From: a virus
Taxonomy: Duplodnaviria > Heunggongvirae > Uroviricota > Caudoviricetes
IMG/VR virus record: IMGVR_UViG_2909267149_000001
Length of the DNA: 48,774 nucleotides
Reading direction: 5' to 3' (one strand)
The first letter of the stretch is position 1; each line of letters starts with the position of its first letter. The translations under genes and the position numbers were made by a program. The notes below the pieces were generated by a model that searched no databases, was not told the DNA's origin, and saw only the letters and a program-made list of their open reading frames with translations. Positions 1 to 48,774 of the stretch are shown here, piece after piece.

Positions 1-837
1 ATGCCGTCTCTACGTTCAGCTTACGTTTGTAATTTGTCGCCGGAGTTCCAGCCTCCAAAGCACCATACGCACAAGCTGCCGCTGGTGTTATCTGATGCTT
101 TACAGCGCATTAATGGTCGTGATCTTACGTGTGAGGTTGCGTTCTACGTTAATCAACCGTCAGAGCGGAAACGCCGGATAAACGAGCATCGTCGTCGGGC
201 GATTAATGCTGTGATTGCTGCGATTTTGCACCATGTAAACATCATTTCTAAGCGGGTTCTGGCCAGTGCTGAGGCGTTGGCTGATTTTTGCGGCCTGTCT
301 ACCGTATCCGAAGCTGGGAACAAGTCTATAACGCGCTGTACAAGGGCGTTGTCGCAACTGAAAGAGTTAGGTTTTATTGATTATGAACGTCGCTGGGATC
401 GGGTGAATAAACAGTATTGGCCAGCGAAAATCGAGATTCGTGATCAACTGCTGGAAACAGTTGGTATTACTGAACAAGCATGGAGACGTGCGGTTAGCCA
501 GAAACTTAATTACTTCAATGCGAAGAATAGCGAACGGCTTAAAAAAGCGATAACGGAGGCTGATTATAAGCGTATTGTTATTCAGGAGCAGATGGAGAAT
601 GTATGGCGTCAGAGGAAGACGGCCAGAGAGATAAAGGCAAAACAGAAAGCAGCGGAGAGAGCTGCGCGTCTTGTTCAGGAAAAGGGAGAGGCCGAACTTC
701 GCCATCAAATCACTAGAGAGGTTAGCCAGGAATTTGCTGATGGCATGTATCCTGGTGCTGACCTTGCATATTTACGCTCCCTCGTTGAGCAGCGTTATAA
801 CAGGCTAAGAAAGACCTGGAAATCACTCCAACATTAA
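1..837 (+). CDS. repA: Plasmid replication initiator, IncFII RepA1-like
   Basis: 278-aa basic protein recalled as resembling IncFII RepA1 in architecture; followed by DnaA box and AT-rich region; ORF starts at window base 1 so the true start may be upstream. Confidence 0.55.
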   Translation: MPSLRSAYVCNLSPEFQPPKHHTHKLPLVLSDALQRINGRDLTCEVAFYVNQPSERKRRINEHRRRAINAVIAAILHHVNIISKRVLASAEALADFCGLSTVSEAGNKSITRCTRALSQLKELGFIDYERRWDRVNKQYWPAKIEIRDQLLETVGITEQAWRRAVSQKLNYFNAKNSERLKKAITEADYKRIVIQEQMENVWRQRKTAREIKAKQKAAERAARLVQEKGEAELRHQITREVSQEFADGMYPGADLAYLRSLVEQRYNRLRKTWKSLQH

Positions 838-840
838 CCC

Positions 841-1110
841 ACCTGAATGATGAATCCGGTTTTACCGGAGGATTATCTACGTCGCAATAAAATATCTGTT
901 CAAAAAACAATCTAAATTAATTTTCTCTAAACCTGAACACAGCAAAAATATCGCCTTTACAGGCATCGGCTAATAAAGTTATCCACAGTTTTGATATGTA
1001 TATGCAAATGGTTTTTTATAATAGATGCACTAAACAAATAAATGCAAAATCACTTTCTTTTATTAAAACTTTCTTTATTTAACTTACGCAGGCTTTGCCT
1101 GTGAATATGT
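841..1110. promoter_or_regulatory. Candidate vegetative origin (oriR-like AT-rich region downstream of repA)
   Basis: AT-rich tract directly after repA stop containing a consensus DnaA box. Confidence 0.45.
979..987 (+). promoter_or_regulatory. DnaA box TTATCCACA
   Basis: Exact 9-mer match to DnaA box consensus. Confidence 0.6.
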
Positions 1111-1480
1111 TCGCCCTTGCAGCGAGCTAAAGCTCGCGCCGGTTCGAGTCGCTACGCTCAAATATACCTCCTCCGGCACTTGCCGGAGGCATGGAGCAGC
1201 CTGATCATCCTTTTCGAAACGGCGCGTTTCGAACTATACAAAATCAATTTATATAAGGCCGAAATAAGGCCTACGGCCGGGCTTTGCAGGAGGAAGGGGC
1301 GAGCCTTATCAATAAACGTCGATAAATACGCACACAGTAGCCATCAGAACGCGATAAAACGTAAGAAACATCATTTCCTATTAGACATAGAAAACTTGTC
1401 TTATACGCAATGTAGTAAATTTCTATTGCCACATAGGAAAAGATTTCCTACCATCGTAGATATAATAAATGGAGATGGTT

Positions 1481-1768
1481 ATGGATAAAGATACTGTTTT
1501 AAAAATGTTGAATCCGGCTTGTTTAAAAAAAGCGGATGAATGGGAATCTCCTACATGTGGAGAAGTTCGGGCAGTCATTGGCCTGACCGGAATGAGCGGC
1601 TCGCAGTTGGCCAAAAAACTTGGCTTAAAAGATAGTCGCAATGTTCGCAACTGGCAGATGTTAAAGGAGTCCACATCCAGATCCAGCATTCCGTATGCAG
1701 CCTGGGCGCTGCTGTGTTACTTCGCTGGGTTAGGGTTAATCTTCATTGATAACAAAACAGATGTTTGA
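1481..1768 (+). CDS. Hypothetical small protein, possible HTH
   Basis: ORF with GGAG 5 nt upstream of ATG at 1481; the track start at 1469 is an in-frame alternative. Confidence 0.4.
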   Translation: MDKDTVLKMLNPACLKKADEWESPTCGEVRAVIGLTGMSGSQLAKKLGLKDSRNVRNWQMLKESTSRSSIPYAAWALLCYFAGLGLIFIDNKTDV

Positions 1769-1791
1769 AACATGCAAATATGAGGTTTGTT

Positions 1792-2055
1792 ATGGAACTT
1801 GTACGCAAAACACGCAAAGAGTTCTTGGACCTGTATCGCATGGGAGCTTTCACTTGTGTTGTGGCTACCCAGGACGAAGTGACAAAAAGCTGGCGGCTTT
1901 TTGCTCTCAATAAAAAAGGGATTGCCGTTTTCATTGAAAAAGCCCGTGGTGGTATCCGCGAATGGGCGGGATTGAATTATGTGGCTGATTTTTGCGCAGC
2001 TATGGGGATTCGTCGCTGGGAAGTCCATATGCCAGGAGTAAAGTCACAAAAATAG
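1792..2055 (+). CDS. Hypothetical protein
   Basis: ORF; GAGG 6 nt upstream of ATG at 1792; the track start at 1765 is a TTG. Confidence 0.4.
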   Translation: MELVRKTRKEFLDLYRMGAFTCVVATQDEVTKSWRLFALNKKGIAVFIEKARGGIREWAGLNYVADFCAAMGIRRWEVHMPGVKSQK

Positions 2056-2299
2056 GGCTTTCGCGTCGAAAATGAGGCGAAACTGAAAACGAGATTTCAT
2101 TAACAAATAAGCAACATAAAAAACGGTGGAAAACGCCCAGGAAAACATGATCTTTTGAGCGGATTTTTTAGATCCGACAATGAACGGTGATCCGGTGGTG
2201 CCGATAACGTCCATTATGTTAAATAGCCCCGTTTTTCTTGAAATTATAAATCACAGGTTATATAGTTAGTGATATAAACTACAGGTTATAGGATTGAGC

Positions 2300-2647
2300 A
2301 TGTGGACGGTACTTTTTAGCCAGCGATTTGACGACTGGCTAAATGAGCAAGAAGACGCTCTTCAGGAAAAGGTTTTGGCTGATTTGAAAAAGCTACAGGT
2401 TTACGGACCTGAGTTACCCAGGCCATATGCCGATACCGTAAAAGGTTCTCGGTACAAAAATATGAAAGAGCTTCGCGTTCAGTTTTCTGGCCGTCCGATA
2501 AGAGCCTTTTATGCGTTCGATCCGATTCGCCGGGCCATCGTTCTTTGTGCAGGAGACAAAAGTAACGATAAGCGGTTTTATGAAAAACTGGTGCGTATAG
2601 CTGAGGATGAGTTTGCAGCACATCTGAACACACTGGAGAGCAAGTAA
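2300..2647 (+). CDS. higB: Type II toxin, HigB-2/RelE-family (addiction-module killer protein)
   Basis: ~115-aa protein recalled as matching Gp49/HigB-2-like toxins; AGGA RBS before ATG 2300; 1-nt overlap with downstream XRE-HTH gene (toxin-first order typical of HigBA). Confidence 0.6.
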   Translation: MWTVLFSQRFDDWLNEQEDALQEKVLADLKKLQVYGPELPRPYADTVKGSRYKNMKELRVQFSGRPIRAFYAFDPIRRAIVLCAGDKSNDKRFYEKLVRIAEDEFAAHLNTLESK

Positions 2648-2946
2648 TGAGAACATTAGATGAGGCGATTGCCAGCCGTTCACCGGAAAGCCAGGCGCGA
2701 ATTAAAGAAATGGCAGATGAGATGATTCTTGAGGTCGGCTTGCAGATGATGCGTGAAGAACTCCAGTTATCACAAAAACAGGTTGCTGAGGCGATGGGTA
2801 TAAGCCAGCCAGCAGTAACAAAGCTGGAGCAGCGCGGAAATGATTTAAAGCTGGCGACATTAAAGCGTTACGTTGAAGCTATGGGAGGCAAATTAAGCCT
2901 GGATGTTGAGCTTCCCACAGGAAAACGAATAGCGTTTAACATCTGA
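2647..2946 (+). CDS. higA: Antitoxin HigA-like, XRE-family HTH
   Basis: 99-aa protein with HTH signature (LSQKQVAEAMGISQPAVTKLE); ATGA overlap with the toxin. Confidence 0.65.
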   Translation: MRTLDEAIASRSPESQARIKEMADEMILEVGLQMMREELQLSQKQVAEAMGISQPAVTKLEQRGNDLKLATLKRYVEAMGGKLSLDVELPTGKRIAFNI

Positions 2947-2960
2947 TCAGAACGAATGAT

Positions 2961-2988
2961 AAGCCCCTGTTGCAAAGGGGCTTTTTTG
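2961..2988 (+). terminator. Rho-independent terminator after higA
   Basis: GC hairpin agcccctgttgcaaaggggct followed by a T6 run. Confidence 0.6.
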
Positions 2989-2992
2989 TGCT

Positions 2993-3109
2993 CATAGAAT
3001 TATATAATTATATATTTATATAAAAAGTGCTTTACAGGTGGGAAAAAAATTCCTAAGGTTATACCCGAAACCGAGCGATACCCGCCCTGGTTAAACCGGA
3101 GATAACCCG
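2993..3109 (+). promoter_or_regulatory. Repeated promoter-leader element, copy A (AT-rich palindrome, TTTACA-17bp-TAAGGT, conserved 5' UTR, GGAG SD)
   Basis: Near-identical to copies at 12450-12575 and 19477-19593; ends at the ATG of the 3110 ORF. Confidence 0.6.
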
Positions 3110-3490
3110 ATGAGCATGATTAAAATCCGCAAAAACGCTTTCCTTAAAATTCAAACTATCCTGGCTGGTTCTGTTGGCGTGATTTGCCGTTCTTCCTCAA
3201 GCCGCATCGATGACTGCTACGATGATGAGTATCGTGTGTCCTCATGCGATGAGGCTTTAACCTGGCTGAAGGAGAATCAGGAACGTGCCCAGGTATATCT
3301 GGAAACAGAGAACGGCAATCAGATGCTGCGTATTAGCGGTCGTTATGGATTTGAAACTACATTCATGGCCTATTTTAATCAGGCTTACTTTGACAAGGAG
3401 TTGGCCTGGTACACTGATCGCATGAGCAAAAGCGAGCCAGCCCCGATTACACCGCCGAACAATAAACCATTTTTATTCCTCGTTAAGTAA
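3110..3490 (+). CDS. Hypothetical protein driven by repeated promoter element
   Basis: 126-aa ORF immediately after the conserved leader and SD. Confidence 0.5.
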   Translation: MSMIKIRKNAFLKIQTILAGSVGVICRSSSSRIDDCYDDEYRVSSCDEALTWLKENQERAQVYLETENGNQMLRISGRYGFETTFMAYFNQAYFDKELAWYTDRMSKSEPAPITPPNNKPFLFLVK

Positions 3491-3498
3491 ACACAATG

Positions 3499-3526
3499 CG
3501 CAAAGTGTCATTTTGACACTTTGCGA
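3499..3526. terminator. Perfect 12-bp stem hairpin (cgcaaagtgtca-tttt-tgacactttgcg), candidate terminator or protein-binding palindrome
   Basis: Perfect inverted repeat directly downstream of the 3110 ORF; no T-run. Confidence 0.4.
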
Positions 3527-3593
3527 GTGTTAATATAGGGGGCGTTTGAAGATAGATAACTTATTGTGGGGCAAGCCGATAACTTACATTGGG

Positions 3594-4019
3594 TTAGCTT
3601 GAATAGGTAGTTGGTATTTTGAGCATATGGCCAATCTCTTCGAGATGCTTAGATGGATTCTCCCCAGTCTTACCTTCATGTATTGACGCTATATAGTTCA
3701 AATTTTGAGCTGCCCCAAGAATCTCGGTGGCTGATGGAACAAGACGAAAGCCGATATGTAACTTTTTGATATAGAAAGGTAAAGTGGAATATTTCGCCAT
3801 TAACTGTGCTGCGGAATCTTTTAGATCATGAATGATTTCTGGCTTTAAGTTCGAGCCAGGATTCACTATTTTTGCTTGGTTACATAATAACAGATTGGAT
3901 ATTTTCCCTAGTTGTTCCCTGAATGAAATGTAAGGCTCAATAGCTCCTTTGACGATGAGTTGGCCTAGAACAAAAACACTTACACCAGTGACCACGGTGA
4001 CAAAAGCAGATGAACTCAT
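3594..4019 (-). CDS. Hypothetical protein with hydrophobic N-terminus
   Basis: 141-aa ORF divergent from an HTH gene; N-terminal hydrophobic stretch. Confidence 0.4.
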   Translation of the reverse strand: MSSSAFVTVVTGVSVFVLGQLIVKGAIEPYISFREQLGKISNLLLCNQAKIVNPGSNLKPEIIHDLKDSAAQLMAKYSTLPFYIKKLHIGFRLVPSATEILGAAQNLNYIASIHEGKTGENPSKHLEEIGHMLKIPTTYSS

Positions 4020-4120
4020 TTTTTACCTAAAGCCTAAAGATTGGATTGTTAATACATCTTATTTTGTCGTGAGTGGCTATGTCTAATTTATTGAATATCT
4101 AGGGAAAGGTAGAGGATGTA

Positions 4121-4393
4121 ATGACGGGTTACGAATTGAAATTATGGCGTCGTGGGATGAACTGGACGCAGGAGCGAGCAGCCGAAGAGTTTGGGATATC
4201 GTTGGCTACATATAAGCGATATGAGAAGGGGGAGCCGCCGAGGGTCATTGAGATGGCCATTCGCGTTCTGTCGTTTGACGATATGGTTAAGGATCTTTCA
4301 CACCTTGATAAAGATGCGATTCTGTTAAGGCTGCAAACCCTTGTATGGGAAAAGGTTAAAGTGTCGGCAGAATTGGAACAAGGGATCAAATGA
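4121..4393 (+). CDS. XRE-family HTH transcriptional regulator
   Basis: 90-aa protein with HTH signature (WTQERAAEEFGISLATYKRYE). Confidence 0.55.
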   Translation: MTGYELKLWRRGMNWTQERAAEEFGISLATYKRYEKGEPPRVIEMAIRVLSFDDMVKDLSHLDKDAILLRLQTLVWEKVKVSAELEQGIK

Positions 4394-4442
4394 TCCTTTA
4401 CGGATCGTTTTATGGTGGTGTAATGTAAGCGCCAGAAAGACA

Positions 4443-4469
4443 AAAACCGCCTTGCCGGGCGGTTTTCAG
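4443..4469 (+). terminator. Rho-independent terminator
   Basis: Hairpin accgccttgccgggcggt followed by tttt. Confidence 0.5.
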
Positions 4470-5179
4470 TCTGAAATTTAAATCTTGCTTGGTAGGCTGG
4501 ATTTAAAAAGACACCTCTTGATTGGGGCGGCTTTCTTGCGTCTAAAGATAATCAAATCTTTTTGCGCCTGCAACCCCTTTTTTACTGGTGCCCATTTCAG
4601 ACTCACGCTCGCGTCGTTGTCTTTGCCACTTCGTTGGGTTCGGTGTTTTTGGGCGAAGTGGCGCGCGGGTATGCGTACAAGGGGAAAGTGTGCTGACGCA
4701 AGCCAGGAACAGCGATCTAAACTAAGTCGAGTCTGAGAAAGGCAGGAGTGCGACAACTCGCCTGTGCTCTATGAGCAGAAGAAGGTATATCAGACGACCA
4801 ATGGCATGATTGTGGGCCACAGGGCGCACACGGCGGCGAAGCATTGGAAACGATGTGGAGCTATCTGGTGGCATGAGTTCCGGTACTCGATCTCGAGCTT
4901 TTTTTGATGCTTTTGAGAAGGGGCCGGAACTCCGGTAAAGGGCACCCTGTATGGGGGGAGGGGGGGTTGTGTCTGAAGGGTGGTTATCGGTTATGGTGGA
5001 ATTATGATGCGTAGAAAAGCGAGTTTGCTGCAAGCTATTGGGTCCATTATTTCTTTGTTTCCGGCAGTTGATCATTTTCGTCATATGGCGACACGTTCGA
5101 GTATGGGCTTGGCGCGTGACGCTGACGCTATTCGAAAGGATTTTCAGAAAGTCTCTGGTGTTGATAAGAGAGAAAAGAG

Positions 5180-5199
5180 TAAGGGGCCGTAGCCCCTTG
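5180..5199 (-). terminator. Terminator hairpin downstream of antirepressor gene
   Basis: aaggggccgtagcccctt hairpin just 3' of the minus-strand stop at 5203. Confidence 0.4.
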
Positions 5200-5202
5200 T
5201 AG

Positions 5203-6345
5203 TTATGGTCTGCTTTTCTGTGCCAGCTTATCAGCACATGTTTTTATCAGATCCTGTAGTGTCCTGGCTGGCAGGTTTGCATCCAGTACGCTGAGTATGC
5301 TGTTGTGATCAGCCTGGTCGACTACTTTGCCTGTCGGTGGTAGTAGCTTGAGCTGAGGATTCAGGTTTTCGTCAAAGCTGATAAGTGCTCTGGCGTTTCT
5401 GAGCAGATCAAGAAGTAAGGCTGATATCACATTTTCCTGAGTCATTGCTGGCAGACTTAGCGCCGCTTTGGTTTTCCCTGTTGCCTTGTCAAACTCCTTG
5501 ATTAGTTCCTTCCTGTAGTTCGGTTCCGTTAATAGCCGATTATGCTCTGTTGCCGCGCGGATAATCGTTTTTTCCTGGTACAGTCGTTTAGCCAGATCGC
5601 GCTCGTACTGTGTTTTTAACACGCTGCTGATAGCGTTAAAGGCTTCAATGTAGGCCAGCTTGATATCCTTCACGCCTGGACCGTCGATACTTTCCATGAG
5701 CAAGGTAAATCCGTCTTTTGTCATGCGATAGATTGTTATTTCGCGGTCGCTTCCTTCCAACGGTCGTTGCTCTTTAAAGAAATGACGCGCCGCAGCTGTG
5801 CGAGGAATGCGTAACGCATCGATGGCCATAACGATGGAATTGTTTGTGGTGCTGAATGCCTGGGCAACATCGGCTGAGGTTGTGAGTGGCTCGTTGTTGC
5901 ACACTTTAATGTAAAACATTGGTTTGGCGTTGAGCGTATCGACAACCTCACGAGCATTGTTTGGTGAGACGGTTACGGTCGCGGCCGTTTGTGCGTTCTG
6001 GTTGAAATAGCAGTCTTCCAGTTTTTCGAACACATCCCAAGCCTGATCGGTTTCGAGCATTTTGGCGTGACGGGCTGCTCCGTGTTCGGTCCAGAGAATT
6101 AGGGAGCGGGCATTTTTACCAACTAACCCGATTGTTTCAGGTCTGTTCTTGAACTCGCGTAATTCGTTTTTTTCAATTTTAAAGTAATGCTTTCCGGCTA
6201 TGAATCGCGTCGTGTTGTTCAGAAAGTTATCAGAAATGTTTTTGATTTTTGTTCCGTATAACTGCGCCAGAAGTTCACTAGTGATAACGGGGATCTGGTT
6301 ATGCAGGATAGGCTGTAGGGTGTTAACGGTCGGAAGCGTTTTCAT
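5203..6345 (-). CDS. Phage antirepressor (Ant-like; KilA-N/ORF6N-like N-terminus and Rha-like regulatory domain)
   Basis: 380-aa protein with motifs recalled from antirepressor families; GGAGG RBS; translationally coupled to an upstream small ORF. Confidence 0.55.
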   Translation of the reverse strand: MKTLPTVNTLQPILHNQIPVITSELLAQLYGTKIKNISDNFLNNTTRFIAGKHYFKIEKNELREFKNRPETIGLVGKNARSLILWTEHGAARHAKMLETDQAWDVFEKLEDCYFNQNAQTAATVTVSPNNAREVVDTLNAKPMFYIKVCNNEPLTTSADVAQAFSTTNNSIVMAIDALRIPRTAAARHFFKEQRPLEGSDREITIYRMTKDGFTLLMESIDGPGVKDIKLAYIEAFNAISSVLKTQYERDLAKRLYQEKTIIRAATEHNRLLTEPNYRKELIKEFDKATGKTKAALSLPAMTQENVISALLLDLLRNARALISFDENLNPQLKLLPPTGKVVDQADHNSILSVLDANLPARTLQDLIKTCADKLAQKSRP

Positions 6346-6533
6346 TTTGTACCTCCCATAACTACTTTGGTTACGAGGGAGATTTTTGCGTCAGAAACAG
6401 CGTTATCGTTGCTGGCGATGCGCATAGCTTCGCGCTCGATGATTTCAGCCAGGCGGAGTTTATCGGCGTATGAGGCTTTCTTGAGAAGGATCTTTACGAG
6501 GTTGACGTAATAGTCATGGGGTAAGTTTGTCAT
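6342..6533 (-). CDS. Small protein translationally coupled to the antirepressor (icd-like position)
   Basis: 63-aa ORF whose TGA stop overlaps the antirepressor ATG (ATGA). Confidence 0.4.
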   Translation of the reverse strand: MTNLPHDYYVNLVKILLKKASYADKLRLAEIIEREAMRIASNDNAVSDAKISLVTKVVMGGTK

Positions 6534-7418
6534 GGTGATAGTTCCCTTAAAGGTTAAGGATACTCACCACCGTCTGGTTCCAATCATTGGGTGGTGAGAC
6601 GTACAGGGTTGGAACTACCGGTCACCATGGAATCCGGCGAGTCTTACGACTCCCCCGCACGCCCCACCATAATTTGGGTGTAGCAGTGCTTTACGCATAA
6701 AAAAACCGCTAACGCGGTATGCGCCATGATGATTATCGGGGTTCCAATCCCGGCCGTAGATTTTGCTACGGCTCGGAAAGTGTCCACCAATGGCGCATTC
6801 ATGTCAATACGGCGGGATTTTAACAGAGACAACCACATAGCGTGGGTTTATTGGTAGGCAGAAACAAAAAAACCGCCCTATTGAGGACGGTTCTTTCGTG
6901 CTGATCGGATTCGCGGTCCTTTCAGCATTACGTTGTTGTATAAACAACCACGCAAGCACAAGCAGCAAGTTAATTTTACCCAAAAGGTAATAATAGTCCA
7001 CTATTATGCTTCAAAAAATTGTGGTTCTTGTTGTGCCTGCAAACTCACAGATTGTGGGTAGGTTACTGATTTTGTGAAAATAAACGAGTTTTTTCGTTTA
7101 ATTTCTTTCCTATTACTAATCTTAAAATAATCGTAAAATACCTGTGGACCTTCCCGCCGATTCGCACCCGGGCACCGACTTTAGGGGAGGATTCTCCGTT
7201 GCCGTACATGCAAGCACAAGCAGCCGTGCTTGCTCTCGCGTTGTTTTCGTCGGTGGGGATGCCGTGAAACGGCCTGTAAGGGCCATACAATGAAAAAATA
7301 CTGTATGTGTATTTTTATCGTTGTTACTGGAGCTTTGTTTACGCCACATGGGGAGGGTTGGAAGATTACTGATAACGCTCTGAATGTGACGATAAACATT
7401 AGCAGCAAGTAGCGATTA

Positions 7419-7442
7419 GGCCCCTTCGGGGGCCTTTTTTAT
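7419..7442 (+). terminator. Rho-independent terminator on plus strand
   Basis: aggccccttcgggggcct hairpin followed by T6. Confidence 0.6.
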
Positions 7443-7450
7443 GGTTGAAT

Positions 7451-7633
7451 TTAAACTCTGGAGCGCATTAAGCCTTTCAGAACTGCTTCACGTACCCATT
7501 CTGGCCTGGTGGATAGCAGGGCAAATAAGCGACCAGCTTGCAGCCGTTTGAGGTCGGTTAGACGAGTTTTCAGTAACCGTGTATATTGTTGCTCGGACAT
7601 AACAAATTCCCCTTGTTGTGTCGCGACGGCCAA
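7451..7633 (-). CDS. Hypothetical small protein
   Basis: 60-aa ORF upstream of the antirepressor leader. Confidence 0.3.
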   Translation of the reverse strand: MAVATQQGEFVMSEQQYTRLLKTRLTDLKRLQAGRLFALLSTRPEWVREAVLKGLMRSRV

Positions 7634-7662
7634 CAGTTGGCGCTGGAGGCCGTCACCTTCTC

Positions 7663-7917
7663 TTACTTCTGGTTGTATTGAGCCTTGAGTAACTCAAAAG
7701 ATTTTGTCAGCACTTCTTTCAATGACATATCCATTGAGCTGGCGAACGTTTTGTACTCGCGTTTAAATTCAGGGTCGACGTTAAACGCCATTTGTGCCCC
7801 ACCTGATTTGGTTCTGGTTGGCGTTTCAGTCGGGTCGAAAACCTGCGGTTGTTCGATCGATGGCGGTACGCCTTTGCTGTTCTTCTTTGGTGGTTTTGAT
7901 GGTGCGGCCATGTGCAT
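7663..7917 (-). CDS. Small partition/regulatory protein, ParG-like (possible ribbon-helix-helix)
   Basis: 84-aa protein directly downstream of a ParA-type ATPase in the same operon; disordered basic N-terminus and structured C-terminus typical of ParG-like centromere binders. Confidence 0.45.
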   Translation of the reverse strand: MHMAAPSKPPKKNSKGVPPSIEQPQVFDPTETPTRTKSGGAQMAFNVDPEFKREYKTFASSMDMSLKEVLTKSFELLKAQYNQK

Positions 7918-7954
7918 CCCCTCTTATATAAATCTATAAAACTATAATTATATA

Positions 7955-8608
7955 TTACGCGGCAGTAGTCAGAGCCTCAAGCTGGTTGATAATCCCCTGA
8001 ATAACGTCGTCTGCCTTTTTGCGTGGCGCAACGTATGAGCACTCAATGAGGCTTAAGCCCTTATCCTGAGCTTTGCTCAGAGCTGGCTTGTGGGGAATGT
8101 ACTTATCGACAACAAAGTATGGCGTATTAGCCAGGTACTCTTGGGCTTCAATATAGTCAGCTTCGTTTTCAGCCGCGCCGGAAAACACCATGCAAATTTT
8201 CTTGATTGGTACACCCTTTTTAACGATGCCGTGAGCTGTGTTAACGGTGGTTTCCAGGTCATCGGTAGAGAATCTGGTTGGCAAAATAACCATATCCAGA
8301 AATTCAGAGAGCTTCGGTACTGATTCAGATGCGTAGGCACCGCCATCTACGATAACCAGGTCGTATACTTCTGATTCGATGATTTTCTGGACTTGTGATG
8401 GTGTGCCGCACGGCTGTGCCGCGATTGCTGGTTCGATATTGTTGGCCATTCTGCGTTGTACCCAACGCGTTACCGTTCCGTTAAGCACATCCATATCGAT
8501 CAGGCATACATTCCAGCCAGCCTTTGCATAAGCAACTGCTAAAGCACGAGCAATGGTTGATTTGGTTACGCCGCCTTTTCCGTTGAAAATACCTACAGAT
8601 ATAGTCAT
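7955..8608 (-). CDS. Partition ATPase, ParA/ParF family (Walker-type)
   Basis: Deviant Walker A GKGGVTKST near the N-terminus; start at 8608 preferred, 8623 is the alternative upstream ATG. Confidence 0.8.
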   Translation of the reverse strand: MTISVGIFNGKGGVTKSTIARALAVAYAKAGWNVCLIDMDVLNGTVTRWVQRRMANNIEPAIAAQPCGTPSQVQKIIESEVYDLVIVDGGAYASESVPKLSEFLDMVILPTRFSTDDLETTVNTAHGIVKKGVPIKKICMVFSGAAENEADYIEAQEYLANTPYFVVDKYIPHKPALSKAQDKGLSLIECSYVAPRKKADDVIQGIINQLEALTTAA

Positions 8609-8623
8609 TTGTCGAGACTCCAT

Positions 8624-8758
8624 GTGTTTGATTATATAATTCTATAAATCTATATTTATAGAATGAGGTAAGCATAACCAACTTTTTGGCGGATGAAAAG
8701 CGTTTTATATAATTATATAAATCTATAATCATATAAGCGGGCGTTAGCCCGCTTGCAG
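8624..8758. repeat. AT-rich repeat array upstream of the partition operon (candidate centromere/operator)
   Basis: Two blocks of tatataattatataaatctata-type repeats containing the TATAATTATA palindrome. Confidence 0.5.
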
Positions 8759-9133
8759 TCAGAGGTCAGCTATCGTTGATATCAGTTGATTTGCTAGCTG
8801 TCGCTGTTTACGTGAGAGGGTTAGAGCAGCTTCTGAGCGGTCGCTAAGAGGGGTGTTTTCATCGAGAATCATGAGGCATACAGAAATAATAGCCCTGTTA
8901 TATGCCATCAATGACTGGCACAGCTTCGATACCGCTGGCACATCGTATTGTAAGGCCGTTTTGAGGCAGACTTTTTGTTCTGATGCCAGATGAAGGATAG
9001 ATTCTATCCAGTCGATATCTTTCTCATTATCAATGAGTTGGCATAACATACACTCAATCGCTATGTTCAACGCTTGGATTTCGATTCCAGCAGTGATCAG
9101 AGTTTCGTTTTTATTGGCTGTATGTAATTCCAT
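8759..9133 (-). CDS. Hypothetical protein (early-left gene downstream of repressor)
   Basis: 124-aa ORF; an operator-like palindrome lies between it and the repressor gene. Confidence 0.4.
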   Translation of the reverse strand: MELHTANKNETLITAGIEIQALNIAIECMLCQLIDNEKDIDWIESILHLASEQKVCLKTALQYDVPAVSKLCQSLMAYNRAIISVCLMILDENTPLSDRSEAALTLSRKQRQLANQLISTIADL

Positions 9134-9159
9134 GCGTAGCCTCTTTTATACTTTTACAT

Positions 9160-9172
9160 GTTGTCAAAACCA
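9160..9172. promoter_or_regulatory. Operator palindrome CCACA-N3-TGTGG (distal, OL-like)
   Basis: Perfect 13-bp palindrome ccacaaaatgtgg identical in half-sites to the sites in the repressor/cro intergenic region. Confidence 0.5.
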
Positions 9173-9225
9173 CAAAATGTGGTTTTTTTGAGCGTAGAAA
9201 TGCACGGCTTTCGCCGTGCTGTGTA

Positions 9226-9882
9226 TCATAACCAGTTGACAACACTAACTACGCGGCCAAGAACTTTATAACGCTTAAATTCCTCGTTATTCAGATGCTT
9301 AGTGTTCATTTCAGCATCCCTTTCGGTTGACAGCATAACAGCATTGTCACCCGGTATGACTCTACAGTGCCTCAAAACAACCAGGCCATTTCTGTCTTCA
9401 AGGGCATAGATCCCCTCATGAATCTCTGTATCGTCTGTATTAATCAGGACTTGGGAGCCAGGGGATATTGTTGGTGACATTAACTCATCGTTGCTCTGGA
9501 GAACTGACAGAGACGATGGGTTGATGTTCTTGCTTCGTAGAATCTCCTGTTCTATCGCCAGCACTGGCTTTTCTCCGGCGTGCGATGCTATGTCATTTTT
9601 TATAGCTACAAGCCCAGGAATAACAGGAGCGTTAGTATTCTGGGGTGGGAACGGGTTATCTGTTAAGCACGCGATATAAGGCGCTGATGCTTTCAGGGCG
9701 TGCGCGATTTTCTTGATGGCAGGTATAGATGGTTGTCTTAATCCGGCCTCATAGTTCTGCAAGGTGCTTAAGCCTATTCCAGTGACTTGCTGGAGATCTC
9801 CGGCAGTCATGCCGGATTGTTTCCGTAGAGTCTGAATGCGCAGACCTATTTCTTTCTTGATGTTCTCGTCGTTGCTTTTCAT
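9226..9882 (-). CDS. CI-like repressor (N-terminal XRE HTH, C-terminal S24 LexA-like peptidase domain)
   Basis: 218 aa; N-terminal HTH; C-terminal domain with candidate Ser (LMSPTISPGS) and Lys (YKVLGR) dyad; divergent from a Cro-like gene across an operator region. Confidence 0.8.
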   Translation of the reverse strand: MKSNDENIKKEIGLRIQTLRKQSGMTAGDLQQVTGIGLSTLQNYEAGLRQPSIPAIKKIAHALKASAPYIACLTDNPFPPQNTNAPVIPGLVAIKNDIASHAGEKPVLAIEQEILRSKNINPSSLSVLQSNDELMSPTISPGSQVLINTDDTEIHEGIYALEDRNGLVVLRHCRVIPGDNAVMLSTERDAEMNTKHLNNEEFKRYKVLGRVVSVVNWL

Positions 9883-9920
9883 GTCTCATCAATCGTGAAT
9901 GGTGGGTTATTTATACATTA

Positions 9921-10036
9921 CCACATTTAGTGGTTTTCACATGGTAAGACGAGAGGTGGACCACAAATAGAAGGTTATTTTTTGTTTCGCCCATTGAAAA
10001 ACTCACAATATGTGGTTTTAATACCACATATTGTGG
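9921..10036. promoter_or_regulatory. Operator region (OR-like) with three CCACA-N3-TGTGG sites
   Basis: ccacatttagtgg (9921-9933), tcacaatatgtgg (10003-10015), ccacatattgtgg (10024-10036) between divergent repressor and cro-like genes. Confidence 0.6.
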
Positions 10037-10055
10037 TTTAACTGGAGTTCGTTAA

Positions 10056-10550
10056 ATGACCTTTCAGGAGTGGGTTGACGAAAATGGAGGCCAAATTGGT
10101 GTTGCCAGAAAGTTTGGCTTTACGTCATCACTGATTGGTGCCTGGTATCGCTTCGAGAGATTCCCTCGTGCGGATAACCTGACGCTGCTGGTGGCGTATT
10201 CGGAAGGCCGGATTAACGTCCAGCAATGGGCGGCAGATTTTGCCGAACGTCAGCGCCAGCGTAGCGATGGCACATCGGTTCGGCAGAACAAGATCAAAGG
10301 GAATCTCCCTGTTAACTGCTTATCAAGGCTGAAAGCGGTTTTCTCTGAGCTGGGGATGCCTGCGGAGCGTTGCAATCTACGCGGTCCGCGATTCATTGCT
10401 CGCTGGAAACACTCACACGTAACCGTTTCAGAGGTTCGTGATGCGATTGCCATGCTGGAGTTTAAGAATAAAGATTCCAGCGATATCGAGCTGATTCATA
10501 AGGAGATTAGCAACGCCCGGCGTTCAGCACTTGGGAGGCTTGAGGAATGA
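10056..10550 (+). CDS. Cro/CII-like early regulator (putative)
   Basis: First rightward gene opposite the CI-like repressor; GGAG RBS. Confidence 0.35.
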   Translation: MTFQEWVDENGGQIGVARKFGFTSSLIGAWYRFERFPRADNLTLLVAYSEGRINVQQWAADFAERQRQRSDGTSVRQNKIKGNLPVNCLSRLKAVFSELGMPAERCNLRGPRFIARWKHSHVTVSEVRDAIAMLEFKNKDSSDIELIHKEISNARRSALGRLEE

Positions 10551-11062
10551 TGATTCTGGCCTTCTTTGGTGATAATCACCAGATTCAATCGAAGGTGGTG
10601 CACTACCTTGATCAAACGATTAAAGGATTTGTTATCGATCATATTGATAACGATAGCAAACATCTATCTGTAGATCAGAAAATTGGACGTGTGCAGCGAC
10701 TGGTTGCCAGCCGTAACAGACGTGACACCGTAACAGTAGTCACGGGGATAACGGAGGTCATGGAGTACCAGATGTTGCTGCATCGTGGAGCTGTTTTCTG
10801 CGTTCTTCCTGGCATTCTGCCAGCAATTCTTGCTCGTGGTTTGGTCCCTATTGATGAGTCGTTTTTATATGTAACCCCAAGCCGTTCCCTTCTGGATACG
10901 GAGGCGAAGCGTCGCATTTATATGATGCCGGACGAGGCATTTTCTGAATGTTACCGCCGTGAAATGAGGTTGGGTAAACGAGAAGTGTCTGTTGTTCGTG
11001 ATGGCAGGTTTTTAAGAAGCCGCACGGTGAAAAGCACCAGAAATGACGGGGGCCATCAATGA
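10547..11062 (+). CDS. Hypothetical protein
   Basis: 171-aa ORF, overlaps neighbours by 4 nt (operon-like). Confidence 0.45.
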   Translation: MMILAFFGDNHQIQSKVVHYLDQTIKGFVIDHIDNDSKHLSVDQKIGRVQRLVASRNRRDTVTVVTGITEVMEYQMLLHRGAVFCVLPGILPAILARGLVPIDESFLYVTPSRSLLDTEAKRRIYMMPDEAFSECYRREMRLGKREVSVVRDGRFLRSRTVKSTRNDGGHQ

Positions 11063-11292
11063 GTAGTTATGTTCGCGGTGCTGCGATGCATTGCCAGAAT
11101 CCCCAATTCTGGCGCTTTCTGACCAGTAAAACAGGGAAGAACGTTTCAAACAGTTCTGAGGCCTCTGTGATTCTGCGTGAGTTTTGCGGGATCTCATCCC
11201 GTAAAGAGCTGGCAAAGAACTACGCGGCCAGAAGCATGTATGTCCAGTTAATCAACGAGTTCAACCTCTTTATCAATGGTAAGGGGCGCTGA
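11059..11292 (+). CDS. Hypothetical protein
   Basis: 77-aa ORF with coupled overlaps on both sides. Confidence 0.4.
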   Translation: MSSYVRGAAMHCQNPQFWRFLTSKTGKNVSNSSEASVILREFCGISSRKELAKNYAARSMYVQLINEFNLFINGKGR

Positions 11293-11696
11293 TGAACGGA
11301 CGTACACCAACGAAGAAAGAGAAACTTTATATACAAGCGGTGCTCACTCACGTGGGTTGCATAGCTTGCATTATTGATGGCCGTGAAATTGAGAATCCAG
11401 AGCTGTGGACGGAGCTACATCACGATCCTGATTACGGCAGCGTTGATGAGAATTGCCACTTCCATAGCTTTGGGTTGTGCGCACCACATCATCGCGGTGT
11501 TGTGCCTGGTGGTGGGCGCGTGCCTCCGCATATTGCCGTTCGTCACCCTCCCCTGAGTAATTGTGCTCGCTTTGTTGAGCGTTATGGCACCGATGAATTT
11601 TTGTGTGCGCAGACGTGGGAGCTGTTGCCGCAGTCAGTTAAAGACGAAATTGGGTTTGATCTTAGTCTTGGTGAAGTACCAGGGGATACCAAATGA
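11292..11696 (+). CDS. Cys/His-rich protein, possible HNH/Ref-like zinc-finger nuclease
   Basis: Clustered Cys and His pairs (GCIACII, HH, CHFH, CAPHH); family assignment from memory only. Confidence 0.3.
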   Translation: MNGRTPTKKEKLYIQAVLTHVGCIACIIDGREIENPELWTELHHDPDYGSVDENCHFHSFGLCAPHHRGVVPGGGRVPPHIAVRHPPLSNCARFVERYGTDEFLCAQTWELLPQSVKDEIGFDLSLGEVPGDTK

Positions 11697-12025
11697 GATA
11701 TACCGGCTTTCGCAAACCAGCGACCAGGAAAAGCAAATACGGCAATAAAAAAACTGTTGTCGATGATATCGCTTTTGATAGCAAAAAAGAGGCTGATTAC
11801 TACTGCGAACTGAAGCTACTGAGAAAAGCTGGCCGCGTTGTGACGTTTCTTATGCAGGTGCCTTTTCATCTGCCTGGTGGTGTCGTTTATAAACTTGATT
11901 TCATGGTGTTTTATGACGATGGGACGATTGATTGTGTCGACACTAAAGGTGTGCGAACAGACGTCTACATCATGAAGAAAAAGCAGGTAGAGGCGCTTTA
12001 TCCCGTCACGATACGGGAGATCTGA
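11693..12025 (+). CDS. DUF1064-like phage protein
   Basis: N-terminal SKYGNKKT and FDSKKEA motifs recalled from DUF1064. Confidence 0.4.
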   Translation: MRYTGFRKPATRKSKYGNKKTVVDDIAFDSKKEADYYCELKLLRKAGRVVTFLMQVPFHLPGGVVYKLDFMVFYDDGTIDCVDTKGVRTDVYIMKKKQVEALYPVTIREI

Positions 12026-12028
12026 ACA

Positions 12029-12406
12029 GTGAGACGCGATCTGGATAGCTTGTTTGAGCTATGGGCGCTGTGGGTGCGCAATGGCTGCAACGCCCGTAGC
12101 GGTTTCGCGTCGATGTTAGAAATGATGATGGTTACGCGCTGCCAGTTTACCGGAGGGGGCGGCGCACCAAATGACTCACTGGAAACCAGTATCGAGGGAG
12201 CGGTGACGGCCCTCACGGTAGTTGATGAGACTGCGGCGCTGGTTGTCCGAATTGAATACGGGGCGTGGGAGATTCGGGGCCTCGACATAAATGCACCGCA
12301 TATTGATAAAGCCCACGCCCTTTCTCTTAGTCTCAGACAGTATCGCCGGAAGCTGGCAAAAGCCAGGGCGTATGTTGTCGACTATTTGAAAAAGCGAAGA
12401 GAGTAA
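12029..12406 (+). CDS. Putative late-gene regulator, Q-like antiterminator (PF06530-like)
   Basis: 125-aa protein with LFELWALW motif resembling the LERWGAW motif of small Q proteins; sits immediately upstream of promoter-leader copy B; GTG start. Confidence 0.35.
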   Translation: MRRDLDSLFELWALWVRNGCNARSGFASMLEMMMVTRCQFTGGGGAPNDSLETSIEGAVTALTVVDETAALVVRIEYGAWEIRGLDINAPHIDKAHALSLSLRQYRRKLAKARAYVVDYLKKRRE

Positions 12407-12449
12407 AAGTGTCATTTTGAGCTGTTTTGATGGTGTGTAGACATCGGGA

Positions 12450-12575
12450 ACATCGAAAATCTATAAATATATAATTATAGATTTATATAAAAAGTGCTTT
12501 ACAGGTGGGAAAAAATTTCCTAAGGTTATACCCGAAACCGAGCGATACCCGCCCTGGTTAAACCGGAGAAATCTG
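12450..12575 (+). promoter_or_regulatory. Repeated promoter-leader element, copy B
   Basis: Near-identical to copies A and C; ends at the ATG of the 12576 ORF. Confidence 0.6.
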
Positions 12576-13643
12576 ATGAATAAACAAGAAATTATTTCTG
12601 ACTGGATCAACAACCCTAACAGCCTGTTAAGCACTGATACTGGCTACCTATTACGCCATGTTAATGGTCGTATGGTCAAAAGCGATGAGCACGAAACCTT
12701 TTTCTTTGTTGAAGACGATGGGCGCATCTATGAGGATGGTTACTCTTATGAAGCCCAAACTGGTTGTATCCCTGCGGAGCTGGTGGACGTAACAGAAGAT
12801 CTGCGCAAAGCATGGCTTGAACAGCAGCAGCGCGGAGATGATTACGTAAACACCTATCAGGAACGCCAGAACGCGCGTCTTGCCCGATATATTGCTCGTG
12901 CAGAAAAAGCCAGAAAAGAAGGTGCGGTAGCGCATAAGCGAGCGCATGACCTGTTGGATGTGATCCCGTTAGGCCAGCCGATTTTAGTTGACCATTATAG
13001 CGCGAAAGGCCATCGCCGCCGTTTGTCTAAAGCTGATGCGTTATTAAGAAAAGCGTTTGTTGAATGCGAAAGTAAAGCATCACACTACGAGAGCAAAGCC
13101 GCAGGTGTTGGTCGTAATGGAATTTCGTCTGATGATCCTGATGCGCTATTTAAGTTGCTTCGTAAGCTGCAAGGCTGCATGAAGTCACACGTCAAAATGA
13201 AGGCCGCAAATAAGGCCATTCGCAAATACAAAAAAGACCAATTACAGCAGCTTTCTGCATTAATCGATCTCAGGTTTACAGAAAGCGAAGCCAAAGAGTT
13301 ACTGGCCGGAGATTTCTGTGGGCGCATCGGATTCCCTTCATACGCACTGAGCAACAATAACGCCGAAATCAAACGACTACAGAGCCGTATTAAGGAGCTT
13401 GAATCGGTCAAGTCTGTAACAGGAGCACAGCGCGAAGAATACGACGGCTTTTCTATGGAGATAGATCCAGAGGATAACCGCATCCTGTTTTATTTCCCTG
13501 GCAAACCAGAGGCAAACATTCGTTCGCTGCTTAAATCACGCGCCTTTAAGTGGAGTCCAACCCGTAATGCATGGGTTCGCAAGATTACTCCAAACGCCCT
13601 GGCTGATGCCCGATATCTAAAAGAATCGCTATTGAAAGCCTGA
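12576..13643 (+). CDS. Hypothetical 355-aa protein (first gene behind promoter-leader copy B)
   Basis: Long ORF with coiled-coil-like K/E-rich central region. Confidence 0.5.
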   Translation: MNKQEIISDWINNPNSLLSTDTGYLLRHVNGRMVKSDEHETFFFVEDDGRIYEDGYSYEAQTGCIPAELVDVTEDLRKAWLEQQQRGDDYVNTYQERQNARLARYIARAEKARKEGAVAHKRAHDLLDVIPLGQPILVDHYSAKGHRRRLSKADALLRKAFVECESKASHYESKAAGVGRNGISSDDPDALFKLLRKLQGCMKSHVKMKAANKAIRKYKKDQLQQLSALIDLRFTESEAKELLAGDFCGRIGFPSYALSNNNAEIKRLQSRIKELESVKSVTGAQREEYDGFSMEIDPEDNRILFYFPGKPEANIRSLLKSRAFKWSPTRNAWVRKITPNALADARYLKESLLKA

Positions 13644-13720
13644 CAGTAAGCCTACGGCGGGACGTCTCCCGCCGTATATAGAATTATATATTTATATAAA
13701 TGTATAAGGATGCCTCGACA

Positions 13721-14002
13721 ATGAAACGCAAAATTATTAACCCCCAAGATGTGATTAATTTCCTGACCGATCACCCATGTTCAAAAGTGGACGTAATCGC
13801 GGAGCACATTGGTGTGTCGCAGAACTCTATGCGTTGCAGACTGAGAAGCATGGTTGCCGAAGGACAGATAACAACCAGGAAAATAAATGGTTGCCTGTAC
13901 TACTCCGCTAAACCGGAATTGCCATTTGGCATGAATCCTAACTCCATGTTGTTTAACACCTTATTAGCCAAAGTTAAGCCGTTGAGAGGGGCTGTGGCAT
14001 GA
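13721..14002 (+). CDS. Small putative winged-helix DNA-binding protein
   Basis: AAGGA RBS before ATG 13721; the track start at 13700 is the alternative; preceded by the AT-rich palindromic motif. Confidence 0.4.
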   Translation: MKRKIINPQDVINFLTDHPCSKVDVIAEHIGVSQNSMRCRLRSMVAEGQITTRKINGCLYYSAKPELPFGMNPNSMLFNTLLAKVKPLRGAVA

Positions 14003-14364
14003 GCATCAAAACACATACCGGAATAATCATTACCAATGATGGTGAGAAAAAAGTGAAGTTGCGCGAGACGCCGACAACCTGGTGTGTTGGTCCGAAAGAA
14101 ACATATCGCAAGGAAGATGGCCGTCGTTGTGGGGCACCACTTTCCCGCCGTCGCCTCCTTTTGAGCACGATAAAACCTATCGGGCAGGTTGAGCAACCAA
14201 CGACTCCGGTAACGAAGATTTCAGACAAGAGTCTGGCAAACCTGATCGCCGATGCGGACAAGGTGCTGGAGCGGAACACCCCAGTAGCCGATGAAGAATG
14301 GTGGCAGGATTTCCGAGCCGCAATGCTAGAGCTTCAGGAACGTCGTCGGGAGGAGTTGAAGTGA
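13999..14364 (+). CDS. Hypothetical protein
   Basis: 121-aa ORF in operon context. Confidence 0.4.
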   Translation: MSIKTHTGIIITNDGEKKVKLRETPTTWCVGPKETYRKEDGRRCGAPLSRRRLLLSTIKPIGQVEQPTTPVTKISDKSLANLIADADKVLERNTPVADEEWWQDFRAAMLELQERRREELK

Positions 14365-14552
14365 GCAAGAAAAATGCCGGATGGGTCAGGCCAATGAAGG
14401 CGAATAAACATCATTATTTTAATGAAGGTGAAGTGACCAGCATTTGCGGCCGTTGGATGTATTTTGGTGATTACCGTGAGCCAGACACTTTTGAGAGTCC
14501 TGATGATTGCGTGTCTTGTCGCCGGAAATTGAACAAGGTGGCTTCTAAATGA
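14361..14552 (+). CDS. Small Cys-containing protein (zinc-ribbon-like)
   Basis: GGAGG RBS before GTG 14361; two Cys pairs (CGRW and CVSC). Confidence 0.35.
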   Translation: MSKKNAGWVRPMKANKHHYFNEGEVTSICGRWMYFGDYREPDTFESPDDCVSCRRKLNKVASK

Positions 14553-15232
14553 AAGAACGTGGTGTTGTTTTTAATGACGATATGGTTAGGGCCATCCTCG
14601 AAGGAAGGAAGACGCAGACTCGCCGACCTGTAAAAAATGTCAGGGCCGATAACTGCCTGGTTATCCGTAAACCGACAAAGAAACGCAATGGTGTCTATAC
14701 CCACGTTATGGATGCACCTGAACATGGTTTATGCCCGTTCGGTAACGTTGGTGATCGCATATGGGTCCGTGAAGCGTGGGCGATATTAGGCAATGAGGAT
14801 GGTTGCAGTGTGGACTGGAACGACAACCTTTGTCGTGGCGATGAGAAGAACGCAGCAAGGATTTATCGGGCCAGTTGTGAGCAAAAACCGGGGGATTATG
14901 GCTTATGGTCGATACCCGATGATGCCGACTGGAAGCCTCACACTGTGAATGAAAAGTTTGATGGCGGGTGGTGTCCATCAATTCACATGCCGCGCTGGGC
15001 TTCGCGTATTTTGCTGGAAATTACCGACGTGCGTGTGGAGCGGCTGCATGACATGAGCGAGGCAGATGCTAAAGCAGAAGGCGCAACTCCGGCGACGTAC
15101 AAGATTACGCCACCTGAAGCTGTTTATCGCGTTGGCTTTGGTGATATCTGGCGCGGTATTTACGGGCAAGAGAACTGGCTATCTAACCCGTGGGTATGGG
15201 TAATTGAGTTTAAGCGTATTCAGGAAGCATAA
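14549..15232 (+). CDS. ASCH-domain-like protein
   Basis: N-terminal ILEGRKTQTRR approximates the ASCH GxKxxExR motif; C-terminal WVIEFK. Confidence 0.45.
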   Translation: MKERGVVFNDDMVRAILEGRKTQTRRPVKNVRADNCLVIRKPTKKRNGVYTHVMDAPEHGLCPFGNVGDRIWVREAWAILGNEDGCSVDWNDNLCRGDEKNAARIYRASCEQKPGDYGLWSIPDDADWKPHTVNEKFDGGWCPSIHMPRWASRILLEITDVRVERLHDMSEADAKAEGATPATYKITPPEAVYRVGFGDIWRGIYGQENWLSNPWVWVIEFKRIQEA

Positions 15233-15234
15233 CT

Positions 15235-15579
15235 ATGAGCAAATCACTTAACGCACGCTGCATCCGTCGCTGGACCGTCGAATTTAAAGGTCGCTGCGAC
15301 TCAAAATATAGCCCGTATTGGCGTAAGCGTGACCTGCGGGGGTACATCCGTGAGGTTGCACTGACCACCGCGGATTGCATGGTCGAGCGTATGGCTGAGG
15401 ATAATGCGATGGTAGATTTTCAGGGGGCTAATCGAGGATGGTCGCCGGAGTTCTCTGCCTGGTACCACGAACGCCGTGAACAGTATCTCAAAGAGGCGCG
15501 CGACCATCTGAACGAAGACGCCACCAATGACGAGGTTGACGAGGAGATTCAGAACGAGCTGGAGGCCTGGAATGACTAA
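15235..15579 (+). CDS. Hypothetical acidic protein
   Basis: 114-aa ORF. Confidence 0.4.
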   Translation: MSKSLNARCIRRWTVEFKGRCDSKYSPYWRKRDLRGYIREVALTTADCMVERMAEDNAMVDFQGANRGWSPEFSAWYHERREQYLKEARDHLNEDATNDEVDEEIQNELEAWND

Positions 15580-16183
15580 CAGCACAGCAATTAACTATCA
15601 GGCACTGCGTGAGGCGGCACAGAACGCGAAAGATTTAGGTGGGATTAAGAATTACAAGCGAGGCGAGCAAGCTGTTGCCGAATTTGAGTCCTTGATAACG
15701 CCACACATTGTGCTGGGGCTTCTGGATGAACGGGAAAGAAACCAGCAATACATAAAACGCCGTGACCAGGAGAACGAGGAAATTGCGCTAACGGTAGGGA
15801 AGCTGCGTGTTGAGCTGGAAGCCGCAGAGAAGCGCAACGCAAAATTACAAAGCGAGAATGCATACATCCGCAACAGGTACAAAGAACTGGACCTATTAAT
15901 CGGGAAAAACATTCTGGTCATGCAGGCTGCCATTATCGAATGGCAATCGACTGGCGACGCTAAAAGCGGACTGGCATGGATTTATAACACACTGTTTGGT
16001 CCAGGCGAATTGCCGGACGAATCTGAGAAAGATGCTCAGGCCTACTTTAATCGCAAATATGCACCGATTGACGAAAAGCTCATGGAGCTTCACAAGTGGT
16101 TTTGGGAACAAAGTGAAGCCGAGCGCGCCGCTGGAATTCGCACCAAAGGAGACGCAGGAGAGCAAAACGATGAAAAACCGTAA
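15572..16183 (+). CDS. Ead/Ea22-like protein
   Basis: GGAGG RBS before ATG 15572; NYQALREAAQNA and coiled-coil region recalled from Ea22-like proteins. Confidence 0.4.
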   Translation: MTNSTAINYQALREAAQNAKDLGGIKNYKRGEQAVAEFESLITPHIVLGLLDERERNQQYIKRRDQENEEIALTVGKLRVELEAAEKRNAKLQSENAYIRNRYKELDLLIGKNILVMQAAIIEWQSTGDAKSGLAWIYNTLFGPGELPDESEKDAQAYFNRKYAPIDEKLMELHKWFWEQSEAERAAGIRTKGDAGEQNDEKP

Positions 16184-16355
16184 AGCTAAGATGCTTATCT
16201 CCCGTGTATACAGACTTTGCTATCCCAGCCAGTGGTTGAGAGTTAGCAATCGCCGTGTGGTGTTGTTCTCATTTTCTGGAATTGCCAGAGAGGGAGTAAA
16301 AGAGAAGCGCAGCGCGGCGCAAAACCGCTGGAAAAACCACTTATATAAGCTGTAG
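16170..16355 (+). CDS. Small basic hypothetical protein
   Basis: 61-aa ORF with AGGAG RBS. Confidence 0.3.
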   Translation: MKNRKAKMLISRVYRLCYPSQWLRVSNRRVVLFSFSGIAREGVKEKRSAAQNRWKNHLYKL

Positions 16356-16689
16356 TGAGAAACCATGCGCTTACGAGCAGTATTCAGATATTCAGAGCGG
16401 GTAATGAAGCACATACAACCGAAAACATGGCAGAAACTGGACTCTATGGGAGTTAAGTTGGAGAAGATTACTCAACTTAAGCAGTGGCATATCGGCGAAT
16501 ATTATGGAAGTCCTGGTCGGGATGTTCGGTTGGTAAAAAGTTGAACATTGCTTTTTTATTGATCGATTAACCACGATATGAAGGTTTTTTTATGGGAAAA
16601 CCTTGTTTTAGGTGGTAACTGGGTGTAGTGTTTCATTTAACGTAGTAAAACTGCGTTAAGCGATTACCGCGTAATTTGTTGCTTTATGA

Positions 16690-16720
16690 AGCCCTGCCTT
16701 TTTCGGCGGGGCTTTTTTTT
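16690..16720 (+). terminator. Rho-independent terminator upstream of the lysis cassette
   Basis: gccctgcc-tttttc-ggcggggc hairpin (one G-U pair) followed by T8. Confidence 0.5.
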
Positions 16721-16733
16721 AACGAGGATTTCA

Positions 16734-17129
16734 ATGTCAGCAGAACCAATTTCCGGTACGGCCGTTGCTGCTGGTGGCCTGATGGGTGCCAGCGTTTTTG
16801 GTATTGCAACTGGTATTGATTACGGCGTTGTATTCGGGGCATTTGCTGGCGCTGTTTTCTATGTTGCTACAGCGGTGAATATTAGCCGTCTCAAGCTGAT
16901 TGGCTATTTCTTTACATCGTTCATTGTTGGAGTGATTGGAGCGCCGTTAGTTGGCTCATTTCTTGCCAAATGGACCAGCTACAACGATCGACCTCTTGAT
17001 GCGCTTGGTGCGGTTATTGTGGCTGCATTGACAATTAAAATCCTCACGTTCGTAAACAGCCAGGATCTCGGTAGCATCTTTGGAATGCTTTCCCGCTTAC
17101 GTGGAGGGGGTTCAAATGGTAAGCAGTGA
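16734..17129 (+). CDS. Holin-like membrane protein
   Basis: GAGGA RBS; multiple hydrophobic segments; first gene of lysis cassette. Confidence 0.5.
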   Translation: MSAEPISGTAVAAGGLMGASVFGIATGIDYGVVFGAFAGAVFYVATAVNISRLKLIGYFFTSFIVGVIGAPLVGSFLAKWTSYNDRPLDALGAVIVAALTIKILTFVNSQDLGSIFGMLSRLRGGGSNGKQ

Positions 17130-17412
17130 CCCGTCAGCACTGATTAATGCGGTGCTTTGCACAGTAATAGTAATGGCGCTGATGCTTTATCGACGGAAAG
17201 ACTCCAGGCATCGTCCATTTGTTTCCTTTCTGGCTTATATCTACGTCATTGTATACGCCAATGTTCCCTTCCGTTATGTGTTCGGTCTTTATCAAGAATC
17301 CCACTGGCTGGTGGTTATTGGAAATCTGATTATCTGCATCGTTGTTCTGTATTTCAGGGGCAATCTGGCGCGGATAGTTGACGCATTAGGATTTAATCAT
17401 GACCAAAGATGA
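17116..17412 (+). CDS. Second small membrane protein (holin/antiholin candidate)
   Basis: GGAGGGGG RBS; hydrophobic segments; between holin and endolysin. Confidence 0.4.
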   Translation: MVSSDPSALINAVLCTVIVMALMLYRRKDSRHRPFVSFLAYIYVIVYANVPFRYVFGLYQESHWLVVIGNLIICIVVLYFRGNLARIVDALGFNHDQR

Positions 17413-17941
17413 GATTTTTAACAGCATTCTTGGAAAAGAGGGCGGCTATGTGGATCACCCTGACGACAAGGGAGGCCCAACAAAGTGGGGCATTACTCAG
17501 AACACTGCCCGTGCTCATGGATACCGTGGCGATATGCGCGATTTAACCCGCGAACAGGCACTAGAAATCCTTGAGGCTGATTACTGGTACGGACCACGCT
17601 TTGATCAGGTGGCCGCATTATCCTCTGATATTGCCGCAGAGCTGTGTGATACCGGTGTGAATATGGGGCCAACAGTGGCGTCCAAAATGCTTCAACGCTG
17701 GCTGAATGTGTTCAATCTGCGTGGGAAGCTGTATCCCGATTTGGATGCAGATGGACGAATCGGTCCACGTACCATTAATGCGCTGCGTGCTTATCTTGGG
17801 AATCGGGGAAAAGACGGCGAACGGGTGATGCTGACGTCGCTGAACTGTACGCAGGGCGAACGCTATCTGGAGTTGGCGGAGAAGCGCGAGGCGAATGAGT
17901 CGTTTGTCTACGGCTGGATGAAAGAGCGAGTGGTGGTATGA
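17399..17941 (+). CDS. Endolysin, GH108-like N-terminal domain with peptidoglycan-binding-like C-terminus
   Basis: N-terminal EGGYVDHPDDKGGPTKWGIT signature recalled from GH108 lysins. Confidence 0.7.
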   Translation: MTKDEIFNSILGKEGGYVDHPDDKGGPTKWGITQNTARAHGYRGDMRDLTREQALEILEADYWYGPRFDQVAALSSDIAAELCDTGVNMGPTVASKMLQRWLNVFNLRGKLYPDLDADGRIGPRTINALRAYLGNRGKDGERVMLTSLNCTQGERYLELAEKREANESFVYGWMKERVVV

Positions 17942-18216
17942 CTGGTTTGAAGGCCGTTTTGTCATTTATTGGCACAATTATATTGGTTGCATTCGGCGCG
18001 TTTGGTTTTGGTCGTATGAAGGGGCGAGAAAAGGCCGAAGATGAAGCTGAAAAGCAGCGCATTAATGAGAATGCAGCCGCCGTAAAAGCCACTGCGGAGC
18101 GGCGTATAGAAGTGACAAAAGAGGTGGGCAATGTACAGCAGAGTGTTAACCATATGGCTGATGACGATGTTGATCGCGAGCTGCGGGAGTCGTGGAAGCG
18201 TCCCGGTGGTGGTTGA
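17938..18216 (+). CDS. i-spanin (Rz-like)
   Basis: N-terminal transmembrane segment then charged coiled-coil; follows endolysin; contains an embedded lipoprotein ORF. Confidence 0.55.
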   Translation: MTGLKAVLSFIGTIILVAFGAFGFGRMKGREKAEDEAEKQRINENAAAVKATAERRIEVTKEVGNVQQSVNHMADDDVDRELRESWKRPGGG

Positions 18217-18340
18217 TACCGCCTGTGATTGGGTAAAGCCCATCTACCTGACTGATCACGATATCGATGTTATGGACCGCCAGACAAAGAAAGATATTCT
18301 GGCTCATAACAGGGCATGGGAAATCAACTGTCCAAAGTAA
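18131..18340 (+). CDS. o-spanin (Rz1-like lipoprotein), overlapping the i-spanin in another frame
   Basis: Signal peptide with lipobox-like LIASC; start embedded in the i-spanin gene. Confidence 0.55.
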   Translation: MYSRVLTIWLMTMLIASCGSRGSVPVVVDTACDWVKPIYLTDHDIDVMDRQTKKDILAHNRAWEINCPK

Positions 18341-18509
18341 TATATATTTCTATAATTATATAAATATATAGTTACAACATTCTATGCGCTTTTCTCATTA
18401 GCGCATGCATCAACCATGTTTGTCTGATATGCCGCCGCGCCCAAAAATCCTGAATTTATTGGCTGGGATTTTCGTGCGCGGCGCCACACCAGACAAACAG
18501 ATCAAATAT

Positions 18510-18585
18510 GGCCCCTTAGCTCAGTGGTTAGAGCAGGCGACTCATAATCGCACGGTCATCGGTTCAAATCCGGTAGGGGCCACCA
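18510..18585 (+). tRNA. tRNA with anticodon CAU (tRNA-Ile2-like or tRNA-Met), 76 nt with encoded CCA
   Basis: Cloverleaf: acceptor GGCCCCT/AGGGGCC, D-arm AGCTCAGTGGTTAGAGC, anticodon loop CTCATAA, T-arm GGTTCAAATCC; close to E. coli ileX from memory. Confidence 0.85.
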
Positions 18586-18793
18586 ATTCACTCTCACACA
18601 TAAAGATAAGCGCGGTGGAGTTACTTCCTTCGTGCTCATCTTTATGCGTGCCTGGTGCGCATTTCGGGCGAACGTGGGGCTAAGTTACAGGCAGGGCCTG
18701 TTATCCGCAAAGGGGTAAAAGCTGGAGCGGCGCGGAACTGTAGCCGTGTTACCAAAACAGCGTTGTCGGGCGATATCCGGCACACAACAGGCA

Positions 18794-18826
18794 AGGGCAT
18801 TAATCAGTCTGGTTAGTGCCCTTTTC
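18794..18826 (+). terminator. Terminator-like hairpin
   Basis: gggcattaa...ttagtgccc hairpin followed by tttt. Confidence 0.4.
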
Positions 18827-18893
18827 GTTGTGTTTGCTGTAGAGCTGGCCAGCGTTATGACTGCCGGAGATAAGCGCCGGAGGCACAACTAAC

Positions 18894-19481
18894 ATGGAGG
18901 CAATTGCATTGTTTAATCTGATTTATGCAGATCCCCCCTGGGAATACAAAGACAAGTGTAAGGATGGGAATCGTGGAGCTGGTTTTAAGTATCCAACGAT
19001 GAAAGCTGAGGAGATTGCTCGTATTCCTGTCTGGCAGCTTGCTAATCCTGAATCGTGTTTGTTGGCCATGTGGTGGGTTCCGACTCAGCCAGAAGAAGCG
19101 TTGCTGGTGGTGAAAGCATGGGGATTCAGGCTGATGACCATGAAGGGCTTCACATGGAACAAATGTGGTAGCCGACAGCCAGATAAGCTGGTGATGGGGA
19201 TGGGGCATATGACTCGTGCGAACAGTGAAGATTGCTTGTTTGCGGTAAAAGGCAAACTGCCGACTCGCCTTGATGCGGGGATCATTCAGTCGTTTACATC
19301 GCCTCGTCTGGAACATTCACGGAAGCCTGATGTGGTTCGTGACAAGCTGGTAAGACTGTTAGGTGATGTTCCTCGTATTGAGCTGTTTGCTCGCGGTGAT
19401 TTACCTGATGGCTGGCATGGCTGGGGCAACCAGTGCAACGGAGGTATCCAGTTGCATGATGCTCTCTGGCAAGTGTCATAG
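18894..19481 (+). CDS. DNA N6-adenine methyltransferase, MT-A70 family
   Basis: Catalytic DPPW motif (YADPPWEY) near the N-terminus. Confidence 0.75.
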   Translation: MEAIALFNLIYADPPWEYKDKCKDGNRGAGFKYPTMKAEEIARIPVWQLANPESCLLAMWWVPTQPEEALLVVKAWGFRLMTMKGFTWNKCGSRQPDKLVMGMGHMTRANSEDCLFAVKGKLPTRLDAGIIQSFTSPRLEHSRKPDVVRDKLVRLLGDVPRIELFARGDLPDGWHGWGNQCNGGIQLHDALWQVS

Positions 19482-19593
19482 AATTATATAATTATAGATT
19501 TATATAAAAAGTGCTTTACAGGTGGGAAAAAATTTCCTAAGGTTATAACCGAAACCGAGCGATACCCGCCCTGGTTAAACCGGAGATAACCCG
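19477..19593 (+). promoter_or_regulatory. Repeated promoter-leader element, copy C
   Basis: Near-identical to copies A and B; begins at the MTase stop codon and ends at the ATG of the 19594 ORF. Confidence 0.6.
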
Positions 19594-19863
19594 ATGAAAG
19601 TACAAGACCGTGAAGTAGTAAAAAACCTCCTGCAATACCTGACCTCAAAAAACCTGACTGGCAGCGTTGAGTTCCGTGAAGCGTTAAAACATTTCAACGT
19701 CACTACGGTTTATCGTTGGGAAAACAAACATTCTGAAAGACCGTATGTGGTGGATGTTTTTGCGCCTGATATTGAGTGCGGTTTTGAGCGCCATTCATTC
19801 AAAAAGAAACATTCCGCTGATGTTTTTTGTGAGGTTGTATGTGCGGCAGGAGATGATGAGTGA
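19594..19863 (+). CDS. Hypothetical protein
   Basis: 89-aa ORF directly behind promoter-leader copy C. Confidence 0.45.
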   Translation: MKVQDREVVKNLLQYLTSKNLTGSVEFREALKHFNVTTVYRWENKHSERPYVVDVFAPDIECGFERHSFKKKHSADVFCEVVCAAGDDE

Positions 19864-20060
19864 TGCGTATTTCCTTCAAACGTGCGACTGAGCAGCAACG
19901 CAAAGAGTTCCTGGCTGATGATGTAGCGGCCGTTTATGACCTCATGAAAGAGGTTGTGGAATCAGGGAACTACACGGCGGCAAAGATGCTTAAACTGCAA
20001 TTCTTGCTGGGCGACCTGAAATACAAATCCGAAGTTGTCGCCGGACGACGCGAGCATTAA
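19860..20060 (+). CDS. Hypothetical protein
   Basis: 66-aa ORF overlapping the upstream stop by 4 nt. Confidence 0.4.
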   Translation: MMRISFKRATEQQRKEFLADDVAAVYDLMKEVVESGNYTAAKMLKLQFLLGDLKYKSEVVAGRREH

Positions 20061-20082
20061 ACCGTAACGATAACGAACAACG

Positions 20083-20110
20083 AGCCTCGGCAATTGCCGG
20101 GGCTTTTTTA
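20083..20110 (+). terminator. Terminator-like hairpin
   Basis: gcctcggcaattgccggggc followed by T6. Confidence 0.45.
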
Positions 20111-20134
20111 CATCCAGACAAAGGAGAACATGGG

Positions 20135-20590
20135 ATGCCTTCGACAAGCACCAAAAAAGAAATGGCGATTAGTGATGTGCTTTACGCGCTTTCGATTATG
20201 TGTGACGGAGCAATGATGAGGATGAAAGTCCTCCATGAAGCATACGGAAAAAGTCACGATGAGGCAGCCAAAGAGTGCCTGAATGAGATTGTGGACTTCC
20301 TTGATAGTTATCGGTCGCTGATAGCTCTCGATAACCAGCCGCAAGCCGAAGAATGCCAGAAGCGCGAGTATAAAACGATATATGGGAATAAGTTCTCCTG
20401 TCTAAGCGAGTTGGCTGCAAAGGTGGCCGACATTCTGGAGAACAACGGCGGTCGAATGCGTCAGGTTAGCTATCTGGCTGAATATGAATCTCTAATCATG
20501 TTAGTTGATTATTTAGTTGATACCGGAGCTTTACAGCTCAACTGCGTAAGGCTATCTGGTCATCCGATAAAAATGAATGGAAGGATATAA
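20135..20590 (+). CDS. Hypothetical protein
   Basis: 151-aa ORF with AGGAGA RBS. Confidence 0.45.
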   Translation: MPSTSTKKEMAISDVLYALSIMCDGAMMRMKVLHEAYGKSHDEAAKECLNEIVDFLDSYRSLIALDNQPQAEECQKREYKTIYGNKFSCLSELAAKVADILENNGGRMRQVSYLAEYESLIMLVDYLVDTGALQLNCVRLSGHPIKMNGRI

Positions 20591-20592
20591 CC

Positions 20593-20799
20593 GTGGACTT
20601 GCCGAGTGATTTGTTCTGGTTTCCGCTTCCAATAAGAGATTTGTTGGTATTTCTGGCTGGCGCTTACGTCTGGAGAAAAGCGAAAGACACCTCGTTATCT
20701 TTGAGGTTTGTTTTAGCTATATCGGTAGGAACCGCGCTGGGGACGGCGTATCTCTTGACATTACTGGAGATATTCATTGAAGAATGGATAGTTTCATGA
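20593..20799 (+). CDS. Small hydrophobic protein
   Basis: 68-aa ORF with hydrophobic segments. Confidence 0.3.
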   Translation: MDLPSDLFWFPLPIRDLLVFLAGAYVWRKAKDTSLSLRFVLAISVGTALGTAYLLTLLEIFIEEWIVS

Positions 20800-20960
20800 A
20801 TGGTGTTGGCATTTTTCTGATGGTTGTGGCCGTGTGTTTTTGTATCTCGCTGGTGGTTATTGCTGGTGTCCTGTGGCGCATCTTAGTGGCGCAGAGAGCT
20901 TTTCGGCGTAAGCGGGAGCAATTGCGGTCAGGGTGCGTTTCATTCAAGTCAATGAGATAG
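20796..20960 (+). CDS. Small membrane protein (54 aa, below the ORF-track cut-off)
   Basis: ATG at 20796 overlapping the upstream stop; MNGVGIFLMVVAVCFCISLVVIAGVLW hydrophobic helix then basic tail. Confidence 0.3.
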   Translation: MNGVGIFLMVVAVCFCISLVVIAGVLWRILVAQRAFRRKREQLRSGCVSFKSMR

Positions 20961-20976
20961 ATGTAGGGTTATTTAT

Positions 20977-21690
20977 ATGATGCATTTAAAAAATATCAGT
21001 GCGCCGCTTATTGATCCCCGCGGCAAACATCCAGATGTGCTACCGCTTTTTACTGAAGACGGAAGAAATTGGTATGAGGAGCAGAAGAAATTTCAGCCTC
21101 ACACTTTAAAGATGATGTATGACAATAACGGCATTATCCGCAGTGTTTCGAAAGATGTATCGTTGCTTTGCCCGGATGGGATGAGTGTTATTGAGTTACC
21201 TGATACCGATGAGTATCGAAAAGTAGATAACACAGGTGATTGGCTCGTCAAAGATGTTCAAATTGTGAAGCGTGAAGGTCCAGAGCAGCGAGAAAACTCA
21301 CCGATATCTATTGGTGCAGAGTCTGTTCCGTTTAAGTTTGAATTATCCCAACTGGTAACAATGCGTATCAGTGACGAATGGGGAGAAGTTCAAGCCCGTG
21401 CTCAGTATGCAAATGGCGAAAACCAGTATCTGATTCACTATCAGGCGGCTGATGGCCGTGCTACTACAGAGTGGTTCGGTGAGTCGATGCTGATTGCGAT
21501 GGAGGATAAACGTCATCCTGGCTGTCCTGTTTTTGCCTGTATTGATCTGCCAGAAGGCGCGGTACTTGAAGACGACAAAGAAGAATGGTCGCCTGATGGC
21601 GAACTTGTCATTACCGGAATCGTGGATGGTAAGCCGAGATACTCTCGCATTGAGGTAAATAACGGCCACATCTGTTTGATACCAGAGTAA
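20977..21690 (+). CDS. Tail-fibre-assembly-chaperone-like protein (third paralog, extended C-terminus)
   Basis: N-terminus MMHLKNI...NWYEEQKKFQP...LKMMYD matches the two chaperones at 45707 and 46796. Confidence 0.5.
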   Translation: MMHLKNISAPLIDPRGKHPDVLPLFTEDGRNWYEEQKKFQPHTLKMMYDNNGIIRSVSKDVSLLCPDGMSVIELPDTDEYRKVDNTGDWLVKDVQIVKREGPEQRENSPISIGAESVPFKFELSQLVTMRISDEWGEVQARAQYANGENQYLIHYQAADGRATTEWFGESMLIAMEDKRHPGCPVFACIDLPEGAVLEDDKEEWSPDGELVITGIVDGKPRYSRIEVNNGHICLIPE

Positions 21691-21924
21691 CGCATTACAG
21701 CAGCTCTTGTGCTTATCAGGGGCTGCGATAATGCGCAAACCAAAGCTGCCTCATTAACTCCAGCTCATTGTGGAGTTAATGCTGGTGGCTTTTTTATTAC
21801 TGGAAGGTGGGCGACCGCCGTCAGTTGCGACCTGACGACAGTCATTCATACCCACAGGGTGCCGTGGATACAAACCGAGGCCCACTTGCTTGCACAAGCG
21901 AGGGGATTTTAGCGGATAAACGGC

Positions 21925-22548
21925 ATGACAAAACAACTTAATGTGGTTTCTTTACCACTTTCTGTGTTGATTGGTTATGAAAAGAACGCTCGCACACACT
22001 CCGTGGAGCAGGTAGATCAGATTGTTGCCAGCATACAGGAGTACGGATGGACTAATCCGATCCTGATAGACGAGAACAACGTTGTAATTGCTGGTCATGG
22101 TCGAATTGCTGCGGCCACTCAGTTGGGGATGGATGATGTTCCCTGCATTGTTCTGGCTGGGCTAACGGAGAATCAGAAGAAGGCATATCGTCTGGCCGAC
22201 AACCGTATTCCGCTGAATGCTGGTTGGGATGAAGAGTTGTTAAGCGCGGAGCTTGCAGATCTTGCGGCCGATGATTTTGCTCTGGACTCAATTGGTTTTA
22301 CTCAGCGCGAACTGGATAACTTATTGAGTGTGGCGGTCTACGATGACACAGAAGGTATGGATATCCCATTTGAGAAGGATGAGGCCAAATCAGGCGTAAA
22401 AGTTCAGTACCTGTCATTTGGAGGTCATAAAATCCCGGCAACGGATGAGGAAGCGGATCGTTTTGACTGCGCGGTGTCTCGTTATGTTGATGATAATGGC
22501 AGCTATATCGGATTTGTATCCGCATTGCTGGCTGGGGAGGTGTGCTGA
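21925..22548 (+). CDS. ParB N-terminal-domain (ParB/Srx-like) protein
   Basis: ParB-N-like motifs including GHGR; paralogous to the 25215 ORF. Confidence 0.55.
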   Translation: MTKQLNVVSLPLSVLIGYEKNARTHSVEQVDQIVASIQEYGWTNPILIDENNVVIAGHGRIAAATQLGMDDVPCIVLAGLTENQKKAYRLADNRIPLNAGWDEELLSAELADLAADDFALDSIGFTQRELDNLLSVAVYDDTEGMDIPFEKDEAKSGVKVQYLSFGGHKIPATDEEADRFDCAVSRYVDDNGSYIGFVSALLAGEVC

Positions 22549-23921
22549 TGCTTCACCTCAATTACGACATAACGCACCTACGCGGCGCGGAATATAACCC
22601 GCGTTTTATCGGTGAGGATGATCTTGCGAGGCTGGCGGAAAGCGTCAGGGAGCTGGGGCTTGTGAAGCCATTGATAGTGCGCGGCGATTTGCTGGTGGCG
22701 GGACACCAAAGGACGAAGGCGCTACGTAAATTGGGAATAACGCGTGCTGCGGTGTATGTGTTGCCCTGTGAAACGACGGTATACGACGAAGTACGGTTTA
22801 ACCAACTGCATAACGGAACGGATTTTGATAGCGGAGATGAGCGTTGCAGGGTGTCCGGTCTGGAAGATAAGCATGGTTTTGTTCAGGTATCGGCAAGCCA
22901 GATCTCAGGCAATATGCGCGCGAAAATGGCATATGTTCGAAAGAACATAGCGGAACTGGTTATCAAGTATGGTCCGTGGGGTGGTTGTGTTGCTACTCAG
23001 TCTGGTGAGGTTATTCACTGTGCTCAGTATGCATTAGCAGCGAAAATGACGCGCACACCGCTAACGGTGTTTGTGATCCCTGATGTTGAGAAGGAAAAAT
23101 ACCAAAGTTATCTGAATAAAACTTATGGTGTATTTGAGTATTCTCATCTGGAGAAAACAACATACATCCAGACGTATGCGCAGCTTATGCGGTTGCGTAA
23201 TGGTGGCAGCCTGAAATCAAATCTGTATGAGTCGTTGATCCTCCCGATCATTGCCAAGACGCCAAGAGGAATTGATTTTGGTTCGGGGCAGGGAGACTAC
23301 GCGCGAATGCTCAGGGCAAAGGGATATAACCTGCATGATCTCGAGCTTTTCCGCCGTAAGGGCGCTGGAAACACTCTGGATAGGGCTGCAACAAACCGAA
23401 TGATTGATACGCTGGTGGACGACTTAAAAACGCGAGGGCGTTACGACTACGTGATTTGCGATAGCGTTTTGAACTCGGTCGATAGTGTCGAGGCTGAATG
23501 GTCCGTTCTGACGGTTCTGAAAGGCCTGTGTAAAGCTGGTGGGTCAATATTCTTTTCTGGTCGTAGCCGTGGAGAGCTGGAAACAGTCCTGAAGCAAACA
23601 CAAGCGGCGAGTTCCAAAAGCCGGCTTTATTTTATTGATCATAACGGTTTTACCGCGTTGTACCGGAAGGGGCACTGGTTTTACCAGAAGTTTCACTCTG
23701 ATGATGAAGTGAAGCAGTTGTGTCGTGTACATGGTTTCAGGATTAAGCGGTCAATATTCAACTGTAAGAGCTGGTATTTGCACGTCATTAACGATGATTC
23801 CCTTAGTTGGGCGAGTCTGGAGAAAGCTGTTCGTTTTGAGTTTGAGTTGCCGTTGCCTGGTGGTTCAACAATCGGACGATCTGATGATGTGCTGGCGGCT
23901 TTCCGGCCGTTGATTAAGTAG
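22548..23921 (+). CDS. ParB-N-domain protein fused to a class-I SAM-dependent methyltransferase-like domain
   Basis: N-terminal ParB-like region (GHQR); C-terminal motif I IDFGSGQGD, acidic residue after beta-2 (LHDLE), YDYVICDSVLN and LKGLCKAGGSIFF motifs; no DPPY/DPPW-type motif seen. Confidence 0.55.
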   Translation: MLHLNYDITHLRGAEYNPRFIGEDDLARLAESVRELGLVKPLIVRGDLLVAGHQRTKALRKLGITRAAVYVLPCETTVYDEVRFNQLHNGTDFDSGDERCRVSGLEDKHGFVQVSASQISGNMRAKMAYVRKNIAELVIKYGPWGGCVATQSGEVIHCAQYALAAKMTRTPLTVFVIPDVEKEKYQSYLNKTYGVFEYSHLEKTTYIQTYAQLMRLRNGGSLKSNLYESLILPIIAKTPRGIDFGSGQGDYARMLRAKGYNLHDLELFRRKGAGNTLDRAATNRMIDTLVDDLKTRGRYDYVICDSVLNSVDSVEAEWSVLTVLKGLCKAGGSIFFSGRSRGELETVLKQTQAASSKSRLYFIDHNGFTALYRKGHWFYQKFHSDDEVKQLCRVHGFRIKRSIFNCKSWYLHVINDDSLSWASLEKAVRFEFELPLPGGSTIGRSDDVLAAFRPLIK

Positions 23922-23937
23922 TGTGTAGGAGGCGCTG

Positions 23938-24657
23938 GTGGCTGACAGAATTGAGATAAAGATGGATTTTTCTTCTCAGGATATTCAACGACAACTCCAG
24001 CGCCTTGAAGAACGCGAATTGCCGTTCGCAATGGCGCTTGCGGCAACCAGAACGGCAAAGGCTTCTCAGGCTGCGATTAAGAATGAAATTAATCGGGTAT
24101 TTGACAGGCCCACGCCGTGGATTCAGAACTCTACTTACGTTTTGGCCGCAAAGAAGAGTGATCCTACAGCCATTGTGTATGCTCGTGAATGGGGAGGAAC
24201 GCCAGCCCCTGTAACGTTGACTCCGCAAATCGAAGGTGGCCAACGACAGTACAAACGCTCAGAAGGGGCGCTAAGGGCTGGTGGATATTTGCCTAACGGC
24301 TGGCAGCTTGCTCCTGGTCCCGGCGCAAAGCTGGACAAATACGGGAATATTTCGCGGGGGCAATTACAGCAGGTCTTATCTGGCCTAAGAGTTCAGCGAG
24401 ATGCGCATCAAAATCGCCGTCAGGGCAAGTCTACGGAGTTTTTTGTTGTTCGACCTGGTACAAGTAACCCGCTTCAACCAGGCGTCTGGCAGCGCGTTGG
24501 GCGGCGTCCTACGTTGATCCTTACGTTTATCCAGCAACCTAACTATTCGCAGCGTCTTGATTGGCATGGCGTGGCGCTGCGTGCTGGTGAGGATGCGTTT
24601 GCTGATGAAGTCACAAAGGCTATTGATGACATTCTTTCTAAGACCTTCTCTCGTTAA
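23938..24657 (+). CDS. Hypothetical protein
   Basis: 239-aa ORF with AGGAGG RBS before GTG start. Confidence 0.45.
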   Translation: MADRIEIKMDFSSQDIQRQLQRLEERELPFAMALAATRTAKASQAAIKNEINRVFDRPTPWIQNSTYVLAAKKSDPTAIVYAREWGGTPAPVTLTPQIEGGQRQYKRSEGALRAGGYLPNGWQLAPGPGAKLDKYGNISRGQLQQVLSGLRVQRDAHQNRRQGKSTEFFVVRPGTSNPLQPGVWQRVGRRPTLILTFIQQPNYSQRLDWHGVALRAGEDAFADEVTKAIDDILSKTFSR

Positions 24658-25214
24658 TCATCGTGTGGTTGATGGTGTTGTTATGCAGAGTGTATTCACT
24701 GTGTTCTGTAGCGTCGCTCGCTGGCTGTCTGTGGGGGAGCACGAGCATCGTTTCATCGTCCGGCAGAATTGGGTCCTTCTGGCCAAAAGCGTTGGATGCG
24801 GGTCATTCGAACCCCGATGTTCGGCTAGCTAAACGTGAAAAAAGTTAGGTTAAAAGTTGCGGTAAAAGAAATTTACTCATCTCATTGAAAAATATCGGGA
24901 AAACGTGATTTTTTGCTGTATTTGTGCTGGTAAAAAGAAAGTAGAAAATTTTCTTTTAGATCATCAAGATACGCGCAGATCTTTAACCAATGTGATGTTG
25001 TTCTGATAAAAATCGTTATAAATCATGCAAATACATCCAATCTTTTAACCAAAACACCATCTCAAGATCCTTTTTACTTATAAAAACTTAATAAAATCAG
25101 ATGATTATGCTGGTTTGTGTGATTTTTTATGAGTAAAAAGATCGTCATTTTTCTCTTTTAGTATCAATAAGTTAAACAGTTTTCTTTAACCTGTTGTGTT
25201 ATGGCGGTTAAAAA

Positions 25215-25805
25215 ATGGCTCTAAAAATCGAATATTTACCAGTCGGTAAGCTGCTCAGATACGCCAAAAATTCACGGACTCATTCAGATGAGCAGGTTGA
25301 ACAGTTGGTGAACAGTATCCGTGAGTTCGGTTTCACTAATCCTGTGCTGATCGATGAAAAGAATGAACTGATTGCGGGGCATGGTCGGCTTGCAGCAGCC
25401 GAAATTCTGGAAATGGATAAAGTTCCGGCGATTCGGTTGAGTAACCTTTCTGAAAAACAGAAGAAGGCTTACAGGATTGCAGATAACAAGCTGGCCTTAA
25501 ATGCTGGCTGGGATATGCAGCTTCTGGCCGAAGAAGTCAAAGAGTTAATGGATGATGATTTTGATATTGATCTGCTTGGGTTTAATGATGCAGAGCTTGA
25601 CGAAATGTTAAGCGATGAACAGCCGCAGGAAGAAGACGATAATTCTTCCCCTGTTGTTCAAATTAAGTACCTGTCTATTGATAAAGAACGTATTCCCGCG
25701 ACGGATATGGAAATTGCATTGTTGCTGGATGTTTATCGTCAGTACCACGACGCGCATGAAACGCATGAGGGATTTGTTCAGTATCTTGCTAATGGTTGCA
25801 AGTAA
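25215..25805 (+). CDS. ParB N-terminal-domain protein (paralog of the 21925 ORF)
   Basis: Shares extended blocks with the 21925 product (NPxLIDE, IAGHGR, QKKAYRxADN, LNAGWD); acidic C-terminus. Confidence 0.55.
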   Translation: MALKIEYLPVGKLLRYAKNSRTHSDEQVEQLVNSIREFGFTNPVLIDEKNELIAGHGRLAAAEILEMDKVPAIRLSNLSEKQKKAYRIADNKLALNAGWDMQLLAEEVKELMDDDFDIDLLGFNDAELDEMLSDEQPQEEDDNSSPVVQIKYLSIDKERIPATDMEIALLLDVYRQYHDAHETHEGFVQYLANGCK

Positions 25806-26356
25806 TGGCCATCGTCAGTAAGTCAGAGTTTGCTCGCCGGAAAGGTATTTCTCCGGCAATGGTTACGAAGCTCTGTCGTTCCGGTCGCATTCCAGTGCTG
25901 AAAAGCGGCAAGCTGGATTTTGATAAAGCCAGTGCGGCTTATGAAGCGAGCCGACAGGTTGGTCGTGAGGTATCTGCTGAAAATGGAAAAAGAGGGCATG
26001 GGATATCTTCGGAACAACCAGAGTTACCCGCTGATGATGCCGGATTAGCTGGTGGTACTTCCGGTGTTGCGGTGCAATTCAACAAGGCTAAGACCGCAGA
26101 AAAAATTTATCAGGCAAAGCTGAAACGCCTTGAATTTGAAGAAAAGGAAGGCTCTCTCATCGCTAAAGATGCGGTCAGGGATGATGCATTTCTGGCAGCT
26201 AATGAATTGCGTAGCCGCTTATTTAGTATTGCTCCAAGAGCAGCTCCCCGTTGTGAAGGCAAAACAGCCAGGGAGATCGAACGCATTATTGAAGACGAGA
26301 TTAATTTTGCGCTTCAGGCGCTCCAGGAATCCCGATTTATTAAGCAGGAAGAATAA
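25805..26356 (+). CDS. Putative terminase small subunit (HTH N-terminus)
   Basis: Position immediately upstream of the large terminase; N-terminal HTH-like segment; TAATG overlap with upstream gene. Confidence 0.45.
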   Translation: MAIVSKSEFARRKGISPAMVTKLCRSGRIPVLKSGKLDFDKASAAYEASRQVGREVSAENGKRGHGISSEQPELPADDAGLAGGTSGVAVQFNKAKTAEKIYQAKLKRLEFEEKEGSLIAKDAVRDDAFLAANELRSRLFSIAPRAAPRCEGKTAREIERIIEDEINFALQALQESRFIKQEE

Positions 26357-26361
26357 ACCTC

Positions 26362-28218
26362 ATGGGCGAAACAGTATGGAGCACCGCTTTTTTCCGTGCG
26401 CTTCGCCCTAAATCACGGCTAACTGTTTCCGAATGGGCTGATAAGTATCGTCATGTAGCGCCGGGAACGTCTCCAGAGCCAGGGCCGTGGCGTACAAGCC
26501 GAGTGCCATATTTGCGTGAACCAATGGATGTTATTGGTGACGCTGATACAGAAACAGTAGTGATGCAATGTAGCTCGCAAATTGGTAAATCCGAATTACA
26601 GCTAAATGTTATGGGTTACTTTGCAGATCAGGAGCCATCTCCTCAGTTGATGATTTATCCAACGGTAGAGGCGGCTGAGGCTTTTTCAAAAGAGCGTATT
26701 GATCCGACGTTCAAATATTCCCCTGGTTTGAAACACAAGCTGCATGAAGGGAAAGAGGGGCGCGGTGCAGCCAAAAAGTCCAGCACGACTATACGTATGA
26801 AGCATTACGCTGGTGGATATATAGCACTTGTTGGTGCTAATTCCCCAGCAGGTCTTGCATCCAGGCCAATTCGAATACTGTTAGCTGATGAGATTGATCG
26901 TTACGGTGTGACGCAGGAGGGCGACCCACTAAAACTAGGTATTCAGCGTACTACCAACTTTCATAATCGTAAGAAAGTTTTTGTTTCTACTCCTGTTTTG
27001 GAGGAAACGAGCAAAATCCACAAGTGGTTTAAGCTCTCCGATCAGCGTTACTACCATGTTCCTTGCCCATGTTGTGGCACCATGCAGGTGATGAAATGGT
27101 CGCAAGTCAGATGGGATAAGAGCGATTCAGGTGAGGCGTTACCGGAAACGGCCAGATATGAGTGCTGTGAGTGCGGCGGGATTATGCGCGGATCTGGTAA
27201 ACCAGACGTTGATTGGTTGGCGAAGGGGGTATGGATAGCTGAACATACTGGAGTTAAAGGTATTGTTGGTTTTCATATTAACAGTCTTTACTCCCCGTGG
27301 GTTGCATTGTCAGAGCTGGTTGAAGAATTTACGGAAGCAACCAGAAACCGCGATAAAAATGGATTAATGGAGTTTATTAACCTTAAGCTGGGTGAGCCAT
27401 GGAAAGAGGATGCTAAAGACGATATCGATCCTGAATACTTGTTGCAACGCAGAATAAGGTTTGAAGAGTTTTTACCAGATGATGTTTTATTGTTAAGTGC
27501 TGGTGTTGACGTACAGGACACGTATTTAGTTTGTGAATTGGTCGGTTGGGGAAAAGGTAAGGAGTCATGGGGGATAGAATATAAAATATTCCCAGGTGAT
27601 CCCGCACAAGATGTTGTCTGGAAACAACTTGATGAATACTTACTCCGTAGCTGGTCATTCCGTGACGGTCGAAAATTACAGATTTCTTCCGTTTGTATTG
27701 ACTCTGGTGGGCATTTTACGACAGAGGTATATCGCTTTACTAAGCCGAGAGAATCAAGGCGAATATACTCTATCAGGGGGCGTGGTGGGGTAGGTTTACC
27801 ATTTATAGGAAAGCCAAGTAATAATAACCGTGTGGGTGCTATGTTGTTTAATTTGGGGGTTGATGATGGTAAAGGGACCATCATGGCAAGAATTAAACTA
27901 CATGATCCTGGTCCTGGTTATATGCATTTCCCATTAGATTCTGACAGAGGATATGATACCGAATACTTTAAAGGATTATTATCAGAGAAGAAAATATTTG
28001 AATATAAAAATGGGCAGACAAAAGAAAAGTGGGTGAAAGTCTACGAGCGTAACGAGCCTCTTGATTGCCGTAACTATGCAACTGCCGCGATGGAAATTCT
28101 GAACCCTAATTTTAACTGGCTTGCCGAACAGGAAATGCGAGGTAATGTGTATGTGCAGAACTCGTCAGGTATACGTAGAAGACGCCGTAGAGTTATAAGT
28201 AAAGGCGTAACCATATAG
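26362..28218 (+). CDS. Terminase large subunit (lambda gpA-like)
   Basis: 618-aa protein with ATPase and nuclease regions; position before gpW-like and portal. Confidence 0.8.
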   Translation: MGETVWSTAFFRALRPKSRLTVSEWADKYRHVAPGTSPEPGPWRTSRVPYLREPMDVIGDADTETVVMQCSSQIGKSELQLNVMGYFADQEPSPQLMIYPTVEAAEAFSKERIDPTFKYSPGLKHKLHEGKEGRGAAKKSSTTIRMKHYAGGYIALVGANSPAGLASRPIRILLADEIDRYGVTQEGDPLKLGIQRTTNFHNRKKVFVSTPVLEETSKIHKWFKLSDQRYYHVPCPCCGTMQVMKWSQVRWDKSDSGEALPETARYECCECGGIMRGSGKPDVDWLAKGVWIAEHTGVKGIVGFHINSLYSPWVALSELVEEFTEATRNRDKNGLMEFINLKLGEPWKEDAKDDIDPEYLLQRRIRFEEFLPDDVLLLSAGVDVQDTYLVCELVGWGKGKESWGIEYKIFPGDPAQDVVWKQLDEYLLRSWSFRDGRKLQISSVCIDSGGHFTTEVYRFTKPRESRRIYSIRGRGGVGLPFIGKPSNNNRVGAMLFNLGVDDGKGTIMARIKLHDPGPGYMHFPLDSDRGYDTEYFKGLLSEKKIFEYKNGQTKEKWVKVYERNEPLDCRNYATAAMEILNPNFNWLAEQEMRGNVYVQNSSGIRRRRRRVISKGVTI

Positions 28219-28229
28219 AGGAAATATAA

Positions 28230-28469
28230 ATGAACAATGAAGCATTTTCTCTGACTGAAGCCAGAGAGATGTTATCTGTCTGGCGGGAAGCATATCGCGC
28301 TATTGCTATTGGCGGTCAGTCATATAAATTTGGTACGCGGCAGTTAACTCGTGCGGATTTATCAGAAGTCAGAAAAGAGATGGATTACTGGCGTAATGAA
28401 GTAGAAAGATTATCAGCAGGTATACGCCGAGGCCCACGAATTAAACGAGTGGTGATAAGAGATTTATGA
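28230..28469 (+). CDS. Head-tail joining protein (lambda gpW-like)
   Basis: 79-aa protein between terminase and portal, as in lambda. Confidence 0.5.
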   Translation: MNNEAFSLTEAREMLSVWREAYRAIAIGGQSYKFGTRQLTRADLSEVRKEMDYWRNEVERLSAGIRRGPRIKRVVIRDL

Positions 28470-30040
28470 ATATTCTTGATCGAGTTATTGCGCCGTTTTC
28501 ACCTCAGAGGGCATTAAATCGAGCTTTGGCAAGAAAACGGTTAGAAGCACTTGAAGGTATTAATAACCTTGGATATTCACGTCATGGTGCAAGCACTCAT
28601 AAAAAATCATTAAGGGGTTGGTTTAGTAAAGCTGGTTCTCCTGATGATGATATTGTTAAAAATATAGATAAATTGCGTGAGCGTTCTCGTGATCTCTTCA
28701 TGGGAAACCCGCTATCGGTTGGCGCAATAAAAACTATCAGGACAAACGTTGTTGGTTCCGGTTTAAAACTAAATGCGAACATTGATGCCGATTTCTTGGG
28801 GATGACGCAGGAAGAAGCGCGAGCATGGGAAAAGCATGTTGAGCGTGAGTTTAGATTATGGGCTGATTCTCCAAATTGTGATGCATCAAGAATGTGTACT
28901 TTTGGACAATTGCAATCATTGGTCCAAATATCTGCGTTAACATCTGGCGATATATTTGCTGCGCTACCAGTTATTAAGCGTAAGGGTGTTATATATGATT
29001 TGTGCGTCTATTTAATTGAAGGTGATCGTGTTTGCAATCCAGAGGATCGTTTTATACCAAATCTTTACGGTGGCGTAGAGGTTGGTGAATTTAGCGAGCC
29101 TGTGGCGTACTGGGTTGCAAAACATCACCCAGCCGGGACTTCTGGTTTTGTAACCCGCAAGTGGGAACGTATTCCCGCATATGGGAGTAAAACAGGAAGA
29201 AGAAATATTCTGCATGTCATGCAGGATTTTGAAAGGCCTGGGCAACGTCGTGGCGTTCCTGTCCTTGCTCCTGTTATTGAAGCATTGAAGCAGTTAGGAC
29301 GATACACCGATGCTGAATTGGTTGCTGCGGTTGTGTCAGGGATGTTTACTGTCTTTATTAAAACAGACGCTCCTGATGGACCAGTCGGTGAATCGGGTAT
29401 CCCTCAGTACGAGCAGATCGATAACCATGATGATAACACCCAAGAAATGGGGAATGGCTCCATAGTAAGTTTGGGTGAAGGTGAGTCGATAGATACAGCA
29501 AATCCCGGGCGACCAAATACGGCATTTGATGGTTTTGTTGTCGCCATATGCCGTCAAATTGGGGCTGCTTTAGAACTCCCTTACGAACTCTTGGTAAAGC
29601 ATTTTACAGCAAGTTATAGCGCAAGCAGGGCCGCATTACTTGAAGCCTGGAAAATGTTCCGTATGCGACGTGACTGGATGGTTCAGTCATTTTGCCAACC
29701 GATCTATGAGGAATGGTTGGCCGAAGCCGTTGCTAAAGGTCGTGTTATTGCCCCTGGTTTTTTTTATGGGCCTGAATATCGCGCTGCATGGAGTGGCGCT
29801 CAATGGTATGGCCCATCACAAGGCCAATTAGATCCCCTTAAAGAAGTCAAAGCTGCAAAACTGCGTGTTGAGGAAACATTCTCTACCCGTGAAAAGGAAG
29901 CGGCTGAAATGTCAGGTCTTAACTGGGAAGAAACCGCACAAATTTGTGGCAGAGAAGAGAATGCTCGCCGTGAGTTGGGGCTGATTACGCCTCCTGTTTC
30001 TGAGGTAAATGAACAAAATATGGAGACAGATGATGCCTAA
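28466..30040 (+). CDS. Portal protein (lambda gpB-like)
   Basis: 524-aa protein following gpW-like; lambda-type head gene order. Confidence 0.8.
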   Translation: MNILDRVIAPFSPQRALNRALARKRLEALEGINNLGYSRHGASTHKKSLRGWFSKAGSPDDDIVKNIDKLRERSRDLFMGNPLSVGAIKTIRTNVVGSGLKLNANIDADFLGMTQEEARAWEKHVEREFRLWADSPNCDASRMCTFGQLQSLVQISALTSGDIFAALPVIKRKGVIYDLCVYLIEGDRVCNPEDRFIPNLYGGVEVGEFSEPVAYWVAKHHPAGTSGFVTRKWERIPAYGSKTGRRNILHVMQDFERPGQRRGVPVLAPVIEALKQLGRYTDAELVAAVVSGMFTVFIKTDAPDGPVGESGIPQYEQIDNHDDNTQEMGNGSIVSLGEGESIDTANPGRPNTAFDGFVVAICRQIGAALELPYELLVKHFTASYSASRAALLEAWKMFRMRRDWMVQSFCQPIYEEWLAEAVAKGRVIAPGFFYGPEYRAAWSGAQWYGPSQGQLDPLKEVKAAKLRVEETFSTREKEAAEMSGLNWEETAQICGREENARRELGLITPPVSEVNEQNMETDDA

Positions 30041-31097
30041 TTGGTGGGAAATAAAAAATAGCACGGGTGAAGATGACTCTCCGGCTGAACTTTTAATCTA
30101 CGGATATATTGGCGAATTTGATGAGGTTTCTTCTTCTGACATAGTTAATAAATTAAAGGATATATCATCAAATGCTATCAACGTAAAAATTAATAGTTAT
30201 GGTGGTTCTGTTTTTACTGCTCAAGCTATTCTTTCTTCATTAAAACGTCATAAGGCTAATATTACTGTTTATATTGATGGTATTGCTGCATCGGCTGCAA
30301 CCATTATTGCAATGGCAGGTGATAAAGTTGTTATCCCATCTAATGCTATGATGATGATCCATAATCCGTGGACATTTGCTGCTGGTGATGCGGATGAACT
30401 ACGTGATATTGCTGAGATGATGGATAAGATACGAGATAGTATTTTATCTGCATATAAGGAGAAAACAGGGCTTTCTGAGGATAAATTAATTGAACTAATG
30501 GATCAGGAAACATGGCTAAATGCAGAAGAGGCTGTAGAGCTTGGATTTGCTGACGAAGTTGAAAAACCAATGCGCTTATCCGCTTCTATAAAGGAAGGGA
30601 TGCTTTCGCTCAATGGAATAACTTTTGAAGCATCAAGGTTTTCAAAATTACCTGATTCGCTCGCAAAGTTGCCACAAAATAAAAATGAATTATCTACTGA
30701 ATTAAATGAACAAAATGAGGACGATGTTGTGACTCTTGATGAATTAAAAAATAAACATCCAGAATTATACAATCAGGTTTTTAATGCTGGTAAAGACGAG
30801 GGCGTTAAATCAGAACGCGAGCGCATTGAAACAATCGAGAATAGCGTGATTCCAGGTCATGACGACCTGGTTAAGAATGCAAAATTCAAAACGGGAGTTT
30901 CTGCGGCTGAACTTGCTTTGGAAATTATGAATGCAGAGCGAGCGCGTAACAAAAACTTTCTTAATCAACGGCAAGAAGACGCAAATGAGGTGAATGATTC
31001 AGTTGATGTTAATCAACCAGAAAACAACGGAGATAAACAAGCTGAAGTAGTAAAAAATGTTATTGGGTCAGTATTTAAAAACCGCGATAAAAATTAA
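30009..31097 (+). CDS. Prohead protease (ClpP/S49-like) fused to a scaffold-like C-terminal region
   Basis: Protease core (YGGSVFTAQAI...MIHNPW) then acidic coiled-coil C-terminus; start could be 30030. Confidence 0.7.
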   Translation: MNKIWRQMMPNWWEIKNSTGEDDSPAELLIYGYIGEFDEVSSSDIVNKLKDISSNAINVKINSYGGSVFTAQAILSSLKRHKANITVYIDGIAASAATIIAMAGDKVVIPSNAMMMIHNPWTFAAGDADELRDIAEMMDKIRDSILSAYKEKTGLSEDKLIELMDQETWLNAEEAVELGFADEVEKPMRLSASIKEGMLSLNGITFEASRFSKLPDSLAKLPQNKNELSTELNEQNEDDVVTLDELKNKHPELYNQVFNAGKDEGVKSERERIETIENSVIPGHDDLVKNAKFKTGVSAAELALEIMNAERARNKNFLNQRQEDANEVNDSVDVNQPENNGDKQAEVVKNVIGSVFKNRDKN

Positions 31098-31106
31098 GGT
31101 GAGTTT

Positions 31107-31490
31107 ATGCGAGAGTCTTTTTCATTTGAACCAGATAATCTGATTATTTCTGGTGGTATGCCAGCAATTACAACAAGTATTAAACTTGCCAGCGGTAAAG
31201 TAAATCGAGGTGAGTTGCTTGCTTTTGTCAGTATTGATCAGACAACAAATGTTGTCACTGTAGCACCAATAAATCTCTCTGGTGAGGGGGTGGCAAAAGA
31301 ACCGTATTGTATCGCTCAACACAGTATTGATGCGACTGATTCAGCGCAAGTTGGAACAGCATGGCTGACCGGAATGTTCAATGCACATGCGGTTATCCTT
31401 CCTGAATCAGCAAAGATTGCCGATGTATATCTGGCTTGCCGGAAGGTTGGGATATTCCTTAACACCGCACAACAAAATCCATCTGCATAA
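31107..31490 (+). CDS. Head decoration protein (lambda gpD-like)
   Basis: 127-aa protein immediately before the major capsid gene. Confidence 0.5.
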   Translation: MRESFSFEPDNLIISGGMPAITTSIKLASGKVNRGELLAFVSIDQTTNVVTVAPINLSGEGVAKEPYCIAQHSIDATDSAQVGTAWLTGMFNAHAVILPESAKIADVYLACRKVGIFLNTAQQNPSA

Positions 31491-31510
31491 TATAAAGAGG
31501 TCGTATTTTT

Positions 31511-32554
31511 ATGCCGAATATTGATATTTTTGAACGACGTACAATGCTTGAGCCTGTTATTCAGAATTTCAAGGCTCGTCGTTTTCTTCTTCGTACCTTT
31601 TTTCCTGGTGTTCAGACCTTTAATACAAAGAAAGTTGATCTGGATTTTGTTCGCGGTGGCCGTACTATGGCTCCGTTTGTTGGTAAAGGTTTTGGCTCAA
31701 AAACCGTTGAGCGACGCGGCTTTGTAACGAGAACTCTGGAGCCACCACTTGTTGCACCTGATTTGGTAACAACAGCAGAGCTGCTTTTAAACAGGCTTCC
31801 GGGTGAGAATATTTACAACGCAAAATCGCCAGCAGAACGAGCCGCCGAGCAATTAGGTAAAGATTTGCTTGAGCTTGATGAAATGGTTAACCGCCGTGAA
31901 GAATGGATGTGTGCACAAGTCTTGTTTACGGGGCAGGTTGATATTGTTGGTGAAGGTGTGGATGACACAGTTTATTTTTGGCCTGAAGAGGAAGGAGATA
32001 AACCATATCTTGAACTGACAGGTGATGATTTATGGAGTGCTGCAAAATCAGATCCGTTGGTCAATGTTCGCAACTGGAAACGTCGGGTATCACTAACTTC
32101 AGGTTTTACACCTCGTGTTGCCGTAATGGGCGCAAAAGTTGTTGATGCTTTCGTTAAAAATGAAGCAGTAACTAAATATCTTGATAATCGCCGAAAAGAG
32201 CTTGGGTATATTGAGCCTAAGGAGTTAGAAGAAGGCGTAACTCATTATGGCAATCTTGAAGGTGTCGATTTTTATGGTTACGACGAACTTATTCGCAATG
32301 ATAAAACAGGAAAACCAGAACCATTAGTACCGGAAGATAAGATCCTCTTTGGCTCTCCTGGTCGAGGAACGATGCTGTATGGTGCTGTAGAGCTTGTAGA
32401 TGACGCCGAAAAGACTCTAACGATTGTTGAGTCACCACGAGTTCCAGACACCTGGGTAACTCGTAAGCCGGCTGGCCGTTATGTTGCCATGAAGTCATCT
32501 CCACTGCCTAATCCTGGTGTGGCTGATGCCTATCTGGTGGCTAAGGTGGTTTAA
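31511..32554 (+). CDS. Major capsid protein (lambda gpE-like)
   Basis: 347-aa protein following protease and decoration genes. Confidence 0.75.
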   Translation: MPNIDIFERRTMLEPVIQNFKARRFLLRTFFPGVQTFNTKKVDLDFVRGGRTMAPFVGKGFGSKTVERRGFVTRTLEPPLVAPDLVTTAELLLNRLPGENIYNAKSPAERAAEQLGKDLLELDEMVNRREEWMCAQVLFTGQVDIVGEGVDDTVYFWPEEEGDKPYLELTGDDLWSAAKSDPLVNVRNWKRRVSLTSGFTPRVAVMGAKVVDAFVKNEAVTKYLDNRRKELGYIEPKELEEGVTHYGNLEGVDFYGYDELIRNDKTGKPEPLVPEDKILFGSPGRGTMLYGAVELVDDAEKTLTIVESPRVPDTWVTRKPAGRYVAMKSSPLPNPGVADAYLVAKVV

Positions 32555-32947
32555 ATGGCCAGACTGATTAAAAACATTGATACGATAAGCCACGGCTCGC
32601 TAAAAGCGGGCCGTTTGCTTAATGGGCTAATGGATAACTCCAGAATTGCCGAACTGATTGCGTCAGGACATGCTATTGCCACCGAAGAGGATGGTGATTT
32701 GGCATCGGCCGGGGGCTATGATGCTGCTAAGTTAGCTTTTGAGCATGGATACGCATCTGCTGTTAATGATGCTGTGGACGCGGGGTTGATTACGCGAACG
32801 GAGGCGGGTAGCTGTGTATTCGAGGTTGAGTTTGAGGATGATGGCGGCAATGAGGAAACGGTTGCTGATGATTCATCTGAATCTGTAGCTACTTCTGATA
32901 CCAGTAATGCGAAAAAATCAACGCAAAAAAAAGGTAATAAGAAGTAA
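32555..32947 (+). CDS. Hypothetical head-associated protein
   Basis: 130-aa ORF in head module. Confidence 0.35.
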   Translation: MARLIKNIDTISHGSLKAGRLLNGLMDNSRIAELIASGHAIATEEDGDLASAGGYDAAKLAFEHGYASAVNDAVDAGLITRTEAGSCVFEVEFEDDGGNEETVADDSSESVATSDTSNAKKSTQKKGNKK

Positions 32948-33291
32948 TGAACTCCTTCAAAGAGGTTATAGCGCAAGATATTTCTGCAATATTCCTCAAT
33001 GAAAAAGAGTTTGCCGATACATATAACATAGACGGCAAGGATATCCTTGCCGTTATTGATACAGACCTTATTCATGAGCGGAATAAACGCTCATATGCTG
33101 AGTTTGCAGAGGGAATAAATCAGGGGCAAATAATATTATTTGTTTCAAGAAAAGATTTTCCTGTTCTCCCTGTCAAAGACCAGTCAATGAAAATCAACGG
33201 TAAAAATTATATTGTTGATGAAGTATCAGATAATGTTGGTGTATTGGAAATAACTCTCACTGTTAATACTAACAGAGGAATGCCGATTTGA
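32947..33291 (+). CDS. Putative head-tail connector/adaptor protein
   Basis: Position between capsid and tail sheath genes. Confidence 0.35.
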   Translation: MNSFKEVIAQDISAIFLNEKEFADTYNIDGKDILAVIDTDLIHERNKRSYAEFAEGINQGQIILFVSRKDFPVLPVKDQSMKINGKNYIVDEVSDNVGVLEITLTVNTNRGMPI

Positions 33292-33773
33292 TTAATCTTT
33301 TGATAGATGCAATAAAAAATCGGTTGGAACATGAGGTTTTCCATGATTTATTAGTGCAGGGGCCTCCTTATGATGAAACAGACAGCGATATTAAATTGTT
33401 TGTTCCAACAATATTTAAAGGGTACTTGCCTCCTAAATCACAACCATCTCCAGATAAACCGCCAGAATTTCCTCATGTGATTATCAGGCCCACGGAAGGA
33501 GGAATGCAGCCTGAAACGGATGAAGTTAAGGTTAAGTTTCTTCTAGGTGGTTTTTGTGAGGACCATACTGGATATGAATGGGTAATGGCTCTTCTTGAAA
33601 GGATGATGTTTCATTTTCAGGAGAAGCCTTTACTTGAAGAGAAATTTCTCTTTCAGGGTGATATCAGATGGCGAATGTTTGATGATCAACCATATCCATA
33701 TTGGATAACGGAAGCAACTGGAACGTGGCTAGTATTAAAGCCTCAGAATATTCAGTCTCAGGAGTTTATCTAA
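33288..33773 (+). CDS. Putative head completion / tail terminator protein
   Basis: Position only. Confidence 0.35.
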   Translation: MINLLIDAIKNRLEHEVFHDLLVQGPPYDETDSDIKLFVPTIFKGYLPPKSQPSPDKPPEFPHVIIRPTEGGMQPETDEVKVKFLLGGFCEDHTGYEWVMALLERMMFHFQEKPLLEEKFLFQGDIRWRMFDDQPYPYWITEATGTWLVLKPQNIQSQEFI

Positions 33774-34064
33774 ATGGCTAATAAGAAAAGTAGTAAAGAA
33801 GATATAGAAAAGAAGGAAGATGTTGCTCAAACATTTGTATATATAGGACCAACAATCCCTCAACTCTCAATTTTGAAGCATAAACTATTTAAGAATGGTT
33901 TATCTCCAGAGTGTAAAAAATTAATATCACATATTCCTGGTGCAAAGTGTTTGTTTGTGGCAACCAGTGATTTTGCAGATGCAGAAAAAAGACTTTCTGA
34001 TAAAACCAGTGTCGAGTATGTAATGTACTCTAGAGTTTCTTCTTCTATCATGGAGATTAAATAA
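33774..34064 (+). CDS. Hypothetical protein
   Basis: 96-aa ORF immediately upstream of sheath gene. Confidence 0.3.
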   Translation: MANKKSSKEDIEKKEDVAQTFVYIGPTIPQLSILKHKLFKNGLSPECKKLISHIPGAKCLFVATSDFADAEKRLSDKTSVEYVMYSRVSSSIMEIK

Positions 34065-35527
34065 TGGGATATCGCCACGGTATTTATATATCTGAGCTGG
34101 CTACATCTATAACTCCTCCAGTACAAGTTAGTGCTGGGTTGATTGTCGCATTTGGTACAGCTCCTGTTAATCAGTTAGAAGATCCAGCCTCAGCGGTAAA
34201 TAAACCTATCATTGCTTATACATACGCAGAGGCCGTATCTAAAATAGGATATAGCACAAACTTCGAGAAATATACTTTAAGCGAAGTAATTAAAGTCGCA
34301 TTTGGAATATATGGTGTTGCGCCAGTTGTATTTATTAATGTGCTTGATCCAGCAAAGCATAAGAAAGACGTAACTGATGAGGTAGTAAAACTTTCTGGCG
34401 GGAAAGGTACGCTCTCTAACGATGGTGTCTTATATAAATCTGTTGTTGTGAAAAAAGCAGATGGTGATTCGGCAGGATTAACGGTTGACACCGATTATGT
34501 GCTGGCGCTGGATGATAATGGCTATACGGTCATTACCGCTATTAGCGGAGGAAAAATTACCGAAAAAGACGCTACTCTTAAGGTTAGTTATACGCATCTT
34601 GATCCCGGTGCCGTAACTAAAAATGACATTATCGGTGGTGTGGATTCCAACACTAAAGCCAATACAGGGCTTGAGTTACTGTCTGATGTGTATCCCCGCT
34701 TCAAGTTGGTTCCTGGACAAGTGATTGCGCCTGGATTTAGTTCTGATAGTGAAGTTGGTCAGCTAATGGCGGCTAAAGCCGCGTTGATTAGTGAATTGTT
34801 CAAAGCAGAAGCCATAACTGATGCACCGACCGATAAATCTACTATCAGTGATTACTCGGCTGTTCCTGAATGGAAACAGAACAATAATCACATGGCCGCT
34901 AACCAGACAGTGTGCTGGCCGATGGTGAAACTTGGTGACAATATTTACCATCACTCAACCCATTTAGCGGCCGCAACATGCTTGCTGGATAGTCAGTATG
35001 GTGATATTCCATCACGTTCTCCGTCAAATATAAAACTACAGATGGACGGTGCTGTACGTAAAGATGGCAGTGAAGTATGGCTTAACATTAGCCAGGCAAA
35101 CTACTTAAATGGACAGGGGATTGTAACAAGCCTTAATTTTGATGGTTGGAAATCATGGGGAAACCGTAATGCTATTTATCCAACATCTACAGACCCCAAA
35201 GACGCATTTCGTGTTTGCCGACGTATGTTTAACTGGGTGGGTAATACGTTAATTCTTTCGCATTGGTCAAAAATAGACAATCCTGCAAACCGTCGATTAA
35301 TTGAATCGATTGTTACAAGTGCGAATATTTGGCTTAACGGCCTCACAGGTAATCAGGATATTGCAGGTGGTGTTGTTACCTTTGATCAATCTGAAAACAC
35401 GATTACGTCATTGATGGACGGGATTGTTAAATTCCATGTAAAAATGACACCATTCTCACCTGCCAGAGATATAGAGTTCGTCATGGAATATAATCCTGAT
35501 TATCTGCTGAACTTGTTTTCTGAATAA
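34064..35527 (+). CDS. Contractile tail sheath protein
   Basis: 487-aa protein followed by tube, frameshifted chaperone and tape measure genes. Confidence 0.8.
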   Translation: MGYRHGIYISELATSITPPVQVSAGLIVAFGTAPVNQLEDPASAVNKPIIAYTYAEAVSKIGYSTNFEKYTLSEVIKVAFGIYGVAPVVFINVLDPAKHKKDVTDEVVKLSGGKGTLSNDGVLYKSVVVKKADGDSAGLTVDTDYVLALDDNGYTVITAISGGKITEKDATLKVSYTHLDPGAVTKNDIIGGVDSNTKANTGLELLSDVYPRFKLVPGQVIAPGFSSDSEVGQLMAAKAALISELFKAEAITDAPTDKSTISDYSAVPEWKQNNNHMAANQTVCWPMVKLGDNIYHHSTHLAAATCLLDSQYGDIPSRSPSNIKLQMDGAVRKDGSEVWLNISQANYLNGQGIVTSLNFDGWKSWGNRNAIYPTSTDPKDAFRVCRRMFNWVGNTLILSHWSKIDNPANRRLIESIVTSANIWLNGLTGNQDIAGGVVTFDQSENTITSLMDGIVKFHVKMTPFSPARDIEFVMEYNPDYLLNLFSE

Positions 35528-35543
35528 ATAATAGGAGGTTGCT

Positions 35544-36065
35544 TTGAGCAATCAAATTCCTGAGAGACTTATTAACTTTACAGTATACGGTGAGGGAAAC
35601 CGTATTATCGGTGTTGCTGACGCAAAGCTGCCATCAATTGAGATGATGACAGAAACTGTTAGTGGTGCAGGTATCGCTGGAGAGCTTGAGAGCGGAACGC
35701 TGGGGCATTTCAAACCAATGACTGTCTCTCTTAAATGGCGAACTCTGACCTCTGCTGGTACAAAATTATTTCTATCCTCATCGCATCAGGTAGATTTTCG
35801 CGGTAGCCAGCAGGTTTATGATGCAGGAACAGGAAAATATAAAACGGTTCCTATTCGGGCTTCAATGAAGCTAAACCCTAAAAAACTGGATTTAGGTTCG
35901 CTACAGGTGGCAAAGGCTACTGATTCAGAGAATGAATTTGAAGTTCTCTATATCAAATTATTTATTGATGGAAAAGAAGTCTTGGAAATTGATAAGTTGA
36001 ACTTTATTTGTATCTTTGATGGTGAAGATATATTAAAAAGCGTTCGTGATGATTTAGGTTTATAA
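35544..36065 (+). CDS. Tail tube protein
   Basis: 173-aa protein directly after sheath. Confidence 0.75.
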   Translation: MSNQIPERLINFTVYGEGNRIIGVADAKLPSIEMMTETVSGAGIAGELESGTLGHFKPMTVSLKWRTLTSAGTKLFLSSSHQVDFRGSQQVYDAGTGKYKTVPIRASMKLNPKKLDLGSLQVAKATDSENEFEVLYIKLFIDGKEVLEIDKLNFICIFDGEDILKSVRDDLGL

Positions 36066-36074
36066 GGTGACAAA

Positions 36075-36356
36075 ATGGAAACCGTTAAATTAAGTAAAGA
36101 ATATCGTTTTGAAGACTTTGAGCCGGTGACTGAACTCAACCTTGATTTAGACAACCTAAAAGGCAGTGATATTTTAGAGGTATCGGACTTACTGCAATCT
36201 CAAGGGCATGTTTCAGTTCAAACATCACTTGATAATAAAGTCCATGCAGCCTTGGCTGCTCGCTGTATTGGCCGTCCAATAGAGTATCTGAATGGATTGC
36301 CAGCGAAAGACTTTGTTAAAGTTTGTCAAAAGGTACAGAATTTTTTGCTCTCGTAG
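36075..36356 (+). CDS. Tail assembly chaperone (short form)
   Basis: Between tube and tape measure; ends just after a TTTTTTG slippery heptamer. Confidence 0.65.
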   Translation: METVKLSKEYRFEDFEPVTELNLDLDNLKGSDILEVSDLLQSQGHVSVQTSLDNKVHAALAARCIGRPIEYLNGLPAKDFVKVCQKVQNFLLS

Positions 36357-36505
36357 GTTTTGATGAGCAAAAACCTATTGATAAGCAAATAATGAGGGCC
36401 GCGAGTTCTCTATCTCAATCATCTCAATCAACACCTATATCCTACTGGCTTTCGCTTCGGTTGAGGCGAATCGTCGCATGGATTGATGTGTTTAATGAGG
36501 ATTAA
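36075..36505 (+). CDS. Tail assembly chaperone, -1 frameshift-extended form
   Basis: The -1 frame is open from the slippery site T_TTT_TTG (36341-36347) to 36505, as in P2 E/E+E'. Confidence 0.55.
36341..36347 (+). promoter_or_regulatory. Programmed -1 ribosomal frameshift slippery site TTTTTTG
   Basis: Heptamer in X_XXY_YYZ register relative to the zero frame, 3 codons before the stop. Confidence 0.55.
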
Positions 36506-36510
36506 TACTA

Positions 36511-39303
36511 ATGGCCAGCAATAAGAACTTTAAGCTGGCTTTTGAAATTGGCGGCAAAGTTGCCGCCTCTCTCCCCAAAAGTTTTACTACAGCTAATCAG
36601 GCTGTTGCTAAATTAAATGCCGAGCTTGCTGGATTAACGAAAGAACATGGGGAAATTCAAAAGCTACAATCTGTAAAAGTAAAGGTTGGACAGACTGCCC
36701 TCGAATATCATAAAGCTGCCGCTCGCGTTGAAGAGTTACAGAAGCAAATAAAAAACACGGCCAATCCAACCAGAGCGATGCTTCGTGACTTTGAGAAGGC
36801 AAAAACACATTCATCGAATTTACGAGCATCACTACGTTCTCAGCGTGAAGAACTGGCCGCTTTAAAGTCTGCCTATCAGGGAGCTGATACATCTGCCAGA
36901 GCTTTGGCCTCAAGAGAGAAAGAGCTTAAAGCCAGCATTGATCGTAATCGTGAGGCTCAGGTCCGTAGCGTTGAGCAGGTTAACCGCTACAGAACGGCTT
37001 TGGCTTTAGCCAGAGCAAATGTTCAGCAAGTGAAAAAACAGCAGGAGGAACTTAACCGGGCATTAGAAAAACAACGTATTGATAAAATTAACAGCTATAA
37101 AAATGCGTTGGCTGAAGCACGGAAAAATGTTCTTGCAGTAAAACGTGCTCAGGAGGAGTTAAACCGCGCGTTGGAAAGGCAGCGTGAATTGAAGCGAGAG
37201 CATCTTGGTGAGGCAAAGAGTCAACTTGTAAGGTCAGGATTACAAACTGGTGCTGTAGCGGCTGGTGCATTTGCTGCTGCTAACAATGCAGCAAATTTCA
37301 ATCGTGAAAACAAAATGATTGGTCTTACGGCAGATATGAAGCCGGAAGAAGTTCAGGCGATGGGGCAGGCGATGCTTGTTACCGGAACGGCCACCAACCA
37401 GTTTGCATCTGATATTCAGGCCGCTCAGGGTTTTCTCGTCGCTGCTGGGCAGGATTATAAAGAGGCTCAGGCGAATCTACTAACTATTGGGCGAACAGCT
37501 ACAGCTACTGGCTCTGATATCCTCGATGTCTCGAAAGCATCATTTACATTAAGTGACTCATTGAAGATTGATCCATCTCAAATGAAGTCTGCAATGGGGA
37601 TTCTGGTTCAGGCAGGGAAAGAGGGAAACTTTGAATTTAAAGATATGGCCAAAAATCTTCCTGTGCTTGGTGCTCAGTTCCAGGCATTAAAAATGGGAGG
37701 TAAAGAAGCCGCCGCGACGATGGGGGCAGCTTTGCAGATAGCTCGCAAAGGTGCTGCAACTTCGGATGAGGCTGCTAATAATATGAACAACTTTTTGGCG
37801 AAAATACTTTCCCCTGAAACACTAAAAAAAGCAAAGAAAAATTTCGGTGTAGATTTATATAAAATTGTCACAACAGCGCAGAAAAAAGGGAAGAATCCAT
37901 TCGAAGCTGCAATGCATTCTGTCATGAAAATGACTAAGAACGGAGATCAGAAGTTACTTGGTGAGCTATTTGGCGATATGCAGGTTCAGAACTTTGTTCG
38001 TCCGATGATTCAAAACTGGAAGGAATACCAGAGAATCAAAGCAACATCTCTTGGTGCTGGAAGTGCTGTTATTGACCGCGATTTTGCCAACATAACGAAA
38101 GACAATGCGGAGCGATTGAAACAATTACGTATTCAGGCTAGCAATGCATCATTAAGTTTTGGTCAGGCCTTGCAACCTGCTTTGAATGCCGCGCTTAGTG
38201 TTTTGGTTCCGCTGATTACAAAAATTAGTGAATTTGTAGCTAACAACCCCAATTTTGTGTCTCAGGTTGTGATGGCGGCAGGTGCGTTTCTAACCATGAA
38301 AAGTGTGGTTATAGCGTGTAGGGTAGCTATGCTGGCTTTATCTGTAGCGACAAAGCTAACACCCTTCGGGTGGATTCAGATGGCTATATCTGCGCTGGTT
38401 GCCGCAGGAATATTGCTCTATCAGAACTGGGATAAGATCAGAGATTATGCTGTCAGAGTTTGGCCTTCTGTTAAGGAATATACAGTTAAATCGTTTGAAG
38501 CTATAAAAAACTTTATCTTAAACTTTGATCTCAATGGATGGATTATATCTATGTTTGGTAAAGCATGGGATTATCTTTCCAACATAAACTGGAGTTCGGC
38601 AGGAGTAAGAATTTACAGTACATTAATTAGTGCTTTTAAATGGATGTCTCCGCTTCCGTTCTTAATTAAAGCATTTAAACTTACAACAAATTACCTTTCT
38701 GGTATTAACTGGAGCGAAACAGGAAAGAAAATCATAGATACACTGGTATCTGTTTTTATGCGTTTTTCACCAGTTGGACTCTTTATAAGAGCATTCCAAT
38801 CTGTAACGGCTTATTTGTCTGGAATAAACTGGAGTGAGTCAGGCGCAAAAATAATTGAGACGTTAATCACTGGGATAAAATCAAAAGCAAATGCTTTAAT
38901 TAATGAAGTGAAAGGCGTTTTTTCTTCTGTACGTGAGTATTTACCGTTCTCTGACGCGAAAAAAGGTCCATTCTCACAGCTAACAAAGTCAGGTGGTGCA
39001 ATAATGACTACTCTGGCATCAGGCGTTAGCAGGAATAACAGCTTACAGAATGCAATAGCAACCAAGTTCGGGCAATCAAATTTATCACCTCACGGGATAT
39101 CTGCCGCCGGGACTTCTGGACCTCGCCAGAACGTTAATGCTGTGACTGGTGGAATAACCTATTCACCTGTAATCAATCTTCCGGCTGGTTCACCAAAGGA
39201 AACTGAGGCGGCAGCTAAAAGAGCATTAGATGCGGGATATTCTGATTTTGAGAAGAAATTGAGTGCTCATATGTTCCAACAACGGAGATTAAGTTTTGGA
39301 TGA
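36511..39303 (+). CDS. Tail tape measure protein
   Basis: 930 aa, coiled-coil N-terminal half, hydrophobic segments; canonical position. Confidence 0.85.
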   Translation: MASNKNFKLAFEIGGKVAASLPKSFTTANQAVAKLNAELAGLTKEHGEIQKLQSVKVKVGQTALEYHKAAARVEELQKQIKNTANPTRAMLRDFEKAKTHSSNLRASLRSQREELAALKSAYQGADTSARALASREKELKASIDRNREAQVRSVEQVNRYRTALALARANVQQVKKQQEELNRALEKQRIDKINSYKNALAEARKNVLAVKRAQEELNRALERQRELKREHLGEAKSQLVRSGLQTGAVAAGAFAAANNAANFNRENKMIGLTADMKPEEVQAMGQAMLVTGTATNQFASDIQAAQGFLVAAGQDYKEAQANLLTIGRTATATGSDILDVSKASFTLSDSLKIDPSQMKSAMGILVQAGKEGNFEFKDMAKNLPVLGAQFQALKMGGKEAAATMGAALQIARKGAATSDEAANNMNNFLAKILSPETLKKAKKNFGVDLYKIVTTAQKKGKNPFEAAMHSVMKMTKNGDQKLLGELFGDMQVQNFVRPMIQNWKEYQRIKATSLGAGSAVIDRDFANITKDNAERLKQLRIQASNASLSFGQALQPALNAALSVLVPLITKISEFVANNPNFVSQVVMAAGAFLTMKSVVIACRVAMLALSVATKLTPFGWIQMAISALVAAGILLYQNWDKIRDYAVRVWPSVKEYTVKSFEAIKNFILNFDLNGWIISMFGKAWDYLSNINWSSAGVRIYSTLISAFKWMSPLPFLIKAFKLTTNYLSGINWSETGKKIIDTLVSVFMRFSPVGLFIRAFQSVTAYLSGINWSESGAKIIETLITGIKSKANALINEVKGVFSSVREYLPFSDAKKGPFSQLTKSGGAIMTTLASGVSRNNSLQNAIATKFGQSNLSPHGISAAGTSGPRQNVNAVTGGITYSPVINLPAGSPKETEAAAKRALDAGYSDFEKKLSAHMFQQRRLSFG

Positions 39304-39514
39304 TTATAGAACGGTTCAAGGGGACTCATGGGATAGTATCGCGTTAAAGTTGTATGGTAATGAGTACCTGTCTTATCTTCTTATTGATGCTAATACTGAG
39401 CACCGCTTTACGGTGCTTTTTTCTGCGGGAATTATTCTTAAAGTTCCTGATGCTCCGGTTATGCCAATATCAGTAAACAATTTGCCTCCGTGGAGACGCA
39501 ATAGTGTTACGTAA
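39296..39514 (+). CDS. Tail protein X-like (LysM-like, P2 gpX family)
   Basis: 72-aa protein; GDSWDSIALKLYG resembles the gpX motif from memory. Confidence 0.45.
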   Translation: MDDYRTVQGDSWDSIALKLYGNEYLSYLLIDANTEHRFTVLFSAGIILKVPDAPVMPISVNNLPPWRRNSVT

Positions 39515-40505
39515 AACGCTTTTTGATGTTATATATCAGAATGTAAATATTACCGCTCATATGTCACCTGATGTTTTGTCAATGTCTTATACAGATAATG
39601 AAGATGGTCAGGTCGATGATATTTCTATTATATTAAAAAATGATGATGGGAAATGGTCTGGAGACTGGACACCTAAAAAGGGTGATTTTATTGATTTGAG
39701 CTTTAAGCCTATAAATCAAATCGTCCTTGAGTGCGGGAAATTCCAGGTAGATGGCATAACTTGCTCTGGACCACCTTCTGTTGTTGAGGTGACTGCTGTT
39801 TCTGTTCCTGTTTCATCAGGCATTAGACGTGATTTAAAAAGTAATGCATGGGAAAAAACAACTCTTAAAGATATAGCAACCTCTATAGCTAAATTAGCTA
39901 ACCTTGAACTGTTGTTTCTTATTGATGGTGATAGTAATCCATATTATGCGCGTGAAGATCAAATGGAGGAAAGCGATTTAAAATTTCTCCATCGACTATG
40001 CCAGGATGAAGGGGTGTCGTTAAAGGTCACTGATAGCCAATTAATAATATTTGCTCAAGAGATGTTTGAGCAAAAAGATCCTATCGCTACGCTTACGTTA
40101 GGTATTGATGAGATAATCAGATATAGCTTTAGCACACAATCTACAGATTTGTATAAAAGTTGCACGTGCAAATATCGCGTACCTAAAAAAAGAAAGTCGC
40201 TTTCGTATACTTGGGTAGATCCATCCGTAGAAGAAGGGTCGAATCTTAAGATAAGAAAACTGGTAGCTAATTTAGATGAAGCAAAACGTAAGGCAAAGGC
40301 TGCTTTGCGGCTTAAAAATAGATATCAAAATACAGGATCTTTAGTATTGGTTGGAGACACCAGATTGGTAGCTGGTGTAACTATAAATCTGGACGGATTC
40401 GGTTCATTTTCTGGAAAATATCTTATATCGAAAGCTGTGCATTCAATTGGGGCTAGTGGTTATACCACCTCGATTGATGTCCGAAGAGTAATTAATGGGT
40501 ATTAA
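39504..40505 (+). CDS. Tail/baseplate hub protein (P2 gpD-like)
   Basis: 333-aa protein after tape measure; GTG start with GGAG RBS. Confidence 0.65.
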   Translation: MLRKTLFDVIYQNVNITAHMSPDVLSMSYTDNEDGQVDDISIILKNDDGKWSGDWTPKKGDFIDLSFKPINQIVLECGKFQVDGITCSGPPSVVEVTAVSVPVSSGIRRDLKSNAWEKTTLKDIATSIAKLANLELLFLIDGDSNPYYAREDQMEESDLKFLHRLCQDEGVSLKVTDSQLIIFAQEMFEQKDPIATLTLGIDEIIRYSFSTQSTDLYKSCTCKYRVPKKRKSLSYTWVDPSVEEGSNLKIRKLVANLDEAKRKAKAALRLKNRYQNTGSLVLVGDTRLVAGVTINLDGFGSFSGKYLISKAVHSIGASGYTTSIDVRRVINGY

Positions 40506-40507
40506 TT

Positions 40508-41128
40508 ATGAATGATTTAGAAACATTATTACGTCAGACTATAAGAGTTGGCGTTGTTTCTGATATTGATGATGGTGATGTTACAGCAAGAGTTACTTTC
40601 GATGATCAGGATAACGTCACTTCGGCAAAGTTATCAGTTATTGTGAAAAATACGGATAAGAATGCTGATTACTGGATGCCAGATATTGGTGAGCAAGTTT
40701 TGTGTATCTTTCATCCCGCAGGGCCGCAACAAGGTTTTATTCTTGGTAGTTTTTATGATGAAACACAGAAGCCGCCATCTAATACTGTTAATAAACGCGT
40801 CATTAGATTTAATAACGGAACTCGTATTGAGGTAGACAGAGAATCTAATTTACTCCTTGTTGATGCTGTCGGAGATGTAACCGTTAAGGCTACAGGAACC
40901 GTAACTATTGATGCTCCAGAAACCATCATTACCGGAAATGCTACAGTTGAAGGATTACTAACCTTCAAAGGTGGAATGAAAGGATCTTCTGCTGGAGGTG
41001 TTGCAGCTACAATTTCTGGGGATGTTAAGGTTGTTGGTGGTGATATAGATGTTGATGGGATTAAATCTAAAGGCCACCATCACACGGCTCAGGGGGAATA
41101 CGCTCCGACAACGGAGGCTCAGGCATGA
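40508..41128 (+). CDS. Baseplate spike protein (P2 gpV / Mu gp45-like)
   Basis: 206-aa protein with OB-fold-like N-terminus and Gly-rich C-terminal region. Confidence 0.65.
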   Translation: MNDLETLLRQTIRVGVVSDIDDGDVTARVTFDDQDNVTSAKLSVIVKNTDKNADYWMPDIGEQVLCIFHPAGPQQGFILGSFYDETQKPPSNTVNKRVIRFNNGTRIEVDRESNLLLVDAVGDVTVKATGTVTIDAPETIITGNATVEGLLTFKGGMKGSSAGGVAATISGDVKVVGGDIDVDGIKSKGHHHTAQGEYAPTTEAQA

Positions 41129-41592
41129 TTGTGGGTATGCTTGGTACAATGCCTTTTGTTGCCTCATCAATAGTGGTGAATACGTTCAACAATTTTAAAA
41201 GGACGTCAAAGCGTCGTGTAGCGCGCCATGATGTTATTGGGCTTAAACCTGTTCTGGAGGATATAGGTCCAGATCTGGATGAAGTTAGTTTTAATATGCG
41301 GTTGGATACAACACTTGGCATTGTTCCATTGGCTGCGCTTTCATTACTTAGGACAATGCAATCAATTCAGGAAGTAAATCCTGTTGTAATTGGTATTCAG
41401 TATTTTGGTAATTTTATAATTACAGATATAGAGGAATCATGGACTTATTTCGGTCCAACTGGGAATCCACGAGTGATTATCGTCGGCATTAAATTACAGG
41501 AAGTCGGACAGACCTCTCTGAAAGAAGCATTAGTTGATATTGCTGGCAATATAGAGTCAAAAACTAGAAGTGCGTTAGGTAAATTATTATGA
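41125..41592 (+). CDS. Baseplate assembly protein (Mu gp46-like position)
   Basis: 155-aa ORF between the spike and gp25-like genes. Confidence 0.4.
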   Translation: MIVGMLGTMPFVASSIVVNTFNNFKRTSKRRVARHDVIGLKPVLEDIGPDLDEVSFNMRLDTTLGIVPLAALSLLRTMQSIQEVNPVVIGIQYFGNFIITDIEESWTYFGPTGNPRVIIVGIKLQEVGQTSLKEALVDIAGNIESKTRSALGKLL

Positions 41593-41909
41593 ATAATACG
41601 TTTACCATATCATCACCTTCTTACTCGATTGATTGGTCGCCCAAAACAGTTGTAGAAGAAGTTTTGCAAAATGTCTCTACTATTATTAATACTCAGATTG
41701 GCACTGTACCATATGCCAGAAAATTAGGAGTTAATTCAAGTCTTGTTGATAGCCCTAGCCCAATTTTTATTGCTACAGCAACACGAGAAATAATTCAAAA
41801 AATTAGTGAGTTTGAGCCTAGAGCGATTATCCATTCTGTTACTTTTGAAAGAACGGACGTTTCTGATGGTTTTATTAGGCCAAAACTTGTGATAGGAGTT
41901 AGAGAATGA
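41589..41909 (+). CDS. Baseplate wedge protein (gp25 / P2 gpW-like)
   Basis: 106-aa protein immediately before baseplate J. Confidence 0.65.
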   Translation: MNNTFTISSPSYSIDWSPKTVVEEVLQNVSTIINTQIGTVPYARKLGVNSSLVDSPSPIFIATATREIIQKISEFEPRAIIHSVTFERTDVSDGFIRPKLVIGVRE

Positions 41910-43030
41910 CGTTGCCGCGCGGTGGTTTGCCAGATATTACTTTCGCAGATTCTAACCCGACTGATATAACAACTCGTTCAATCAGGGCTTTTGAGAGTAT
42001 AACAGGTGAAACATTAGCACCTGCTGATCCACGTAGATTATTCATCTTGTCATTGTGTGAGATTATTATACAGCAAAGAAAAGCTATCGATTTTTCTGCA
42101 AAACAAAACCTTCTTACATATGGTGGGGGTGAATATCTCGACCATATAGGCTATCTGACGGATACGCCTAGGCTGGAAGCTCAATCTGCCTTGACTACAT
42201 TTGAGTTTAATCTGTCAACAAAATTATCGGGGATATATACAATACCTGCTGGCACTCAAATTTCAACTGGAAATAGTGTTATTTTCCAAACAGATGTTTT
42301 GTTGGAAATACCAGCTGGGAAAACAGTTGGTACAGTCTCAGGATATGCTGTTATACCTGGCTTATCGGGGAATGGATTTTTACCTGGGCAAATAAACGAG
42401 TTGGTGACTCCGTTGCCGTATGTTTCCAGCGTAAGGAATCTAACAACATCTAATTCTGGTGCTGATACAGAGTCAGATGATAATTATGCTGAAAGAATAA
42501 AACTGTCGCCGGAAAAACTGTCTACAGCAGGGCCGGAGGATTCTTATAAATATTGGACAAGAACAGCCAATCAGAATATAAAAGATGTGAATGTATATAC
42601 ACCATCGCCCGGAACTGTAGAAATCCGTTCTTTGTTAGAGAACGGGGATATACCTTCTGATGAACTATTAGAGCAGATAAATAGCGTTCTCTCTGCAACT
42701 AATATTCGACCATTCACAGATAAAGTTCTTGTTAAGAAACCAGAGAGCATTGAATACGATATAATAATTAAATACTGGATTAACTCATCGGACAAAAACA
42801 GAACAACGTTAATTCAAAGTGAGGTTGAGAAAGCTCTTGATGAGTATAAACAATGGCAACGTTCGGTTATGGGAAGAGATATAAATCCAGATGAAATTAT
42901 TCAACGTTTAAAAAATGCCGGGGCTAAAAGATTAGAAATATCAAGTCCTGTATTTACTGTAGTTGGAGAGACGCAGGTCGCCAGAGAGAGAAATATAAAT
43001 TGCCAGTATGCGGGGTTAGAGGATGGCTGA
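41906..43030 (+). CDS. Baseplate J-like protein
   Basis: 374-aa protein in conserved W-J-I order. Confidence 0.75.
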   Translation: MTLPRGGLPDITFADSNPTDITTRSIRAFESITGETLAPADPRRLFILSLCEIIIQQRKAIDFSAKQNLLTYGGGEYLDHIGYLTDTPRLEAQSALTTFEFNLSTKLSGIYTIPAGTQISTGNSVIFQTDVLLEIPAGKTVGTVSGYAVIPGLSGNGFLPGQINELVTPLPYVSSVRNLTTSNSGADTESDDNYAERIKLSPEKLSTAGPEDSYKYWTRTANQNIKDVNVYTPSPGTVEIRSLLENGDIPSDELLEQINSVLSATNIRPFTDKVLVKKPESIEYDIIIKYWINSSDKNRTTLIQSEVEKALDEYKQWQRSVMGRDINPDEIIQRLKNAGAKRLEISSPVFTVVGETQVARERNINCQYAGLEDG

Positions 43031-43604
43031 TATCTTTAATGTTAGCTTGTTGGATGTTTTACCTCCTAACTTAGCTAGAGATCCCAACGTGATAGCTATG
43101 TCGAAAGCTATTGATGATGAACTACAAGCAATTAACAATTTAATATATAAGACAGAAATATATAGCGTTGTTGATAACCTGGACTCAGTTGTTCTCGATC
43201 ATTTAGCTTGGCAATGGAATGCTGATACATGGAGGGATAGTTGGCCTGTATCGTTAAAGCGTTCTGTTTTTAAATCAATAATACGAACAAAGCGAATAAA
43301 GGGTACAAGGGCAGCGGTTGAAGATGTAGTAAATAGCTTGGGTGGAGAGGTAAACATAACAGAATGGTTTGAAACATCACCACCTGGCGAACCATATACA
43401 GCCTCAATTGTTGCTTCGATTAACTCTTTTGATGGTGCCGTTCCTTCGAAAGAGATGTTGGAAGATACGTTAAGAAGTATCAAGAGCGCAAAGTCGGCAA
43501 GAACATTATTTACATTTTCGCAAGCAGCCAATGTTTCTGGTGGTGTCGGTATTGTTGGTGCTTGTCAGCCTGTGTCTTATGTACGATTAATTGGCGAGTG
43601 CTAA
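43023..43604 (+). CDS. Baseplate/tail protein I-like (P2 gpI)
   Basis: 193-aa protein preceding the tail fibre gene. Confidence 0.65.
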   Translation: MADIFNVSLLDVLPPNLARDPNVIAMSKAIDDELQAINNLIYKTEIYSVVDNLDSVVLDHLAWQWNADTWRDSWPVSLKRSVFKSIIRTKRIKGTRAAVEDVVNSLGGEVNITEWFETSPPGEPYTASIVASINSFDGAVPSKEMLEDTLRSIKSAKSARTLFTFSQAANVSGGVGIVGACQPVSYVRLIGEC

Positions 43605-43634
43605 TTCGCAATTTGTTAATTCAAGGAATTAAGC

Positions 43635-45704
43635 GTGAGTAAATTATTATTTACGATGACTGACGCCGGGCGTCAGGAGCTGGTTAATGCCAACAAAACA
43701 GGAACAAATAAAGTTGAGATTGTTTCTGTTGGTTTAGGTAGTAGATATTATGTCACGTCAACTTCACAAACAAATATAACAAACGAAATAAAACGACTTA
43801 CCACAATAGGTGGCAAAGTTGTTTCCCCTGATACAATTCATGTAACGGCGAAGGATGATAGTAAAGATGAGTATGTTGTCCATACAATAGGATTGTATAC
43901 AAATAAGGGAACGTTGTTTGCTGTATACTCGCAAGAACAAGCAATAATAAATAAAGCATCATCTACTATTGCTTTAATATCAAGTGACATAGCAATCAAG
44001 ACTCTTGATACTAAAAATATTACATTTGGTGATATTGAGTTTATTAATCCTCCCGCAACCGAAACTGTTGTTGGGGTTGCAAGATTTGCCAATGAACAAG
44101 AAATTGATGACGGTACAGATGATTCCCTTGCTGTTTCAGCAAAGCGGCTTAAGCAAGCCATTGTGAAACATGAACAATCACGTAATCATCCTGATGCAAC
44201 TTTAACCTCAAAAGGCTTTGTTCAACTTAGCAGCGCCACCAATAGCTCGTCTGAAACGCTTGCTGCGACGCCTAAGGCTGTTAAGGCAGCATATGACCTG
44301 GCTAATGGCAAATACACCGCACAGGACGCTACCACAGCGCGAAAAGGGATTGTTCAGCTCAGTAGTGCCACCAACAGCACGTCTGAAACGCTAGCAGCAA
44401 CACCAAAGGCTGTTAAGGCAGCGTATGATCTTGCGGCCGGAAAGGCTCCGTCCAATCACACGCATTCGTGGGAGCAGATAACAAATGTGCCTGTAGCTTC
44501 ACTGACTGTAAGGGGAATAACTCAGCTCAGTAGTTCCACCAACAGCACGTCTGAAACACTGGCCGCGACATCGAAAGCGGTCAAGGCGGTAATGGATGAA
44601 ACGAACAAGAAAGCGCCCTTAAACAGTCCTGCGTTGACCGGAACGCCAACAACGCCAACTGCGCGACAGGGAACGAATAATACCCAAATCGCAAGCACGG
44701 CTTTCGTTATGGCTGCGATCGCTGCCCTCGTGGACTCGTCACCTGACGCACTGAATACGCTGAACGAGTTAGCGGCGGCGCTGGGAAACGACCCGAATTT
44801 TGCGACCACCATGACTAACGCGCTTGCGGGTAAGCAACCGAAAGATGCCACCCTGACGGCGCTGGCCGGGCTTGCTACTGCGGCAGACAAGTTTCCGTAT
44901 TTTACGGGGAATGATGTCGCCAGCCTGGCACCCCTGACAAAAGTCGGGCGGGATATTCTTGCGAAATCGACCGTTGCTGCCGTTATCGAATACCTCGGTT
45001 TACGAGAACTCGGCACAAGCGGGGAGAAAATACCGTTACTCAGTACAGCGAATACCTGGACTAATAGACAAACATTCAGCGGTGGCCTTTCTGGGGAACT
45101 GTCCGGCAATGCCGCTACTGCAACAAAGCTGAAAACAGCACGAAAAATTGCTGGAGTTGGTTTTGATGGTTCTAGCGATATTTCAATTAGTGCCAAAAAT
45201 GTCAATGCATTTGCACTCCGACAAACAGGTAATACTGTTAATGGTGATACATCCGTTGGATGGAATTGGGATAGTGGTGCATATAACGCCCTGATTGGTG
45301 GTGCATCTGCATTAATTCTTCACTTTAATATAAATGCTGGTAGCTGTCCTGCCGTACAATTCCGTGTGAATTATAAAAATGGTGGCATTTCCTACAGGTC
45401 GGCTCGTGATGGTTATGGGTTTGAATTAGGTTGGTCAGATTTCTATACCACGACACGAAAACCTTCAGCGGGAGATGTTGGTGCATATACGCAGGCAGAA
45501 TGTAACTCAAGGTTTATTACAGGTATTCGCCTTGGCGGTCTGTCATCTGTTCAGACATGGAATGGTCCCGGCTGGTCTGACAGGTCAGGTTATGTCGTTA
45601 CGGGTTCAGTTAACGGAAACCGTGATGAATTAATTGATACAACTCAGGCAAGGCCAATTCAGTATTGCATTAATGGGACGTGGTATAACGCGGGGAGTAT
45701 TTAA
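43635..45704 (+). CDS. Tail fibre protein (constant N-terminal part plus currently expressed variable C-terminus Sv)
   Basis: 689 aa; three internal ~30-aa repeats; crossover site inside the ORF; C-terminus YCINGTWYNAGSI parallels the inverted alternative. Confidence 0.8.
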   Translation: MSKLLFTMTDAGRQELVNANKTGTNKVEIVSVGLGSRYYVTSTSQTNITNEIKRLTTIGGKVVSPDTIHVTAKDDSKDEYVVHTIGLYTNKGTLFAVYSQEQAIINKASSTIALISSDIAIKTLDTKNITFGDIEFINPPATETVVGVARFANEQEIDDGTDDSLAVSAKRLKQAIVKHEQSRNHPDATLTSKGFVQLSSATNSSSETLAATPKAVKAAYDLANGKYTAQDATTARKGIVQLSSATNSTSETLAATPKAVKAAYDLAAGKAPSNHTHSWEQITNVPVASLTVRGITQLSSSTNSTSETLAATSKAVKAVMDETNKKAPLNSPALTGTPTTPTARQGTNNTQIASTAFVMAAIAALVDSSPDALNTLNELAAALGNDPNFATTMTNALAGKQPKDATLTALAGLATAADKFPYFTGNDVASLAPLTKVGRDILAKSTVAAVIEYLGLRELGTSGEKIPLLSTANTWTNRQTFSGGLSGELSGNAATATKLKTARKIAGVGFDGSSDISISAKNVNAFALRQTGNTVNGDTSVGWNWDSGAYNALIGGASALILHFNINAGSCPAVQFRVNYKNGGISYRSARDGYGFELGWSDFYTTTRKPSAGDVGAYTQAECNSRFITGIRLGGLSSVQTWNGPGWSDRSGYVVTGSVNGNRDELIDTTQARPIQYCINGTWYNAGSI
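44214..44600 (+). repeat. Three ~90-bp direct repeats inside the tail fibre gene
   Basis: Repeated coding units LSSATNS(S/T)SETLAAT(P/S)KAVKA starting near 44214, 44346 and 44513. Confidence 0.7.
44983..45008. promoter_or_regulatory. Inversion crossover site (gix/cix-like), left
   Basis: ttatcgaatacctcggtttacgagaa; inverted partner at 47803-47828 shares the core cctcggtttac. Confidence 0.65.
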
Positions 45705-45706
45705 CG

Positions 45707-46240
45707 ATGATGCACTTAAAAAACATTACTGCTGGCAACCCTAAAACAAAAGAGCAATACCAGCTAACAAAGCAATTTAACATCAAATGGCTTTATTCAG
45801 ATGATGGAAAAAACTGGTATGAGGAACAAAAGAATTTCCAGCCAGACACTTTGAAAATGGTCTATGACCATAACGGCGTTATTATTTGTATTGAAAAGGA
45901 TGTTTCAGCAATTAATCCGGAAGGCGCAAGCGTCGTTGAATTACCTGATATTACAGCAAATCGCCGTGCTGACATTTCGGGTAGATGGATGTTCAAAGAT
46001 GGCGTAGTGGTAAAGCGAACTTATACCGAGGAAGAGCAGAGGCAGCAGGCGGAAAATGAAAAGCAAAGCCTGCTACAGCTCGTCAGGGATAAAACCCAGC
46101 TATGGGACTCACAGCTACGGCTGGGCATCATTTCCGACGAGAATAAACAAAAATTAACCGAGTGGATGCTCTATGCGCAGAAAGTCGAATCTACAGACAC
46201 CTCCAGCCTGCCAGTAACATTTCCCGAACAACCTGAATGA
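45707..46240 (+). CDS. Tail fibre assembly chaperone (U-like)
   Basis: 177-aa protein directly after the fibre gene; paralogous N-terminus MMHLKNI. Confidence 0.7.
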   Translation: MMHLKNITAGNPKTKEQYQLTKQFNIKWLYSDDGKNWYEEQKNFQPDTLKMVYDHNGVIICIEKDVSAINPEGASVVELPDITANRRADISGRWMFKDGVVVKRTYTEEEQRQQAENEKQSLLQLVRDKTQLWDSQLRLGIISDENKQKLTEWMLYAQKVESTDTSSLPVTFPEQPE

Positions 46241-46268
46241 GACAAGGCCCGATAGCGGGCCTTAATTT

Positions 46269-46796
46269 TTATTCAGGCTTTTGTGGCCATTCAGGATTTG
46301 CCGTATCCACACGGCTGACCAGAACACTGTAGCGTTCCCATGACTCCAGTCGTGCGCGCTCCTCATCCGTCGCCATATTCAGCCTGACAGCGCGTTCCAG
46401 TGGCTGAATAACGCTTTCTGCTTCGGAAAGTAACGCGGCCTTTTGTGATTCGGCCTGTTGTTGCTGTTCGTCAGCCGTATAAATCCGTTTAACCACAGCT
46501 CCGTCCTTAAACATCCACTTCCCTGAATCATCGGCACGACGATTGGCTGTTATATCGGGAACCTCAACGACGCTAAAGCCTTCAGGGTTAAGCGTAGAGG
46601 CATCCTTGGTGATAGCGACAATAATATTATTTTCATCGTAAACAATCTTTATTGTGTCTGGCTGAAAGTTTTTCACTTCCTCATACCAGTTTTTTCCGTC
46701 CTCAGAGTAAAGCCAGATAACTCCGTGTTTCTTTGTTAATTCGTACTGCTCAAGTGTTTTAGCGTTACCCGCTTTAATGTTCTTTAAGTGCATCAT
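46269..46796 (-). CDS. Alternative tail fibre assembly chaperone (U'-like)
   Basis: 175-aa paralog on the opposite strand inside the invertible segment. Confidence 0.7.
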
Positions 46797-46797
46797 A

Positions 46798-47883
46798 TTA
46801 AACGCTCGCTACATTATACCAGGTGCCATTTATATACTTTTGAACGGGTCTGTAATAAACGCCCGCTATATTATCGGCAGAGTTGGACCCTGTATCCTGA
46901 ACATTAATACCAGACAATACATGACCTGACGGGCACTGGAAATTCCATGTTTGCCAGTTGTTCACTCCATAATATTGCTGTGAACCAAGTCGAACATCTT
47001 TCACATATCTGGAATCAAAATTGCCATAGTTGCCGGGAATAACTTGCGCACCGCAAAGCCAGTTTCCGTTATTATCCATGTACGCCTGACCATCGGTGCC
47101 ATTGGTTGTCCTTGAATTATTAATCATGTAGATGCCAAATTGCTTGTTCCCCAGTCCACCTATCATGAACTTGCGGTCGGCGTGATTCTGGCGAAGCAAC
47201 GCCTGAGCGCTATCAGTGTTAACTATATTTTTCCCAAAGATAGCGTTGTTATCGCGCATCTGAATCCACATACCATTACTGCTGTTAATAGCAAAACGGT
47301 CTGAAAGTGTCTCCCCTGAAACATTAAGACCACGCCCCATCGAAACAGCGCCAGTAGCGTTATTAATCCATAATGGCCTTAATCCGTTATAAGTCCCCAT
47401 GTTGTCACCGGAGTTTGTCAACATGAAGTATGTATTTGAACCATCATTACGAATAAAGAATCCGTAATTACCATAAGCAATACGTAGGCCGTTTGCTGAT
47501 TTTGATATGACTTCGCCATTTACAATGGCATTGACAAGAACATACAAAGCATCCCATTTAAGATTCATCAGGTCTTTTGTTGTGGTACTTTGTTTGCTTC
47601 TCCATTTGAAATATTCATTGCCGTTGTCGCCTGTCTCAAACCACATGTATGAATCAGTGTCACCATCGGCATCATTTTTAAATCCAATCTTCACCCAGTC
47701 AGTATTTCGAATCCAGGCAAGGATTGAGTCATTTTCAAAAGTAAGCCCACCGGACAAAGTATCGCCATTTTTTTGCACGGCGTTACCAGCCCTGTTTACC
47801 GTTTCCTGTAAACCGAGGTTTTTGCGAATTGCCTCTGTGTCGTCTGAACGATATTTTTTCCCGCTTTTAGCAACAATCGCGGT
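46798..47883 (-). CDS. Alternative tail-fibre variable C-terminal segment (Sv'), lacking its own start
   Basis: Minus-strand frame is open from 47883 through the crossover site (by my hand translation); ends [12 protein letters not shown], parallel to the plus-strand fibre C-terminus. Confidence 0.65.
47803..47828. promoter_or_regulatory. Inversion crossover site (gix/cix-like), right
   Basis: ttcctgtaaaccgaggtttttgcgaa, close to the Mu gix sequence from memory. Confidence 0.65.
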
Positions 47884-47892
47884 TTAGAAAGT

Positions 47893-48447
47893 ATGCAATA
47901 TGGTTATGCGAGGGTGTCAACTTTTGACCAGAATTTGGAATTACAATTGGAGGCGCTCAGGAGTTCAGGATGTGACCGGATTTTTGAAGATAAAATATCC
48001 GGTGCTAAATCAAAACGACCAGGACTTGATAAGCTACTGAAGGTGTTACGGCCGGGCGATACGGTTATTGTCTGGAAGCTGGACCGAATGGGGCGTTCTC
48101 TGATTCATCTTGTTGATTTACTAAACTATTTTTTATCAAACAACATTGAGTTTATTTCGATTACGGAAGGGATAAAAATTAGCACTTCAATTGGCCGCTT
48201 TGCCTACACGATGCTGAGTGCAGTCGCAGAGATGGAGCGGGAAAATATGATTGAAAGAACGCGTGCAGGATTGGCGGTGGCAAGGGCTAACGGCAGGATA
48301 GGAGGACGCCGCTCAAAATTGGCACCAGAGCAATGGGAACAGATCGGAAGGCTTATTGCGAATGGTGTTTCACGTAAGCGGATAGCGATTATCTTCGATG
48401 TTACCTTATCCACGCTTTACCGCAGGTTTCCGGCTGGGAATCATTGA
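47893..48447 (+). CDS. Serine DNA invertase, Gin/Cin/Hin/Pin family
   Basis: N-terminal YARVSTFDQ with catalytic Ser; C-terminal HTH; strong resemblance to Gin from memory; adjacent to the right crossover site. Confidence 0.9.
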   Translation: MQYGYARVSTFDQNLELQLEALRSSGCDRIFEDKISGAKSKRPGLDKLLKVLRPGDTVIVWKLDRMGRSLIHLVDLLNYFLSNNIEFISITEGIKISTSIGRFAYTMLSAVAEMERENMIERTRAGLAVARANGRIGGRRSKLAPEQWEQIGRLIANGVSRKRIAIIFDVTLSTLYRRFPAGNH

Positions 48448-48635
48448 CTGGAGTTAGGCCAGTAGTATGATGCTCGCAAAACGAGATCCAATTTAGATCC
48501 TTTTACTGGTGGATTATCGTTCGATCAGTGAGAGACTTCGTGCATGACCGAAAGTGTTGTGGTAGAGTTCTCTTAAAACCACGTAACGTGGTTATGATTG
48601 TGGGTGTCTGGTTGAAAAGTGACCAGATATGGAAA

Positions 48636-48665
48636 CAAAAAGCCCGCAGATAAATCTGCGGGCTT
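48636..48665 (-). terminator. Rho-independent terminator for a leftward transcript entering from beyond the window
   Basis: agcccgcagataaatctgcgggct hairpin followed by a T-run on the minus strand. Confidence 0.5.
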
Positions 48666-48774
48666 CTTGCGACATCCACGGAAAGGAAAACCAACAACTA
48701 ACCATGGGCGCCTCGACAACTCCCATTATACGTTGGTTTTCCGTGGACGCAAGAGCGAACATATGGATAGACCA

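What the first reader, a model, noticed from the sequence alone, without database searches (positions are those of the whole stretch)
21925..25805. Cluster of three ParB-N-domain proteins, one fused to a non-canonical methyltransferase domain, just upstream of the terminase
Two stand-alone ParB-N paralogs (21925-22548 and 25215-25805) bracket a 459-aa ParB-N/class-I-methyltransferase fusion (22548-23921) and a 239-aa unknown protein (23938-24657). The fusion has a SAM-binding motif I (IDFGSGQGD) but I could not find the DPPY/DPPW-type motif of DNA amino-methyltransferases, whereas the separate MT-A70 enzyme at 18894 has a clear DPPW. ParB-N domains are CTP-binding DNA clamps or nucleases, so this looks like a DNA-targeting module of unknown function: a modification or anti-restriction system, or a packaging or segregation accessory. 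It is distinct from the ParA-type partition locus at 7663-8758.
Basis: partly seen in the sequence, partly recalled or inferred. Interest (0 to 1): 0.7.

Follow-up and report, generated by a model that had tools for sequence, protein, structure and literature searches.

The report
ParB-partnered methyltransferase module beside terminase
Next to its DNA-packaging genes, this E. coli phage-plasmid carries a widely conserved but uncharacterised pair of proteins: a small acidic ParB-like protein and an enzyme made of two ParB-like domains plus a methyltransferase that lacks the motifs of the usual DNA methylases and probably marks nucleic acid.

Summary
The four ORFs are real and lie at the stated coordinates. 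The window is a ~48.8-kb E. coli myovirus-type phage-plasmid.

The conserved core is two genes, not four. A ~200-aa acidic ParB/Srx protein (ParB1) is translationally coupled to a ~460-aa enzyme (PHROG 5475). I find the enzyme to be ParB – degenerate second ParB domain – class-I SAM methyltransferase.

- **Pairing:** the pair recurs in 61 of 68 non-redundant loci spanning about eight phyla. Two metagenomic lineages fuse both genes into one protein.
- **Position:** it usually sits 0.3–2.5 kb upstream of a large terminase of any of four families.
- **ParB3:** a lineage-specific paralog of ParB1, translationally coupled to the small terminase gene.
- **The 239-aa protein:** an unrelated family tied to gpA-type terminases.
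- **cos:** a probable cos site (24801–24812) splits the cluster.

The methyltransferase domain keeps its SAM motifs. It has no DPPY-type motif in any of 68 relatives and resembles small-molecule and tRNA methyltransferases.

The ParB–Methyltransf_23 architecture was catalogued in 2025; its function is untested. My best reading, at 0.45, is a partner-regulated, late-expressed nucleic-acid (probably DNA) methylation module. It is not a partition system and not an established terminase accessory.

The parts
21925..22548 (+). ParB1, the partner ParB (207 aa). It has a ParB/Srx N-domain with AGHGR and ADN boxes, an acidic helical linker, a disordered acidic stretch, and a conserved ~50-aa C-terminal mini-domain. 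Net charge is -20.
22548..22841 (+). Fusion protein, domain 1 (aa 1-98): ParB/Srx N-domain with invariant YNPR, S..G..KP.I, AGHQR and FNQLHNGTD motifs.
   Evidence: aligns to the Spo0J box I/II region, VAGHQRTKA against VAGERRFRA; hhalign against the partner N-domain: probability 99.5%, E 5e-23.
22842..23147 (+). Fusion protein, domain 2 (aa 99-200): a degenerate second ParB/Srx-like domain. The GxxR box is replaced by IHCAQY. W144, G145, H157, Q160 and Y161 are invariant.
   Evidence: It has the same order of secondary-structure elements as domain 1 in the AF2 model. hhalign against the partner ParB N-domain profile gives probability 84%, E 8e-6, 68 columns in register. Controls with the MT domain give about 1%.
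23148..23921 (+). Fusion protein, domain 3 (aa ~201-457): class-I SAM-dependent methyltransferase. Motif I is IDFGSGQGDY; the acidic motif II is ELFRR; then D.V.CDSVLNSVD, FFSGR and WFYQKFH. There is no DPPY-type motif. The domain is basic (+10).
23938..24657 (+). p239: basic 239-aa protein of PHROG 1924. It is not part of the conserved ParB/MT pair. Its family sits directly upstream of cos, TerS and gpA-type TerL in other phages.
24801..24812 (.). Candidate 12-nt cohesive end (GGTCATTCGAAC) of cos, inside the 558-nt non-coding gap 24658-25214.
   Evidence: Three Yersinia phage records of the same phage break at window 24800/24801 or at 24812/24813. The terminase is gpA-type. This is an inference, not a mapped end.
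25215..25805 (+). ParB3: second partner-type ParB (196 aa, 49% identical to ParB1, same C-terminal mini-domain, net charge -19). It is found only in this phage lineage. Its stop codon overlaps the TerS start codon (TAATG).
   Evidence: (phrog_620, E 2e-75).
25805..26356 (+). Small terminase subunit (context).
   Evidence: phrog_57, E 7e-42; start codon as annotated in the record shown and confirmed.
26362..28218 (+). Large terminase subunit, lambda gpA type (context).
   Evidence: GpA_ATPase E 7e-76, GpA_nuclease E 1e-84.
18894..19481 (+). Stand-alone MT-A70 DNA adenine methyltransferase with DPPW (context). It is a bona fide amino-methyltransferase in the same block of + strand genes.
   Evidence: E 2e-23; phrog_359.

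Best explanation
The core is a two-component, phage-borne methylation module.

**The enzyme (22548-23921).**
- It has a ParB/Srx nucleotide-binding domain that keeps the box I, II and III equivalents.
- A second ParB-like domain follows that has lost the GxxR arginine.
- A catalytically intact, basic, class-I SAM methyltransferase domain follows that.

**The partner.** The enzyme works with a dedicated small, very acidic ParB protein (ParB1), whose gene is translationally coupled to it. In this lineage ParB3 is a second copy of that partner, coupled to the small terminase gene.

**Proposed mechanism (inferred).**
1. The partner's and the enzyme's ParB domains engage each other under NTP control.
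2. This switches or positions the methyltransferase on nucleic acid, most likely replicated phage DNA.
3. It happens late in infection, as the genome is about to be packaged.
4. The methyl group goes to an atom other than the exocyclic amino groups used by DPPY-type enzymes.
5. The mark protects or regulates the DNA in the next host.

**Shown:** the domain anatomy, motif conservation, the obligate pairing, the natural fusions, the position beside the terminase, and purifying selection.

**Inferred:** NTP gating, physical complex formation, DNA as the substrate, and the timing and purpose.
For: **Anatomy.**
- The AF2 model has pLDDT 87.
- Invariant SAM motifs and ParB boxes hold across 21 sequences that share 45-73% identity with the window protein.
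- The second ParB-like domain is supported by hhalign at E 8e-6.

**Pairing.**
- A same-strand ParB ORF ends within 800 nt upstream of the enzyme in 61 of 68 loci with less than 80% identity, and within 150 nt in 53.
- The loci come from Proteobacteria, Bacillota, Chloroflexota, Planctomycetota, Myxococcota, Bacteroidota, Melainabacteria and Kiritimatiellia.
- Partner and enzyme are one polypeptide in P0383 and P0387.
- The start and stop codons overlap as TGATG.
- Charges are complementary: -20 against +12, and this holds family-wide.

**Links to DNA modification.**
- The partner's first ~150 residues are the same module that is fused to bona fide DNA methyltransferases: phrog_498 E 4e-50, PADLOC MTase_II E 6e-37, and 35-60% identity to the N-termini of annotated phage DNA methylases.
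- A phrog_498 methylase is an immediate neighbour of the pair in 6 of 96 flanking ORFs.
- Bacteroides phage BS-TP3 and a Bradyrhizobium prophage carry DNA-MTase-like genes nearby.

**Precedent.**
- A phage ParB with a nucleotide-binding domain and a C-terminal domain, but no DNA-binding domain, is a required activator of a thymine dioxygenase on dsDNA (PMC13229309).
- A ParB-fold/SAM-MT fusion bound ATP through its GxxR arginine (PMC12704722).

**Position and constraint.**
- The nearest large downstream ORF is a TerL of four different Pfam families in 38 of 59 loci.
- The downstream neighbour is often TerS.
- dN of the enzyme (0.060) is lower than that of TerL (0.080) in the same genome pair.
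Against: - No experiment exists for this family.
- The MT domain's closest structures are small-molecule, lipid, tRNA (Trm9) and cap-N7 enzymes. None is a DNA methyltransferase.
- No target-recognition domain or DNA-binding domain was recognised.
- The partner is highly acidic. Its C-terminal mini-domain has no match in Pfam or in PDB sequences.
- Late expression is inferred only from gene order and the absence of sigma-70-like promoters.
- In the 5mYOX precedent, mutating the NTP-binding residues did not abolish ParB's activating role, so NTP gating may not apply.
- A distant relative, in Brochothrix phage BtpYZU02, lacks the partner and sits in the replication module.
Confidence: 0.45

Rival explanations
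1. Non-DNA substrate. The enzyme uses its ParB/Srx domains as NTP-binding or phosphotransfer modules and its small-molecule-type methyltransferase to modify something other than DNA. Candidates are a nucleotide, a metabolite, an RNA (for example a tRNA) or a protein. The purpose would be host takeover or counter-defence, with the acidic partner acting as regulator or chaperone.
For: - There is no DPPY, PC or ENV motif in the MT domain.
- ParB/Srx-fold kinases and sulfiredoxin are among the best structural matches of the partner.
- A ParB/SAM-MT fusion binds ATP.
- PMC12704722 speculates that these fusions act in anti-defence.
Against: - The partner's N-terminal module is the one found on genuine DNA methylases.
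- The MT domain is basic across the family.
- The module is placed beside the terminase and next to DNA methylases.
- No biosynthetic or signalling genes are consistently nearby.
- The catalytic cysteine of sulfiredoxin is absent: the box reads AGHQR or AGHGR, not GGCHR.
Confidence: 0.25
2. Packaging accessory. The ParB-like proteins act at cos or pac as nickases, DNA-end binders or TerS helpers, analogous to the HNH endonucleases that sit next to cos and terminase genes. The methyltransferase would mark the packaging site or a packaging protein to time cleavage.
For: - The pair precedes TerS and TerL of four unrelated terminase families.
- ParB3 is translationally coupled to TerS.
- Stand-alone ParB-like proteins are the first gene at the left end of Rhodobacter, Vibrio and Aeromonas phage genomes.
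- The ParB domain of the ParB-methylase Bce_0392 nicks DNA (PMC5512222).
- HNH genes occupy the same slot in cos phages (PMC3592412 abstract).
Against: - The family is rare: 305 clusters at 50% identity among 1.84 billion proteins, and 7 of 50,697 cultured phage records. Most phages with the same terminase types therefore package without it.
- The slot before the terminase also collects ordinary DNA methylases and morons.
- In a Bradyrhizobium prophage the pair lies about 8 kb from the terminase, with opposite-strand genes in between.
- A conserved SAM methyltransferase has no known role in cos cleavage by gpA-type terminases.
Confidence: 0.2
3. Plasmid-prophage segregation. The ParB-N proteins are centromere-binding partition proteins for the phage-plasmid.
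For: They carry the ParB N-terminal fold, are annotated 'chromosome (plasmid) partitioning protein' in some records, and the element is a plasmid prophage.
Against: - No HTH domain is present. TIGR00180 scores are 16-40 bits against a cut-off of 58.
- No ParA gene is adjacent. The element has its own ParA plus small-protein locus 13 kb away on the other strand.
- The pair is conserved in integrated prophages and in phages of many phyla, beside terminase genes.
- The proteins are acidic and short.
Confidence: 0.03

Closest known systems
ParB-CTPase fold + Methyltransf_23 (PF13489) fusion proteins of phages (Kaljevic et al. 2025, PMC12704722); PHROG 5475
   Same: Same architecture and family: phrog_5475 E 2e-265 over the full length, PF02195 plus PF13489, and enrichment in phages and prophages.
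   Different: That survey lists the architecture only and calls it a 'predicted DNA methyltransferase'. Four points do not appear in the parts of the paper I read:
- the second, degenerate ParB domain;
- the obligate small ParB partner;
- the partner-enzyme fusions;
- the position beside the terminase.

Whether the ATP-binding SAM-MT fusion they tested belongs to this family is unknown.
ParB-dependent phage thymine dioxygenases (5mYOX176/ParB176; O'Toole et al. 2026, PMC13229309)
   Same: A DNA-modifying enzyme is encoded next to a stand-alone phage ParB. That ParB has a nucleotide-binding domain and a C-terminal domain but no DNA-binding domain, and it acts as a cognate-specific activator. 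Terminases are frequent neighbours.
   Different: The enzyme there is an Fe/2OG dioxygenase without ParB domains of its own. Here the enzyme is a SAM methyltransferase that itself carries two ParB-fold domains. Activation and the DNA substrate are untested here.
ParB-N / N6-N4 DNA methyltransferase fusions (PHROG 498; PADLOC MTase_II; B. cereus Bce_0392)
   Same: ParB1 and ParB3 match the first ~150 residues of these enzymes, that is the N-domain plus the acidic GWD...GF...EL linker, at E 1e-37 to 1e-52. Such enzymes neighbour the pair in some phages.
   Different: Those enzymes carry a DPPY-type amino-methyltransferase domain. ParB1 and ParB3 have a ~50-aa mini-domain in its place. The window's fusion has a different ParB subtype (AGHQR) and a methyltransferase without DPPY.
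Canonical ParB of ParABS partition systems, and KorB/Noc-type CTP clamps
   Same: N-terminal fold and the box I/II/III layout.
   Different: There is no HTH DNA-binding domain, no adjacent ParA, GERR is replaced by GHGR or GHQR, and scores fall below the TIGR00180 cut-off.
HNH endonucleases encoded next to cos and terminase genes
   Same: Same genomic slot directly before TerS and TerL.
   Different: There is no HNH motif or fold. A functional interaction with the terminase is not shown.
Sulfiredoxin / SerK / SbnI (ParB/Srx-fold ATP-dependent phosphotransferases)
   Different: The sulfiredoxin catalytic Cys is absent, and the context is a phage late region rather than metabolism.

Membership tests
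Canonical ParB (ParABS; TIGR00180) | ParB/Srx N-terminal nucleotide-binding domain with a GERRxRA box II | tested here: inconclusive
   The fold is present. The box reads AGHGR (ParB1, ParB3) or AGHQR (fusion), so only the Gly and the last Arg are kept. Nucleotide binding was not tested.
Canonical ParB (ParABS; TIGR00180) | Central HTH DNA-binding domain, and a whole-protein score above the model's cut-off | tested here: not met
   TIGR00180 scores are 29.6, 16.4 and 40.0 bits against a cut-off of 58.45. No HTH Pfam hit was found. The AF2 model of ParB1 shows linker helices, a disordered acidic stretch and a beta-hairpin with two helices.
Canonical ParB (ParABS; TIGR00180) | Operon partner ParA and parS sites | tested here: not met
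   The only ParA (7955-8623, minus strand) lies 13 kb away with its own 84-aa partner. No ParA lies beside the pair in the related loci whose gene tables were read. parS sites were not searched for.
DNA amino-methyltransferases (N6A/N4C; N6_N4_Mtase, MT-A70, N6_Mtase) | Catalytic motif IV (D/N/S)PP(Y/F/W) | tested here: not met
   0 of 68 non-redundant family members have it. The MT-A70 positive control has DPPW. The MT domain has no Pfam hit to these families.
DNA amino-methyltransferases (N6A/N4C; N6_N4_Mtase, MT-A70, N6_Mtase) | SAM-binding motif I (D/E-x-G-x-G-x-G) on a class-I Rossmann fold | tested here: met
C5-cytosine DNA methyltransferases | PC (motif IV) and ENV (motif VI) in the MT domain; Pfam DNA_methylase | tested here: not met
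   There is no ENV. The only 'PC' is at residue 73, inside the ParB domain. No PF00145 hit was found.
ParB-CTPase + Methyltransf_23 phage fusions (PHROG 5475; PMC12704722) | PF02195 and PF13489 in one polypeptide, encoded in phages or prophages | tested here: met
   (E 2e-265, full-length).
ParB-activated DNA-modifying enzyme systems (5mYOX/ParB type) | Enzyme gene adjacent to a stand-alone ParB with a nucleotide-binding domain plus a C-terminal domain and no DNA-binding domain | tested here: met
.
ParB-activated DNA-modifying enzyme systems (5mYOX/ParB type) | Enzyme activity on dsDNA depends on the cognate ParB | not testable with these tools
   This needs co-expression or in-vitro reconstitution.
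HNH-type terminase accessory endonucleases | HNH/zinc-ribbon catalytic motif | tested here: not met
   None of the four proteins has an HNH hit in Pfam, PHROG or NCBIfam.

The most novel reading that the evidence does not exclude
The pair is a new kind of phage DNA-modification system. A class-I methyltransferase of the small-molecule lineage, carrying an intramolecular ParB/pseudo-ParB pair, is switched on by heterotypic, NTP-dependent engagement with a dedicated acidic ParB partner. It then installs a non-canonical methyl mark on genomes as they are packaged. The mark would not be m6A, m4C or m5C; it could be a ring-nitrogen, oxygen or backbone methylation. If so, ParB N-domain engagement would serve as a general on-switch for DNA-modifying enzymes, and phage DNA would carry an undescribed modification.
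Probability: 0.2. Interest if true: 0.8.

Novelty: new variant of a known kind. Interest (0 to 1): 0.55.

Why it matters
ParB-fold proteins are being recognised as NTP switches used well beyond chromosome segregation, and one phage ParB has just been shown to activate a DNA dioxygenase.

This locus supplies a compact second system in a cultivable host. The element occurs in E. coli, including as a plasmid of ATCC 25922, and as Yersinia phages that plate. In it the enzyme itself carries ParB domains and has an obligate ParB partner.

The family is as conserved as the terminase, spans about eight bacterial phyla, and has no known substrate. Identifying the substrate could reveal a new DNA or RNA mark. 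It could also show how ParB-ParB engagement regulates an enzyme.

For annotation, the results show three things:
- 'Partition protein' and 'nuclease' labels on these genes are unsupported.
- The 'minor tail protein' label of PHROG 1924 is doubtful.
- The ParB genes next to terminases form definable families.

Tried and rejected
1. **Ribbon-helix-helix reading of the partner's C-terminal mini-domain.** The beta-alpha-alpha pattern suggested it. A profile search of PDB sequences and Pfam scans of 31 members gave nothing significant (best E 0.04, to an unrelated stretch). It stays unassigned.
2. **Solved structures.** Sequence searches found only the generic ParB N-domain and weak methyltransferase hits for the fusion and ParB3. 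They found nothing for p239, alone or as a profile.
3. **Defence-system and NCBIfam libraries.** These gave only N-terminal matches to ParB-methylase, Noc and ParB models, all below their cut-offs.
4. **Internal duplication, first test.** Domain 1 against domain 2 directly gave probability 4% and E 0.009. It became convincing only against the partner N-domain profile.
5. A Pfam scan of 136 downstream ORFs exceeded the size limit. I redid both with smaller or permitted sets.
6. **Literature.** Searches on the phage names returned only two papers that mention one of them, and I did not read either. Searches on ParB-like nucleases and packaging found no functional study. PMC3763556 is not held. 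The supplements of PMC12704722 did not identify the tested SAM-MT fusion.
7. **Partition function.** Rejected on architecture and context.
8. **cos.** The three 15-nt direct repeats at 24922-25086 could be cosB-like TerS sites. I did not adopt this, because phage vB_YpM_44 lacks about 90 bp of this stretch and short AT-rich repeats are often chance matches.

Full report
**What the window is.**
The 4.9 kb around the finding is 99-99.9% identical to about sixty 47-50-kb circular, non-mobilizable E. coli plasmids, including a plasmid of ATCC 25922. It also matches Yersinia phages vB_YpM_39/41/44 and Escherichia phage vB_EcoM-613R2.

The annotated relative NZ_CP070025 gives the gene layout:
- a ParA gene and repressor-type genes, mostly on the opposite strand;
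- then one long + strand block: recombination and accessory genes, holins and endolysin, MT-A70, small ORFs, the ParB cluster, TerS, gpA-type TerL, portal, head genes and contractile-tail genes.

The element is therefore a myovirus-type phage-plasmid, and the finding lies between the lysis cassette and the packaging genes.

**Check of the observation.**
All four ORFs are present at the stated coordinates.
- Pfam sees ParB_N only weakly in the three proteins, and Methyltransf_23 in the fusion.
- PHROG profiles are decisive: phrog_620 for ParB1 and ParB3 (E 8e-74, 2e-75), phrog_5475 ('unknown function', full length, E 2e-265) for the fusion, and phrog_1924 for the 239-aa protein.
- ParB1 and ParB3 are 49% identical end to end. 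The fusion's N-domain is only distantly related to them.
- Motif I (IDFGSGQG) is present. No (D/N/S)PP(Y/F/W/H) motif exists in the fusion or in any of 68 non-redundant relatives. The MT-A70 at 18894 has DPPW.
- The fusion from the ATG at 22548 is 457 aa.
- The genes are under strong purifying selection: dN/dS is about 0.03-0.07 against a 90%-identical relative. The fusion's dN is below that of TerL. dS is near saturation, so the ratios are approximate.

**Anatomy of the enzyme.**
The family is large in sequence space but uniform in length.
- I found 771 hits among clusters at 90% identity, nearly all 455-480 aa.
- There are 305 clusters at 50% identity with E <= 1e-30 among 1.84 billion representatives.

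An alignment of 21 members, which share 45-73% identity with the window protein, shows blocks of invariant residues in all three parts. AF2 gives a confident model (pLDDT 87, pTM 0.82) with three domains.
- **Residues 1-98** are a ParB/Srx domain. HMMER aligns them with B. subtilis Spo0J so that LAESVRELGLVKPLIV matches box I and VAGHQRTKA matches VAGERRFRA. The glycine and the last arginine of the GxxR P-motif are invariant. That arginine is the residue whose mutation abolishes NTP binding in ParB-fold proteins (PMC12704722).
- **Residues 99-200** repeat the same strand and helix order. Against the profile of the partner ParB N-domain they align in register over 68 columns (hhalign probability 84%, E 8e-6). 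Controls with the methyltransferase domain give about 1%. The GxxR box has become IHCAQY, so this is a degenerate second ParB-like domain.

**The partner.**
- In 68 loci dereplicated at 80% identity, a same-strand ParB ORF ends within 800 nt upstream of the enzyme in 61, and within 150 nt in 53. Several of the exceptions lie at contig edges.
- The loci come from viral contigs and from genomes of Enterobacterales, Alphaproteobacteria, Bacillota, Chloroflexota, Pirellulaceae, Myxococcales, Bacteroidaceae, Melainabacteria and Kiritimatiellae.
- In the window the two genes overlap as TGATG, behind a GGAGG Shine-Dalgarno sequence.
- The partner family has four parts: a ParB N-domain (AGHGR box, ADN box); an acidic helical linker (GWD..LL..EL......GF...EL, net charge about -10 family-wide); a disordered acidic stretch; and a conserved ~50-aa C-terminal mini-domain (YL.F....IP.T..E...L...YV.E.G..FGF..LL, modelled as a beta-hairpin plus two helices).
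- There is no HTH domain. The whole protein carries a net charge of -20, against +12 for the enzyme.
- Two metagenomic cluster representatives, P0383 (658 aa) and P0387 (659 aa), are natural fusions of a complete partner to the N-terminus of the enzyme. Neither has a separate ParB gene upstream.

The recurring adjacency, the translational coupling, the complementary charge and these Rosetta-stone fusions together are strong evidence that the two proteins act together. A physical complex is inferred, not shown.

**ParB3, p239 and cos.**
*ParB3.* It has the partner-specific C-terminal mini-domain, so it is a true paralog of ParB1.
- It occurs only in this phage lineage and its 70-90%-identical relatives.
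- Its stop codon overlaps the TerS start codon as TAATG.

*p239.* It is also confined to close relatives of this locus, but its family is found elsewhere.
- Homologues are the last gene at the right end of Pseudomonas phages F10, MD8 and JBD68.
- They lie 0.1-1.4 kb upstream of a gpA-type TerL in three of three distant metagenomic phages examined.
- The family has no Pfam domain, no name and no PDB relative.
- It is therefore a separate gene that sits before gpA-type terminases. The PHROG label 'minor tail protein' is not supported by its context.

*cos.* The three Yersinia phage records break at window 24800/24801 or at 24812/24813.
- This points to a 12-nt cohesive end (GGTCATTCGAAC) in the 558-nt non-coding gap, which fits a gpA-type terminase.
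- If so, ParB1, the enzyme and p239 are the last genes of the virion DNA, and ParB3, TerS and TerL are the first. The cluster is contiguous only in circular or concatemeric DNA.

**Position relative to the terminase.**
- Of 59 non-redundant loci with a same-strand ORF of at least 380 aa within 7 kb downstream, the nearest is a large terminase in 38. These split into Terminase_6 (16), gpA (12), TerL_ATPase/nuclease (5) and Terminase_3 (5). It usually lies 0.3-2.5 kb away.
- The immediate downstream neighbour is often a small terminase of one of seven PHROG families.
- Bacteroides phage BS-TP3 shows the minimal layout: ParB gp51 – enzyme gp52 – TerS gp53 – TerL gp54.
- Exceptions exist. In a Bradyrhizobium prophage the terminase is about 8 kb away. 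A distant, partner-less relative in Brochothrix phage BtpYZU02 sits in the replication module.
- The same slot also holds ordinary ParB-N6/N4 DNA methylases next to the pair in six cases.

**What it most likely does.**
Several lines link the module to DNA modification.
- The partner's first ~150 residues are the module found at the N-terminus of genuine phage DNA methylases: phrog_498 E 4e-50, PADLOC MTase_II E 6e-37, and 35-60% identity to annotated methylases.
- DNA methylases are recurrent neighbours.
- The enzyme's catalytic domain is basic.

There is also a direct precedent. A phage ParB with a nucleotide-binding and a C-terminal domain, but no DNA-binding domain, is a cognate-specific activator required for a thymine dioxygenase to act on dsDNA. 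Terminases are among the commonest neighbours of such pathways (PMC13229309).

I therefore favour, at 0.45, a two-component methylation module in which the partner regulates or positions the enzyme on nucleic acid, most likely phage DNA. Expression would be late, on the read-through transcript that also covers the lysis and packaging genes.
- Late expression is inferred from gene order, from the lack of sigma-70-like promoters, and from strong terminator-like hairpins at 16688 and 20082 that a late antiterminated transcript would need to pass.
- Because the DPPY motif is absent throughout the family, the chemistry would not be exocyclic-amino methylation.

Three rivals remain.
- A non-DNA substrate (0.25). 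This is favoured by the fold neighbours and by the existence of ParB/Srx kinases.
- A packaging accessory role (0.2). This is favoured by the position and by the ParB3-TerS coupling, and disfavoured by the rarity of the family among phages with the same terminases.
- Plasmid partition (0.03). This is contradicted by the architecture and the context.

**Relation to what is known, and novelty.**
- The ParB-CTPase + Methyltransf_23 architecture is listed as phage-enriched and of unknown function in PMC12704722. The family also has its own PHROG. The existence of the fusion is therefore already known.
- No experimental study of it was found. It occurs in only 7 of 50,697 cultured phage records.
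- Four points came out of this analysis: the second, degenerate ParB domain; the obligate acidic partner with its own C-terminal mini-domain; the natural partner-enzyme fusions; and the terminase-type-independent position.
- It fails the membership tests for canonical ParB, for DNA amino-methyltransferases and for C5-methyltransferases. It meets those for the catalogued fusion class, and it meets the architectural test for ParB-partnered DNA-modifying systems.
- I rate it a new variant of a known kind, with interest 0.55. It is not a categorically new system, but it is a well-defined, tractable and deeply conserved module whose substrate is unknown.

Noticed in passing
window 23938-24657; L134 7001-7747; L135 5001-5747; L136 5001-5765: The 239-aa protein family (PHROG 1924, labelled 'minor tail protein') has no Pfam or PDB relative. 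It sits directly upstream of TerS and gpA-type TerL in distant phages, and it is the last gene of the linear genomes of Pseudomonas phages F10, MD8 and JBD68. It looks like an uncharacterised gene tied to lambda-type terminases, not a tail gene.
   Followed up: partly
window 24801-24812 and 24922-25086: Record boundaries of three Yersinia phage genomes fall 12 nt apart, which suggests a 12-nt cohesive end (GGTCATTCGAAC). Three 15-nt direct repeats spaced 74-76 nt lie downstream and could be cosB-like. However, phage vB_YpM_44 lacks about 90 bp of that stretch.
   Followed up: partly
window 25803-25807: The ParB3 stop codon and the small-terminase start codon overlap as TAATG, so a ParB-like gene is translationally coupled to TerS. 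ParB-like genes are also the first gene at the left end of Rhodobacter, Vibrio and Aeromonas phage genomes.
   Followed up: partly
L102, L105, L107, L108 (Chloroflexota genomes): Chloroflexota loci carry two or three tandem full-length copies of the ParB-ParB'-MT gene. ParB-like ORFs lie 0.4-3 kb upstream and 3.4-4.6 kb downstream of them, not abutting as elsewhere.
   Followed up: no
P0383 (L130 1045-3021), P0387 (L131 442-2421): These are natural single-polypeptide fusions of the partner ParB and the ParB-ParB'-MT enzyme (658 and 659 aa), found in two metagenomes.
   Followed up: yes
window 18510-18585: A phage-encoded tRNA-Met (CAU anticodon) lies between the lysis cassette and the MT-A70 gene. 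It is also annotated in Yersinia phage vB_YpM_44.
   Followed up: no
window 20977-21690: A 237-aa ORF just upstream of ParB1 combines an N-terminal tail-fibre-assembly (Caudo_TAP, phrog_136) segment with a C-terminal segment of unknown function (phrog_1935). It lies more than 20 kb from the tail-fibre genes. In NZ_CP070025 only its C-terminal 141 codons are annotated.
   Followed up: no
window 7663-8623 (-) and 9226-9882 (-): The plasmid's own partition locus is a small ParA (222 aa) followed by an 84-aa protein with no Pfam hit, which suggests a type Ib-like layout. A CI-like repressor (HTH_3 + Peptidase_S24) lies next to it.
   Followed up: partly
L003-L005 (Bradyrhizobium prophage), 11-17 kb of each locus: Downstream of the pair, on the opposite strand, lie Amidoligase_2, GGACT/AIG2 and an N6_Mtase/MTS-like gene. 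This is a gene set associated with peptide or base modification chemistry.
   Followed up: no
window 16688-16715 and 20082-20105: Two strong intrinsic-terminator-like hairpins lie on the + strand within the long co-oriented late gene block. One is just before the holin genes. This fits antitermination-dependent late transcription.
   Followed up: no

Follow-up and report, generated by a model that had tools for sequence, protein, structure and literature searches.

An intact Mu/P1-type tail-fibre inversion switch carried by an IncFII-RepA phage-plasmid

The invertible tail-fibre segments closest to the locus described here are the G segment of phage Mu and the C segment of phage P1, which are served by the DNA invertases Gin and Cin, respectively. 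In Mu, a constant fibre part is followed by a tip and its chaperone, by an inverted chaperone and tip, and by the invertase gene, which lies just past the right crossover site and on the same strand. Mu in the G(+) orientation infects E. coli K-12, while G(-) particles infect E. coli C, Citrobacter, Erwinia, S. sonnei and others (PMC4406740). P1 carries its C segment as a plasmid prophage, with cin on the opposite flank and cixL at the 3′ end of cin. Pin (e14), Min (p15B) and Hin (Salmonella), which we set beside the present locus by their descriptions, are further members of the Din family, with 26-bp sites of the same type. What Hin switches is a promoter and not the C-terminus of a coding sequence, and Min works with six sites, as opposed to the two found here. 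The 184-aa length of Pin equals that of the invertase analysed below.

We analysed a stretch of viral DNA of 48,774 nucleotides (the window) and found that it contains a tail-fibre switch of this known and ordinary kind, an intact Mu/P1-type flip-flop segment on a phage-plasmid with an IncFII-type RepA. We regard it, with a probability of about 0.9, as a functional switch of phage host range that works by site-specific inversion of the Gin/Cin type (Din family); the switch is real and almost certainly active. Gene order, as well as the position and strand of the invertase gene, is that of Mu, and the DNA between 45245 and 47822 is 91–93% identical to the invertible segments of Mu, D108 and P1. 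Mu is a transposable phage, whereas the window represents an IncFII-RepA phage-plasmid with a P2/Mu-type contractile tail and resembles P1 in being a plasmid prophage; the carrier is a phage of ~48.8 kb that lives as a plasmid. The placement of cin in P1 is unlike that of the invertase gene here. The inverted repeats measure 34 bp in Mu and 0.6 kb in the 4.2-kb segment of P1, compared with a 12-nt exact core in the 2.82-kb segment of the window. Coordinates of all features are collected in Table 1.

Table 1. Features of the invertible tail-fibre locus (positions in the window)
Feature	Coordinates	Strand	Remarks
Constant N-terminal part of the tail-fibre gene (Sc)	43635..44996	+	aa 1–453 and split Leu454 codon; outside the invertible segment
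Left crossover site, gixL/cixR-like	44983..45008		site-family match
Expressed variable C-terminus (Sv)	44997..45704	+	236 aa from Leu454; Mu S′-like tip, G(-)-type
Expressed tail-fibre assembly protein/chaperone, Mu U′-like	45707..46240	+	177 aa; Pfam Caudo_TAP, E 1.3e-36
GC-rich hairpin and T-run between the convergent cassettes	46244..46263		terminator-like; 8 pairs, 6 GC
Alternative chaperone, Mu U-like, presumably silent	46269..46796	-	175 aa; Pfam Caudo_TAP, E 1.5e-37
Alternative variable C-terminus (S′v), Mu S-like, G(+)-type, presumably silent	46798..47814	-	339 aa from the shared Leu codon
Right crossover site, gixR-like	47803..47828		site-family match
In-frame open stretch upstream of S′v	47829..47883	-	22 aa; no start codon of its own; outside the segment
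Din-family serine DNA invertase	47893..48447	+	184 aa; intact; outside the segment
Putative recombinational enhancer (sis)	47914..47976	+	in the invertase 5′ coding region; positional homology

The fibre gene is split by the left site, and two convergent cassettes, each consisting of an in-frame C-terminus and a chaperone, lie between the sites. In the sequenced orientation the tail-fibre ORF extends from 43635 to 45704 and encodes 689 aa. Its constant part contains three Phage_fiber_2 repeats (Pfam PF03406, three stretches, E 1.5e-58) and is P1-like, with 61% identity to the constant part of P1 S over 346 aa, while the Sc of Mu is unrelated to it. The first ~70 aa of Sv are also P1-like and not Mu-like; residues 2–65 are 80% identical to the N-terminus of P1 Sv/Sv′. 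The remainder (aa 72–236) is 89% identical to Mu S′ 164–328 and to P1 Sv′, and Sv matches the Mu S/S′ chimera of PDB 8ju3_A with an E-value of 2.9e-97. The initial annotation had proposed a comparison of the two variable domains with fibres of known receptor specificity; this comparison identified one S′/U′-like and one S/U-like tip of Mu, in DNA that is ~92% identical to Mu G and P1 C. S′v is 87% identical to Mu S aa 170–504 and 85% to P1 S 656–987, aligns with PDB 5yvq_A (E 2.9e-193) and also contains a Pfam Gp34_trimer domain. Of the chaperones, the one in the expressed cassette is 97% identical to Mu U′ and 95% to P1 U′, and the alternative one is 93% identical to both Mu U and P1 U and matches PDB 5yvq_B (E 5e-105). 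The variable parts are thus homologous to S/S′ and U/U′, with 87–97% protein identity. Solved Mu structures exist for both tips and one chaperone. An NCBIfam search with the fibre and chaperone proteins returned no matches. The hairpin between the two cassettes looks like a terminator by its match to the consensus.

As shown by translation, the second cassette comprises two long intact ORFs free of stops and frameshifts, and the minus-strand frame runs uninterrupted from 47883 to the stop at 46798. The open stretch that extends this frame beyond the right site is probably a relic of the end of a constant region; Mu has a similar overhang, since Mup52 runs past the G boundary. It had been predicted that inversion would fuse the constant region to the minus-strand C-terminus at 46798–47883 and bring the alternative chaperone into an expression position. 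Our in-silico inversion at the TC/GA core agreed with both predictions: Sc (aa 1–453) is joined in frame to S′v to give an unbroken 792-aa fibre, and the alternative chaperone follows directly behind it.

The left crossover site reads TTATCGAATACC TC GGTTTACGAGAA, with the central dinucleotide at 44995–44996, and the right site reads TTCCTGTAAACC GA GGTTTTTGCGAA, with the central dinucleotide at 47815–47816. These are two imperfectly palindromic 26-bp sites of gix type, inverted to each other, with the same TC/GA centre and the same codon phase. The inverted sites and their common core, which the initial annotation had located at these positions, are therefore real and match the gix family, and translation also gave the peptides it had named, as EYLGLRE on the plus strand and KNLGLQE on the minus strand. 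Both sites lie within open frames, and their central dinucleotides fall in the same codon, CTC (Leu). The exact inverted core common to the two sites is 12 nt long (ACCTCGGTTTAC); outside it the sites are non-identical, the inner half-sites reading ACGAGAA and ACAGGAA, and a repeat finder reported 20 nt at 85%. As about one inverted repeat of 12 nt is expected by chance in 5.8 kb, the repeat is not significant by itself. At the level of sequence, the weight of the site call lies in the match to the known site family and not in the repeat. The right site has at most 3 mismatches to Mu gixR over 26 nt, a match that none of 100 shuffles gave (0/100), and the left site at most 4 to Mu gixL and at most 3 to P1 cixR, with ~3e-5 matches at such mismatch levels expected per window by our own arithmetic. 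Outer half-sites carry 2–3 mismatches to the Mu consensus. The central dinucleotide TC/GA is that of Mu, the 26-bp sites being 3–4 nt from gixL/gixR; in P1 it is TT/AA, although cixR is only 3 nt from the left site.

Exact occurrences of AAACCGAGGT in the 48.8 kb are confined to the two crossover sites. The whole window was searched for extra sites with the decamer (no mismatch), the 26-mer (at most 3 mismatches) and AAACCNNGGTTT (at most 2), which yielded only the two known sites and chance-level matches. With only two full sites in the window, a system with several alternative inversions, such as Min or a shufflon, was ruled out. We also rejected an inverted-repeat match at 48565–48585 as a third gix site, its half-sites being 9 bp apart and not 2; the palindrome at 48565–48591 (AACCACGT-A-ACGTGGTT) contains one good half-site.

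The invertase has the architecture of a small serine recombinase, with a Pfam Resolvase domain (E 3.4e-44) followed by HTH_7 (E 2.9e-13), and aligns without gaps to residues 2–181 of Gin (PDB 3uj3/4m6f; E 1.6e-61). The catalytic residues Y5, R7, S9, D64, R65 and R68 are the same in this protein, Gin and Cin. Its identity to Gin and Cin is 54–56% (by position 54% to Gin and 55% to Cin, with 55–56% for Cin in the system comparison), and Gin is longer (193 vs. 184 aa). The Gin-family invertase that had been called at 47893 is thus intact and correctly placed at the family level, but it is not close to Gin itself. It is 99.5% identical to the "hin" of Yersinia phage vB_YpM_44. An NCBIfam search with the invertase gave sub-threshold matches only. 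When 47829–47892 was scanned for a sigma-70 consensus promoter of the invertase gene, none scored above threshold; a weak TTGCCT-17-TATTTT can be seen by eye between the right site and the ATG. The enhancer candidate within the gene consists of two 15-mers of the form G-N13-C, 47914–47928 (GTGTCAACTTTTGAC) and 47962–47976 (GTTCAGGATGTGACC), with centres 48 bp apart. It coincides in position with the enhancer annotated in P1 cin (nt 19–90), a conservation that coding constraint alone could explain. As the centre of the second candidate Fis site is GC-rich, we assign the enhancer by positional homology only, and Fis may bind at 47914–47976.

Taken together, these features suggest the following mechanism. 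With 453 constant codons of the fibre gene outside the 2.82-kb segment and a variable C-terminus with its matching assembly chaperone in each of the two convergent cassettes, the invertase would bind the two inverted 26-bp sites, cut at the central TC/GA through Ser9, and rotate and religate the strands to invert the segment, probably with host Fis bound to the enhancer inside the 5′ end of its own gene. Inversion would exchange the cassette joined to the constant part. The sequenced orientation, which is G(-)-like and opposite to that of the Mu reference, would produce the 689-aa fibre with a Mu S′-like tip and a U′-like chaperone, and the flipped, G(+)-like orientation the 792-aa fibre with a Mu S-like tip and a U-like chaperone. 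Such a swap of cassettes would lead a lysogen population to release two types of virions with different LPS-receptor specificities. The close homology of the segment to Mu G and P1 C means that the receptor class of either tip has already been characterised. The actual host ranges may differ between the orientations by the precedent of Mu. We infer the silence of the unfused cassette and the rate of inversion.

Both orientations occur in nature, with breakpoints in the core. The flipped right junction made in silico is present in one piece (1200/1200 nt) in plasmid CP099184.1, whose flanks are 99.9–100% identical to the window. The orientation of the alignment to this plasmid switches inside 44992–45003 and inside 47808–47822, and it contains both recombinant junctions. 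CP099184.1 differs from the window by more than the inversion: the inner segment is 96.6% identical and carries an IS3-family insertion. Between CP158444.1 and CP117232.1, two assemblies of the 48,488-bp sister plasmid of E. coli ATCC 25922, a ~3.0-kb inversion is essentially the sole difference. The outer half-sites of the ATCC 25922 plasmid are identical to those of the window, and its inverted repeats are 73–76 bp long. In the ATCC pair, two SNPs within these repeats, at positions 11 and 53, accompany the segment when it inverts; the exchange is therefore limited to the 10-bp ACCTCGGTTT that surrounds the TC core, a location that indicates site-specific and not homologous recombination. In at least 12 plasmid records the S′-type end adjoins the invertase, and other records show the opposite arrangement. 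The documented cases of inversion at the core dinucleotide are thus those of close relatives (CP099184.1 and the ATCC 25922 isomers). A single orientation combined with a dead invertase had been named beforehand as speaking against the switch; what we found is an intact catalytic serine and near-identical public plasmids in both orientations. No ~48-kb plasmid of PLSDB contains the native right junction of the window in intact form; the exact cassette combination of the window is therefore absent from that collection, consistent with cassette mosaicism.

The switch could be complete yet frozen in this copy, with negligible inversion and the silent cassette as evolutionary baggage. Diverged sites, weakness of the enhancer or poor expression of the invertase would bring about such a state. 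The non-identity of the two sites outside the 12-nt core and the failure of the promoter scan fit this reading, and there is a precedent in SfMu, which has a 1-bp change adjoining the crossover, in which inversion apparently does not occur and for which a frozen switch was proposed (PMC4406740). It is hard to reconcile with a second cassette whose two long ORFs are intact and with an intact invertase. Moreover, the ATCC 25922 plasmid demonstrably inverts with these outer half-sites and with an invertase gene that is 98% identical, and the left inner half-site of the window has been recombined onto the right flank in CP099184.1, so we consider a frozen switch quite unlikely. Even less credible is that the inversions among relatives reflect RecA-dependent homologous recombination between inverted repeats, without the invertase. 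The ATCC 25922 repeats are long enough for rare events of this kind, but the exact homology in the window, 12 nt, is far below RecA requirements, the ATCC exchange fell at the gix core, within the initial 10 bp, and not at random along 73 bp, and the CP099184.1 breakpoint lies inside the same 12 nt.

The location of the invertase gene, directly upstream of the IncFII-type repA, raises the question of whether the serine recombinase acts mainly as a plasmid multimer resolvase or a regulator of the replication region, with fibre inversion as a side activity. The annotation of the sister plasmid lists no other recombinase, one ATCC 25922 record of 94 kb contains both orientations, and the palindrome at 48565–48591 is half-site-like. 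However, the protein can be aligned over its full length to Gin, an invertase rather than a resolvase; the window contains neither a res-like array nor a second full crossover site for such a role, and the 9-bp spacing of the 48565 element departs from the 2 bp of a gix site. Fis/enhancer-dependent invertases such as Gin and Hin also disfavour deletion between direct sites. A main role of this kind is accordingly extremely improbable. Marginally more plausible, and still very doubtful, is a second role of the invertase in plasmid maintenance, exerted through the same palindrome or through the gix sites in dimers, which the one copy per orientation in the 94-kb record would fit; if true, fibre switching would be coupled to plasmid copy or multimer state.

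The fibre inversion switch is shared by a family of phage-plasmids. Both the 48,488-bp plasmid of ATCC 25922 and vB_YpM_44, a relative that was isolated as an infective phage, have the same backbone, outer half-sites and invertase (98–99.5%), and their switch is at the same place; for the ATCC plasmid, sequences of both orientations exist. Within the family the variable cassettes form a mosaic, ATCC 25922 having other tip variants and vB_YpM_44 tips that are only 41–49% identical to those of the window. A pSLy3/SSU5-type identity was rejected, those phage-plasmids belonging to the SSU5 supercommunity, and vB_YpM_HQ103 proved to be a different phage, a 32-kb member of Peduoviridae. Our literature search retrieved no published account of a switch in the ~48-kb phage-plasmid family and nothing relevant for ATCC 25922 together with phage-plasmid.

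These results add nothing new to the mechanism, and their practical value is modest. A little-described ~48-kb phage-plasmid family of E. coli and Yersinia, of which one member resides in ATCC 25922, a widely used quality-control strain, has an active Mu-type switch, and plasmid assemblies will therefore differ in orientation. Automatic annotation calls one of the fibre ends a pseudogene, as PGAP does, and host-range prediction for such phages has two fibre tips to weigh. The G/C cassette itself is a module that moves between unrelated phage backbones, where it is found with different Din invertases.

We regard it as highly probable (about 0.9) that the fibre locus is an active Gin/Cin-type switch. 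V/W/J/I-type baseplate genes lie upstream of it (window ORFs and annotation of relatives), and a GC-rich hairpin with a T-run is located between the convergent cassettes (46244-46263). The alternative C-terminus and chaperone named in the initial annotation were both recovered on the minus strand, the former as an open frame ending in a stop. When the inversion was modelled in silico by flipping 44997-47814, the constant fibre part (Sc, aa 1-453) was joined to 339 aa in an uninterrupted 792-aa fibre, with a stop codon that overlaps the second chaperone's start. The anticipated in-frame fusion was thus reproduced, as was the move of the alternative chaperone into expression position.

Features of the invertible fibre locus, with Sv and S'v denoting the expressed and silent variable C-termini
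Feature	Position	Strand	Length	Pfam or sequence	State	Closest known (protein identity)
Tail-fibre ORF	43635-45704	+	689 aa	Phage_fiber_2 repeats		
Left crossover site	44983-45008			TTATCGAATACC-TC-GGTTTACGAGAA		
Sv, C-terminal part			165 aa		expressed	Mu S' (89%)
Chaperone ORF	45707-46240	+	177 aa	Caudo_TAP	expressed	Mu U' (97%)
Second chaperone ORF	46269-46796	-	175 aa	Caudo_TAP	silent	Mu U (93%)
Fibre fragment (S'v, whole variable part)	open from 47883 to stop at 46798	-		Gp34_trimer	silent	Mu S (87%)
Right crossover site	47803-47828			TTCCTGTAAACC-GA-GGTTTTTGCGAA		
Invertase ORF	47893-48447	+	184 aa	Resolvase + HTH_7		

The two crossover sites are inverted and have 12 nt exactly in common, or 20 nt at 85% (entry I3 of the repeat search). 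About one 12-nt inverted repeat is expected by chance in 5.8 kb; what carries the case is therefore likeness to known members of the site family. Over 26 positions the right site has 3 mismatches to Mu gixR, a match equalled in 0 of 100 shuffles, and the left site has 4 differences from Mu gixL and 3 from P1 cixR. By our own arithmetic, ~3e-5 26-mers matching this well are expected per window. Exact occurrences of AAACCGAGGT in the 48.8 kb are confined to the two sites. Both lie in open frames, as first proposed: the central dinucleotide of each falls, in the same phase, within the CTC (Leu) codon of an LGL(R/Q)E motif. Between the invertase gene and repA, the element at 48565-48591 has a single good gix-like half-site (TTCTCTTAAAACC) and, after it, a perfect palindrome, AACCACGT-A-ACGTGGTT. 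With half-sites 9 bp apart it was ruled out as a regular crossover site; it could be a replication-region operator. Downstream of the palindrome lies a hairpin (48636-48669).

Alignment of the invertase to Gin residues 2-181 (3uj3/4m6f, E ~1e-61) needs no gaps and shows Y5, R7, S9, D64, R65 and R68 to be conserved. Its earlier assignment to the Gin family holds to this extent, but it shares only 54-56% identity with Gin and Cin. An invertase at least 99% identical occurs, among sequenced phages, only in the vB_YpM_44 type, the next best reaching ~60%. The enzyme is a separate lineage of the Din family. Within the invertase gene, the stretch homologous to the annotated P1 cin enhancer (nt 19-90) has a pair of G-N13-C 15-mers centred 48 bp apart, the spacing of the Fis sites in Hin/Gin enhancers. 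This 5' stretch is a putative Fis-type enhancer.

Natural inversion was evident among relatives. The in-silico flipped right junction (reverse complement of Sv joined to the invertase flank) matched plasmid CP099184.1 at 1200/1200 nt in one piece. The flanks of this plasmid are 99.9-100% identical to the window, and the alignment changes orientation inside 44992-45003 and 47808-47822; with an inner segment 96.6% identical, it is not a pure isomer. Its Mu-S-type fibre end, joined to the constant part, carries an inserted IS3-family transposase (2992-4220 of CP099184.1), so the expressed fibre is predicted to be disrupted unless the segment flips back. The S'-type end adjoins the invertase in at least 12 PLSDB plasmids. 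For the 48,488-bp plasmid of E. coli ATCC 25922, assemblies CP158444.1 and CP117232.1 run collinear and match almost completely, apart from ~3.0 kb that is inverted, and further ATCC 25922 assemblies fall into both orientation classes. In NZ_CP032086.1 (ATCC 25922, 94,204 bp, ~2x unit length) the fibre segment is found once per orientation (~23.4-28.0 kb and 72.3-73.7 kb), which reflects a true dimer or else an artefact of assembling a mixed-orientation population. PGAP labels the unfused variable end a pseudogene ("incomplete, missing N-terminus"; 20839-21798 and 46517-47443 in the two 48,488-bp assemblies, L005 and L006), a systematic annotation artefact of such switches.

These plasmids also bear on other explanations. 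Homologous recombination, rather than the invertase, could lie behind the inversions, as the ATCC 25922 plasmid has inverted repeats of 73-76 bp with two differing positions. However, both SNPs travel with the segment between CP158444.1 and CP117232.1, so exchange occurred within the 10 bp ACCTCGGTTT, which contains the TC core; the outer half-sites are identical to the window's. Such a pattern marks site-specific recombination and speaks against exchange by RecA along the repeat, leaving this explanation very improbable. That the switch is structurally complete and frozen in the window's copy is slightly less remote, though still unlikely: the catalytic serine, S9, is intact, and both orientations occur in assemblies of near-identical relatives, whereas a substituted serine and a single orientation had been named as signs against a working switch. 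A recombinase serving primarily plasmid maintenance is equally as improbable as homologous recombination. The active Gin/Cin-type switch remains our preferred reading. The locus shows every defining feature that could be tested for Din inversion systems and for a G/C-type fibre switch, with the enhancer putative and the host-range change expected by analogy.

At the DNA level, 45245-47822 shares 91-93% identity with the invertible segments of Mu, D108 and P1. The expressed tip and chaperone are Mu S'/U'-like and the silent ones Mu S/U-like, so the window is in the G(-)-like state. Structures have been solved for both tips and for one chaperone (5yvq chains A and B, 8ju3). In contrast, the constant part is not Mu-like but shares 61% identity with the constant region of P1 S, and Sv begins with ~65 aa that match the N-terminus of the P1 variable part at 80% identity, so the fibre is a mosaic. 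Mu G(+) particles infect E. coli K-12, and G(-) hosts are E. coli C, Citrobacter, Erwinia, Enterobacter, Serratia and S. sonnei (PMC4406740); by analogy, these specificities may carry over to this phage. The three Phage_fiber_2 repeats are also visible in the DNA of the constant part (44210-44602), as three imperfect direct repeats of 93 nt that are 65-83% identical, with spacings of 132 and 168 nt; analogous repeat elements are annotated in P1 S. A tail-fibre-assembly N-terminal domain is also encoded by a third gene (20977-21690, +; Caudo_TAP, E 2e-5), which lies 24 kb from the fibre locus amid ParB-like genes. Its product shares the MMHLKNI start and 47% identity over ~100 aa with the expressed chaperone, and its C-terminal half is unrelated.

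Phage tail-fibre inversions are textbook cases. They have been catalogued systematically (PMC9881135), and our literature search found no paper on the switch in this phage-plasmid family. It is therefore a new instance of a known system, adding a further example with little surprise.

The window makes up one full circular replicon in which position 1 follows on from 48774 (window 1-5640 in CP099184.1). It starts inside repA, which spans the circle junction (1-837 and 48763-48774; IncFII_repA, Pfam, E 3e-44). Relatives are 46-52-kb non-mobilizable Escherichia plasmids and the infective Yersinia phage vB_YpM_44. The element is thus a phage-plasmid, and its tail is contractile. An intergenic cassette of ~115 nt occurs in three direct copies (93-98% identical), at 2992-3113, 12462-12589 and 19476-19607; the sister plasmid likewise has three. 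Each copy has a TTTACA...TAAGGT promoter-like pair and an AT-rich stretch resembling a palindrome, and ends with GGAGA-N8-ATG where a different gene begins; this looks like a common promoter/5'-UTR module for three operons. Rfam matches above the gathering score comprise C4 antisense RNA (6587-6674, -), isrK (6699-6772, -) and ryfA (7144-7440, +), adjoined by an ORF6N/Rha-domain antirepressor-like gene (5203-6345, -), which suggests a P1/P7-type C4-controlled immunity region. A tRNA gene lies at 18510-18582 (Rfam tRNA, 67 bits), annotated as tRNA-Ile in the sister plasmid.
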